Shown: positions 1 to 58,927 of the stretch, piece by piece
Position numbering within the stretch: position 1 is the stretch's first letter
Layout: the number at the start of each line of letters is the position of its first letter
Assembly: GCA_034780895.1 (NCBI GenBank)
Contig: JAUZTB010000064.1
Coordinates: 31,942,970-32,001,896, forward strand
From: Rhynchobatus australiae
Taxonomy: Eukaryota
Direction: 5' to 3'
DNA length: 58,927 bases
Notes under the pieces: model-generated
Seen by the model: the letters and a program-made list of their open reading frames with translations, nothing else
Database searches by the model: none
What the model was told of the DNA's origin: nothing
Program-made: the position numbers and the translations under genes

Positions 1-78
1 CCTGACCTGCTGAGTTTCTCCAGCATTTTGTGTGTGTTGCTCCAGATTCCAGCATCTGCAGAATCTCTTGTGTCTCCA
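1..78 (+). mobile_element. Penelope-like element 3' terminal fragment
   Basis: cctgacctgctgagtttctccagcattttgtgtgtgttgctccagattccagcatctgcag matches the terminal segment of the Penelope copies at 1760-1808, 22400-22490 and 51050-51125. Confidence 0.75.
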
Positions 79-84
79 ATTTAG

Positions 85-400
85 ATGAGGTGTTCAAGCT
101 GTCACAAGGGCGAGACAGGGTAAACAGAAAGGACCTATTTCCATCACCAAAGAGTTCATTAACCAGTAATCACAGACTTAGAGTAATGGAAGTCTGGATC
201 TCACTGCCTGAAAGGGTGATGGAGGTAGAAACTGTCATCCCATTTGAAACATATCTCAATGAGCATTTGGAAGAACTATATGCTACAAACTTTGGACTGA
301 TTGAACTCTATTAATCTTTATAGCTTCATTTTTGAAGACTGTGGAGATGATAGGCCAAGTGACACCATTCTGTGTTGTAAATTTGTATAATTCTATGATT
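85..400 (+). mobile_element. CR1 LINE 3' fragment
   Basis: Degenerate ORF2 C-terminus (EVFK..G.DRVNRKDLFP, W.SLPERVME) and ttctgtgttgt...ttctatgatt tail. Confidence 0.75.
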
Positions 401-1215
401 AATATCTGCTTGCAGGAAGGATTCATCATTTTGGCATGTTTAAATATGAATGATACAGGAAGAACATCCCTGACCTGGTTTATATACAAAGCGAAATTCT
501 GAGTGAAACTCTGGGCAGGCTGGTCGGTGAAATATTGTAATTTTTCTCATATCCTCTGTAATGATCGCGGCAGAAATCAGGTGAGATTGTTGAGGCGAGT
601 CACCCCAGGGAGTGTTTTCAGACAATCATCAGACGTTACATGGGAGAAGTACTGTCAATGAACCCTAGAAATGGAAGATGGAGCAGCTTTTTAGCCTATC
701 ATACCCCTGTGGATGCTTCATGTTAAACTGTTGTTATCAATCATAATCCTCAGTGTGGCAATGATGGGCTCTGATGCCGATATAAAAGCACCAGCTTAAA
801 AAACCCTGCCAAAAAGGTGAGAGGTTAAAATTCCAACTGTGTTGAAAAGAACTGACAGCTATTGTGACACAAGATGCTGGTAATCTGGAGCAACACACAA
901 AATGCTGGGGGAGCTCAGCGGGTCAGGCAGCATCTATACAGGGAAATGGACAGTTCGAGACCCTTCATCAGGACTGGAAAGGAAGAGGGGAGAAGCCAGT
1001 ATAAGAGGGTAGAGGGAGGGGATGGAGCAAGAGCTGGTGGGTGATGGGTGGATCCAGGTGAGAGGGGGAAGACGAGCAGGTTAGAGGAAACAAGCTGAGG
1101 CTAGATGCAGATTAGAGGAACAACACCTCATATTCCGCCGTGGTAGTCTCCAGCCTGACTGCATGCATATCAATTTCTCTAACTTCCCACCCCTCTGTCT
1201 CCCACGTTGTTTCCC

Positions 1216-1315
1216 NNNNNNNNNNNNNNNNNNNNNNNNNNNNNNNNNNNNNNNNNNNNNNNNNNNNNNNNNNNNNNNNNNNNNNNNNNNNNNNNNNNNN
1301 NNNNNNNNNNNNNNN
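1216..1315. other. 100-N scaffold gap with duplicated flanks (one of many assembly gaps)
   Basis: ~1146-1215 is repeated at 1316-1385; other 100-N gaps (e.g. 10803-10902, 23512-23611) also show overlapping flanks. Confidence 0.85.
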
Positions 1316-1708
1316 GTCTCCAGCCTGACTGCATGCATATCAATTTCTCTAACTTCCCACCCCTCAGTCTCCCACTTTGTTTCCCTTTATGCTACTGGCC
1401 TCATCACCTCTTCCCTTTCCCCTCCCCTGCCCTCTTGATCTGCCCATCACCCACAAGTTCCTCTCTCCGGTTCCCCCCCCCACCCACCTCCTTCCCTATA
1501 TTCCATGGTCCACAGTCCTCTCCTATCAGATTCCCTCTTCTTCAGCCCTTTGTCACTTCTACCTATCACTCCCCAGCTTCTTACATCATTTCCATTCTCC
1601 ACCCCCCCCACCACCTTCCTCTCACCTGGATCCATCTGTCACCCGCTAGTTCTTGCTCCACCACCCTACCCCCCACCCTCTTAGACTGGCTTCTCCCATC
1701 TGCCTTTC

Positions 1709-1746
1709 CAGTCCTGATGAAGGGTCTCATCCAGAAACGTCGACTG
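1709..1746 (+). ncRNA. Minimal type I hammerhead ribozyme motif in Penelope-like terminal repeat
   Basis: CAGUC-CUGAUGA-A-GGGU(CUC)AUCC-A-GAAA-C-GUC-GACUG: stem I CAGUC/GACUG, conserved core, stem II, predicted cleavage after C1741. Helix III is reduced to the palindrome ACGU. Confidence 0.7.
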
Positions 1747-2179
1747 TCCATTTCCCTCTACGGATGCTGCCTGACCCATTAAGTTCCTCCAGCATTGCTT
1801 GTGTTGCTGACAGTTATTGTGAGCTATCTCTAAATCATTATGATCACACTGGAAGCGGGAAGCAAGCAAACAGCATTTTCACTCATTCCCTAGAACTCGG
1901 AATAGTCGGCCCAGATTTACATCATTCTGTGTAGTGTAAATGTGACAAAAAGGCTCTTTATTTTCCACCCTCTTTGTTTTCTCTTTCACTACTTTTTCTC
2001 TTTTCTTATATGCCTTCCTCATTTTCTTTTTCATGCTCTTTATTTCTTTCTATTTTCTCTCACAATTTCACTTTGTTCAAGTACAAGGGAAAAAAGAATG
2101 CAAGGAGTATGGAATATACACAGAACATGTAGCTTTAGTAAATATTGATTTAATTTACAACTCCTAATAAGAGACAGTC

Positions 2180-2490
2180 ACTGGTGGTATGCATCCTACA
2201 ATATCATAATTTGTTACAATGATGTTGGTTGAATGATATATTCCATTCATGACACCAAAGATTATCCCACTGCTTTTGTTCAAGGTAGAGCAATGGGATC
2301 TTCATGCCCATCTGAGAGATCAGATTAGACTTCAGTTTAACCTCCAGCAAAGAAGGTACCTCTGGAAAAGCAGCATTCTCTCAGTAATGCTTCAAGGTAT
2401 CTATCTTGATTTCTATGCTCATGTCTCTCCAATGGGGTTTGAATCCACATCCCTCCACACAGAGGCAGGACAGCTGCCTACTGAGCCACA
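2180..2490 (-). mobile_element. DeuSINE-family SINE (SacSINE1/AmnSINE1-like)
   Basis: Reverse complement shows a tRNA-like head (gtggctcagtaggcag...ggattcaaacccca) and Deu-domain motifs (ctcagatgggcatgaagatcccattgc; tcaaccaacatc). Confidence 0.7.
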
Positions 2491-2499
2491 GTTCATAAA

Positions 2500-2700
2500 T
2501 GGAGTCATAAGGCACAGAAATGTGCCCTTCTGCCCACAACATCTCTGCTGACCATCAAGTATCCCTCTCTACTAATCCCATCTACCATCCTTGGCAATTC
2601 AATGCTCATCTAGATAATTTTTACAACGTTGTGAGAGTACCTGCCTCTATCACTCACTCATGCAGTGCATTCCACACATACACACAAGTTACAACCTTTC
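2500..2700 (-). mobile_element. CR1 LINE 3' end fragment
   Basis: tcataaggcacagaaatgtgcccttctgcccac tail signature shared with other CR1 copies in the window. Confidence 0.65.
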
Positions 2701-3723
2701 AGNNNNNNNNNNNNNNNNNNNNNNNNNNTGATTCTTAAATTGACCCTGACTTCTGAATTAGTGCTTAAAATTGTGGTGTTGATCTATACAATGGCCCTTG
2801 GCTCCTCACCAAAACCGCTCAATAAAACAAAATCTGGGGGTTGTTAACAATTTGGCTTCTGTCAAAGTAATTTTGGGATTTAAGTTTTAAAGTCAATTCA
2901 TCTTTGGTATTGTTTACTTGCCCAGGGTATATGATGTAGTAAAAGATGAAAAAAATGGCAAGAATTTCCTATTGCGCAATTTCTCATATATTCTTAATTG
3001 CAATGGAAAATTTCACAAAATTTAATCTGTTTCCGTGCTGGATTTGGTAGATTGTCTAAATAGTACAGACCATCATTCATGCAGAACTTGATTATCATTC
3101 TGAGTTGAGCATGTTGTAACATGAGTAATATGACCAAAAGAATATAAAGAATACACAAACAAAGTGTTTTAGTTTAAAGAAATGAGTAGAAAAGTTCATG
3201 TAGGAAATGGGATTCTATTTCATTTTCTATTCACTTATCTGTAACATTAATTTAAAATTTATCTGCTTAAGTGTATTGGGTTTGTATGTAAGTGGGCATG
3301 GCTATAATTTAGTTTTCTTGCTCCGGGCAAAACCTGTCAAGGCTGAAACTTTGTAGGTCTGAAGCAAGAATTTATCAGATACCAAAGATGGTTTAACAAA
3401 ATATTCAACTTGGTAAGTAAGATGTTTTCTATTTGTTAAGTTTTCCCACCCTAGCTGCATTGACAATGGAGAAAGGTTAGAGGCAAGTTCGGCAAGAGGG
3501 ATCACCTGTCTGATAACAGACAAGCTTTTTCTTGTATCCTTTTCATTCGACATATATTGGAAACGTATCACCAGATATCGGAGCAGTATTCAAGTTTGCA
3601 ACTGAGTAGGGCTTCATTGTGAGGTATAAATTTTGTAAAGAAAAACAGTTGGCACAAAAGGGGAGCTGCTTGGAGATAGTGTCTGAGAAACTGTCCCAGC
3701 AGCTTTATTTGGTATTAAAATAA

Positions 3724-3972
3724 TACCCCCGTGTTACTGAAGGGTTGCATTCCTAGGAAACGGTCCATATCGTGGTTTTCCGTAACCTGAAGCCACCTCA
3801 TCTGCGCATCCTTCAAGAAGCACAAGTTAAAAAAAACTTTTTTTTTACTTTTTTCACAAATTCTGTGAGGGCAAATGTTATTCTATATCTTAAATTTTTG
3901 GGTCGTGATTTGTGAATACGGTAAGGGCAAACTTCCATTACCCAAATGGCTATAATGCAAGGGTCACCTGTA
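3724..3972. mobile_element. Tigger/pogo-like MITE remnant
   Basis: Right end gcaagggtcacctg-TA resembles a Tc1/pogo TIR (TA-CAGGTGACCC); the left end ccccgtgttac..gggttgcattcc is a partial counterpart. Confidence 0.45.
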
Positions 3973-6900
3973 TTGTGATAATGTTGTTGCATAAAATGTG
4001 AGAATTTCAATTGTGATGTTCACTTATGATGTTGGTTTCAGCAAGGTGTTTGTAATTGATGGGTGGCAAGCTCTCACTGCCATCAGCACTTAACTCAGCT
4101 GGTGTAATCCAAACAAGTAGCACATAAAGGGATGTACGACAGTACAAGCAACACTTTTCCAGCGACTGAAGAATGTGACTAAATTAATGGATGTTGCATT
4201 GATGATGAAGGCTTCCAAGGAGGTTAGATGGATTAGGCCCTTGTGAAAACTATGCCTGTGGGAGTCTTGTTCTTTGTGCAAGGAAGTATGGGATCACAGC
4301 CTGGTTCTCCTGGCAAGAAGGTTCCAAGGTAAGCTCCATAAGGGTAAGAAGCAGTCTCAAGAATGCCTGTACTTGGGGACATCTGCCTACCCTGCCTGCT
4401 CATGTGAGCTAACTTAAAAGTAGATGGTCTCCTCTCCATGTATGGAATTTGGTTGACTTCCCTAATGCAGTAGTGAGCAGCAAACTGTGGGATGTAAAAT
4501 AGATCAGAGGGAAGCAACAGGCAGGCTAGAAACAGAGGGTGACCATGACCTTGATATCCATGAGCAAAACAGGCCAGTTATACATAAGAAATTAAATTTA
4601 ACATATGAAGTCACACATCTCAATGAGGACAAAGAATGCTGTTTGAGCATTGGCCCTCAAAGACTGCAGTACCAGGGGAAATAGGCTTGGCAAACCCTGA
4701 CTGATCGGCGACTAACGTTGTTCAGACTAGTGAGATTGACAATCACACTACAGGTGAATGTCGTGTGTTGCAACTCTTGTATTACACCAGAAAAAAAGTG
4801 TTTGAGAGAACCCCATCAAAAACTGAGGAGACAAGTTGCCTGAAGGGCACTAACACACATAGAAATCTGCACAAAGTTGCTCTTCTCTGGGTTTTCAACA
4901 GTACGGCAACATTACTTTTAAAGTTGTGAGTTCAAATTTCTAGCTTGCAAGGGACCAACTATGGGAGTTCCAATGGAATAAGAAGATAAGGTGACATCAA
5001 GAATGTTGGTAGGATAAAGAATTGAAAATGGGGCTATCACCTCTGACTTTCAGGCTTGCAACAGCTTAAAAGGCCTAAAGTTAGGCTGAATCTTTTGCAG
5101 GCATTTCAATACCTGGGTTACGCCATTAAAGTAAAAGTATATATTATAATAACATTTATAATTGAATTCCAACTCTTTCACAGTGTCAATCAAACAACAG
5201 CAAGTTTTCCAGATTGTTTAACAACTGAGTTTTAAAAATACATAACAGAGCCAAAAAGATCACCACTGTAATAATCCAGTAGTCCCAAATCCTGCAGAAC
5301 CTGGGTATGTTCCAAACTGGCGTGGTTGCCTAAGGTAGTAAAGTTCTATGCTTACAAAATCTCAGATACAATATTTCTGTAATGTTCTTCAACCCTGATA
5401 CAAACTTAATAAGTGTTTGCATTGCTTTACTATGTCTCTGCCCTTTAGAAATTTGCCGTATTCTTTCACTCACACACACACCCCATTGTTTAGTACTTGT
5501 CACTGTATTTATTGTTATATTTATTATTACTATGTATACAGTTTTCTCGGTGAGCTTCACATGAGCAAGAAATTCTATNNNNNNNNNNNNNNNNNNNNNN
5601 NNNNNNNNNNNNNNNNCATTCAATTAACCCTTCACTGTAAGCTGCATTTAGCATCTCTGAAATGTCCACTAAAAGTATCAATAATTCCAATGGATCACTT
5701 GTACAGGTCTCATACGTATCTGGTCTCACATCCTATTCTGCAACCATTGCCTCAGCATAATTACCTTCATGCCTTTGTACATATTCTTTATATATTCTGG
5801 AACACCACATTCTTGGTGTCACCCATGTGAACCAAATGTCCACCAAAAACTTATCACAGACTTCAACAGCTAAAATAATTGCAATTATATATTATGTTTA
5901 TGACATGAATGGATACCACAAACTAAATAACAACTGTCTTGCTTCTTAAGTCTGCCATATATGTGCCTCTGCTTTCATACTGCCTTGCATCTCAAATGTC
6001 ACTCCAACTCACAGTGGACATTGGAACTTTCCTCTTTCTTGCTATCATCTTTGAAATCACAAGATATCTTATCCGACCACCCCTTTCTGGATTGTTACTA
6101 AGCCTATTGACACTGCAACAACTGTTTTCGGTTTGATCTCGCACAAATGTGTGTTGCTGTATTGAGCTAATAACAGTTAGTGCATGAAATGCACTCCTTT
6201 TTCAAGGCATCCAACTTAGTTTGTACTTGAATGAGTCTGTTCAGGAATTCTGTAAGTAGCAAGGGTCTTGTACACAGTTCACCTCTAGAATCTGTGCAGT
6301 CTGTCTGTATTGATTTTGCCAGGTCCAGTCAGTGTCACTTCACAGCAGCACCTTGTACTGAGCCTATTGCTTCCTACCTTGTTTTTGAACTCTTGAAATG
6401 ACACAGCTATTTCCCTAAATCTTCTGTGACTGGCTCTTTCAGACTGTTCCAACAGATCAGAGACTCTTCCTCTCTATTGCCTGCCTTTGTGGTTTGTGAA
6501 GTCTAATGGCAATAAGTGGAAACATGATATCTCCAGATGTGGTTTGGCAGTGAAAATGGACAATTTTAACTTCCTGGTTTCATTCTCATCCAGACCTCAC
6601 AATCCCTATCTGATGGACTATAAATTTCATCTGTGTTGGTGTGGTGCATCACTAACCAGACAATTAAAGTTCACAATAAGATCCTGGAAAACTTGGATTA
6701 CTTTCCATATCTTGGAAGAGGCAGATATTGATGATTAAATTTACCACTTCTTTCAGTGCACTTGCACAGCCCTTGACTGTCTGAGGAAAAGTGTTCAAAG
6801 GCAATTGGCAAAAGACCCAAAGTAATATTTATGTAGCTGGTGGTTCTAAGTCTGGAATGCACTGTTTCCTATTTGGCCATATTAAATGGGCATTCTGAGC

Positions 6901-7199
6901 ACTAACTCACCGAGCCTTCATGGCAAGGCCTCCCATGTTTTGTACTCTATAGCCTTTCCACCTTTTGTAATCACATGGCCGGCAGATTTCCCAATGAACT
7001 CTCTTGTAGCATCCATGTGGGCCTGTTCCCTGCTTAAAATCATGCCCTGAGCAAAAGTGTCTGAAGTTTTTAAGTACTATCTCCTTACTAATGGCCACCC
7101 TACATGACCTTTCAGAGGTTAAATCTAATGCAACAAACAGCTTTGCCTTAATCTGCTAGTCCACATTAAGTAATTCTGCAATACCAAATCCATAAAGGT

Positions 7200-7515
7200 T
7201 TAGAGTCATGAAGTCATACAGCACGGAAACAGGCCCTTTGGCCCAACTTGTCCATGCCAACCAAAAAGCCCATCTAAGCTCGTCCCATTTGCCTGCATTT
7301 GGCCCATATCCTTCTAAACCCTTTCTCTGCATTTACCTATCCAAATGTCTTTTAAATGTTGTTATTGTACCTGCCTCAACCACTTTCTTTGGCAGCTCAT
7401 TCCATATACACACCACCCTCTGCATGAAGAAGTTGCCCTTCAGGTCCCTTTTAAGTCTTTCCCCCCTAACCTGAAACTTATGCCCTCTAGTTTTTGATTC
7501 CCTTTCCCATTTGAA
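7200..7515 (-). mobile_element. CR1 (HER1-like) LINE 3' end
   Basis: Minus-strand peptide ESKTRGHKFQVRGERLKRDLKGNFFMQRVVCIWNELPKKVVEAGTITTFKRHLDR plus typical 3' UTR. Confidence 0.92.
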
Positions 7516-7934
7516 AACAGCACCCTTTTTTCCAGTGTCTTTAGCTTGATCATTTGTTTCTTCTGGTCCCCAGACACACATGAAAGAATTTGTAGCCCTT
7601 GAATATCTGTAGCATTGTTGGATTAAGATGTTTCTTGATTGGATCTATTGTTTAAGATTTTCACTATGTTCCATTATAATACTTGATCTGTAGTCTGTGG
7701 CGCTGGTAGATTTACTGATATGTCTCCAGCTCTGCCATTAGCAGCAATACTACATTCCTCTTCTCATTCATCACTGTGTATCTCTATTTTGTGGCATCCC
7801 AGGGACTTGCTGATGCAGTTTGCATTCAAGGATATTTCTACTCATTTCACATACAGGGTAACTGGTTTTATGCACTAATAACTTATGCTATTTTTACAGA
7901 TCTACTTAGAGAACTACACTATATACTTTTCTCA

Positions 7935-8320
7935 CCCTGGATCAGTGTCCAATTTCCCTTGGGATCAATGATGATTTTCTTCCACTCTGGTTTTGTTGGT
8001 TCTGAGGTTAATGGGACCAATGTGGAACTACAAACTCTTTTGCAAATAAGGTAAGAAGTGGTTGATGGGGTGAACAGCTGGTTAGTTTGTGAGGTGGTGG
8101 ACTCCTTCCGCTGCTTAATCAGGGCTTCAGTGATACATGGTCTCAGGATCCTTCGCACTGCACTGAATGCTCCTACCTCACATTGAGCGGTCATGGTCCA
8201 GAGGTTCCCAGGCATCAGTGGGGATGTTGCACTTCCTTAAGAAAAGTTTGAGCACATCCTCAAATCTTTTTGTCTGTCCACTTGGTAATCTACTGCCATG
8301 ACAGAGCTCAGAGTAGAATA
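7935..8320 (-). mobile_element. RTE-clade LINE 3' fragment
   Basis: Minus strand reads like the RTE ORF C-terminus (YSELCHG.RLP.GQ.KRF.DVLK..LKKCNIPTDAWE.L.HDRS). Confidence 0.75.
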
Positions 8321-8949
8321 TTCATTTACTTCCTCAAGCAGCAACGTCCCAAACTCAGTATCAATGTACTGGCATAGGTTTCTTTGTGTTGCTGCTTGAA
8401 TAAACAAAACGAGGTAGAGCTATGAACAGAGCATCCTTTATTGAAAGCAATAACCCTCAAATAAAACTGAAGTGTCCAGGTACAGCAAAATCTTAAGATA
8501 TACTATGCTGTCAAAGGTACCTTACATAATATATACTATGCCCTTTCTTTTTTCCTCTATCTTCCACTGCTTTCTCTTTTTCCTTAGTCCTAAAATATTG
8601 CTTAGTGCACATGGAATATGAGAGAAGCATAATTGTCTAGTGCAGTCTCCTGTGATGAACTGCATCTCTTGTGTGACAGCTTGTTCCATTTGATAGTATT
8701 TCACGTCTGGGTCTGGAGACTGCAAGCCTCAGTTTGAGTTTGAGAAATTAATGAAGCTGGCACTCAAGTGAAGTACTGTAGAATTACTGCTTTTAATATT
8801 AGGATAGTTTAGTCATTGCCTATTACAGCGATGATCATGCTTCCCCCAAGGCAATCAGGCTTTCTGAATTTTTGACACCTACTATTTAATATTCATAAAA
8901 TCCTAAATTTCTAGCATGTGCAGTTTATTTCTCTGTAAGCCACTGAGCA

Positions 8950-9370
8950 TTTAAAGTTCATCTTAATCATTTTGTTTGTAGTATTCCTCCTCCCTTTTTC
9001 AGCTGCAGCAGTTCAGTTTACCAAAAGCATGGATTAAATCTGTTCAGAACTAATGTGATGTAACTCTGCAAATGACTGCATAGAGCTGAAAGTAAAAGAT
9101 CCTACAAATTCTGGAAAACAAGGTGCTGGAAATTCTGCAGGCAGTGAAGAAAAAGAGCAGTTTAATGTTTTGTTTGCAGGCCCTTTGGATCTGATAATAG
9201 CCTTCGGTTAAAATACTAACCTAACTTTTCCATTTACAGATGCTGATGAAACTTCTGCATGTTTCTTACACTTATTTAAGATGTATTATTTAAATAATGG
9301 AGTGTTTGGCACCACCAAGGATCCTGGAATACTTAAATCTTGTCAGATAACCTCAGAACCTTATTTAATC
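8950..9370 (+). repeat. Direct repeat copy 1 (~420 bp) flanking the Ig exon
   Basis: Aligns collinearly with 10297-10714 (ttcctcctccctttttcagctgc, ccctttggatctgataatag, caccaccaaggatcctgga, cctcagaaccttatttaatc). Confidence 0.93.
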
Positions 9371-9830
9371 AGGTTTTAAAACCTACAGAAGCTAATGGCA
9401 TTCACCTCCATTTGATAGGAAAGACTGGAGTTTCACATGTTTGCAATAAAAAAGCAAACATCCAAACCTTTGTGTATAAGGGATCCCAATATCAGTAATG
9501 GGAGATATTAGACAACCTTGTTTAATCATGCATAGGGTAAGGCAAAATTAAGTGGATTGATATGGTTTCCGTTTGTCTTGTGCTTAGCCAATGTTGTTCT
9601 AATAATACGTGAAAGTCATGATAACAAACTCAGCAGTTGGTGATGAGATTGTTGGTGTACCACTGACAGACTTGGTTACCCCTTACCCCCAACTCTCACG
9701 ACTAGTCTATCTTTAAGATATTTCAGTCACACTACAGCAGGGTTATTTATGAACACAGTAGGGTAGTTTTCTCAAAGAACCACATCCTGAAAGATTCCAT
9801 TGAAAAAATAAACACTGAAAAGCTACTTAC

Positions 9831-10070
9831 TTCCAACTTGAATTGTTATTTGATTCTTCAAGCTTTCACTGTGTTTTTCATGGCAGCTATAGGTCCCACT
9901 GTGTAATGAATCTATGTTTATGAGGGTGAGATTGGTGCCTTGAAGAAGGTGACCTTCATTGTGGGTTATCGCATGTCCATTAAATCTCCATATCACTGGA
10001 GTATGACTGTCAGATGTCTCGCACGGCAGGGTTACATTGGTTCCAATCCGTTTGTAGTATTTTCGCCCTT
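9831..10070 (-). CDS. cntfr: CNTFR Ig-like domain exon (EGRKYYKRIGTNVTLPCET...VIWRFNG...HSGTYSC...QITIQVG)
   Basis: Ig C-W-C pattern closely resembling CNTFR (YERLGSDVTLPC..VTWRVNG..HSGLYAC..QVLLHVG) more than IL11RA/IL6R. Acceptor ctaatttcag|AA at 10071/10070, donor GGAA|GTAAGT at 9831/9830. 240 nt, phase 1-1, no stops. Confidence 0.92.
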
Positions 10071-10296
10071 CTGAAATTAGAGAAAACATTTGTGATATTA
10101 TCTTATATGCTGCCTTTTACTGGTACCATCTGCTCACCAATACCTCATCCAAGTGACTACTTTTGATGTCTGAACCTAGAGGGAGTACTGTCAAGCAATA
10201 TAGTCATAATAAGTAGGAATCACTGGGGTTAATCAGAAGTAGATTGTCTGAGTGATTTTTGTTTCTCTCTAATATTGCTAAAGTAAATGCTCAGTG

Positions 10297-10714
10297 TTTA
10301 AAGTTCAGCTCAATCATTTTGTTTGTAATATTCCTCCTCCCTTTTTCAGCTGCTTCAGTTCCATTTACCAAAAGCATGGATTAAATTTGTTCAGAATTAA
10401 TTTGGTGCAACTCTGCAAGTGATTGTATAGAGCTGAAAGTAAATTCTGGAAAAGAAGGTGCTCGACTTGTCAGCAGGCAGTAAAGAATAAGAGCAGTTTA
10501 ATGTCTTGGCTACAGACCCTTTTGGATCTGATAATAGATCGGCAGTCAAAACACTAACCTGACTTTTCCATTTACAGATGCTGTTGAAAATGTTGCATAT
10601 TTCCAATCACTTCTTTAACAGGTAATTTATTCTTTAAATAATGATATGTTTGTCACCACCAAGGATCCTGGACTGCTTAACTATTGACAGATGACCTCAG
10701 AACCTTATTTAATC
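10297..10714 (+). repeat. Direct repeat copy 2 (~420 bp) flanking the Ig exon
   Basis: Roughly 80% identical by eye to 8950-9370. Confidence 0.93.
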
Positions 10715-10724
10715 TCTCCTCCCC

Positions 10725-11270
10725 TGCAATCTCAGTCTTCCTTCCACTGACTCTGTCTACACTTACTGCTGCCTAGGGAAAGCAGCCAACCTAATCAAAG
10801 ACNNNNNNNNNNNNNNNNNNNNNNNNNNNNNNNNNNNNNNNNNNNNNNNNNNNNNNNNNNNNNNNNNNNNNNNNNNNNNNNNNNNNNNNNNNNNNNNNNN
10901 NNCAAAGACTCCCTTCCACCCGAGTCATTCTCTCTTCTCCCTTTTTCCATTCGACAGAAAATACAAAAGCTTGAAGACACGCACTACTAAGCTCAAGGAC
11001 AGCTTCTATCCTGATGTTATAAGACTTTTGAATGGACCTCTTGTATGATAAAGATGAACTCTTCATCTGTCAATCTACATCGTTGTGGCCCTTGCACCTT
11101 ATTTGTCTACCTGCACTGCACCTTCTCTGTAACTGTAACACTATCTTATTCATTCTATTATTACTTTTGCCTTTGTATTACCTCAATGTACTTATGTTTG
11201 AAATTTGTATGGATTACATGCACAACAAAGTTTTTCACTGTATCTCCTTACATGTGACAATTACCAATTA
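10725..11270 (+). mobile_element. Rex1/Babar LINE 3' end
   Basis: Degenerate LPS.DSVYT..CLGKAANLIKD..HP.HSLFS..P..RKYKSLKTRTTKLKDSFYP.VIRLLN followed by 3' UTR ending tttcactgtatctc..tacatgtgacaat. Confidence 0.82.
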
Positions 11271-12299
11271 GTTTGTTTTCAATACCGGCACTGAAGCCAA
11301 TTGGTTCACCCTACTATTGACTTAACTAAAGCTAGCTATTTTAGCTAAAGCTGGGTATAGAACTTGATCTGTATAGGTTAACATCACAAGTCAGTGCAGA
11401 AACCTGAAATCTTATCTGTATAGTGTGCAAAAGGTACCAACTGAGTCATGGAATATAATGCTGATATAGTACTGATAATGCTCTGATGCTTCCTTCAAGC
11501 AGATTTTTTTATCAATATTCTCAAAAAATTAATAAAAATAACAAAAAGGGAAGCTGAAATGGTGATCAATATTATGTGAATTTCTTCACGGATATTTCCT
11601 GCCAAAAGCTAATTATTTAGTTTCCTCTTCACCTTTATTTCACATTCACTCTACTCTTTATTTATTAATTTCCCCAGTTTTCATTCACTCTCCAGGCTAT
11701 TTTTCATCCTTTTATTTATTTCTCTCCTTCCTTTCTAACTCATTCCATATTCCAGTACTACATTNNNNNNNNNNNNNNNNNNNNNNNNNNNNNNNNNNNN
11801 NNNNNNNNNNNNNNNNNNNNNNNNNNNNNNNNNNNNNNNNNNNNNNNNNNNNNNNNNNNNNNNNNNNNNNNNNNNNNNNNNNNNNNNNNNNNNNNNNNNN
11901 NNNNNNNNNNNNNNNNNNNNNNNNNNNNNNNNNNNNNNNNNNNNNNNNNNNNNNNNNNNNNNNNNNNNNNNNNNNNNNNNNNNNNNNNNNNNNNNNNNNN
12001 NNNNNNNNNNNNNNNNNNNNNNNNNNNNNNNNNNNNNNNNNNNNNNNNNNNNNNNNNNNNNNNNNNNNNNNNNNNNNNNNNNNNNNNNNNNNNNNNNNNN
12101 NNNNNNNNNNNNNNNNNNNNNNNNNNNNNNNNNNNNNNNNNNNNNNNNNNNNNNNNNNNNNNNNNNNNNNNNNNNNNNNNNNNNNNNNNNNNNNNNNNNN
12201 NNNNNNNNNNNNNNNNNNNNNNNNNNNNNNNNNNNNNNNNNNNNNNNNNNNNNNNNNNNNNNNNNNNNNNNNNNNATCAATTTGCCAAGTTTCTAATAT

Positions 12300-12430
12300 T
12301 TTATGGATGAAATATCATCAACCCAAAATGTTAACTTAATTTCTCTCTCCACAGATGCTGCCTGACCTGCTGAGTACTTCAATGGTCTCTACTTTTATTT
12401 CAATATCTAGGGTATTTTGCCTTCTGATTT
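12300..12430 (+). mobile_element. Degenerate Penelope-derived terminal fragment
   Basis: tctctctccacagatgctgcctgacctgctgagt motif; hammerhead core mutated. Confidence 0.6.
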
Positions 12431-12699
12431 TGCCAAGAACTAATATAACACAAATCTGGCTATATTCTAATCTTTTTTTCAGAACAGGCAAAAACCATTA
12501 GTTCCATCAAATCTATTGTCATTTCTGTATCACAAAACCAGTATTTCACATGCTCACCAGATCTGTGAATACCTTCAGAAATTTTTATTGTTTCTTCAGC
12601 ATATTCATACATCAGTGTTCTTCACTGCTGACTTGGTAAAGAAAGTCCTGCCACATTTCTCTTTGTACTCCTGGCATAATCTGCTATTTGAACTCTACT

Positions 12700-13040
12700 G
12701 CAAGGCAGAGTAGGGAGCGCCGTTGCCTCACAGATCAAGTAAACTGGGTTCAATCCTAGTCTCTGAGGCTGTCTGTATGTATGCAGTTTGCACGTTTTTC
12801 CTGTAACTGCATTGGTTTCCCATGCATGTTCCAGTTTCCTCCCACTTCCCAAACACATGCTGGTAATTTTTTTTGGCTACTATAAGTTATTCTTATTGTG
12901 GATGGACGGTAGGAGAATCAGGAGGAACGTGATGGACATGTGGGAGAAAATGTTACAGAGAAATAAGTGGGAGGATGGGATTTCTCCAAGATATGGCATA
13001 GACTCAATAAATCAGACAGCATCCTTCTGTGTTAAGCAAA
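12700..13040 (+). mobile_element. HE1/V-SINE-like tRNA SINE
   Basis: B-box gggttcaatcc, V-domain gtttgcacgtt..ggtttccc..cagtttcctcccac, CR1-like tail. Confidence 0.8.
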
Positions 13041-13774
13041 TATGAGAACAATTTTGCTCAGATGCATTTTGTCAGTTCCATTCATAATCTTGAAAATTTT
13101 ATTTGGATTACTAAAGAATCTCCATCATTGAATGCTTGAAAGCCTGAATATTATTTTATAGCATTGTACTGTGCTGAGAAGATCAATTTTAACCCTGCTA
13201 AGCTGGTAGAAATCATCCATTTGCTTTATCAGTGCTGATTGTGCCATCTTCCCTTGAGTTGCAGTTCAGCCCACTCCAAGTAATTGAGAGGAAACCCCAA
13301 TGGAAGTCAATAGGTTCCTTTATTTAAAGGTGAAGCTGACTAATTTTAAATTAAGGTTTGCATCACCCTCTTCCTTGAAGAGGAACAGGGCCAGAAGTGG
13401 CCAAGAATCATATGAATTTACCTTCCTATCACTCCTATTCTCTACAAACCACTGACCAGGAGTTCTTCATGACCTTCCTGCTAATCACTTACTTAATTTT
13501 TAGTTCAGGTAAGGAACTAAGACCTAGGAGTGAATATCTCCTGATTTCAGCAGTAGTCAGTTTCTAGCTTGCCAGACTAACTAAAGCAAGGATTTGGGTT
13601 CAAGAGGAGAGTAATTTACAGTTTATGCACAGACAGAAAACTGGGAGTTGAGGTTGATGCTATTCAAAGCAATAGACAGGAAAATCATGTGGCGTATGAT
13701 AGGATATCAATTAAAAAGCATTAATTGTCTGATTGAAAATTTTCCAAAAAAATTCCAGAGGAATCTGCAATATG

Positions 13775-14000
13775 AACATAAGAAGAACTAAGCCATAAAG
13801 TCCTTTCAGTCTGCTCCTCATATCCCTACATTCCCTTGCATCCAAAAATCTATTAAACCTCACGGAGAGAATTCCCACCTGAATAGGAAAATTCCCCATC
13901 TCAGTCCTAAATGATCAACCGCCAATATTATGCCTTGTAGTTCCAGACTTCCCAGTCTGAGGATACAACCTGTCACATTCATCTTTTAAATTTCTTTCTG
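13775..14000 (-). mobile_element. Old CR1 3' fragment
   Basis: gaacataagaagaa tail, aattcc..ccccatctcagtcctaaatg motifs. Confidence 0.55.
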
Positions 14001-14229
14001 AATCCCATAATAGAGAAGAGCTCACTTGTGGTTAGATCTTACACACACCTTCTCATGGAAATAACATTTGATATCAGAGTCATAAAAAATTATGCTATTT
14101 TCAAAAGTCTGAGATCAGAATAGAACAGTTTGTTGGAACAATTATATGTTCTATCACTGAATGTATTCCCATAAACTTACTGCAGCTGTGCCACGAGATT
14201 CTGGTGGAAAAAAGTGGCTCCGTAGGCAG

Positions 14230-14870
14230 CAATGAAAATCAGAATTGCCTGAGACACTTTTGGCTCACTGATAGGGTTGTGCACTGATGGATGAGTTATT
14301 CAGAAAAGAGGAGGTGGGAGATGTGCTGAGTGAAATGCTGCAGGAATGCGTGTTGGGACCATTACTGTTTCTAATTCACATCATAATTTGAACTCTCAAA
14401 ACAATGGCAGACTGAACAAATTTGCGGATGATGCTGAACTAAGAGAGAAGCGGAATCGGAACAGACAGTTCAGAAACTACAATACAAGCTAGACAAAATA
14501 TATAAGTGGGAAAAATGATGGCAGATGAAATTTAATATTCATATAAATGCAAAAGGTTGAGCAGACTAAGGAAAAATGAGCAAAACACACACACCATGAA
14601 AATGCTGAAAATGCCTAGGATAAAGTTGAAAGAGCCTGGAACTCTTAGTAGGCTCAGTGGTCAAAATCTCCAGCCAATGCAAAACAGCAATCAAAGCAGT
14701 CAATAAATTGTTGTACAAAGTAGACCAAACAGTAGAAGAAGTTATGGTCAGGCATTTAGTGCACAGTCAATCCACAGCTTGAGCATTGGAACCAGTTCTG
14801 GTCACAAGGAGACAATGGAAGTAGTGCGAAAAAAAAAGGCACAGATTGATCCCCACTATAAAGGTCTCCA
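14230..14870 (+). mobile_element. Degenerate CR1 RT fragment
   Basis: VLGPLLFLI.I and KFADD motifs (gtgttgggaccattactgtttctaatt; aaatttgcggatgat), cagatgaaatttaat. Confidence 0.75.
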
Positions 14871-15769
14871 AAGAAATTCTTATTGTGCTAAATATGTGAT
14901 AGGGTTCCATTGATGGCAATGCAACTCAAAATCAAAGAGTTTAGTGCACATACACTAAATTGTACAAACAACCGAATTTCTACCCCAAAGATATTAAATC
15001 GATGAAAACTGATCTCTCTATAAAGTGATCTTCTATACACTAGGATTACAAGTCTGAAAACAGTGTTTATATTTACTTTAAATTAAACTNNNNNNNNNNN
15101 NNNNNNNNNNNNNNNNNNNNNNNNNNNNNNNNNNNNNNNNNNNNNNNNNNNNNNNNNNNNNNNNNNNNNNNNNNNNNNNNNNNNNNNNNNNNNNNNNNNN
15201 NNNACACAAGTTTTCTTGCAATTCCCCAGCAGTTTCACTGGGGAATCTATCTGCTAAACCTGCAACAGGTCAGACCTAGTGCAGGTTCAGCCACCCTATT
15301 CATTTCAGTAGAGAGGAACAACTATGAGGAAGATAGATCATTTATTGAGTTTATCTAAATTTATATAGTTATTTTAGATGTTTATTTTTTAAAATTCAGT
15401 AATACAATTATTAATATTCTTGCTATTTTATGAATAGTGTTGAATGTCACAGTGTTGACAGCTGGCTAAGACTGGGAGGTTAAGCTAAAGTGGCTGTCAA
15501 AGTTTTCTTAGGGCTTCTGTGGGTGACACATGCTCAGACCCCGACAGGTGATGTTACTTTTACCCAGCAGGTCCTGCATTGTTCAGGCCTCACCAACCAG
15601 ATTGGAGCTGCCTTTGTTGGGGAATTTGCAAATTGAAGATCTGCGTAAATTATTTGCAAGGTTAACAGGCAAGATTGGTTGGCTTGCTGCAAAAGTTTGA
15701 GATGAATCTCTTTATATTCATTTTAAAATTGAGTATCTTTACCAAAAGAAAACACAGATTTCCATATCT

Positions 15770-16060
15770 CCATTTAGACCCATTTAGTCTATGCTGACTC
15801 TTAGACCATTAGTTGCAACCTATTCTATCACACATGCCTATTAACGGGCCCTGATTCCTCCACCAGCCACCTATATTGGGGATAATTTACAGTAGTGAAT
15901 TAACCGAACAACCAGCATGTCTTTGGGATGTGGGAGGAAACCAAAGCATCCTGGGGAAACCTACAGCATGTGGTCACAGGGAGAACATGCAAACTCCATG
16001 CAGCCAACACTGGAGGCTAAAATCGAATTCCTACCTGCAGTATCATTGTGCTAATTATGT
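15770..16060 (-). mobile_element. HE1/V-SINE-like SINE
   Basis: gtctttgggatgtgggaggaaacc..ggtcacagggagaacatgcaaactcca. Confidence 0.8.
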
Positions 16061-17574
16061 CTCCAAATTTACCATGTGTGTTACTTCTTGGCTCTGAAGA
16101 TACAATTCTACATACATTTCCTACATCTATTAAAATTCAAATTCCCAAAGCATCATCGTTTACTCTAAGACCTCAAATCAGACAGCAAGTGATCTTTAAG
16201 AAAAAACAAATTTAATGCTTATTCAGCTGACCTTCACCTTATTTAAAGGTCCATGGTTAACTTCATTAAAGGAAATTATTCCAATGCAAGAGAAAGAACT
16301 GTGTTCATGTTACCAATTCTGGGCTTGCTATTTGTGGTCTGGAATGTCACTAATGAGGTTTAAGGGTATGGTTTTGTGGAAGGAGACAGGATCATGACTA
16401 CATTACTCTTGTACAGTGACTCATATCTTAAATAGTGAATGATCAGCAAATGTAGTAATATAAATATGGAGTAAAATTAGTAACTACACACTTAACGTTT
16501 CAAGAATCTGCACAATTTCCAAATGAAAACAGACAGGGGAACAAAATACTTGACAGGCACCAGATTCACGACTGAAGTGGAGTTAATTCCACTATGAAGT
16601 GTGGAGTCTCTACCAATGTAGACTGTTACTTTTGATCCTTCGAGCTTTGGAAATTTTCTCCACAATAATCAAAGATTTTTTTAGAGAGAGAATTTCANNN
16701 NNNNNNNNNNNNNNNNNNNNNNNNNNNNNNNNNNNNNNNNNNNNNNNNNNNNNNNNNNNNNNNNNNNNNNNNNNNNNNNNNNNNNNNNNNNNNNNNNTAA
16801 ATGCACAGGTCAAGCCACTGTCAGTGCAATCACTTCCAAATGCTAATTTGGACATTCAAGAAGTTTGGACAAGAAAAGACTCACAACCATCTTGTTAAAA
16901 CCAGTTAGGAATTTTGACAAGAGCAATCTTTAAAACCTATGGGAAATCTAAATTTAAATCTTCAGATTGATGTTAGCTCTTATTTTTCTGGTAGGTTTGT
17001 TTGAACTTCATAATTGTTTCATTTACGGATACTCTTTCAAAACACACAATCTTTCATAATTACTTGAAATGATGAATACAGACTTATACAAAAGTAAGGC
17101 TTTTTATGACTTCCAAGTCAGCTGCGTTAAAGTATTTTGCATCAATAACAAGCACAAATAAAATCTACAATGCAAGTTAAGTCTGAATTTCCCACAAAGC
17201 AGATCTCTAAACAATAGTGTCAGAGAGGAATTTCATGGTCACATATGTACCACTCTCTCTTCAGTTTGATTGTACAGAATGTTAGCTATCTGGAAACACA
17301 ACTTAAGTATAATTCAAATCCATATGATCTACCTTTTTCCTTTGGTTAAAAGCAAGTCAAACCCCATTGTCTTCAATTTAACATATCTTTCTAAGACTTC
17401 TATAACCATGCGTTCAGCCAGGACTGGTAGGCTCTAGGCTGTAACACAGTCTTTTTCCAAACATTGTCCAGAGGTGGGAGTGACTGCCCTTGACCTCAAG
17501 CAGCATTTGACTGAGTTTTTCATCAACGAACATTGATTAAACTGAAGATGATGGGCATCAAAGGAAAAACACTC

Positions 17575-18300
17575 CTGACTGCAGCAGGACCTAGAGAGCA
17601 TTCAGGCATGGACTGTGAGTGAAAAAGGGGCCAGACAGTGACCATCTCCAACAAGGGAGAGTCTAACCATTTCCTCTGACATTCACAGCATTACCACTAC
17701 AGAATACTCCACCATAAACATTCTGGAAGTTACCACTGTACTGAGCTCAACTGGACCAGGCACATAATTACTGTGGCTGTAAGAGGTCAGAGGTTGGATA
17801 TCCTTCAGAATCAGGTTTATTATATGTCATGAAATTTGTTGTTTTGTGGCTGAAATACAGTGCAAAATGTAAAGACATAAAAATTACTATAAGCTACAAA
17901 AATAAAAAGTGCAAAAGAAGAATAATGAGGTAGTATTCATGGATTCATGGACTGTTCAGAAATCTGATATTGGAGCAAAAGAAGCTGTTCCTGAAATGTT
18001 GAGTGTGAGTCTTCAGGCTCTTGTGCCTCCTCCCTGATGGCAGTAATGTGAAGAGGGCATGTCCCGGGTGCTAAGGATCCTTAATGATGGATGCACCTTC
18101 TTGAGGTGCCGCTTCTTGAAGATGTCCTTGATGGCGGGGAGGGTTGTGTCCATGCTTGCTGAGTGTCTCATCTTCTGACACTCCAAAGGCACAAGTCAGG
18201 ATACTGATGGAATGCACTTTACCTGCCTGGATGACTGCAGTGCCTAACAATTCCCAAGAAACATGACACCATCAAAGACAAAGCAGCCAGTCTGATTGGT
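17575..18300 (+). mobile_element. CR1/L2-group LINE RT fragment interrupted by Rex1
   Basis: LQQDL..IQAW, TISNK.ESNH, TINIL.VT..LNWT.HI.TVA motifs at 17578-17803, resuming at ~18155-18300. Confidence 0.7.
17805..18150 (-). mobile_element. Rex1/Babar LINE 3' end
   Basis: cagaatcaggtttatt tail; minus strand I.KDP.HPGHALFTLLPSGRR.KSLKTHT..FRNSF motif. Confidence 0.8.
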
Positions 18301-18392
18301 GACACAAGACACTGCAGATGCTGGACTCTGGAGCAACAAAGAATCTGCTGCAGGAACTCAGTGGGTCGAGCAGCATTGGTGGGGGGAAAGGA
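18301..18392 (-). mobile_element. Penelope-like terminal fragment (truncated before hammerhead)
   Basis: gacacaagacactgcagatgctggactctggagcaac...gaactcagtgggtcgagcagc is the reverse complement of the 1-78 motif. Confidence 0.75.
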
Positions 18393-19974
18393 ATTTATAT
18401 AACTAACTGAATTTATATTTTCCAAACATCAAACTGGGAGTCATATTCATGTCTCCAAACAAATTGTCTACTTGTCCAAAGACTTAGCCACTTTATTATG
18501 TTGACCTATTGTGACTAACATGACTTTAGTACTAAGTCAATATGAAGCTAACATCCCTGCTCTCTCACTTCTGAGTTTTATTCCTTCCTACAGTTGAGCC
18601 TTTGGTGTCTACACCACATGGACACTGAAACCGATGAATCAATTTGTCTCTTTTTGTCAGTGAGTTCAGCCCAACATAATTATCATTTTGTAACTATCCT
18701 GCTTATACTAGTCAAAGCTGAATAAATGGTTATAATTGAAAGATTTGCGACCACTGACATTTGATTGTTTTCAATCTCCTCTTTAATTCTTCTAAGATTG
18801 CAAGCTGCCTGGCATTACAAAGTAGTGTATTGTTTTCATCTCCACTAGGATGCATCAATAATTTGTACAGATATTTATTACACAATTAAATAGATTGAAA
18901 CTTGTCCTTCAACTTACCTTGGTTAATAGCTACATGTATTAAGCCACAATCTGCATCCAAGATGTAGTAGTTACAACCTCATATAGTTAGTAACATAGGA
19001 ACAATATAAGTAATTGCATTCTCATCTGTGAATAACCAGCCACAATTGACCAACTAACACTATTTAAAGATGTTATTATGATTGGAATAAAAGTGGGAAA
19101 TGTGGGATACACAGTGAAGCAATGAATACTTGAGGGAAAGATAATGAATGTAGTATCCACATCAATCCAACTTCAACCTTAAATCTCTCTTTAGAGCTCT
19201 CACATTGCATTTCTAATACTTTCTGATTATATTTACAAATAACAACATTTAGCAATACTTAAGACAATGTGAGTAGAGTTAACAGAAACTAGGGACAATT
19301 TTAAGATGTAAGCTATTTTTCCAACTCTAAAATTTTATTCCTGGTAGCAGCCCAGTGAACATTTACTGTCTTTTCCCCTGTTTGGTCTTTATCCTATAGT
19401 GAGGTTATCCAATAAGTACTTCTGACTGATGCTTGTTGCAAACTAACAATCACTACCTTGCTTTCATATGCAATACTCCTGGTTATAAAATGCAAAATTA
19501 CACTTAATTCTCATCAAATTTCCAAATGTTTTTGCGTTCTGGTAGATTCTATTTATTTTGACCATTTAAAAGAAAAAGTCACAGAGAATTCTAAAAATGA
19601 AAATTCAGAACTCAAAGATCCATTATTTATTAATTACTAATTCAAAAGAGATTCCTGGCAGTTGGATTTAAGAGGCAAGCCTCCTCAAGGGTACATGGTT
19701 AGACATCTGGTTCGAATTCCTTTCAGACAGTTCATCAGTCAAGATTGACAGCTCTTTAACTTTTCAGTCCATTTGACACACACTTTTTCCTGTGAATCAT
19801 TTAACCCTTCTCAAGACTTATCCCAGAATCAAATTTCACTGGTCCATTCATGTAGCCAAAAGGCATTTCCCAACCTTATTGTTGACAGCTTTGGAATATT
19901 AACTCTAAATTGAAGACGAGTGCAAATCCAGCCTCACCTGACTTTGAGTGATATAATAGAACTGAACTAAAATC

Positions 19975-20205
19975 TAGCAAAAAGCAGATGCTGGAAATTT
20001 GAAACAAAAATAGCGAAAGCTTGAAACATAAAGCAGGTCAAATGACAGCTGTGAAGAGAACAGGTCGTTGATCTATTTTTCAGGCATGTATTTCTTCTTT
20101 AGATCAGAAGTTCTGAAGAAAGGCTTTCATCCCAAAATGAAGATTATTGGTTCTCTACAGATGCGTATTGCCCTGTTCTTGTTTACAATTTTTAAATCTT
20201 CCCAA
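19975..20205. mobile_element. Old palindromic Penelope-derived remnant
   Basis: gcagatgctggaaatttgaaac (minus arm) followed by ttctgaagaaagg..tctctacagatgc (plus arm). Confidence 0.5.
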
Positions 20206-20274
20206 TTAGCTTCCTACTGCTTCATACATATCCACATGGGTTTTCTTTATCCATCACTTTCATTTTAATTCTTA

Positions 20275-20445
20275 GAGATGAGACATTAAACTGAGGTCCT
20301 CAGATGAATGTTAAAATTCCATGGAATTCATCTGAAGGAGAGCAAAGGAATTATCCCGAGTGTCCTGGCCAATATGTAATTCTTAATCAACACTACTAAA
20401 TAGAGTATCTGTAAATTATCACAGAACTGTTTTTGGGACGTTGTT
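20275..20445 (+). mobile_element. DeuSINE fragment
   Basis: gatgagacattaaactgagg..gagcaaaggaattatcccgagtgtcctggccaatat Deu-domain. Confidence 0.75.
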
Positions 20446-20964
20446 GGTACANNNNNNNNNNNNNNNNNNNNNNNNNNNNNNNNNNNNNNNNNNNNNNNNN
20501 NNNNNNNNNNNNNNNNNNNNNNNNNNNNNNNNNNNNNNNNNNNNNNNNNNNNNNNNNNNNNNNNNNNNNNNNNNNNNNNNNNNNNNNNNNNNNNNNNNCA
20601 TACAGTCACAAAGGTACAGCCCACTTTCCAATAATCAACCATTCTTCACCTGTGATACAGGCCTCAGTGTGGATCATCCATTCTAGGTAAGTAGTGGCAG
20701 CATCAATCACCCTTGGGGCTTACTGTCCAGAAAAAAAATTGATCTGCTGATAGCAGTGAAATATCCCCTTCTCCTTTCACCTGATGGTACAGCAAAGTGT
20801 GGCAGCTGCTTTAAGATCAGCATCAAAAAGCTGGGACTTCCCTGTGTTCTGTGGCTCTTAACCAATCATGCACGTAGGGAACTGGGCATACCTTCTGAAG
20901 GAGTGATAGCAATCAGCTACAAGAGCTGATTTAAATAAATTCCTGCAATCATCACTGACATTTA

Positions 20965-21240
20965 ATGGCAATCCCTAATTGCCCATCAACAATTTAGTTT
21001 GAGCAGTTAAGACTCAATCCTATTGGTGGATCTGGACAAACAAGGTAAGAATGACAGATTTCCTTCCCTTAAAGACATTAATAAACTAAATAGAGTTTAC
21101 CAAAAAAAAACAATAGTTTCACTGCAATAAGCTTTTTATTTCCCATTTATTCAATTAATTCAGTTTAAATTCCCCACTTGCTGTAGTGGGATTTGTACTT
21201 ATGTCACAGGATACTAATCCAGCAACTTAATCATTATGGT
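20965..21240 (-). mobile_element. tRNA-derived SINE (same family as 25175-25540)
   Basis: Reverse-complement similarity to 25175-25540 (tttaaattcccc..gggattt; cagatttccttccc). Confidence 0.55.
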
Positions 21241-21564
21241 TAGAATGTAAAGTTTTAGCTTGGAGTTCATCCTGATATTTTGTCAATTTGTTAAAAATAT
21301 ATATTCTTAAACCTGTAATGGACTGACAATGCATTTTGTCCCTCAATTAAGCCCAGAATTTCCTGCACTTGTCCATGTAGTCTATATGTTCTAACATGGG
21401 ATAGTGAAGGATAATCCCTTCTGAAATGCATCAAAGGTTGGCTGCAGGATAGTTTTCATGATGCTCAATCAACAGTAAAGAAGATGATTAGTGAGGAACC
21501 ATGTATCAGTGCTGAAGCTGTTGCAGTTAATATGATGAATGAAAGACTTGACAGTGGGATAACC

Positions 21565-22080
21565 AAAACATAAGAAAATAGGAGCAGGAGTGGGCCACCT
21601 AGCCCTGAAGCATTCTATTAACATAATCATGGCTGATCTACTCCAAGCTTCAACTGCTCCTCTGTGCCAGGTCCCCATTATTGATTCCCAGATCTTTCAA
21701 AAATTTACCTACCTGCACTTGAATTAATTTTAATAATCTAGAATCCACAACTCTCAGGGGTAGAGAATTCCAGAGAATTCCCCTGCGAGAAGAAAATTCT
21801 ACATTCTTCAGTTTTAAATGACCTGCACCTCATCATGAGACTATGTCCCTCATTCAAAAGTCTCCCACTAGTAAAAACATCTTGATATTTACTCTGTCAT
21901 GCCCTCTTTGGAATATGTTTCATTATGGTCACCCCTCATTCTCCTGGTCTAAACAATACATTTCCACCCTATTTAGCCTTTCTTGATAGGACAATCCTCT
22001 ATCTCAGGAATTAGCCTGGTGAAACTTTTTTAAACAGCTTCCAATGCTATTATATCCTTTCTTGGGTAAGGGCGCTATCC
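21565..22080 (-). mobile_element. CR1 LINE 3' portion
   Basis: aacataagaaaataggagcaggagtgggccac tail, gggtagagaattccagag and atctcaggaattagcct motifs. Confidence 0.8.
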
Positions 22081-22164
22081 CAACTTCAGATGACATTACA
22101 CAGAAGAGAAACTTAGGGAGCCTGATGGATAATTCATTCTATGTGATCTCAAGGAATGGATGGG

Positions 22165-22830
22165 AACACAGGATACAGCAAAGGCCATAGGACTAGACAA
22201 CATCCCAGCTGTAGTATCAAAGACCTGTACTCCAGAACTAGCTGCATCTCTAGCCAAGCTATTCCATGATAGAACAACACTGGCAAGTCACTATAAGTGT
22301 GAAAAATTGCCAGTAAGGTCCCACAGGACAAATCTAGTTTGGTTAATTACTGCACAATACACACAAAATGCTGGGGGAACATCAACTGTTCATTTCCCTC
22401 CATGGATACTGCCTCACCTCCTGAGTTCCTCCATCATTTTGTATGTGTTGCTCCAGATTTCCAGTGCCTACGGTCTCTCTTGTGTCTCCATAATTATTGC
22501 ACAATCTATCTTCTCACAATCATTAGTAAAGCGACGTAAGCTGTTGTCAACAGTGCCATAGTGGGCACTTACTCCCCAGTAACCCGCCTGCTGATGCCCA
22601 GTTTGGGTTTTGCCAGGACCACATGGTGCAATCAGATATTCTACATATGCCTGGATAAGTGCAGACCCAACAGTTCTCTAGAAGCTTGAAACTATCCAGT
22701 CAAAGCAGCTAATGTGATTCACATCACCTCGACATACATTTCCTACACTTCCAATACGTGGTGGCTATAGTGTGCACGATCATAAAATGTACTTGAGTTA
22801 TGCATCAAAGCTACTCTAACAGTGCCCCTC
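22165..22830 (+). mobile_element. CR1/L2-group LINE RT fragments
   Basis: DTAKAIGLDNIPAVVSKTCTPELAASLAKLF and a NYC.I.LL.IISK motif split by a Penelope insert. Confidence 0.8.
22359..22490 (+). mobile_element. Short Penelope-like insertion with 22 bp inverted head and 15 bp TSD
   Basis: taattaYtgcacaat at 22344-22358 and 22491-22505; 22359-22380 is the reverse complement of gttcctcca.cattttgt.tgt. Confidence 0.8.
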
Positions 22831-22904
22831 AGCCCTTCTCTGTCATCCATTGACTGCAGATAAGGGTGCAAGTTTCAAGCTTTGCTTGAAAGCGTTTCAT
22901 TCTC

Positions 22905-23240
22905 TGTACTCAGAGAGCTATAGCATAGGCAGTCCCTTTGGCCCACCAAGTCTAAACCAACCATCAGGCATCCTTTTTTTTACATCTTACCTTTGCCTAT
23001 TTTGTTCTCCCCACATTCCCATCAACTCCTTCCTCCTCCAGATTCTACCACTAGGGCCTTTTACAGTGGCCAATTATCCTACAACCCAGACATCTTTGAA
23101 ATGCGGGAGCACCTGAAGGAAACCCATGTGATCACAGGGTGAACGTGCAACCTCCATAAAGACAGCACTGGAGGTCAGGATCAAACCCAGTTTTCTGGAG
23201 CTGTGAAGCAGCTGCCCTTCTACCTGTGCCAGTGTGCTGT
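22905..23240 (-). mobile_element. HE1/V-SINE-like SINE
   Basis: gaaacccatgtgatcacagggtgaacgtgcaacctcca..ggtcaggatcaaaccc and a CR1-type tail. Confidence 0.8.
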
Positions 23241-24384
23241 CACTGTATCGATCGCAAAATTAACAGGTTACAGTTGTATGGACAGAGTATAGGTTACACA
23301 AAGATGCTGGGTATTTTTCAAGAGATGTGTTTTCTAAATTCATGCTCAGGATTTTATGGTATCAGTCCTGGAATTACATGGATCCATCATAAGTCTGTGT
23401 CGAGCTAGGTGACAGAATCCAACACATCTGTCTCTGCACTTCATCACTGGACTCCACATGGAGTCCAATAGCAGAGGCTGGATATGTTAGATTATGCTAC
23501 AGATTCTTCCTNNNNNNNNNNNNNNNNNNNNNNNNNNNNNNNNNNNNNNNNNNNNNNNNNNNNNNNNNNNNNNNNNNNNNNNNNNNNNNNNNNNNNNNNN
23601 NNNNNNNNNNNTACAGATTCTTCCTCTCCGATCCCAGACGAGAGGGAATGTGGATTCCTGGCTTGAAGATTACAAGGGAAGAGAAAATTCTGTTTTTTTT
23701 ATCCACTTATTTTACTTTCAGGTATAATTAAAAACAGTACAACACTATTTTAATCACATTTATTCACCTAAAAACAAAAGTTAAAATTACTTAATTTTAT
23801 TTTAATAGTTAATTAGTTCTTAAATGTCTAAATTTCAAGGACATTTTAAAAACTTACAAAGCCTTGACAACTTTGACAACAATTGAAGGTCTATCACCAG
23901 TCTTGCATCCTATCAAGGATTATCATGCTTTTCCAGGGCTGAAACTTCTGTGGTGCACTGCCTGAAACCTGGTCACCACTCATGCCTCACCATATTTTAC
24001 TGTATGCCTCTCAGGTGTAGGGTTGGTGGTAGTAAGGGGTTGGATTTGCGGTCAGGTCAAGTGTCCCTCCACTTTCAGACCAGTTGACGGAGGGCAGGTG
24101 AAAGTGGGACCAATTCAGCCTGTGGTGTAACATTTTCTAAAGACAGTGATTAATTATATGAAGCATAATGGTCTTATTATAGGCCCATACTTTTAAATCT
24201 TTCTAAATGTGTATTAATAGTGAACTTAGTGATATATGCCAAGGTGTTTAAAATGATTTAAATGGACTTTGGACAACCAAATATTATGGTGATACTACAA
24301 TAACCTTAATCTGAATGAATTTGATTGTAGAGTGTTTTTTGTTACTTAAGAAAGTGCCACACCCAAACAAACAAGCTAGCAAGG

Positions 24385-25170
24385 ACAAAATATAAAAGCA
24401 GGGAAGTTATGTTACAGCTTTATAAAACATTGGTAAGGCCACATCTGGAATACTGGGTGCAGTTTTGCTTGCTAGAATATAGAAGGGCTGGGATTGTACT
24501 GGAGAGGTTGCAGAGGAGATTCACCAGGATGTGCCTTGGTTATGAGGAGGGACTGGATAAACTGAGTTTGCTTTCCTTGGAGCAGAGAAGACTCGAGGGT
24601 GACATATATAGGGTAGACAGCAAAAAACTTTTCCCTATAGCAGAGGTATCTTTAACTATGGGGCAAAGATTGAAGGTTTGAAGGTTAGGAATAAGAGGTT
24701 TAGAATGAATATTAGGAAGATTTTTTTTTACCAAGAAGATAGTTGGAATTTGGAATGCACTGTCTGAGAAGGTGATGAAGACACAGATTCTCACAATATT
24801 TAAGAACTATCTAACATTAAGCTGTTACAGCGACACCGATCGGGGTTCAATTCCCTGTGCTGTCTGTAAGGAGTTTGTACGTTCTCCCCGTGACTGCATG
24901 GGTTTCCTCTGGGTGCTCCGGTTTCCTCCCACATCCTAAAGACGTGTGGGTTAGTAGGTTAACATGAGTGTAATTGGGCGGCGAGGGCTCATTGGGCCAG
25001 AAGGGCCTGTTACTGTGCTGTATAAATAAAGTTTTAAGCAAAGGTGAGCACTTGAATCACTAAGGTGTAGACTGCTCATAAATAGGATTAATATAGGCGG
25101 ATACTTGATGGTTGGCATGGACAGAGTGAACTGCAGGGCCCGTTTCTGTGCTGTATGACCATGACTCTAA
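24385..25170 (+). mobile_element. CR1 LINE 3' portion interrupted by a SINE
   Basis: MLQLYKTLVRPHLEYWVQF...LERLQRRFTRM...SLEQRRLEGD; tail gtttctgtgctgtatgaccatgactct. Confidence 0.9.
24815..25035 (+). mobile_element. HE1/V-SINE inserted into CR1
   Basis: ggggttcaattcc B-box, gagtttgtacgttctccccgtgactgcatgggtttcctctgggtgctccggtttcctcccaca V-domain. Confidence 0.88.
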
Positions 25171-25174
25171 GTCT

Positions 25175-25540
25175 ATTACCTTTCTACTGGACTGGCAGCA
25201 AGCATCTGGACCCTTGGTCCAGAGACATGAATCTAAATCTCACCATGGTGGCTATGGGATTTAAAATCAAGTAATTAAATAAATCTGGAATTTAAAAGCA
25301 ATATCTAGCCTTTGTAACAGTACGCATGAGACCACTGGACTTTGATGAAAAAGTATCTGCTTCACTAATATCTTTCAATGAAGAAAATCTGGTGTCCTCA
25401 CGCAGTGTGTATTTTATGTGACTCCAGACCCCACCAATGTGATTGACACTCAACAAATTCTTCGGTTCTGAGGCAATTGAGGTTAGTCAATAAATGCTGG
25501 TGTTGCCACGCACCACATTCCATGAATAAATAAAAAAAAA
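25175..25540 (+). mobile_element. tRNA-derived SINE with caataaatgctgg...catgaataaataaaaaa tail
   Basis: Tail shared (reverse complement) with 58655-58745; body similar to 20965-21240; ends in poly(A). Confidence 0.65.
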
Positions 25541-26195
25541 ATTACCAGGATTAGTTAGGTTCTGTTTGTTCACACCTGTTTGCAGTTGAACTACAAACCT
25601 GTCCAGACAGCTCTCAGGACTTGAAGGTTTCTGTAATCATTCTTGAGTTTGAAAATGTTAATGTACTTAAATTAGATGAAGAATTATGGTCATTAATGGC
25701 ACAGAAGGTCATCATTCAGCCATTGCGCTCTAGCCAGGTCCAAAGAATAATACATATTCTTTCAGTCTGGATGTAAATACAAGGAAGGGTAGGCTTACTT
25801 CCATTCCTCACTGTTTCTGCTGTAACCAATTTGCAATCTATTCCTAAATTAGGTACAGCAAAAAGTATTTTATTTAGTTGTGGCAGGCAACAGTAAAGAG
25901 AGGATTAAGCACGGCAGCAAAGATCTACCTATAGCTGAATAGCCTTCCTGTCATTCCACCGTGTTATCAACGTCGAACAACTTGGATGAAATGAGAATCC
26001 AGACAGAAACAATGTGCATTCAGGAAGGGAGAAAATCAGGAAAAAATATATGTTGTTTTAAAGAGAAAAGTGGGTTCATTAGAGGTTCGATTTGGAATTC
26101 TTGGAATTTATTTTTTTCTTTGCCTGGGGTGGAAAAGGTTAACGGAAAATGTGTGAACCAGAAGGTGAAAGGAAATTCTTTGTTTTTCAACTTAC

Positions 26196-26274
26196 CCGGC
26201 CCGCTGTGGCTTCGAGTATGCACCAGCAAAATGGCCAGCACCACGCAGTAGGCAGAAGCAACAATATTTGCCAT
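26196..26274 (-). CDS. cntfr: CNTFR first coding exon (signal peptide, MANIVASAYCVVLAILLVHTRSHSGP+G)
   Basis: Hydrophobic N-terminus resembling tetrapod CNTFR (MAAPVPWACCAVLA...RHSPQE, from memory). Acceptor cttgttttcttaacag lies immediately before the ATG; donor CCGG|GTAAG follows 26196. 79 nt = 26 codons + 1 (phase 1), joining the Ig exon as G+AA=Glu. Confidence 0.9.
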
Positions 26275-27394
26275 CTGTTAAGAAAACAAGTGAAATCATT
26301 AACATCAGTCAAAAAGACAGCTCCTGGGACTCTTAATCTACAGAGCAGCATTGTGAATGTGAGCATCACTCTTTCAACAAACACATCCTCCTCTTAAGGA
26401 CTTGCCTGTACAGACCCCGGGAACCAAAGTCAAACTAACAATTCAATCTGTCATCCTTCATGACTCTGAGCACTAACAGAAACCTCCTTGGTTACACTTC
26501 TAATGAGACAAGTTGACAGGTAGAAATTTAGAGTCAATTGCCTGAAGAGACAGTACACTCAATGTCCCTTATTGGGATTAATGTAAACTCATAATTTTTT
26601 TATCTCTTGTTGGTTTTGATTGCAGGGAAAATAAAATCCAAACAAAATAAATTTTAAAATGAACATACCTGAACACGGATTATGCTTACACAAGTGTTAG
26701 CATTTTTAAAAATTATTCTGCTATTAAGTCTCTTTGCATTCCAGGTTGGAATGAAATTCAAAGAAACTGTGCCAACAACCAGTCACCCCATCCTTTGATG
26801 TGTGACTGGAACTGGGGGTGCTGTTGGACTGAGTAAGGCTGAGAGATAGAGATGTACAAAGAGACAGAGGAAGACAGATCAAGATAAACACAGAGAATAA
26901 AGGAAGAGTACACAAAAGAAATAAAAAGAAAAATTTCCAGAACTATTTAGCCCTAGACTTCTTTAGGACCTTGATATGAATGCAAAAGGTAATAAATAAA
27001 GATGAGAGCAATTACTCAACTGCCACCATAACCGTATTCAGCAGAGTGAACTCTAGCAAAGCTGATACTTGGCAGCAGAGATATAGTTTTGGTGATTGGA
27101 GGCCATTCATCACAGCATCCAAGCATCTGCAGGAAATCCTTTGGGAAGTACTCTCAACTCAATCATCTTTAGTCATTTTAGTAATGAGGAAAGAGATATC
27201 TTTTTCCTTAACAGTCTGAGCACAGTGTCTCTAAATAATGAAGCAGTGTATCCCAGTATGTATTCAGATTGACCTCAGCATCATCCAAATCTGCAATGTT
27301 AATTATAGGCAATATTAATACTACTCAAATGACAAATAGTTGACTTTCTTGAATGAATGAGAGCTTACCTACCTCACTTTGAATTTCAGTTATT

Positions 27395-27700
27395 ATTGTG
27401 TTGAATTCCCCACTATTAACATTCTGGGAATTATCATTCACCAGGAGCTCAACCAGTTCACTCACTGTGTCTAGAGTTCTAGAATTACAACAAAACGACA
27501 GAGCAATTTACTTGCTAGATGTTCCTGCCACTGGGCTCAGCATCTGGTTCCATCCACCAGTTTCACACTCTGGCTACAGTGCATGTGATTTATAGGATAT
27601 ACCACTGCACTCAAGTAATGTTATATCATGGTAACATTTCCCTCTGACTTCTACTACTGAGGACAAGAGGACAGGAGTATTGTAGAAGCAGCATTTTCAA
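27395..27700 (+). mobile_element. Old CR1/L2-group LINE fragment
   Basis: tccccactattaacattctgggaattatcatt..gagctcaac similar to 17705-17755. Confidence 0.5.
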
Positions 27701-27924
27701 TATGAAGCCTTTGATGTACTTCTTCATCATCATTTCTCAGAATCTTAGAATTTCTTATTGAATAGTGTTCTGAAAGCACTATCACAAGAAGGTATATTAG
27801 GTTAAAGAACAAAGGACAGGAATAGGCTGTTCCTGCCCTGAGTATGTTCTACACCTAATTAAATTATGCTTGATTGGTACCTCGCCTACAATTATCTATC
27901 TTTATTTCATCATTCCATGATTGG

Positions 27925-28275
27925 TAATGTGGTGGTGCAGCAGTTAAGGTGGCCTCACCTCAGCTCCAGGGATTTACGTTCAATCCTGACTGTGGATGCT
28001 GCCTATTTGGAATCTGCACGCACACCAAGAGACCATTTGTATTTCTGCTGGGTACACTGCTCTCCTTCTAATGCCCAAAGAAATGCTGGCTACTGTTACT
28101 TTCTCTTCAATGTAGATGAATAGCAAAATCAATCAAAGAAAAGTTGATGGGTGTGTGAGAGAAAATAAATTGCAGGGTTACAGCAAAAATAAAGAGAAAC
28201 AGAATGGGATTGATGGGATTGCATGACTGTGAGCCATCATGAACCCAATGGGCTGAATGGCCTCTGGTGTTGCGG
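27925..28275 (+). mobile_element. Degenerate HE1/V-SINE within an old CR1 remnant
   Basis: gtggtgcagcagttaag..cagctccaggga..gttcaatcctgac head; tail atgggctgaatggcctct. Confidence 0.7.
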
Positions 28276-31200
28276 CAATTTTACTTGATTAAAAATCCAT
28301 CTCAGCCCTGAAAATTTCAATTGATCTAGCAACCACAATCTTTTAAGGAACGCATTACCTCCTTACATCAGCAAAACAAAAAAAAGAATAAACTACTGGA
28401 AAATCTGCATCAGATTGGTCTTCTTGGGATAAAAGCAGGTTATGATTTTAGCATTGTTGTTTTAGTGTTAGCATAATCTCTTTCATGATTGAGCCCTCCC
28501 CCACCTTTCCTGTTCTTCTCTCAGATTGGGAAAGGATTGTAAGCAGAAAGAGAAAAAAATGAAATTAATAAGGGAGAGCAAGACTACAAAGATCCTAAAG
28601 CATTAAAGAATTATTTTCCGTACTTGCACTGTAAACATTTTAATTATAATCATAAGAGTAGTTGACTTACATGACACTTCCGTTTGCTTGTTGCTTCACC
28701 TAATAATCCTAAATAAGTTTCATATGGAAGTAGTTAATAGTCCAATTACCCTTTTTACTTTAATTATCTCCTTTTTCCATGTCATATATTGAAGGAGGAA
28801 AGATATCTGTTGTTAGATATCTTCCAAATCCACTGTGTAAATGGACACTCTGAAGTGAGGCTTCCAGTTTTCTGTTTCCCTTTGGAGAATGGCTCATATT
28901 GTCCAGGCAAAATGGTGAGGAATCTCATGGGTAGATTTCTATCCCACTGACTGCTCACACACTATTGGTACATTTGGAACTATTATGGACTGGCTTAATA
29001 TTCCATGCATGAAAATCATAGGGAGGAAGGATTTCTGTTCACTATTGGCAACATAATCCTAAACATAAGTACAAAGAATACCTCAATAATATAATCTGAA
29101 TACCACATATAGCATACTTCGCAAGTTTTTTTTGAGTGAACAAGCAAGAATGAATTCTCATGTGACTTCTTTAGGCTAAAGATCCCGGAGTTTGCATAAA
29201 ACTATCAGCTTAGAAATATTACTTTTATGTGTATTCTTAGGGAGAAAATGAGCATTAGATTAATCGATAATGGTTTACATCTGCTAACCTGCTGTTTAAT
29301 TTGTGGTTCAGTACAAAATACTTTCCAGAGTATGAAGATGTAATTAAACAGTTTTTTTAAATGTGTTCATCAAAGCAGAGAATTGAACCTTTTTACTTTA
29401 GGCTCACAGTTGAAGACTCCTTAATCAGTTATGTGCATGTTAAATGCAAACTGAAGATCCCTCATGTGTGACCACCAAAATGATATTTCTTTTCTGTACA
29501 AGTCATCCTCTATTAGATAGTTTAAATGATTATCCATTAGAGAGGAACAGATTGAAATTATTGTGACAGGAAACAATTATTTGTTGAGATTCAGAAAATC
29601 TGAAATCTGGTAAGCAGGAAATCAAAATAATAATAATGCCATAAACAGCTGAGGTAGGTGTGCAATGATATAATTAGTCATGCATTATAATGAAAAGTGA
29701 GGTGAAGAACTCTCTTCAAAACAAAAATTTGTTTCATGTGTTGCCCAGTCTGTGAAGCATTAAATTACAGCATTGAGACTGCTAACTGCCAAAGGGAATG
29801 TTAACTGCAGCCACCTAGAGAGAAAATCACTTTTGAAAAAAAGATGAAAACCATAGAAGTGACATCTGCTGTCTCTTGCATATGGTTTAATCTGATGCAC
29901 TGGTCCCAAATTTAAACTGTAGCTTATTCAAAGTCCTGTTTTCAGTTGCTATTGAGAGAGAAGGCTGAAAGTGAATCATTACCACACAAAACAGGTCTCG
30001 AATGACAAGGTAAAAGGACTCAAGTGGGATGAAAACTAAGGTTCAAACTACTTCTGGAATACTGCAAACTGACCACTGTATAACAGTCCACTCTTAACTC
30101 TCATTACTTACCTTGGCCCACACAGTGAACAACCATCTATTTTCAAACACCGAAGAGCTTATTCATTAAAATATGTTTTGACTTTAAATTAGATCAATTC
30201 TTGTAGAGTCATACTGCAGAATACTAGCACTTCTCACAGACAGACAGGCTGGTTTTAATAACTCCTCATTATCATGGTCCTTTTATACTGATACTTGTTA
30301 TTCAGGAGCAATAGTGAAACAATCTAATTTACCTATTGTGAACAATAATTTTCTCATGCAAAACAATCTGGCACTGATGAAGGGGTTCAACAGACTTGGG
30401 CTCTCATAAGCTCTCCATTATGTAATGATATTAACACCTTACCCTTGATTTCATGATCTCATTTAGGTTGCTGCGAAAGGAAATGGTGACCCAAGCGGAC
30501 ACTTTGCAGTGCTTCATTGTTTCATAATCTCTGCTTTATTTAACATTGAAAGGGATATTTCTTAATTCACTCTATTAATCCATCAAGCTCCAGTCTTGCT
30601 GAATTACAAGAGAGTAAAACACCCATTGGGATAACTTTGTTATCCCCTGAAAATGTGCATGAAGATTGCAATGCAAAATTAATCTACAATATTTGAAATA
30701 GAATGCAAACATAATAGCAACTTCACATTGTCCCTCGTGATTTCTGCTTGTGCCAGTGCTAACATGATAAGCCATGAGTGTGGTTGTAGAGCTAGAAGAA
30801 ATTTAATAATCCCACAAAGTAGTCATAGGCTGCAAGTCTCAGCAAGGGACCCAATACGGTCACTAACTTACAGTTACTAACTTGCAACTGAACAAGTGTT
30901 GGGGAATTATTCAATACAAAAACTAACCTGGGAATGAGCATTGACCATGGATGTGATTGGAGTGCGAGGGTTAGAATAGATGTAAAAAAGAAGGGAGATA
31001 TCCTATATCCTAACAGAGCAAGAGGCCTTCCAGATACATAATAAAAGGGTTATGGAAAAAAGCAAAAACTCTGATGACCTGAAAGAAGACTAATGATCTC
31101 ACAAATGCCATAAAGGTCAATAAATGTCATGGTTCTGAGTTCTGGCCCTTAATTTGGCACCATTAATGCCTTGTTGTCCAGCACATAGATTCCATGCTGG

Positions 31201-32339
31201 ACTGATTACATAACAATACACACCTGAGCCCCATCANNNNNNNNNNNNNNNNNNNNNNNNNNNNNNNNNNNNNNNNNNNNNNNNNNNNNNNNNNNNNNNN
31301 NNNNNNNNNNNNNNNNNNNNNNNNNNNNNNNNNNNNNNNNNNNNNNNNNNNNNNNNNNNNNNNNNNNNNNNNNNNNNNNNNNNNNNNNNNNNNNNNNNNN
31401 NNNNNNNNNNNNNNNNNNNNNNNNNNNNNNNNNNNNNNNNNNNNNNNNNNNNNNNNNNNNNNNNNNNNNNNNNNNNNNNNNNNNNNNNNNNNNNNNNNNN
31501 NNNNNNNNNNNNNNNNNNNNNNNNNNNNNNNNNNNNNNNNNNNNNNNNNNNNNNNNNNNNNNNNNNNNNNNNNNNNNCAATTTTACCTGCATTTGTTTCT
31601 CCAATAACCAGGAACACAATCCAATCCAGGCAGGATATTGGGTTGGGTGGGGGCAAGATCGAACTGAAAAGGCAGACAGCCTGTCACTCAAATTCGTAGT
31701 TACAGCTCAGATATTTACACAACACTTAGAATGGAGACACAAGGTGAAATGCAGGACACAAGTATGCTGCAGGAAGGTTCAGGGTAACGGATAGTCCAGT
31801 TTGTGAGAAGAACTCAGATGATGATCTCATTGGAGAAAAAGAGGCTGAAAGGTGTACACATCCAAATTCTTGGAGCACTGAAAAGTTTATCAGAAAGGAG
31901 TAAGGAAGAATAGAATCTGTCTCCAACTTGGCATAGGGCTTGGAACCCTTCCTTTCTACCTCTATTAATACACCCATGGTAATGATGCAAAATCTCAGCT
32001 ACCACTGTAGAGCAAACATTCATTCCATCCTCAGGTGTTGCAGTGAAAGTGCATCATGCAATCTCAGTTTCCTGTTATTCATGTTCAGTCTGCCGTTACA
32101 ATGACAATGAGCACCAACACATAAAGNNNNNNNNNNNNNNNNNNNNNNNNNNNNNNNNNNNNNNNNNNNNNNNNNNNNNNNNNNNNNNNNNNNNNNNNNN
32201 NNNNNNNNNNNNNNNNNNNNNNNNNNTGGTCCTCCAACTTGCGCCTGGCCTCAACGTAGCAGCCCATGGACAGACATGTCGGTGTGGGAGTGGGGTGTGG
32301 AATTCAAGTGGGCTATCTAAGGGCCACGGGTTTGAACAG

Positions 32340-32470
32340 AATTAATGTTAAGGTCTAAGACCCTTCAGATGAAGAGTCTTCAACCTGAAACATTGACTCT
32401 GTTTCTCCCTCCACGGAAGCTGCTTGACCTGCTGAGTATTTCCAGTGTCTTCTGCTTTATTTCAGATTTG
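32340..32470 (+). mobile_element. Penelope-derived terminal remnant with mutated hammerhead core
   Basis: cagatgaagagtcttcaacctgaaacattgactctgtttctc..gctgcttgacctgctgagtatttccag. Confidence 0.6.
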
Positions 32471-32489
32471 AATAGATATGGCCACCAGG

Positions 32490-32816
32490 TGGGTGCGCAG
32501 TTCTGGTTGCCTGGGTATAAGAAGGATGTCATTTAGCTGGAAGGGAGCAGAAAAGATTCACGAGGATGTTACCAGGACTGGAGGGCTTGAACTAGGAGAC
32601 TGGATCGGCTGGGACTTTTTTCACTGGAGTGTGGGAGGCTGAGGGGTGACCTTACAGGGGTCTATAAAATCCTGAGGGGCACAGATAAAGTGAATAGTCA
32701 CAGTCTATTTCTCCAGGGTAGGGAAGTCTAAGAGTGGAGGGCATAAGTTGTAAGCAAGAGGGGAAAGACTTAAAGGGACCCAAGGAGCAACATATTCACA
32801 CAGAGGGTGGTGGGTA
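32490..32816 (+). mobile_element. CR1 LINE ORF2 C-terminal fragment
   Basis: gtgcgcagttctgg..cagaaaagattcacgaggatgttaccaggactggaggg..aggctgaggggtgacctt..acacagagggtggtg. Confidence 0.85.
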
Positions 32817-33635
32817 TAGAACGTAGAACATTACAGCACAGTACCTTCGGCCCACAGTGTTGTGCTGACATTTTATCCTGCTCTATGAACTATCTAACCC
32901 TTCCCTCCCACATAGCCCCCCATTTCTCTATCATTCACGAGTCTATCTAAGAGTCTCTTAAATGTCCCTAATGTATCTGCCCCCACAACCTCTACCGGCA
33001 GTGCATTCCATGCACCCACTACTCTCTGTGTAAAAAAAAGTTACCCCTGACATCCCCCTTATACCTTCCTCCAATCACCTTAAAATTATGCCCCCTCATG
33101 TTAGCCATTGTTGCCCTGGGAAAAAGTCTCTGACTGTCCACTCAATCTATGTTTCTTATCTTGTACACCTCTATCAAGTCACCTCTCATCTTCCTTCTCT
33201 CCAAAGAGAAAAGCCCCAGCTAGCTCAATCTATCCTCATAAGACATGCTCTCCAATCCAGGCAACATCCTGGTAAATCTCCTCTGTACCCTCTCTAATGC
33301 CTCCACATCCCTCCTATAATGAGGAGATCAGAACTGAACACAATATTCCAAGTGTGATCTGACCAGAGTTCTATAGAGCTGCAACATCACCTTGTGGCTC
33401 TTGAACTCAATACCCCGATTAGAAGGCCAACACTCTATACACCTTTTTAACAATCCTATCGACCTGCGTGGCAACCTTGAGGAATCCATGGACGTGGACC
33501 CCAAGAGCCCTCTGTTCCCCCACACTGCTAAGAGTTCTGCCATTAACCTTGTATTCTGTCTTCGAATTCGATCTCCCAAAGTGTATCACTTCACACTTAT
33601 CTGGGTTGAACTCCATCTGCAACTTCTCAGCCCGG
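32817..33635 (-). mobile_element. Relatively young CR1 LINE 3' portion
   Basis: QMEFNPDKCEVIHFGRSN, GIEFKSHKVMLQLYRTLVRSHLEYCVQF; tail tagaacgtagaacattacagcacag. Confidence 0.92.
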
Positions 33636-36600
33636 CATTCACAGCTTTCATCTGTTTCTTCAGCACCTTCTTCCTAAACATCTCCTCCTGCTGAGAAACT
33701 GTCTTCTCCTCCTATTCCTCTTCCTTCTCTTCTCGCACTCTTCTCACAGCTTATTCCACTGTCTGTTGACTCTATTCATTCTCCCACTCATACTCAGTGC
33801 CAAGAGGAAACCTTCCAAGGCCACTCATATGTGCAGTGATTTGTGCACAGGCTTTTCAGTCACCAAGAAAATATTTTGGCACTAACAAATCCACATCCAA
33901 TATACTGATGGAACTTTTAACAAATATGGAAAAGCAAACAAAATGTGTAAGTTTGTACCAACAACCAGAAGAAATAATCCACAACTATTTTGTAGCTAGT
34001 TGAGGACTAATTTAAACATTGCCATTGTGGGTTCTTTTATATCACTGAACACGGATGTAGCTGTGGAAAGTTGAGCAGGAGTCTAGGCTGAGGCTTGAAA
34101 CTCCAAATGAATGTAAATTTGGAATTTTAAGTAACCTTGTGGTGCTCAAAAATGTCCAGTTCCAAAGCCTGTTTCCTCTCTGCCGTATTTATTTCTTCCA
34201 ACATCAAAGCAACAGCTCCTGTTTTCCAACTCCCAAGTCAAATGCAACCCACCCCCCAACCCCCACTTCAATTTATTTCCAATTAGTTGTTAATTATGAT
34301 CAGTTTTACACTATGGCTTTGTTCCCAGTAGGAACTAAGATGAGGCTGTCAAAGCTAATTTCTTTCAAAACACTTACAAGTGAATGCAGGCATCTGAAAG
34401 GGTGACTGACTTCATCCCAGCAGTCTGAGCTTAGTTTCAGTTAGTTTCTTTGTTGAATGAATGCTATTCTAACAGCACATTACCCATTTTAAAAGAGAAA
34501 AGATTGTTGGACAAGTCACCAGGAACCTCTGTTAAACAATTCATTACACCCAGTTCAAAAGTTGATTCGATATTAACCTTGGAGTGATTTATCCATCCAC
34601 TGCTCTGTCCAGGTATCATATGGACAGCAGGCTCTTCAGTCCCTAACCCCTGTCCTATCATTGAAACAGGCAATATGTCATCTGTACCTGAATTCTATTT
34701 ACCTGCTTTTGAACTATACCCACTCAACATATAAAATATCCCTTGATCTTAGTTTTGAAAATTTAACTCAACAGTTCAGGCTTGAGGAGGAGAGAGTTTG
34801 CATGTTTCTTTGCCATTTTTGAAAGCTCTTAATTTCATTGGCTTTAATTTTATGGTTGTGACTCTTTGTTCTGGTTTGCCCTGCAAAAGAAGTGTTTTCA
34901 TCCTATCAAATCCTTTATCATTTTAGACTCCAGTTGATCAGTCCTAAACTTTCTAAAGACAGGAGAATATGACCCAAGCTTGCACAATCCATGACTGTTG
35001 AAGCCCTAGTTTATCTCTCTTTAAGCCTTCACATGTGAAATATAAAGAGGGCAAAATGATTCATAAGTGGATATGAGAAAGAAACATGAACTTCCCTCAT
35101 GATGGTTGCTAAATACAGCAAAAATGCTTTGTTACTCAGCTATCTCAACCAGAAAGATCCTTGGTTCAATCACACATACTGCAAGTCAGCTAACCAAACT
35201 GCAAATAGCAGAATTAATCTTAGTGTTCTGAGATCTAAGAGTTGTGTGCTGAATAGAAATCAACCTGCTTCTGAAGGCTATTCATTGTGCTGAACCAGAA
35301 ATCACATGTGAGGTGAATGACAGCTGAGGATAGTTTTAGCTGCAGCTGTGTCTCTCCTGCAGTTGAAAAGCACGTCAAAGCTAACATATTGAAAATGGTT
35401 GATGTATTGGGAGCTGTTGGTACCCGCGGAAATGGAATTGCATCAAGAGTTAATACCCTCAGGAGTAAAGAACAATGGTAGAAGTATTGGAAGCGGGAAA
35501 ATACAACATGGGAAAATATTTCAAAATAAGTCAAAAGTAAAATCCAAAAAAAAAATTCTTGTCAATTAAGTGTAAAGGAATTACCAAAAAGAATTAGTGC
35601 TGAAACAGAGCTATAAGTCATAACTGCTGTATTTCTTTGAATGAATTACAATAGCCTCATTGCATAGCTCATAGGCTTCGAGCTGCAGTTAGAGATTTTT
35701 TTTTAGAATGATGCTGTCATCCTCAGAGACTTCAATAAAAAAGAAACAGCTGATAAAGTTTCTGACAGATTCACAGCATTATGCAAAAGAGACTCCCATA
35801 CTGGCTGCAGTGATTAAGACAAAGCTATGATATTAATGTGTTCCCTTGCCCTTGGGAACGACTCACTGTTCTTCACTTAAAAACAAGGAGATATTTATAT
35901 CGATTATATAGTATTCCAAGAAAAAAAGAAACAAAAATGACAAAAGTGATATGATATATCTGTTCTGGCTTATAACATGCCTCCTTTGCAACTGATAACT
36001 TCCAGATGTTTAAACCCACTATAGAGCAGTAAATATAATTCTTATTAATATTCTCTAATGGAAAACACATTGAGGGTGCAGCATTGAAAAAGGCATTGTT
36101 ATTCAAAGAAAAAACTGAGTTCCATTTTATGTGCCATGTGTTTGGTTGTTTTTGTCCAGGTTTAGTATGACAACATCCTTATAAATGCAAGTAGATATAA
36201 ATTATTGTCTTCCGTGCTAATAAATGCTAAGAATTGACAATTTGTTAGAAACAGCATAGATAAATTCCAGGATATATAAATGAAAAAAGTTAGTGGGGGC
36301 AGGAGTCAGTCAGAACCTTTCCACCCAAAGAGTAACTGAGTTGCCTAACATGATATGCAAGGGAGAAGTATAAATGGGTCAGCAAGACAATTAACTGTAT
36401 TTTTGTAGAGGGAAAGAATTCAGAAATTTGGTGAATAAGCAGGTAGATAGATCACTAATCAATAAATCAATAAGGAGGAATAGTTTTGGAGGATTTAGTG
36501 TTACCACTCCTTTAAATTCATATATAATTTTTCAAATAAATTATATATAAATACCAGGGTGACCAGAATTTAACTTGTCAACTTATTTTCCTTCCTGACA

Positions 36601-37729
36601 ACCAAGTTGAAACAGGGAACTCAGTATGCATACAAATATAAATGGTGTCTATGTTACACAATGCAGGAGCCCCTCAATATGTTAGATGATTTTTTTACAC
36701 TTCTGAGGACATTTTCCTTTCAGAGGTGATTTGTACTATTATTCCCCAAAATGCTGCTAAAAAAAACTGTTTCTATTATAAATGTTATGGCTTCAGGATT
36801 CATTAGATCTCAGTTTTGATGGATTCTTCAAATATTATTTGATATGTTATGAACATTTTCCCTAAGAATGAAAACTTGCCTACATTAGACTTGTATGACT
36901 CAGAGAGGAACAGTTCTCTTCCCCACAGATCACGTTAAAAAATAGAATCATAAATGGTCTTTTTGGTCCTGGATACCTTCAAGGTGTGCTTGCCTCATGA
37001 AAGAAGCGATGGCCTCCTTACTCAGCCCAAAGTTAAAACTTACAGTCAAGGTAAAATGACACAAGCAGACTCGACACTACATGCTTATAGAAGAACCCCA
37101 CTGGCTTCACTCAAGCATAGTTAAAATTCTCCAAAATTTGTAAAGACTGAGGGAAAAAGTTCTTTCTTTTTGCATTAAGATAGTCAGGATGCAACAGAAA
37201 AAACTAATACTGATATCCAGACTATCCAGATGTCACTCTGTTCAGATTTAAACAACAAGTTGCAGCCTTGATGCAAGTAAGCTAATAGAGCAAAGATAAT
37301 GCAAAATATTATATAAGGGTAAGGATGACATTAGAAAATAACATCTTCTTTCCTAAAAAGGCTATAATGAAAATCACAAATTACATCTCGTGTCTCTGTC
37401 ACAGTGTTGTTCCCTAATTTCTCATTTATGTCTGTCCCTCTGTTACCTTTATTCAAAAACATGATCAATGTGTTCACTGACAACATTTAGTTTCACCTCA
37501 CCAGTACCTCTCTTCATCCATCCATTGTGTTGCTAGATTATTCTGCTGACATTTAGCTTTACGCAGGACAACATTTCTTCCAGTTAAACATTAAGATCGA
37601 TGCCAATGTACAATTTGCAGCCCTGAAGTCCTAACTACATAGAGCTGAGCTTCTAACTACTTTGGTTATACTTGGTTACTTCCACATTCGGCTATTTCAA
37701 GGTACATTTGTCTAGCTTTCCATCCTTAT

Positions 37730-39330
37730 AAGAACATGAGCTAATCTGAAATATTTCTATGGTGGCCTAACTCAGTTTATATCTTTATTAGCTCCACATG
37801 CACTGGTCTGTATTGTCTCCTGGTCCATTACTGTAAACCTTCTCCATTCTTACAACATTCTGAGATCTCTTGTTGCTACAACTCTGGTCTCTTTCGCATT
37901 CAGCAATTCCTTTACTTCACCAGTGATGGCTATGCCTTCAATGCTCTCATCCCTAAAGTCTGGTTATTTTCCCTTCACTTATTCTGACAGTCAGCTTTTA
38001 GAGTCAGGAATCATAGAGTTGTGCAGCACAGAAATGGGCCCTTCAGCCTCAGATGACATGGCTCACTAATCATATCACCACCAATTCTCATGCCATCTGC
38101 AAACTATTAATCATACCTCCTACATTGACATTCAAGTCATTAATATATATTGCAAACAACAAAGTTCCCAGCATCGATCCCTATAGTACACGACTGGTCA
38201 TAGACCAGCAATCAGAAAAACATCCTTCCACCATCACCCTCTGCTTCCTTTCACCAAGCCAATTTTGGATCCAATTAGCCATCTGGAATTGGATCCCCTA
38301 TGCTTTAGCCTTCTGGACCAACCTATCATGTGGGACCTTGCCATATGCCTTACTAAAATCCATCTAGACAATATCTACCACCTTGTCTTCATCANNNNNN
38401 NNNNNNNNNNNNNNNNNNNNNNCAATCAAATTGGTGAGGCAAGATTTCCCAGTATTATTCTGACTATCCCTGGGAAATCCCTACCTTTTCAATTGTACCT
38501 AAATCCTATCCCTCAGGATTTTTCCAGTAATTTCTCTATCATCAGCCTGTAGTTAACTGGCTTCTCCCTACTACCCTTCTTAAATAAAGGAACAACATTA
38601 TCTATACTCCAGTCTTCTGACACCGCACATGTGATGACTAATGGCTAATGAAGATGCACAAATCCTTGTCAGGGCCCCAGTCATCTTCTTCCATGCTGCC
38701 CATAGCATCCTTGTATAGCTATCATCTAGCCATGGGGATCTATCAACCATTATGTAGTGCATGATGTCTAACACCCACACCTTGTTAATACAGACACACT
38801 CCAAATTATTAATGTATCCCTCTCTGTACTCACAATCTTCCCCATTCTTTTCCTTGATGAATACAAATGAGAAGTATTCATTTAGGACCTCATCCATATC
38901 CCCTGGCTTCACACATATGTTACCCCTTTGGTCCCTNNNNNNNNNNNNNNNNNNNNNNNNNNNNNNNNNNNNNNNNNNNNNNNNNNNNNNNNNNNNNNNN
39001 NNNNNNNNNNNNNNNNNNNNNNNNNNNNNNNNNNNNATATACTTATCGAAAATCTAAGGATTCTTCTTAATCTTACTTACCAAGGATATTTTCTACCCTC
39101 TTTTGCCCTCCTACTTATTTTTTAAGTTCTCTCTTACACCATCTGTATTCCTGAGAAGACTCACTCAATTCTAGTTTTTTTTCTCTCTAGAAACTGATAA
39201 GAAGCTATTTATTTGACCGTGTTTTTGGTTATATCTTCTTCTCTGGTGAGTTACTTCTGATTTTCCTACTGTGATCTATCTAGGGACAATTCATTATGTT
39301 AAGTACATTATATGAATACAAATTGTTGTT
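37730..39330 (+). mobile_element. L2-like LINE 3' end split by a CR1 insertion
   Basis: 37730-37985 resembles an L2 ORF end (NLL..YN..RSL...NSGL, G.AF....PK.W); 39195-39330 carries an L2-like tail tatgttaag..ttatatgaatacaaattgttgtt. Confidence 0.55.
38000..39180 (-). mobile_element. Internally deleted CR1 LINE
   Basis: MDEVLNEYFSFVFIKE, VDRSP.LD..Y.RML, LDGF.KA.GKVPHDRL, WIQNWL and CR1 tail aatcatagagttgtgcagcacagaaatgggccc. Confidence 0.85.
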
Positions 39331-40709
39331 TCCCTCAGCAAGTTAATTTTAGAGTCCTTTGTTCTAATGTATTATAGTGCCAGGAAATAATCTATGCAGG
39401 GAAGTTATTGGCACAAATGGTTCTGGTTATTCTGTTTCATGGTATGAGACTAATCATTTAATAATCTGGTAAATAACTAAATCCACATACAGTGTAGGAA
39501 CAAGAGAAGACTTTAAATGGTGAATGTGTTCATGAAAACAGATCTTAGCAAGTGATTTATTTTTGTTTTCAAAATTACAATATGAATTATAAATGATACA
39601 TTTCAGCTTGATTAATGTCAGGATTTTCTGTTCTTGTAAACATTTAAGAAAAGAATTGCCAATTTTTTTCACAAAGTCAGAACTCTATTAAACGTGACCC
39701 TTTATAATACTAGATTGGTAAAGAACAACTTTCCCAACAACTTAATGTACAGAGATTATATAATAACTTGGAATGATTTTCCAAATAATAATTATAAGGC
39801 TTAATTCACAATGATGACTAAGTGCAAGAGGACAGTAAATTTAAAGGTTTTGTTAGATGTTGGTGCTTGTATATGTTTCATTGTTGAAATATTTCCGTTT
39901 AAAAATGTCAACTATTTTTTACTGTCCTCAGTGTCTGTAAACTAATTACACCAACAAAGGTAGAGATGAAATAAATAATCATTATTATTAATAGTCTTAG
40001 CAATTGTTTTAGTTTCTATTGCAGAAGATTGTGATTCTGAAGAGTTTGAATAAAATCAACCCTTCTCCATTGTGAGATTGGCTTCCTGACAAGAAATTAT
40101 GCCAAGATTGCAGACCCAGGGGAAAGGACAAATACAACTGTTTGTTTCTTAGCCTGATTTTTCTCCTGCTTCTCCTCCCATTAAATGTTCCATCAAAAAC
40201 ATGGCAATTTCTTTCTCTGGCACATGGAGTGCAGTTTATAGCTGGAGTCATGCTGAAGTCTACAAATGAATCCCATTATTTTGTCTAATAGCTGCCATCT
40301 AACTAATTGAAAATGGGCCTTTTAATTTTGTTTGTAAACTTCAAAAATAAACACTAAAGCATATTTTTAGATGGTTTTGCATGGGCAATTTGAAACAGAT
40401 GAATGATATTAANNNNNNNNNNATATTAAATACTTTAACCATTGAATTTTATCCGATATATTGTTTTTATTTCTCATTTTATTGCCCCATTCAGCATTGT
40501 AATTTTTGCCAAAGGCTTATTAACCCTGAACAACTGGATTGCTTGAGATGGATTTTGGATCCAGTTGGGATTTGAATTTTATTGGGTTAAATTTTAGGTT
40601 TGGATGAAATTGTACCTTTCCCCTAAATGATGCACCTGACATCCTTTCTTGAGTTTCTGGTAAATACGGGTTTTGGGGATGGGAACTGAGATTTTACCGA
40701 GATTTACTT

Positions 40710-41030
40710 TCATAGAATAAAGAACACAGAGCACAGCACAGAGGAGGCCATTCAACTCTTTGTGCCTGTGTTTACCAATTTGTATCCAATTAGTTCTGCT
40801 CTCTTATTCTTATGTCAATATGCTGTAATTTTTTTCTCCTTTATGTATTTATCCAATCCCCTTTTGAAAATTATTTCCACCATAATTTCAAGCAATACAA
40901 TCCAAACCGTAACAAAAAATCCTCCGCTTTTCATTTTGGCTCTTTTGTCATTTGCCTGTATCTTTTGGTGACCAATTGTCCTGCCATTGGAGATGGATTC
41001 TCCCTTTCTATTCTGTCAAAATATTTCTTT
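40710..41030 (-). mobile_element. Old CR1 3' fragment
   Basis: catagaat..cacagcacagaggaggccattca tail, tatttatccaatcccctttt. Confidence 0.65.
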
Positions 41031-41179
41031 TAAGATTTAATGCAAAAATAATTTTTAAATTGCTTTTCTTTCTCTTTCCCTCTTCTGTATATGAAAGATT
41101 CTGTTTGTAGTCTAATATTAGGAAGTGATACTTCAACTGTATGACTAATTTTTATTCGGTTTGGGCTAGTAAATAGTAA

Positions 41180-41630
41180 ATATATGGAGAGGGTGATGGA
41201 GCACAGTGCAGATTCACTGGATAGATGCCTGGGTTTAAAGAGTTAAGTTGTGACAGATTGGTTAAACTTGTTTCTTATTCCCTTGAGTTTAGAAGGTTGA
41301 GAGGTGATGTGATAGAGAGCTTTAAAATGACTTACAATAGGGTAGATACAGTGAAACTATTTCCTCTTTTGGGTAAATCCTGAACAAGGAGCACATTCAT
41401 AAAATTTGAGCTAGACCAAGTGGATTGAAATCTAACAGTACCTTCTCCTGCAAAGAGCAGGGTATATTTGTCATTCTCGTTCTGAAAATTATGTCCATGA
41501 TAGACTAATTCAAATATTCAAAACCAAGATGATAGTTCTTTATTAGGAAATGATGTGGAGCAAAAATGTATAAATGTAATTGAGATAAAGATGATGTGTT
41601 TGAACACTGACTGGTTTACTCCTGTTACTA
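41180..41630 (+). mobile_element. Old CR1 3' fragment
   Basis: gtgcagattcactgg, ttagaaggttgagaggtgat, aaactatttcctct motifs. Confidence 0.7.
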
Positions 41631-43724
41631 CTGAAGTTGGTCTCATTTATGAAATGGAGTTCACAGCAAAGAAAACACTTTTATCATTGTAGGTCACATT
41701 TCTTACCCATGGAATAAAATGCAAGTATTATATACCACAATGACAATCTTTGTATTATGTACTTTTTCCTTCTTTCTTATTCACTACTCTGACACCAGTG
41801 TCACCTCTGAGTGGCTCACCTAACTAAACTCATAGATATCATAAAAGGTACATAAAAGATGATACATTATCCAGCCAGTTCATATTAGACACGTTAAATT
41901 CTGATACTTTATTCCACTATGGAAAAACATATTAACATAGAGGAACTTGATTATAACATTTAGATCTCCTTCTTCTCTGTCACACTCACAGAATTCCATC
42001 AGGAGTCACATTAAGTACATTAGAACAGAACTGGTACTAAATACCTTCTGATGACACAACTAAATTCTCATTACAAACATTTAGAAGAGAGATCAGAGAT
42101 GGCAATGAAATATAAAAACTCCAATTAATTTCCACCTCCTTATTCCAATTGATTGCAATTTCTGCATTCATCAATGTTCAGGGAAGGAAAAAGAGAAAAT
42201 AGATAAGCATAATTGATTGCCTAGACCCTAAAGAGTTAAAGTAGTAACACTGCAAGCAGAAAATATTATCTACGACAACTGGTGCAATTTTAAAGAATTT
42301 TTACTCCATCTTGCACAATATGTTCCCTCTGCTGCAATATTTCCCATTGGTCTCTCCCTGCTTCCGCCAACCAAACCACCCGTGGACACTGGTTTCACTT
42401 TCACATTCTTTCAGGCCAGGTTTCAAGTGTATCTTATTTTAAAAGCAAACAAGGTTTATTTTCTTTTAGCAGTGCTCTAAGAGCACAGGCCTCCCATGCT
42501 CTTCCCATCAATGTCTGACAGGGCCATTAGGATTCTATTCCCACAGCCTAGACCTTTCATTGCAAATTACCCAGACAATCCATTAAACTGGAGCACGTTA
42601 TTCAACTAATGCCCTGTGCTAAATTAAAGATGGATGAAAATATTATATCAAAGCTAACTCTGGTCCTTATGACTTGCATGATTTTGTGCTTTAAATTGCA
42701 GGAAAGATAAAGAAGAAACATGACCAAGTTGTATCCATGCACCTGATTCTTTTCCTTTAAAAGGTTACAGCAAAAAAATGTTAAATTTTTTGGGTGCAAT
42801 AATATATTCTTCTATAATTTTCTTACTTTATCTTTGGAAGGTGTTGTTTCTTACTGGGTAGTGTTCCACACATTCCAGAAACATTCATCTGAAGGTGTGG
42901 AGGAGGCAGAATTAAACTGAATCTTATCTTCCTTGCCCTCCTGTCATGAGCTCTTTCCAGCAGCAGTTACTTGGATAACTGTTGGCAGGAAAACCTTGCC
43001 CTTTGTCCCCTTTCCTATCTTTACAATGAGGTGGGGGGGGGGGGCTAATTATAATACCTTACTCTTCCATTATCTGATAATAAGCAGTATAGTCTAGGGA
43101 CCAATCCATGGAAGTTTGTGGTCTGTGCATCTCAGCTATATATTGCCTTAAACAGGATAGTAGATAATTAAGTCTAGCCTGAGTCATTCAATGTACAAGG
43201 GTCATAAGATGCTTAAAAACTGTTCAGTCTATGCTGATCTCATTTTAGCAGACAGATGTGACTAATGCCATGGTTTTTAAATCTACTGATGTCAGTATAA
43301 CTATTACATACAGGTAATATGTGAAGTAATGTCACTGAAGTAATAACCTTAATTATCTCCTGTCTTGATTTGAAATTGATGTACCGACATTAAATGCAGC
43401 ACTTTCAATGTGTTAACAGCATGCCCCAAACTATAAGCCTATAGATGAGGAAAGAACAAAGTAATCAATGTATTTGCAGTTTAGATTTGCATTTTAGTTA
43501 CTTACTGNNNNNNNNNNTTTGATCACATTTTAAATAATTTACAATACAGTACAAACTTTTTGTAAAAGAACAGCACCATGTGAAATTCTTTGTACTTGGG
43601 AGTATTTGTTCTCACAGTGCAATGAAATACAATCATGAATTCTAACTCATTCACATATTGAATGTCATCCAGTATTGCTGCAGATTATTGAACCCTTTTG
43701 CCTTATCCTTTGACTACAATGATT

Positions 43725-44048
43725 TATGATCTTCCCCCGATTGAGGAGTCTAGGACAAGAAGACACAGTTTGAGAATAAGGGATAGGCCATTTAGGACTG
43801 GATGAAGATAAATTTCTTCACTCAGATGATGGTGAACCTTTGGCAGATGCCTGAGAGAAGCTCAGCTGCTTGAGTTCATTCAAAAGAGAGTGGGATATAG
43901 TGTATTTCTGGGCATTAAGCGAATGAAGGGATATGGAGATAGAATTGGAAAATGACGCTGAGGTAGAAGGTCAGTCATGATCTTGATAAATGGCAGAGCA
44001 GCCTCAAAGGTATAGCCTGCACTCCTGGTCCTATTTCTTATGTTCATG
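43725..44048 (+). mobile_element. CR1 3' end
   Basis: gagtctaggacaagaagacacagtttgagaataagggataggccattta..ttcttcactcag; tail ctcctggtcctatttcttatgttc. Confidence 0.85.
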
Positions 44049-44139
44049 TGCCAAAATCTCTGCCTATACATTATCTTTGCTGCTGTTGTTAACAAGAAAA
44101 TTGAGGTCTTTGTGTCTAGACCTAGTTTTGGTGAAAAAT

Positions 44140-44412
44140 AGTAATTGGTAATTGGTTTATTATTGTCATGTGTACAAAGATACAGTGAAAAGCTTTTGTT
44201 TGCGTACCATCTGGACAGATCATTCCAACTATAAATACATAGTACAAAAGGAAAAAAAAACAGAATATAATGTTACAATTACAGAGAATGTGCAGTGTAG
44301 GTAGAGAAATAAAGTGCAAGCGCCATGATGAGGTATATTGAGAGATCAAGAGTTCATCTTTATCATACAGAAGGTCTATTCAAGAGCCTTATAACAGTGG
44401 GATATAAGTTGT
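44140..44412 (-). mobile_element. Rex1-type 3' UTR
   Basis: Reverse complement of 11000-11270. Confidence 0.8.
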
Positions 44413-46529
44413 TACAGGAGTTTAATTACAAAACAAATATGAATGAAATATTTAAAAACCTTTCCCATCTTTGGTCATGCCAAAGTCAGAGGAATGAGAA
44501 CATTTCTTTTAGGTTACATTGCTAGTAGATTTTTAAACAGATTTCAGGGGGAGACATATTCCCTAATAAGTCCACCACAAATCAATGAAACAGTTATCCC
44601 AGAGGTAGAAACATAATTCCATCAGTGAGTAAAACAATACATTTACTCAGAATTGATTACTTATTCATTAGCATTCATCATTCTTATCCAGAATCATAAC
44701 CATTGGAAAGCGAGGGGAGAGCAATAATTACTGAGACAGGCTGATGTGGTTTGTGGATACTTTGTTGTCTCCCCTTTCTCATTGCTCAAAAGCCTGCACT
44801 TGTATCTAATATACCCACAGAACTTCTTGCCTTATTTTTGCAAATGATTTCTTCCACTTAACCACAATGTTTTAATAGGTGCCTCAATTACATCCATAAA
44901 TGGATTCTCCGCTGAATCACTAATAATACAGAGAAGCTCTTAGGAAGATCGCCCAATGTATATATTCAGTAGATCACAGAATAATACAATATGAGTACAA
45001 ATACTCACAAGTACAACAAATTTCGCATGCAGAGAAGTTTGTAAATCAATTAAAATGTGATCAAAATGAAAATACCAATCTCATTGGGTAGCTTCAGTTA
45101 TTCTCAGGAAATGGACCAGGTTGCATCCATTTTAACAGATGCAAATTCAAAGCAACAAGGATCATTTTTAGGTACTAACTCAATGATGATAGATAGACAA
45201 ATGTAATTTTTAAGGCTAACCTTTCTTAGGATATCTCCACCAAACTGCACATTGTAGAATGTTCCCTGAACAGTCCTTATGATCACCATCTTGTTGCCAC
45301 TTCATCCTCCTTCCCATAATCTGCCTTTGAACTATCGCCAGCAAGGCAGGCTGCCTGTACTTAATTTCTTTAAAATGTTCACATATTTTGATTGTAACTA
45401 TACTTCAAATAATATTTCATTGACTTAAAATATCCTGAGGTGATGAAAGGCATGATATAAATGCAAGTCACTTATTTTATTGGTACTGAGTCATCCTTTG
45501 GATTAGTCTTTCAACACCTACCTAAGTTATCTTAAATTGAGAACTCAAGATATGGGGAATTATTTCATTTTATTTGCATTTTCAAAAATTATAATACAAG
45601 GAGGCCATACTGGAACATATTTCAGTGTTTCAACGTTTGGTGAATAGATTTTGCAAGTCAGAATTTTGTGCCCTCCTGTTTCCAAGATATCCAACATGAT
45701 TGCTATGGTTCTTTGATCAAATAGTTTCAACACAGATCACATTATTGAATTGCATCATTCAAGATGCCACAACCCCTCAAACCTCACTGAGCTGCTGTAC
45801 ATTGCCAGAACAAGTTGAGAAAATCACATCTGCAATAACATCACTTTAACTCACACAACTTTAACTGCTCCCCCAACAGGCTACCAATGATATTTCAGCA
45901 GGCAGGCCAGATCTGGTGGATGCAAGCCAATTTGAGTGCTCTGGTGGACTCCCAAAAGCTTAAAAGAGATATTAATTTTCAGCCCCAAGTTATTTTACTA
46001 AACTGCTAGGTTAGAACTTAGACCTGTGTTAATCTGTCAATTCTTTTCAAATGTACTAAATTTGTCATCCAGCATTTTCTATTTAATTTCATATTTGCAG
46101 ATCTTTTTTGACCGCTACTATAGCAATATGTTGCCTGTGGCTTTCCAAAAAATATATCTAAAACACTCTTCTCTTTTAACATATGAGCCAGTGTAGCATT
46201 TTTCTTAACATAACTGTGCCTTTAAAAGTTATATGGTGTAGGAGTATTATGTTAGATGAGTTAAAATCATGAGTGAAAAAATCATTTGTTGATACCAGAA
46301 GGCTAAGATTCATGCAAGAATGCTTGTGTCGGTATCAACCAAGATATTGACATAACCCTTGATGAAAATGTTTATTTAAAATCCAATATTAAAATACTAA
46401 TTGCAGAAGGAAATACATTTTCACACAATATGTAAGGAAACTGCATTTTTTACTGAAAATTCAAAAANNNNNNNNNNTATTTTATTATAGGAATGTGGGA
46501 CAATTTTATCCCTCAAGCCAATTACATTT

Positions 46530-46935
46530 TTTAAAGAAATCAGGGCTAATCTGTGACCCAACTCCGTATATTCATATACATTTGCCTTTGGTTAACAAAA
46601 ATCTATCCTTCTCAGATTTAAAATTAATAGTTGACCTAACATCTACTGCAAAATAACAGAGTTCCAAACTTCCTGTGCCCTTTTTATGGAAGAGAGTTTT
46701 CTAGAAAAGCCAGGCTCAGATTTTTTTGGCCATACCCATACTGCTGCAGAGACAAACCAAAAAGAGATTCTCTCTAAATGTCTTAAAACTTTGAGCAAAT
46801 CATTCTGAATCTTCTAATTTGTAGGGAATAAAAGTCCAGTTTCTGTGATATTTCCTTTTAATTTAACCTTTAGGAGTCCAAGAGTTAGCCTGCTAAATTT
46901 TACACTGCTGCCAGAGAAGTGGGTGGGGGATGGAA
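46530..46935 (-). mobile_element. Very old CR1 fragment
   Basis: aaaaatctatccttctcag, cagagttccaaacttc motifs. Confidence 0.45.
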
Positions 46936-47634
46936 TTCAGAGCATTGCTCAGTTATCCATATGCATTAACTACAGGCTTAAAGTAGCTGCAGCTTAATTT
47001 TGGTCCTCTCAGTTTCTAGCTCTGGGTATGAATGCCTACATTCTATCTGCCTTTTGGTTTACTTTCTGTACCAGTCAAAGTAATGGGTGACCTTTGTAGA
47101 TGGGCTCCCAAATCTCTTTAAATCTTCACTACTTCTAGCATGAAACATATTTCTGTTCTACAACATTTAACATCAAAGTGAATGATCTAACATTTGAAAT
47201 TGAATCAGGAAAATTGTCAGTGAAAATGGTCTCAGGTTATGATTATGGCAAGTGTGTTGCAGTAAATTATCATAATTAGGACAATAATTAAATTTCTCGT
47301 GAGGTTAATCAAATTTTAAAGTTGCAATGAAAAACAATTTGTATACTTTAATTGGTCTTTCCTTGTGGAATACTAATATGTACTCAGCTTTCTTAGGACA
47401 GCCAATTATCATATTACAACATCATGATAACTACAATCAATATTCTAGCCTATTAAAAATATTCTGGCTTGCTGGCAGCTATTGAATCAGTTTCAACTGA
47501 AAACTTGGGGAAAATTTGTTAAATTTTCATTTAAATAATGAAAATTCAACACAAATATTTGTACTGACTATAATGTTTAACTGTATGATGTATAATATTT
47601 TTGATTTATGCCCAAATGTTACATGTAGAAATAC

Positions 47635-47720
47635 AAATGCTGCTTGACCTAAGTGTTTCTAGCTTTATTTTTGTTTTTGTTTCAGATCTCCAGCATCTGC
47701 AGGTTTTTTTTTGATTTTCA
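47635..47720 (+). mobile_element. Penelope-derived terminal fragment
   Basis: atgctgcttgacct..gtttcagatctccagcatctgcag. Confidence 0.55.
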
Positions 47721-47769
47721 TTGACCAACATCACCTCTACCATGTGGGGGTCTGCATACAATTCCCACT

Positions 47770-48660
47770 AGCAGTTTCTGTCCTTCCTAAATATTAATTA
47801 CCTCTGTATGTTGAGTTCCCATCCTTGGTCTCTCTGCAGCCATGTCTCGGTAATTCCAATTATATCATACCCATTTACATCCATTTGTCTGATTAATCCA
47901 TTGACCTCATTGTGAATGCTCTGTGCATGGAGACACAAGCCTTTAGTGTTATCTTTTTAACGTTCTTAGTCCCCTTGCCATTAAGGTGCACTTTGACCTT
48001 CTTTATTTTTGCCTTTGATTTCTCTGCCTTCCACTTTTGCTATTCCCTTTCCTGTCTTTTGTTTCTATCTTTGTTTCCCCTTCCTCTGTCTCCCTTCATA
48101 AGTTCCCAACCTCATACTCTTAGTTTAATCCCTCCCCTAAGGCACTACCAAACTCTTCCCTAGGACATCAGCCCCAGCCCAGCCCAAGTGCAGCCCATTA
48201 AGCTTGCATTGGTCCCATCTCTCTCAGAAACAGTTGCAACGGCCCAGGGATTTGATTCACACCCCCCCCCCCTTACACCATTTCTATCACCGGGTATTCA
48301 TCTGATTTATCCTTTAATTTCTACCCTGATTAGCACATGGCACTGGTAGTTATCCTGAGATTATGACCTTTGTGGTCCTATTTTTTTAAACTTGGTTCCT
48401 AACTTCCTATTTTCAGTTATAGGACCTCATCTCTGCTTTTCCTACACATTCTTACATAATATACACCACAATGACTGGCACCAAATCATCCTCCCTCAGC
48501 AGTCAATCCAAAATATCTTTGACCCATCATCAAGGAGGCAATATACTATCCTGGAGTTTTTTTCTCTGGCTACAGAAATGCCTGTCTGTTTCCTTACACT
48601 TCAATCCATGATTACTATATTGCTTTCATTCATTTGTCTCCCCTGCTGTGCAGCAAAACC
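47770..48660 (-). mobile_element. CR1 ORF1 (esterase-like) end and ORF2 endonuclease start
   Basis: Minus strand: RTTKVIISG.LPVPCAN, GLHLGWAGADVL, then HAQSIHNEVNGLI....NGYDIIGITETWLQ. Confidence 0.75.
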
Positions 48661-48664
48661 ATCT

Positions 48665-49262
48665 AGGGTTAAAGGCAGACTAGTCACTAAGACCCGATAG
48701 CCTGCACCCAAGGATTTTAGAGGAAGTGGCTGCAGAGATAGATTTTTAAAACCTCACTGAATATTGGGAGGGTACTAATGGATTGGACAACAGCATATGT
48801 GACTCCCTACTCAAAAATAGAGGAAGACCAAAGTTAGGAAACTATAGGCCCGTTATTTTAACATGTATTATTGGCAAGATGCTAGTTAATAATCAAAGAA
48901 GAAATAACTAATCATTAGGGAAATCAGATCAAGTCAGCATAATTTCATGAAAGGCAAATTATGTTTAACAAATTTGTTTGAGTTCTTTGAAGTTGTAAAA
49001 AGTAGAGTAGATAGAGGGGATCCTGCAGATGTTGTATATTCAAACTTCCAAAAGGCATTTGACAAGGTGCCACTAAGAGGCTGGTGTACCAGGTAAAAGA
49101 TCATTGCATTAGAAGAAGTGTTAGCATGAATTAAAGGCAGGTTATCACACAGAAAACAGTGAATTGGAACAAATGGGTCCTTTCCAGGTTCAAAAGATGT
49201 AACTTGCGGTGTAATTTCTAGGTTAATTTCTTGGCCCTCAAATAATCTGCTATTTACATGAA
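48665..49262 (+). mobile_element. CR1 ORF2 RT fragment
   Basis: LKAD.S..PD.LHP.IL.EVAAEI, GNYRPV.LT..IGK, QHNFMKGKLCLTNLFEFFE, DVVYSNFQKAFDKVP. Confidence 0.85.
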
Positions 49263-50132
49263 ATACCAGGAGGAGGGGCAGAAAGACGCTCAGGTTTGCT
49301 GTGATTCTGCAACTGGATGTAGGTAGGTGGAGTGATTTGGGCGATAAATCCTCAGGAGACAAACTATCCAATGACATTTACTAAAAAAAACCCTGACTCT
49401 AACAGCTACCTTGACTACACCTCCACCCACCAGATCTCTTGTAAGATGACATCCGTTTCTCTCACCTTCACTGTTTCCACTATATCTGCTCTGAAGATGA
49501 GGCCTTCTGTTGCAGGACATCTGAAATGTCCTCCTTTATGAGGAAATGTGGCATCCCCTTAGTGTAGTTAATGGAGCACTCCTGTGCATTCCCTCTATTT
49601 CCAAGACTTCAGCTCTCAAGCCTCCCCCCTCCAAACAGCATAGAGATAAAATTTCCCTTGGTCCTCACCTTTCACCCTGGTAGCCTCTGTATCCAGTATA
49701 TCATCCTTCTTCATTTCTGCCTGTTGCAATGGGATCCCACCACCAGCCATGCCTTCCCCTTCCTGCTATTCACAGGGACTACCCTTTCCATGACTCCGTG
49801 GTCTGCTCATCCCTCCTCGCTCTTTCTTTTGCACCCACCTCTCCCTGACGCCTGGCACTTTCTGCTGCAATGGCGGGAGGTGCAATACTTGTGCCTACAC
49901 CTCCTCCTTCACCACCATGGAGGACCCTAAACAGCCATTCCAGGTGAGTCAAAGATTCTTATGCGTCTTCTCCAACCTGCATTTGGTGCTCTCGATGTGG
50001 CCTCCTCTACACCCTCTACATCAGTGAGACCAAGAACAGACTTGGAGACCAGTTCAGAGAGGACCTGTGCTCTGTCTGCAGTTGCCATCCCGTGCTCCCA
50101 GTCGCATGCCATTTTCACCTCCCCTTCCAATT

Positions 50133-50345
50133 TTGTACATTCTGCCCCCCAGAATGTCTGCGTGGGTTTCCTCCGGGTGCTCCAGTTTCCTCCCAGATTC
50201 CAAAGACGTACAGGTTAGGAAGTTGTGGGCATGCTATGTTGGCGCCAGAAACGTGGCAACATTTGCGGGCTGCCCCCCAGAACACTATGCAAAAGAAGTA
50301 TTTCACTGTGTTTCGATGTACATGTGACTAATAAAGGTATATTGA
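50133..50345 (+). mobile_element. V-SINE-like insert with Rex1-like tail inside Penelope
   Basis: gtctgcgtgggtttcctccgggtgctccagtttcctccca V-domain; tail tttcactgtgtttcgatgtacatgtgactaataaa resembles 11230-11265. Confidence 0.8.
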
Positions 50346-50994
50346 TCTTTAATTCCCACACCAACCTGGTCAATGTCAGCCCTCTCCACAGCCAAGGTGA
50401 TGCCAAACAAGACTTGAAGAACAACATCTCATAGTCTACCTGGGTAGTTTACAACCCAATGGTATGAACATTGAACTTTCCAACTTCAGGTAACCCTTAC
50501 CCATGCCCCCCCCACTTAAGTCTCCACACTCTCTTTTATCCATAAACCCCTCTAGTTCCCATCTCTCAGTTTTGTCCCCCTCCCCCAGTTGGTTCCATCC
50601 ATCTATCACTCACACACTTTTCCCACAGGGTCTCTATGTCCTCCCCAGCTGGTTCCAGCTGCCCCATTAGCACTCACTTCTCTTGATCCACATTACCTTC
50701 CCTATTTATCAGAGTCCAGCATTTGCACCACTTGTGCCTCCACTTATCACCCCTCAGCCTCTACCTTCACTCTCCCCTCTCCCCACCTGGCTCCTTCTGC
50801 CCTTTATTCTCCTTCTTTGTCTGTTTCCACCTGTCACCCCCTGTCTCCCAACTCCACTTCTTGCCCTCCCCCACCCCCACCTTTCATCATCTGCTCATCA
50901 TCCCTCAACACCTAGGTCCACTTATCACCTACTAACCCCTGCCTCACCCCTCCCTCTCTCCCCTTTATTCTGGCTATCCTGCCTCTACGCTCTC

Positions 50995-51031
50995 TGACCT
51001 GATGAAGGGTCTTGACCTGAAACGTCAACTA
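50995..51031 (+). ncRNA. Hammerhead ribozyme motif (core intact, stem I decayed)
   Basis: CUGAUGA(50999-51005)-A-GGGUC(UU)GACCU-GAAA-C-GUC(51024-51026). Confidence 0.55.
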
Positions 51032-53530
51032 TTCCTTTCCCTCCCCAGGTGCAGGCTGGCCCACTGAGTTCTTCCAGCAGTTTGATTTTTGCTCCAGATT
51101 CCAGCATCTGCAGTCTGTGTCTCGACAAACAAAGCTGTACCTTAAGCCATTGTGGCATGCTGACACACCGTGCTGTCATACCACTCTCCACTGTACCAAT
51201 AACAAAGCATTTTTGCTTCCATCCCTAACCCCAAACTCTGATCTTGCCACAGACCTGGAGGAAACTCAGATTTTTCAGAAATTTAGCTTATTTGCAAATT
51301 TTTTTGACAGCCTGCCCAGTTTAGAAAATGCGCAGTTTTCAAAAATTAAATCCATCGATTTCTCATAATTTAACCCAGGAAGCTCAAAAATGATGTGAAA
51401 AACAGAACTGCACATGCAACCACAATAATTAAGTATCTATAAACTGCTTAAAGAATACGGTCTGTGTATTCCATTGTATGTTTAACTTGTACTGCAGATG
51501 TTGCAGACTAGAATGGAAAGCATTTCTCGTACAGTCTGAACTGTCTCCTTTAATATTGGAAAATCGGGCAATGTTTAGTATGTTGTGACCCATTATAAAT
51601 GGTTCTTCTACAATAATTTTCAGAAGTTATTGTTTGTAGTTCCTATATTGCTTTGTAATTTATCTCCAGATTTTCTGTCCGCCCAGACACAGTATGGGTC
51701 ATTACTTATCAGGAACGTATAATGCACTCAATACATAAGTTTTGTTCTATTCATTTCATTCATCAGATGGAAAATTGTGGGATTCCAAAAACAATAATAT
51801 TTGTGCCAACCTTATAAATATGTGCAGATGAAACCAATGATGATGCATTCTTCAAGTATTGGAATTTAATAAATATGTAATAATTGCACCTATATTTAAT
51901 ATCTCATCTAACCACAAAAAAAATCGCCATTTTAAAACTACTGGTAAATTACTGTACTTTGCTTTGTATATTTGTCAAATGTACTGTGTACCTTATCTCA
52001 GTGATTATGTATCAGATGATTTGAGATGTCCTGAATTCTAGAGAAGTTCCATGAAAGATAATTGTTCTCTTTATCTGTCTGATAGCCAATCGTTAACTCA
52101 CCTTTTGCTCTAACCTTGCTGTGCAATGATTTACAATAATATTGAGAAGATAGGAACAACACACCCTTTCTAGTTTAATCCTCTTTTTTTGCTGTCATCC
52201 TTGAGCTTCAAGTGTATGACACTCCACAAATAAGACAGTAGTAAATTGAACTATTGAAAAAAATTTCCTGACTCTGTTCAAAATGTGAACATGAGAAGAC
52301 AAGAAAGCATACAGAGAAAAGTTTTCTTGGTATATCAATTTTCCTCTGACAAGGCATGTTGTAATTACTTTCTCTTAGTCTTGCCCCCAATTAGTTAACC
52401 TTCTTGTGGAATATTAACCTTCTGTTACTCACTTTCAAGGTTAGTGAAAGGAAAACTATCTCATATACCTCCCCCGCCCACTTTTTTCTCTTCGTACACA
52501 CATTATTTTTTTTGTAATTCTCATCAGTTGCTTTAAGTAGTCCTTCAAATACAGAATTCTGGGGTCAAAATTCTACTCTAACTGGGAGACAAAATGTCCA
52601 GCTTCGAAACAGCTAGCCATCAAACATTATTTCCACTGTATTTTTCCATTCACTGTACTTTTTACGTTAATGTTAAAGGGAAGGAGAATTAGCAGCCCAA
52701 ATGCTTCTGCCAAAATGGAATTTTAACCCAATTAAATCTATAATGTTACTTAAATATATGGATCATCTTTCTTTATAATTATCATGCTAATCTTTCAACA
52801 TTATTTCCAACCATATATTTCTGCAGCCCACTCTCAAGCAATTAAAAGGGTTTTCAATGTTGTCTTGCTCCTTCCAATTTTTTTTGCTTGGAGAATTCAA
52901 TTGAGGGAATATGTTTATATTCATATTATAAGCTTCTCAGCAATTTAAAGTCTTGAAGTATATCCCATAACAGTAAATGTTTTCAAATGAAATTAAATTT
53001 AGTTCTGTAAATATCGTTTTTTTTAAACTTGGATCCATGAGAGTTTTAGAATCAGTGTTAAAATCTTCTTCAAAGCTTCTTCATCCATTCTTCACTTTGT
53101 CAATGATATACACAAGGAGCAACTTATTAGATGTTATAATAAAACCTCCTCCTTATTCAACCTACTGCTAAAATAGGTCCTAACAAACATGTTCACATAT
53201 GTTGCATATTTATAGTTAATGGTGAATCTGCTTTCATATCCTTTCCCTATTCTTTGTTGTTAATAAACTCTCTATTTCCAACTACACCTGCCATTGTTCT
53301 CTTGCAATGTGCATCAATTTACATTAAAATCCCCTACTTGCCTACCTGCTTGTTTAACTGGCTCAGATCTCTTTGAAGTCTGTCTCCCTCAACTTTTATC
53401 ACATATCAACATAGATTAGTAACAAAAATTACAAGATTACCAGCATGCTGCACTGTAAATAGCAGGACAACTAAACCATAATAGCTGTCATCCCAAAGGA
53501 ATCTTTCCCTCTGAATGTTTCGAATTCATT

Positions 53531-53588
53531 AAGTAAATCTCATATCTCATAAGTAGATCTCATATCTCATCTGTAGATCCCATATCTC
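53531..53588 (+). repeat. 20 bp tandem repeat, ~3 copies
   Basis: aagtaaatctcatatctcat / aagtagatctcatatctcat / ctgtagatcccatatctc. Confidence 0.85.
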
Positions 53589-56500
53589 CAAGAGTGCACC
53601 CTTTTCTTCCAACAATAAGCAATACTATTACCAAAGGTTAGCAACAGAAACCTATACTTTGTACACAATCCACTAGAATACATCACATACCATCTAATGA
53701 GCTTTCCGCTCTTTCAAAATTATCTGGATATGTAAATTGAGATTCGGGCTTTGAACTAATTAACATTGAAATAAATTATATCATTGAACATTTTGTACTT
53801 TTGTCAGTATACAAAATAACAAAGGATGCAATTTATATTTTTTTCAAAACTTGAAATGTTGAACTAAATTTCTTATACTGCAAACTTACTCTAGTCAAGC
53901 TCCTTGACCAGTTTGGCAGAGGATTTGAAACCAAGTCGGTTGGAGGTCTTGGCTGCAAGATTCACCCACTGACAGATGTCTGAATGTGGCCTACCAATGT
54001 ACATCTGTAAGAAGTCTCTTCCTCCCAACCTGCAAACCACAAAGGGCTCCAGACCATCAGGCAATCTGTTCCTTTCTCTAGAAATCTGAAAATAGCTGAG
54101 AGCGATACTATTGCAGACTGGGTGCCGATCTTAAGTCTGTGACAGATGGCATAGGTAGACCCCATAGATCCAGAAACAATGACAGCAAATAAACAATTTT
54201 CACAATTTAATGGAAAGGAGTAGCTACTTATCAATGTGGAATGAAGCTGCTCTTCTAAAATGCCATAAAACAATTGCTGCTGACTATGTTTACTCTTGAA
54301 AGTTGCATTCCAATTTCACACTTTTATAAGAATATAACTGAGAAAAAAGTAATTTACTCTTCATCAAGAAATGCCCTGTCAAATTTTATATTAACCCCTT
54401 GCATGCTGATTTTTAGCAATACCATATTAATAGACATCTGCCTCAAAGCCAAACTCATCCAACTACATATGTTCCAGCAGGGGTCGCTAGATACTGATCA
54501 TGAGAAGGATCCTAGCTAAGTTCTTGTCCTTATCCCATGAAGCCAACTGTAATGTCCTATCTGTGGCCTTTACTGAGAGCTGCAAAGTTACCATACACCA
54601 TGGAGTGAACCAATTTGATGGAAACCAATACAATATTCCAACAAGTCACTGGAGGTAGAAGCTTAAATCTCCTTAAACACTCAAAAATGTAGAAGTACCT
54701 CAAAAGCCTTAAGAAATTGCAGGTTAAGTTACATGCATTGGCAAGCTATAATCACTACTTCAAGTTCCTCCTCAAAGGATTTCAGTCGATTTGTGAAATA
54801 TTGAACATGATCTAAGCATTTTTACATAAATAAGTTGATAGTAAAGGGTTCACCAACATGAAGCAAGCTCCTCTACAATCAGCTTTCTTTATGGTCCAGT
54901 TAATTCAATCAATATCCAACCAGTTATATTCATTGGATTCGCATGGGAATCTTGATTCCATTAGAGAATGTAAATGTAGCAATTCTTAATGTTCACCTGA
55001 GACTGCAGTGTCTGGGTTACAAACAAAATGGGACTGTGATAGTTTAGCCTATTTGTAAAGTGATATTCAATGACAATCACTCCAGATGGCAAGGATCCAG
55101 AATGAAGTTCTTAAATCATCAGCAGATCAGAAACTTTGTAAATTGAACATGATGTAGTTTATTTCTAAACCACTTTACAGTTGAGTGAAGTTGCAAGCTG
55201 GGAGCAGAGCTCTGCAAAATCTTTCCATGATTTCAAGTGTCACAGGTAGAAATAGCTTTAAGTTTTGGCATCTTTTCATGTTGTGTGTTTCCATTGTCCT
55301 CAAATGCTGTTTCACACAAACTCCAAGCAAAATTACTGGATTACAACTAATGGCTATATTTTTCAATTGCCTCACAAGTCTGGAAGTGCCATGGCCAAGT
55401 GTAGTAGAATCACCACCTGCCACCACAACCTCACACCCCCATCACTACTCAACACCCTAGCTATGATTACTTGAGTAAACAAAGACAAGTAATAAAATCT
55501 GTACGAGTATGAGCTCCACACAATTACTTGTCCCGTTACGCTGGAGGACCTCAATGTGATAAAAATTGTGCAAAAAAAACTTCCCAAAGTTAAAGGAACC
55601 TCTTTTCAGAGCACTGTAACATACCTGATGCTGCTTCAAAGATTACACCAGTGACTTTATTTCAAAAGTATTTCTCTAAGGTTATTGAAGATGCTATATA
55701 AATACCTGTGATTTTGCCGTCTCTACATTATAGCATTGCATGCTTCAAAAGATATGTTTCATATTTTAACAGCATACTGCATAATCTCCTAAATATTTAT
55801 TATTGAGATTGGTAAAAAGGTTTGCAGCTAGAAAATAGATGCAGTATATTAGTGAGAAACAGTAAAGGACAATATATCCATTTTTTTTAAAGAAAAACAA
55901 TGGCAAACAAGAAAACTCATTAGTAGTGCTTAAATATAAACATGCCAGATTCTCAAAAGTCTGTGGAGTCTTGAAATATGAAAGGAGAATTGTAGTTTTT
56001 AGGCTATTAAAACATTGAGTTAGAATAGAAATGATATATTAGCAAGGGAAATAAAATGATAATAAATTGTAAAATTGCTTTTATATTCCTACAGCCTCAT
56101 GTAAATTTAACAAACCTGCACTGCTGACCACTTTAAATTCTCCTTGGATCAGTGTGTGTCCTGATCAATCATATATTTAACAGCTATCTCTTCAACAAGT
56201 ATTATCTCAACATTGAGGTCACCTCAATGCAGAAAACGCAAGGAGAAATATAGAGGTTCGGAGAACAAAGACTGGAGAAGATCGGAGGTGACCTTGTAGC
56301 ATAGAACTAATGGAAGGAAATGCAGAAAAGATATTTGAGCAGGGAGGGGTAATATTTTGCCTACATGTTTAAAGTTAAAATTCATATTATTGGGATTACT
56401 GATAAAATGATTTATTGTAATATCAGCAAGTATAAAAGTAGCATGTTCATTTTTTTGAAACTAAATCCACAGTAGGTGGTTGAAATGAAGTCCTCAAGTC

Positions 56501-57384
56501 TAAAATTGTTGCAACTTTTAAGTCAACAATACAAGGATGTGTCATAATTCCCAAAATACACAAAAAATTAAATAAATCTTCTATAAGACTTTGTAATCTG
56601 GTGGGAAGTGAAAAACAGAAAATATTTGACAGAAATTATCAAAAAGCCATACGTTGGAGGACTGGTCATATAATGCCTGCTGTTGCAGGCAAATTCAGCG
56701 ATAAACATGTCATATAATTATAATTTTAGAGGTAACACTTAAGACAAATTTTTTCGTACAGCTTTTATTTGTTAGGTTCTTACTAAGAAATACTAACAAA
56801 TAGTAGGCATAGTTCAAAGAGGCACAATAATATTTATGTAATGAGAGAAAACAATTTAAAGACTGCATTTTGCATTGTTTGAATCAACATCCTATGCAGC
56901 TACAAATTAACTATTCAACAGGGTCTTTCTCATAGCCTAATATATTCATTCTTGTATGTATGCTGGAGCCTGCGTGAACACTTGTCTGGTGCCAAGAATA
57001 GCATCTGAAATCAATTGTAGAGGTAATAGTATTTTCTAATACATTTGCCTTCGTTCTATTGATTTAAACAAAGAAATTCTTTGAACTAATAGAGCTTCAA
57101 ACTAATGAAGGGATGGGTGACAGAATCCAGGAAAGGGTAAATTCGATGGAGAAGAAACTCAAGGCTGTAGAGTAAGGATGTGGTTAAAAATAAAGAATGA
57201 GACCAGGAAGGGACAAGGCATTTGATAATAGGACACTGGCGATTATATTAACTTTATGTGTGATTTTATTGGGTTGGAGAATGATTTAGTTAAGTATGAA
57301 CCTAGTATTTCATAATTGAATGAAGCAAATTACATATGCATGAAACTAAGAGATATTGGAAAGTGACTTAGAAGAAACAACAAA

Positions 57385-57540
57385 AGCAAAAATACAAAGA
57401 CAGCAGCTGGAGATCAGATATTAAAAACAGAGTTTATGTTTCAGTTGTGACAAAAGGTCATTGACATTAAGTGCTAACTCTGTTTCCTTGTCACAGATGC
57501 TGCATGACCTGTTAAGCATTTCTAGCATTTGTTATGTTTC
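57385..57540 (+). mobile_element. Degenerate Penelope-derived remnant
   Basis: aaaggtcattgac..taactctgtttc..cacagatgctgcatgacctg. Confidence 0.5.
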
Positions 57541-57699
57541 AAAAGATCTGTCAAGCAATAATTCATAAAGAACAATGAATACATATCCCTTTAAGGAATA
57601 AAATTAGCATTAGATTGAATATTGCCGAAAAGAGTTGCAAATCTAACAATGGACAGGTTTTTACAATTTTGCAAAAAAATTGATAAAGACAAAACAGGA

Positions 57700-58645
57700 G
57701 TAAAATAGCAGAAAGTATAAATTACTCATAGGTATATAAAAAGGAAGATATTAGAGAATATAAACAAGAGTTCCTTCGATGGAGAGATAGAGCCAAGTAG
57801 AATGGGGACTAGGGAAATGTTGAAGATGTTAAACAAATAGTTTGAATCTGGTTTCTTGGCAGAAGACATGTAAGCATTCTGGGTTTAATGTGAACCAAGG
57901 GTCCAGTAGAAAGAGGAACCTAAGAAATTAGCATCAGTAAAGAAGTAATATTGGGGGAAAAGCAACAAGAATAAACCATTTAGACATATTGACCTTCATC
58001 TTAAGAGTTTAAAAACAGGTGGTCACAGTGAAGTTGATGCTATGCATATAATATTTTAAAATTCCTTGGATTTTTGAATGGCCTCCTTCCATTGGAACAT
58101 AGCAAATATAATCTCCTAGTTTTCAAGATAGTTTAGTGCCTGCAGGCATAAGTATCCTTTATTAAATTCAGTCAATTCAGTGAACTCCCAACGAACAGCA
58201 ATGCTGGTACAATATTCTAAGAAAAATTATGACATTGTTAAAAGGTACACACAGACAAATACACTACAGATAGAGAGAAGACAATAAAAACAGAACCATA
58301 GACTTGGTAGCTTGTTCCCAGTTGTAACAAGATAGCTGGAATATATTGTTTAGGACATGGTAACAGGCATATAGATTAAACATAATATGGCTGAACAGGA
58401 TCAACATGGGTGTGACAATTGCTAGAACTGTTTGACATTGTAACCAGTAGGTTTGGATTTCTAAGTTTTATTTCATGATACACCATTAAGGAAGTAATCA
58501 CATAAATTTCCTGTCACAGCCTCAGGATAAGGAATCAGCACTTTAGAACTAAGATGAGGAAAAATTGTTTCACTCAGTGGGTTGTGAATCTTTGGAACTC
58601 TACCTCAGGGGAATGAGTATATTCAAGACAGTGATCAATAGATCT
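57700..58645 (+). mobile_element. Fragmented old CR1 LINE
   Basis: EML.MLNK.F.S.F, QHG, tttcactcagtgggttgtgaatctttggaactctacctcag motifs. Confidence 0.7.
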
Positions 58646-58764
58646 TTGAAAAAAATAATTAATTTATGAGATGTGGGAATCACCAGCATAGCCAAAAGCT
58701 ATTGCCCATCCTTCATTGACCTCGAGAGGATGTTAGGTAGCTGTCTTTTTCTATATGATGAGAA

Positions 58765-58927
58765 AGGAGACCATTTAGCTTATCAGGTCTGTGCTGGCTT
58801 TCACATGATTACTATCAGTCCAATTTCCCTACAAGCTATTCCCTCCAATGCCTATCAACTCCCCTGCCACCTACTGACTCTGCAGGCAATTTACAATAGC
58901 CAAAGAAATGACATGTCATTGGTACAT
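58765..58927 (-). mobile_element. HE1/V-SINE-like 3' part
   Basis: ccctcc..cctatcaactcccc..ggcaatttacaatagcca..catgtcattgg, as in 15770-16060 and 22905-23240. Confidence 0.5.

Follow-up and report, generated by a model that had tools for sequence, protein, structure and literature searches.

The DNA analysed here (the window) is a 58,927-base stretch of the Rhynchobatus australiae genome that carries two coding exons of cntfr on its minus strand. Compared with solved structures, the minus-strand open frame has matches to CNTFR chains (E 1.7e-10); a higher score went to an Fc receptor-like protein, through several weak Ig matches. The homologues of the frame were all named CNTFR (6/6), with 94% identity in Leucoraja erinacea and 90% in Hypanus sabinus. 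By tblastn, the first coding exon (aa 1–25) was located at 26200–26274 (−; E 2e-9) and the Ig-domain exon (aa 27–106) at 9832–10071 (−; E 3.6e-45, 92.5% to the homologue P0001), with a GT donor just downstream. A direct duplication of ~420 bases (82% identity) lies either side of the Ig exon, at 8950–9370 and 10297–10714. Later cntfr exons were not found within the window by tblastn. Because they are missing, a hammerhead-like motif at 1709–1746 (+), together with the insertion that carries it, is placed in the intron 3′ of the Ig exon, which would run past base 1.

This intronic location had been given by a sequence-only reading of the same DNA and is confirmed, but the strand changes its meaning. 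Since cntfr is encoded on the minus strand and the motif lies on the plus strand, the motif is antisense to the gene and absent from the cntfr pre-mRNA, which carries its reverse complement, not a hammerhead. The position is thus not the sense-strand one expected of a host-domesticated intronic hammerhead, and a reading of the motif as a ribozyme acting on the host transcript is not supported in this orientation. The related proposal that the family seeds self-cleaving motifs through introns comes down to an abundant repeat inserting in large introns.

The motif is part of an insertion bounded by a target-site duplication, with the left copy at 852–867 (+) and the right copy at 1807–1822 (+). 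The two copies are identical at 15/16 bases, and two bases at each end of the left copy overlap the element, giving a duplication of 12–16 bp. At ≤2 mismatches, the sequence occurs at only these two places in the window, and both coincide with the repeat edges, where sequencing depth rises or falls. Inside the left copy, 868–1065 (−) is an inverted copy of the element 3′ end (identical to 1618–1808 at 154/191 columns, with 14 gap columns), which extends into a tail absent from the forward copy. This inverted arm is the one that is sense to cntfr. The forward part includes the C-terminal end of the element open reading frame, a GIY-YIG endonuclease remnant at 1091–1207 (+) that was matched in tblastn by 5 of 88 longer homologues (best E 4.8e-9), and also by P0025 (E 2e-7) and P0009 (E 5e-6). 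Within the head-to-head junction (1066–1123), a stretch of 12–13 bases at 1081–1093 repeats the start of the endonuclease remnant (1112–1123), which suggests templated filler in the joining.

Downstream of the endonuclease remnant lies an assembly gap of 100 N (1216–1315). The 70 bases flanking it on each side are identical at 68/70 positions, so the gap is likely an unmerged assembly overlap, although it could hide sequence. It is followed by a C/T-rich 3′ untranslated part (1316–1708, +) of high repeat depth, with 62.5% identity over 416 columns to a sister copy described below, by the motif itself, and by the remainder of the terminal repeat (1747–1808, +), which by alignment is a short end without the tail; depth is single-copy past ~1806. 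A long open frame at 1318–1779 was considered as a gene and rejected, being C/T-rich 3′ sequence with no gene support. Overall, the copy is 5′-truncated and lacks the RT, and its layout combines 5′ truncation, an inverted 5′ copy and a tail at one end only.

A longer sister copy was identified by tblastn and translation at 49334–51114 (+). It comprises a decayed RT end, a CX4CxxC linker near 49866–49890 that is absent from the truncated cntfr-intron copy, a GIY-YIG endonuclease and the terminal repeat. Its hammerhead core lies at 50999–51025, with a broken stem I, and failed the descriptor used below; no target-site duplication was found for this copy. The sister endonuclease is split by an insert of ~200 bases (about 50130–50330) that matches 24874–24960 and that we take to be a V-SINE-type short element from its resemblance. 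In total, the window holds 10 family remnants, nine recovered by nhmmer (two of them weak) and one, at 1–78, by self-comparison. Only the 1709–1746 copy among these 10 passed the descriptor. A third unit with inverted layout occupies 32257–32448, where an endonuclease fragment (32322–32257, −; E 5.5e-4) adjoins a terminal-repeat remnant (32365–32448, +).

A Pfam scan of nine decayed window fragments returned nothing significant, and a word-based search with 49568–49765 gave no match. Five homologues were scanned with Pfam: in P0089 RT and GIY-YIG each exceeded the cut-off, P0027 and P0038 showed both with at least one below it, and P0073 and P0091 had one domain each (RT or GIY-YIG). In P0089, P0027 and P0038 the RT precedes the GIY-YIG domain, and a CX2-5CxxC linker is present in 65 of 70 homologues having the endonuclease motif. 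In one of the tblastn searches the queries were 16 of 20 protein matches, with P0007, P0008, P0014 and P0015 left out. By these sequence features, the element is assigned to the endonuclease-bearing Penelope-like elements (PLEs). It is likely of Neptune type, a clade assignment that rests on the sister copy, whose linker Nematis also has. As far as the available part of Craig et al. (2021, PMC8557442) describes the Neptune clade, the shared characters are the C-terminal GIY-YIG domain, the CX2-5CxxC linker in the sister copy, 5′ truncation, an inverted 5′ copy and a tail at one end; the same source gives the linker as a mark of Nematis too, and the cntfr-intron copy differs in lacking the RT.

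Other decayed RT-like fragments lie at 7196–7644, 24331–24936, 33034–33673, 38017–38936 and 48800–49220, where Pfam found nothing significant. The RT part of P0009 matched 38336–38112 (E 2.6e-10) and 33616–33545 by tblastn. From their resemblance, these fragments are presumably of a CR1/L2-type LINE. Several database gene models (P0009, P0022, P0023, P0030 and P0097) are chimeras that join pieces of the element open reading frame to unrelated domains or host gene names. Because such pieces are fused into several gene models, the repeat contaminates protein predictions.

At 1709–1746 (+), the letters are the same as those read earlier and make up a minimal type I hammerhead motif with a mutated stem II. 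Stem I is formed by five Watson–Crick pairs (1709–1713 with 1742–1746). The core segment C3–A9, CUGAUGA (1714–1720), is followed by an extra A at 1721, the unpaired base between positions 9 and 10.1. Stem II pairs 1722–1725 with 1729–1732 (G-C, G-C, G.U and U-A) around a loop of 3 nt, and a further extra A (1733) stands directly before the core GAAA (1734–1737). The GUC triplet at 1739–1741 predicts a cut after C1741, and the ACGU at 1737–1740 is palindromic at positions 15.2–16.2, which would permit a dimer.

We searched both strands with a published descriptor for minimal hammerheads (min-HHRs; PMC4209133, Fig. S7), which specifies stem I of 3–7 bp, CUGANGA(+N), stem II of 3–7 bp and (N+)GAAANNUH. 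Among the 58,927 bases, N gaps being unseen by the search, the 1709–1746 motif was the single match. In 1,000 dinucleotide shuffles of the window there were eight matches in total, and none with stem I ≥5 and stem II ≥4; one match in the window against eight in 1,000 shuffled windows indicates that the motif is not a chance occurrence. A stricter descriptor with stem II abutting G12 gave no match; the published one permits the extra base before GAAA. The motif thus stands as originally described, with its 5-bp stem I, full core, stem II, GUC triplet and ACGU palindrome, and the descriptor match together with the colinear GIY-YIG remnant upholds its placement as a minimal type I hammerhead within a Penelope-like terminal repeat. 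The Infernal-type check with Hammerhead_1 (RF00163) that had been proposed for it came out negative. Rfam returned no match and no hammerhead family over the whole window at the gathering score; at E ≤10 there were four matches in 600–2200 and three in 1680–1780, none a hammerhead, and we rejected these as chance since all fall far under their cut-offs. Folding of the isolated 38-mer is no more stable than that of its shuffles (z −0.22). Support for the motif is its core pattern and context, not stability, and it is by descriptor that we class 1709–1746 as a metazoan PLE min-HHR.

Comparison with the rest of the family shows how far stem II has changed. Family letters were taken from the loose ends of sequencing contigs, which fit this copy badly and form a biased set. 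In 4/4 runs their consensus for stem II is GGGU-CUCG-ACCC running directly into GAAAC (agreement 0.50–0.63). Stem II at 1709–1746 differs from it at 3/12 bases (1729, 1730 and 1733). The inverted twin retains the family letters at the equivalents of 1729 and 1730, which marks these two changes as mutations since insertion. In the family register, G10.1 would face an A, and G12 is preceded by A1733 instead of the family C. Stem II can pair only after a one-base slip, a register that keeps the G-C closing pair and that the descriptor tolerates. The predicted hairpin is less stable than that of the family motif (−0.3 versus −3.4 kcal/mol). The inverted twin has lost more: a 12-nt deletion between 955 and 954 removed the 3′ arm of stem II, GAAA and the cleavage triplet from its hammerhead, and the deleted family letters reappear as loose ends behind 954 in 4/4 runs. 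CAGATGA replaces the core CTGATGA (hammerhead position 4) in many family contigs of all four runs, at the loose ends at 954 and 1734, and in the window copy at 32366–32393; a subfamily with an altered or dead core may have spread, the loose ends being a biased set.

Folding predictions, which leave out tertiary contacts and co-transcriptional folding, depend strongly on context. Stem I pairs with a probability of 0.93–0.99 in the isolated 38-mer, which drops to at most 0.012 once context of 149 nt or more is added; stem II reaches ~0.2 in the 38-mer and ≤0.003 in contexts of 149–971 nt. When the whole insertion is folded, the two arms are predicted to share 163 pairs, with the hammerhead core paired to its inverted twin. 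Predicted energies favour two monomers (−16.0 kcal/mol) or the best dimer (−21.4) over a double-hammerhead shape (−13.3). The minus strand of 860–1830 behaves similarly, with about 159 pairs predicted between the arms in the cntfr pre-mRNA, a possible double-stranded substrate for RNA editing. The descriptor search found no further intact copy arranged in tandem with the motif on its strand, the window having one match over both strands.

These features tell against the earlier view of this copy as a good candidate for remaining activity: the motif is antisense, mutated in stem II, without a tandem partner and predicted to be sequestered, yet it is the only one of the 10 remnants to pass the descriptor. 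Published cleavage assays, as given in the available parts of the sources, found no activity in min-HHRs tested singly and weak activity in dimers or trimers, dimers of an intact motif included (PMC4209133); among Xenopus dimer elements, 1/9 cleaved and 8/9 did not (bioRxiv 10.64898/2026.07.22.740005). A weak stem II is in itself no proof of inactivity, because engineered trans hammerheads whose helix II is reduced to a single G-C pair can still cleave well (PMC544870).

We used sequencing data from 4 of 12 listed runs, the four being contigs, to gauge the abundance and age of the repeat. None of the 12 is listed as RNA, a result without bearing on expression, and contigs do not resolve ends, strand or level. 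In run X1, which may stem from the same source as the window, 32,318 contigs aligned to 640–2200 at 80% likeness, and summed depth was 270,000–650,000 over the terminal repeats against 6–12 in the flanks; this depth is no copy number, and the terminal repeat is plainly very abundant. Contigs from X1, X2 and X5 bridged the right insertion junction, that of X2 (organism B) with 13 other letters in 434 and that of X5 (organism D) with 34 other letters and 15 gaps. The left junction was bridged in X1 and X2, and run X3 bridged neither. The insertion is therefore common to at least three organisms, B and D included. Its two arms differ at 23/177 aligned bases (13% substitutions, plus gaps). This divergence and the junctions common to organisms B and D indicate that the insertion is old. 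Among the contigs listed for the four runs, none spanned the hammerhead at this locus.

Taken together, the data make it highly probable that the motif is the min-HHR of a Penelope-like, likely Neptune-type, element, carried by one old 5′-truncated insertion in a cntfr intron and likely inactive here. We propose a plausible route to this structure. The element protein would have nicked both DNA strands 12–16 bp apart, and each nick would have served as the primer for a cDNA of the 3′ part of the element RNA, one copied from a long start that included the tail and one from a short start. Head-to-head joining of the two truncated cDNAs would then have left inverted ends, flanked by the duplicated target sites, and carried the hammerhead along within the terminal repeat. 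Parts of this route are consistent with what is described for other PLEs in the available parts of two studies. Truncation at the 5′ end, an inverted 5′ copy and a tail of 30–40 bp at one end are PLE-typical (PMC8557442), and the protein of PAc, a Poseidon element of Anolis, nicked and extended both strands and began reverse transcription at either of two sites, by which the tail is defined (Frangieh et al. 2024, PMC11167929). In the ancestral element, tandem transcripts may have been cut as a dimer through the ACGU palindrome, probably with the help of the element protein. The PAc ribozyme cleaved only with the element protein and was dispensable for insertion in vitro, and that study found no reads ending at its cut site (PMC11167929). 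Today the motif would be in neutral decay, since the cntfr pre-mRNA does not include it, no partner copy is present and pairing with the inverted twin 550 bases away is predicted. All core bases, stem I and GUC remain intact, so that inactivity is no more than likely.

That intactness gives some room to the reading that this copy is still weakly active and cuts antisense or read-through plus-strand RNA after C1741, by pairing in trans via ACGU or with an element protein, to no benefit of the host. The published descriptor is passed, stem I is predicted to form in the isolated 38-mer (0.93–0.99), the family is abundant enough to supply partners in trans, and protein-assisted cleavage is known for another PLE (available text of PMC11167929). 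We nonetheless consider this improbable: stem I is predicted to be lost at 149 nt or more of context (0.012 or less), the double hammerhead is less stable in prediction (−13.3 kcal/mol) than two monomers (−16.0) or the best dimer (−21.4), dimers of intact min-HHRs cleaved only weakly (available part of PMC4209133), and 8/9 Xenopus dimer elements did not cleave (available part of bioRxiv 10.64898/2026.07.22.740005). A bolder idea turns on strand, namely that family hammerheads cut nascent RNA so well that selection removed intact copies from the sense strand of introns. The insertion has the pattern expected of such purging, as the cntfr-sense arm has lost GAAA and the cut site and the antisense arm has kept the core; of the window remnants, 8/10 are antisense, and a full core is missing from both of the sense copies. 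The remnants show no significant strand bias (8/10 on +, p 0.11; 5/7 within the coding span, p 0.45). A rough estimate also puts at about one in five the chance that a 12-base deletion falling at random in a 190-base arm hits the motif. We regard this purging as quite improbable.

Retention by the host appears very unlikely. On this account, the ribozyme or the ~160-bp arm hairpin would have been retained for a role in cntfr regulation, by way of an antisense RNA, RNA editing or splicing. It could draw on the presence of the insertion in at least three organisms and on the predicted pairing of the arms on the pre-mRNA strand too (159 pairs). However, an old shared insertion requires no selection, the arms have diverged by 13% substitutions plus gaps, stem II is mutated, and inverted arms are a normal product of PLE insertion according to the available part of PMC8557442. 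The lack of an Rfam hammerhead match and a folding z-score near zero could be taken as signs of a chance match, or of a motif belonging to a SINE or a tandem retrozyme rather than to a PLE. This account is largely refuted and scarcely credible, given just eight descriptor matches in 1,000 shuffled windows, a motif that is colinear with an endonuclease remnant in both the cntfr-intron and the sister copies, and a self-comparison with no tandem array. An inactive PLE min-HHR in an old insertion thus remains the preferred reading.

The motif belongs to a class that has already been described. With the min-HHRs of metazoan PLEs (Cervera and De la Peña 2014, PMC4209133), as given in the available text and supplement, it shares the type I topology, CUGANGA plus an extra base, a stem II opening with G, GAAA followed by C-G-U-C, the absence of a helix III loop, a short stem I, and dispersal mostly as single copies of truncated PLEs in pseudo-LTRs. 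The legend to Fig. S4A of that study places another motif at the 5′ end in opposite orientation, as in this insertion. The extra base before GAAA in 1709–1746 is seen in 1/56 GAAA entries in the text of Fig. S3 and here goes back to a change in the C that closes stem II in the family. The supplement file searched does not name any cartilaginous fish.

PAc shares the terminal-repeat hammerhead and the two 3′ ends that define the tail, and its nicking and extension of both strands in vitro fits the inverted layout of the cntfr-intron insertion. It differs in belonging to another clade and in being a complete element, whereas the cntfr-intron copy is a truncated fossil known from sequence alone (available text of PMC11167929). 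Non-LTR retrozymes, as far as the available parts of PMC7229834 and bioRxiv 10.64898/2026.07.22.740005 describe them, likewise have a type I hammerhead in a repeat related to the PLE terminal repeat. Theirs are non-coding tandem arrays, in contrast to the single unit with an open reading frame remnant and an inverted partner found here; identity with a tandem retrozyme was rejected, as self-comparison revealed no tandem unit and an open reading frame remnant is attached. Such retrozymes are reported in one chondrichthyan genome in the available part of the bioRxiv study, and the word "shark" does not occur in the available text of PMC7229834. Our literature search found no paper on the hammerhead of this elasmobranch family; the chondrichthyan families in the available part of bioRxiv 10.64898/2026.07.22.740005 could include it.

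The 1709–1746 copy thus adds an ordinary member, likely inert, to a known class; being one decayed example of a motif already described, and sitting in a very abundant repeat, it matters little as it stands. The insertion around it shows cleanly how an inverted Penelope copy is laid out, complete with target-site duplication and a tail on one side, and fits priming from both nicked strands. If intact copies are indeed purged from sense strands, the huge copy numbers in shark and ray genomes would amount to a genome-wide in vivo test of min-HHR activity by strand bias. More generally, skates and rays carry enough copies of the family for a statistical test, through intron strand bias and selection on core and stems, of whether min-HHRs cut RNA in vivo.
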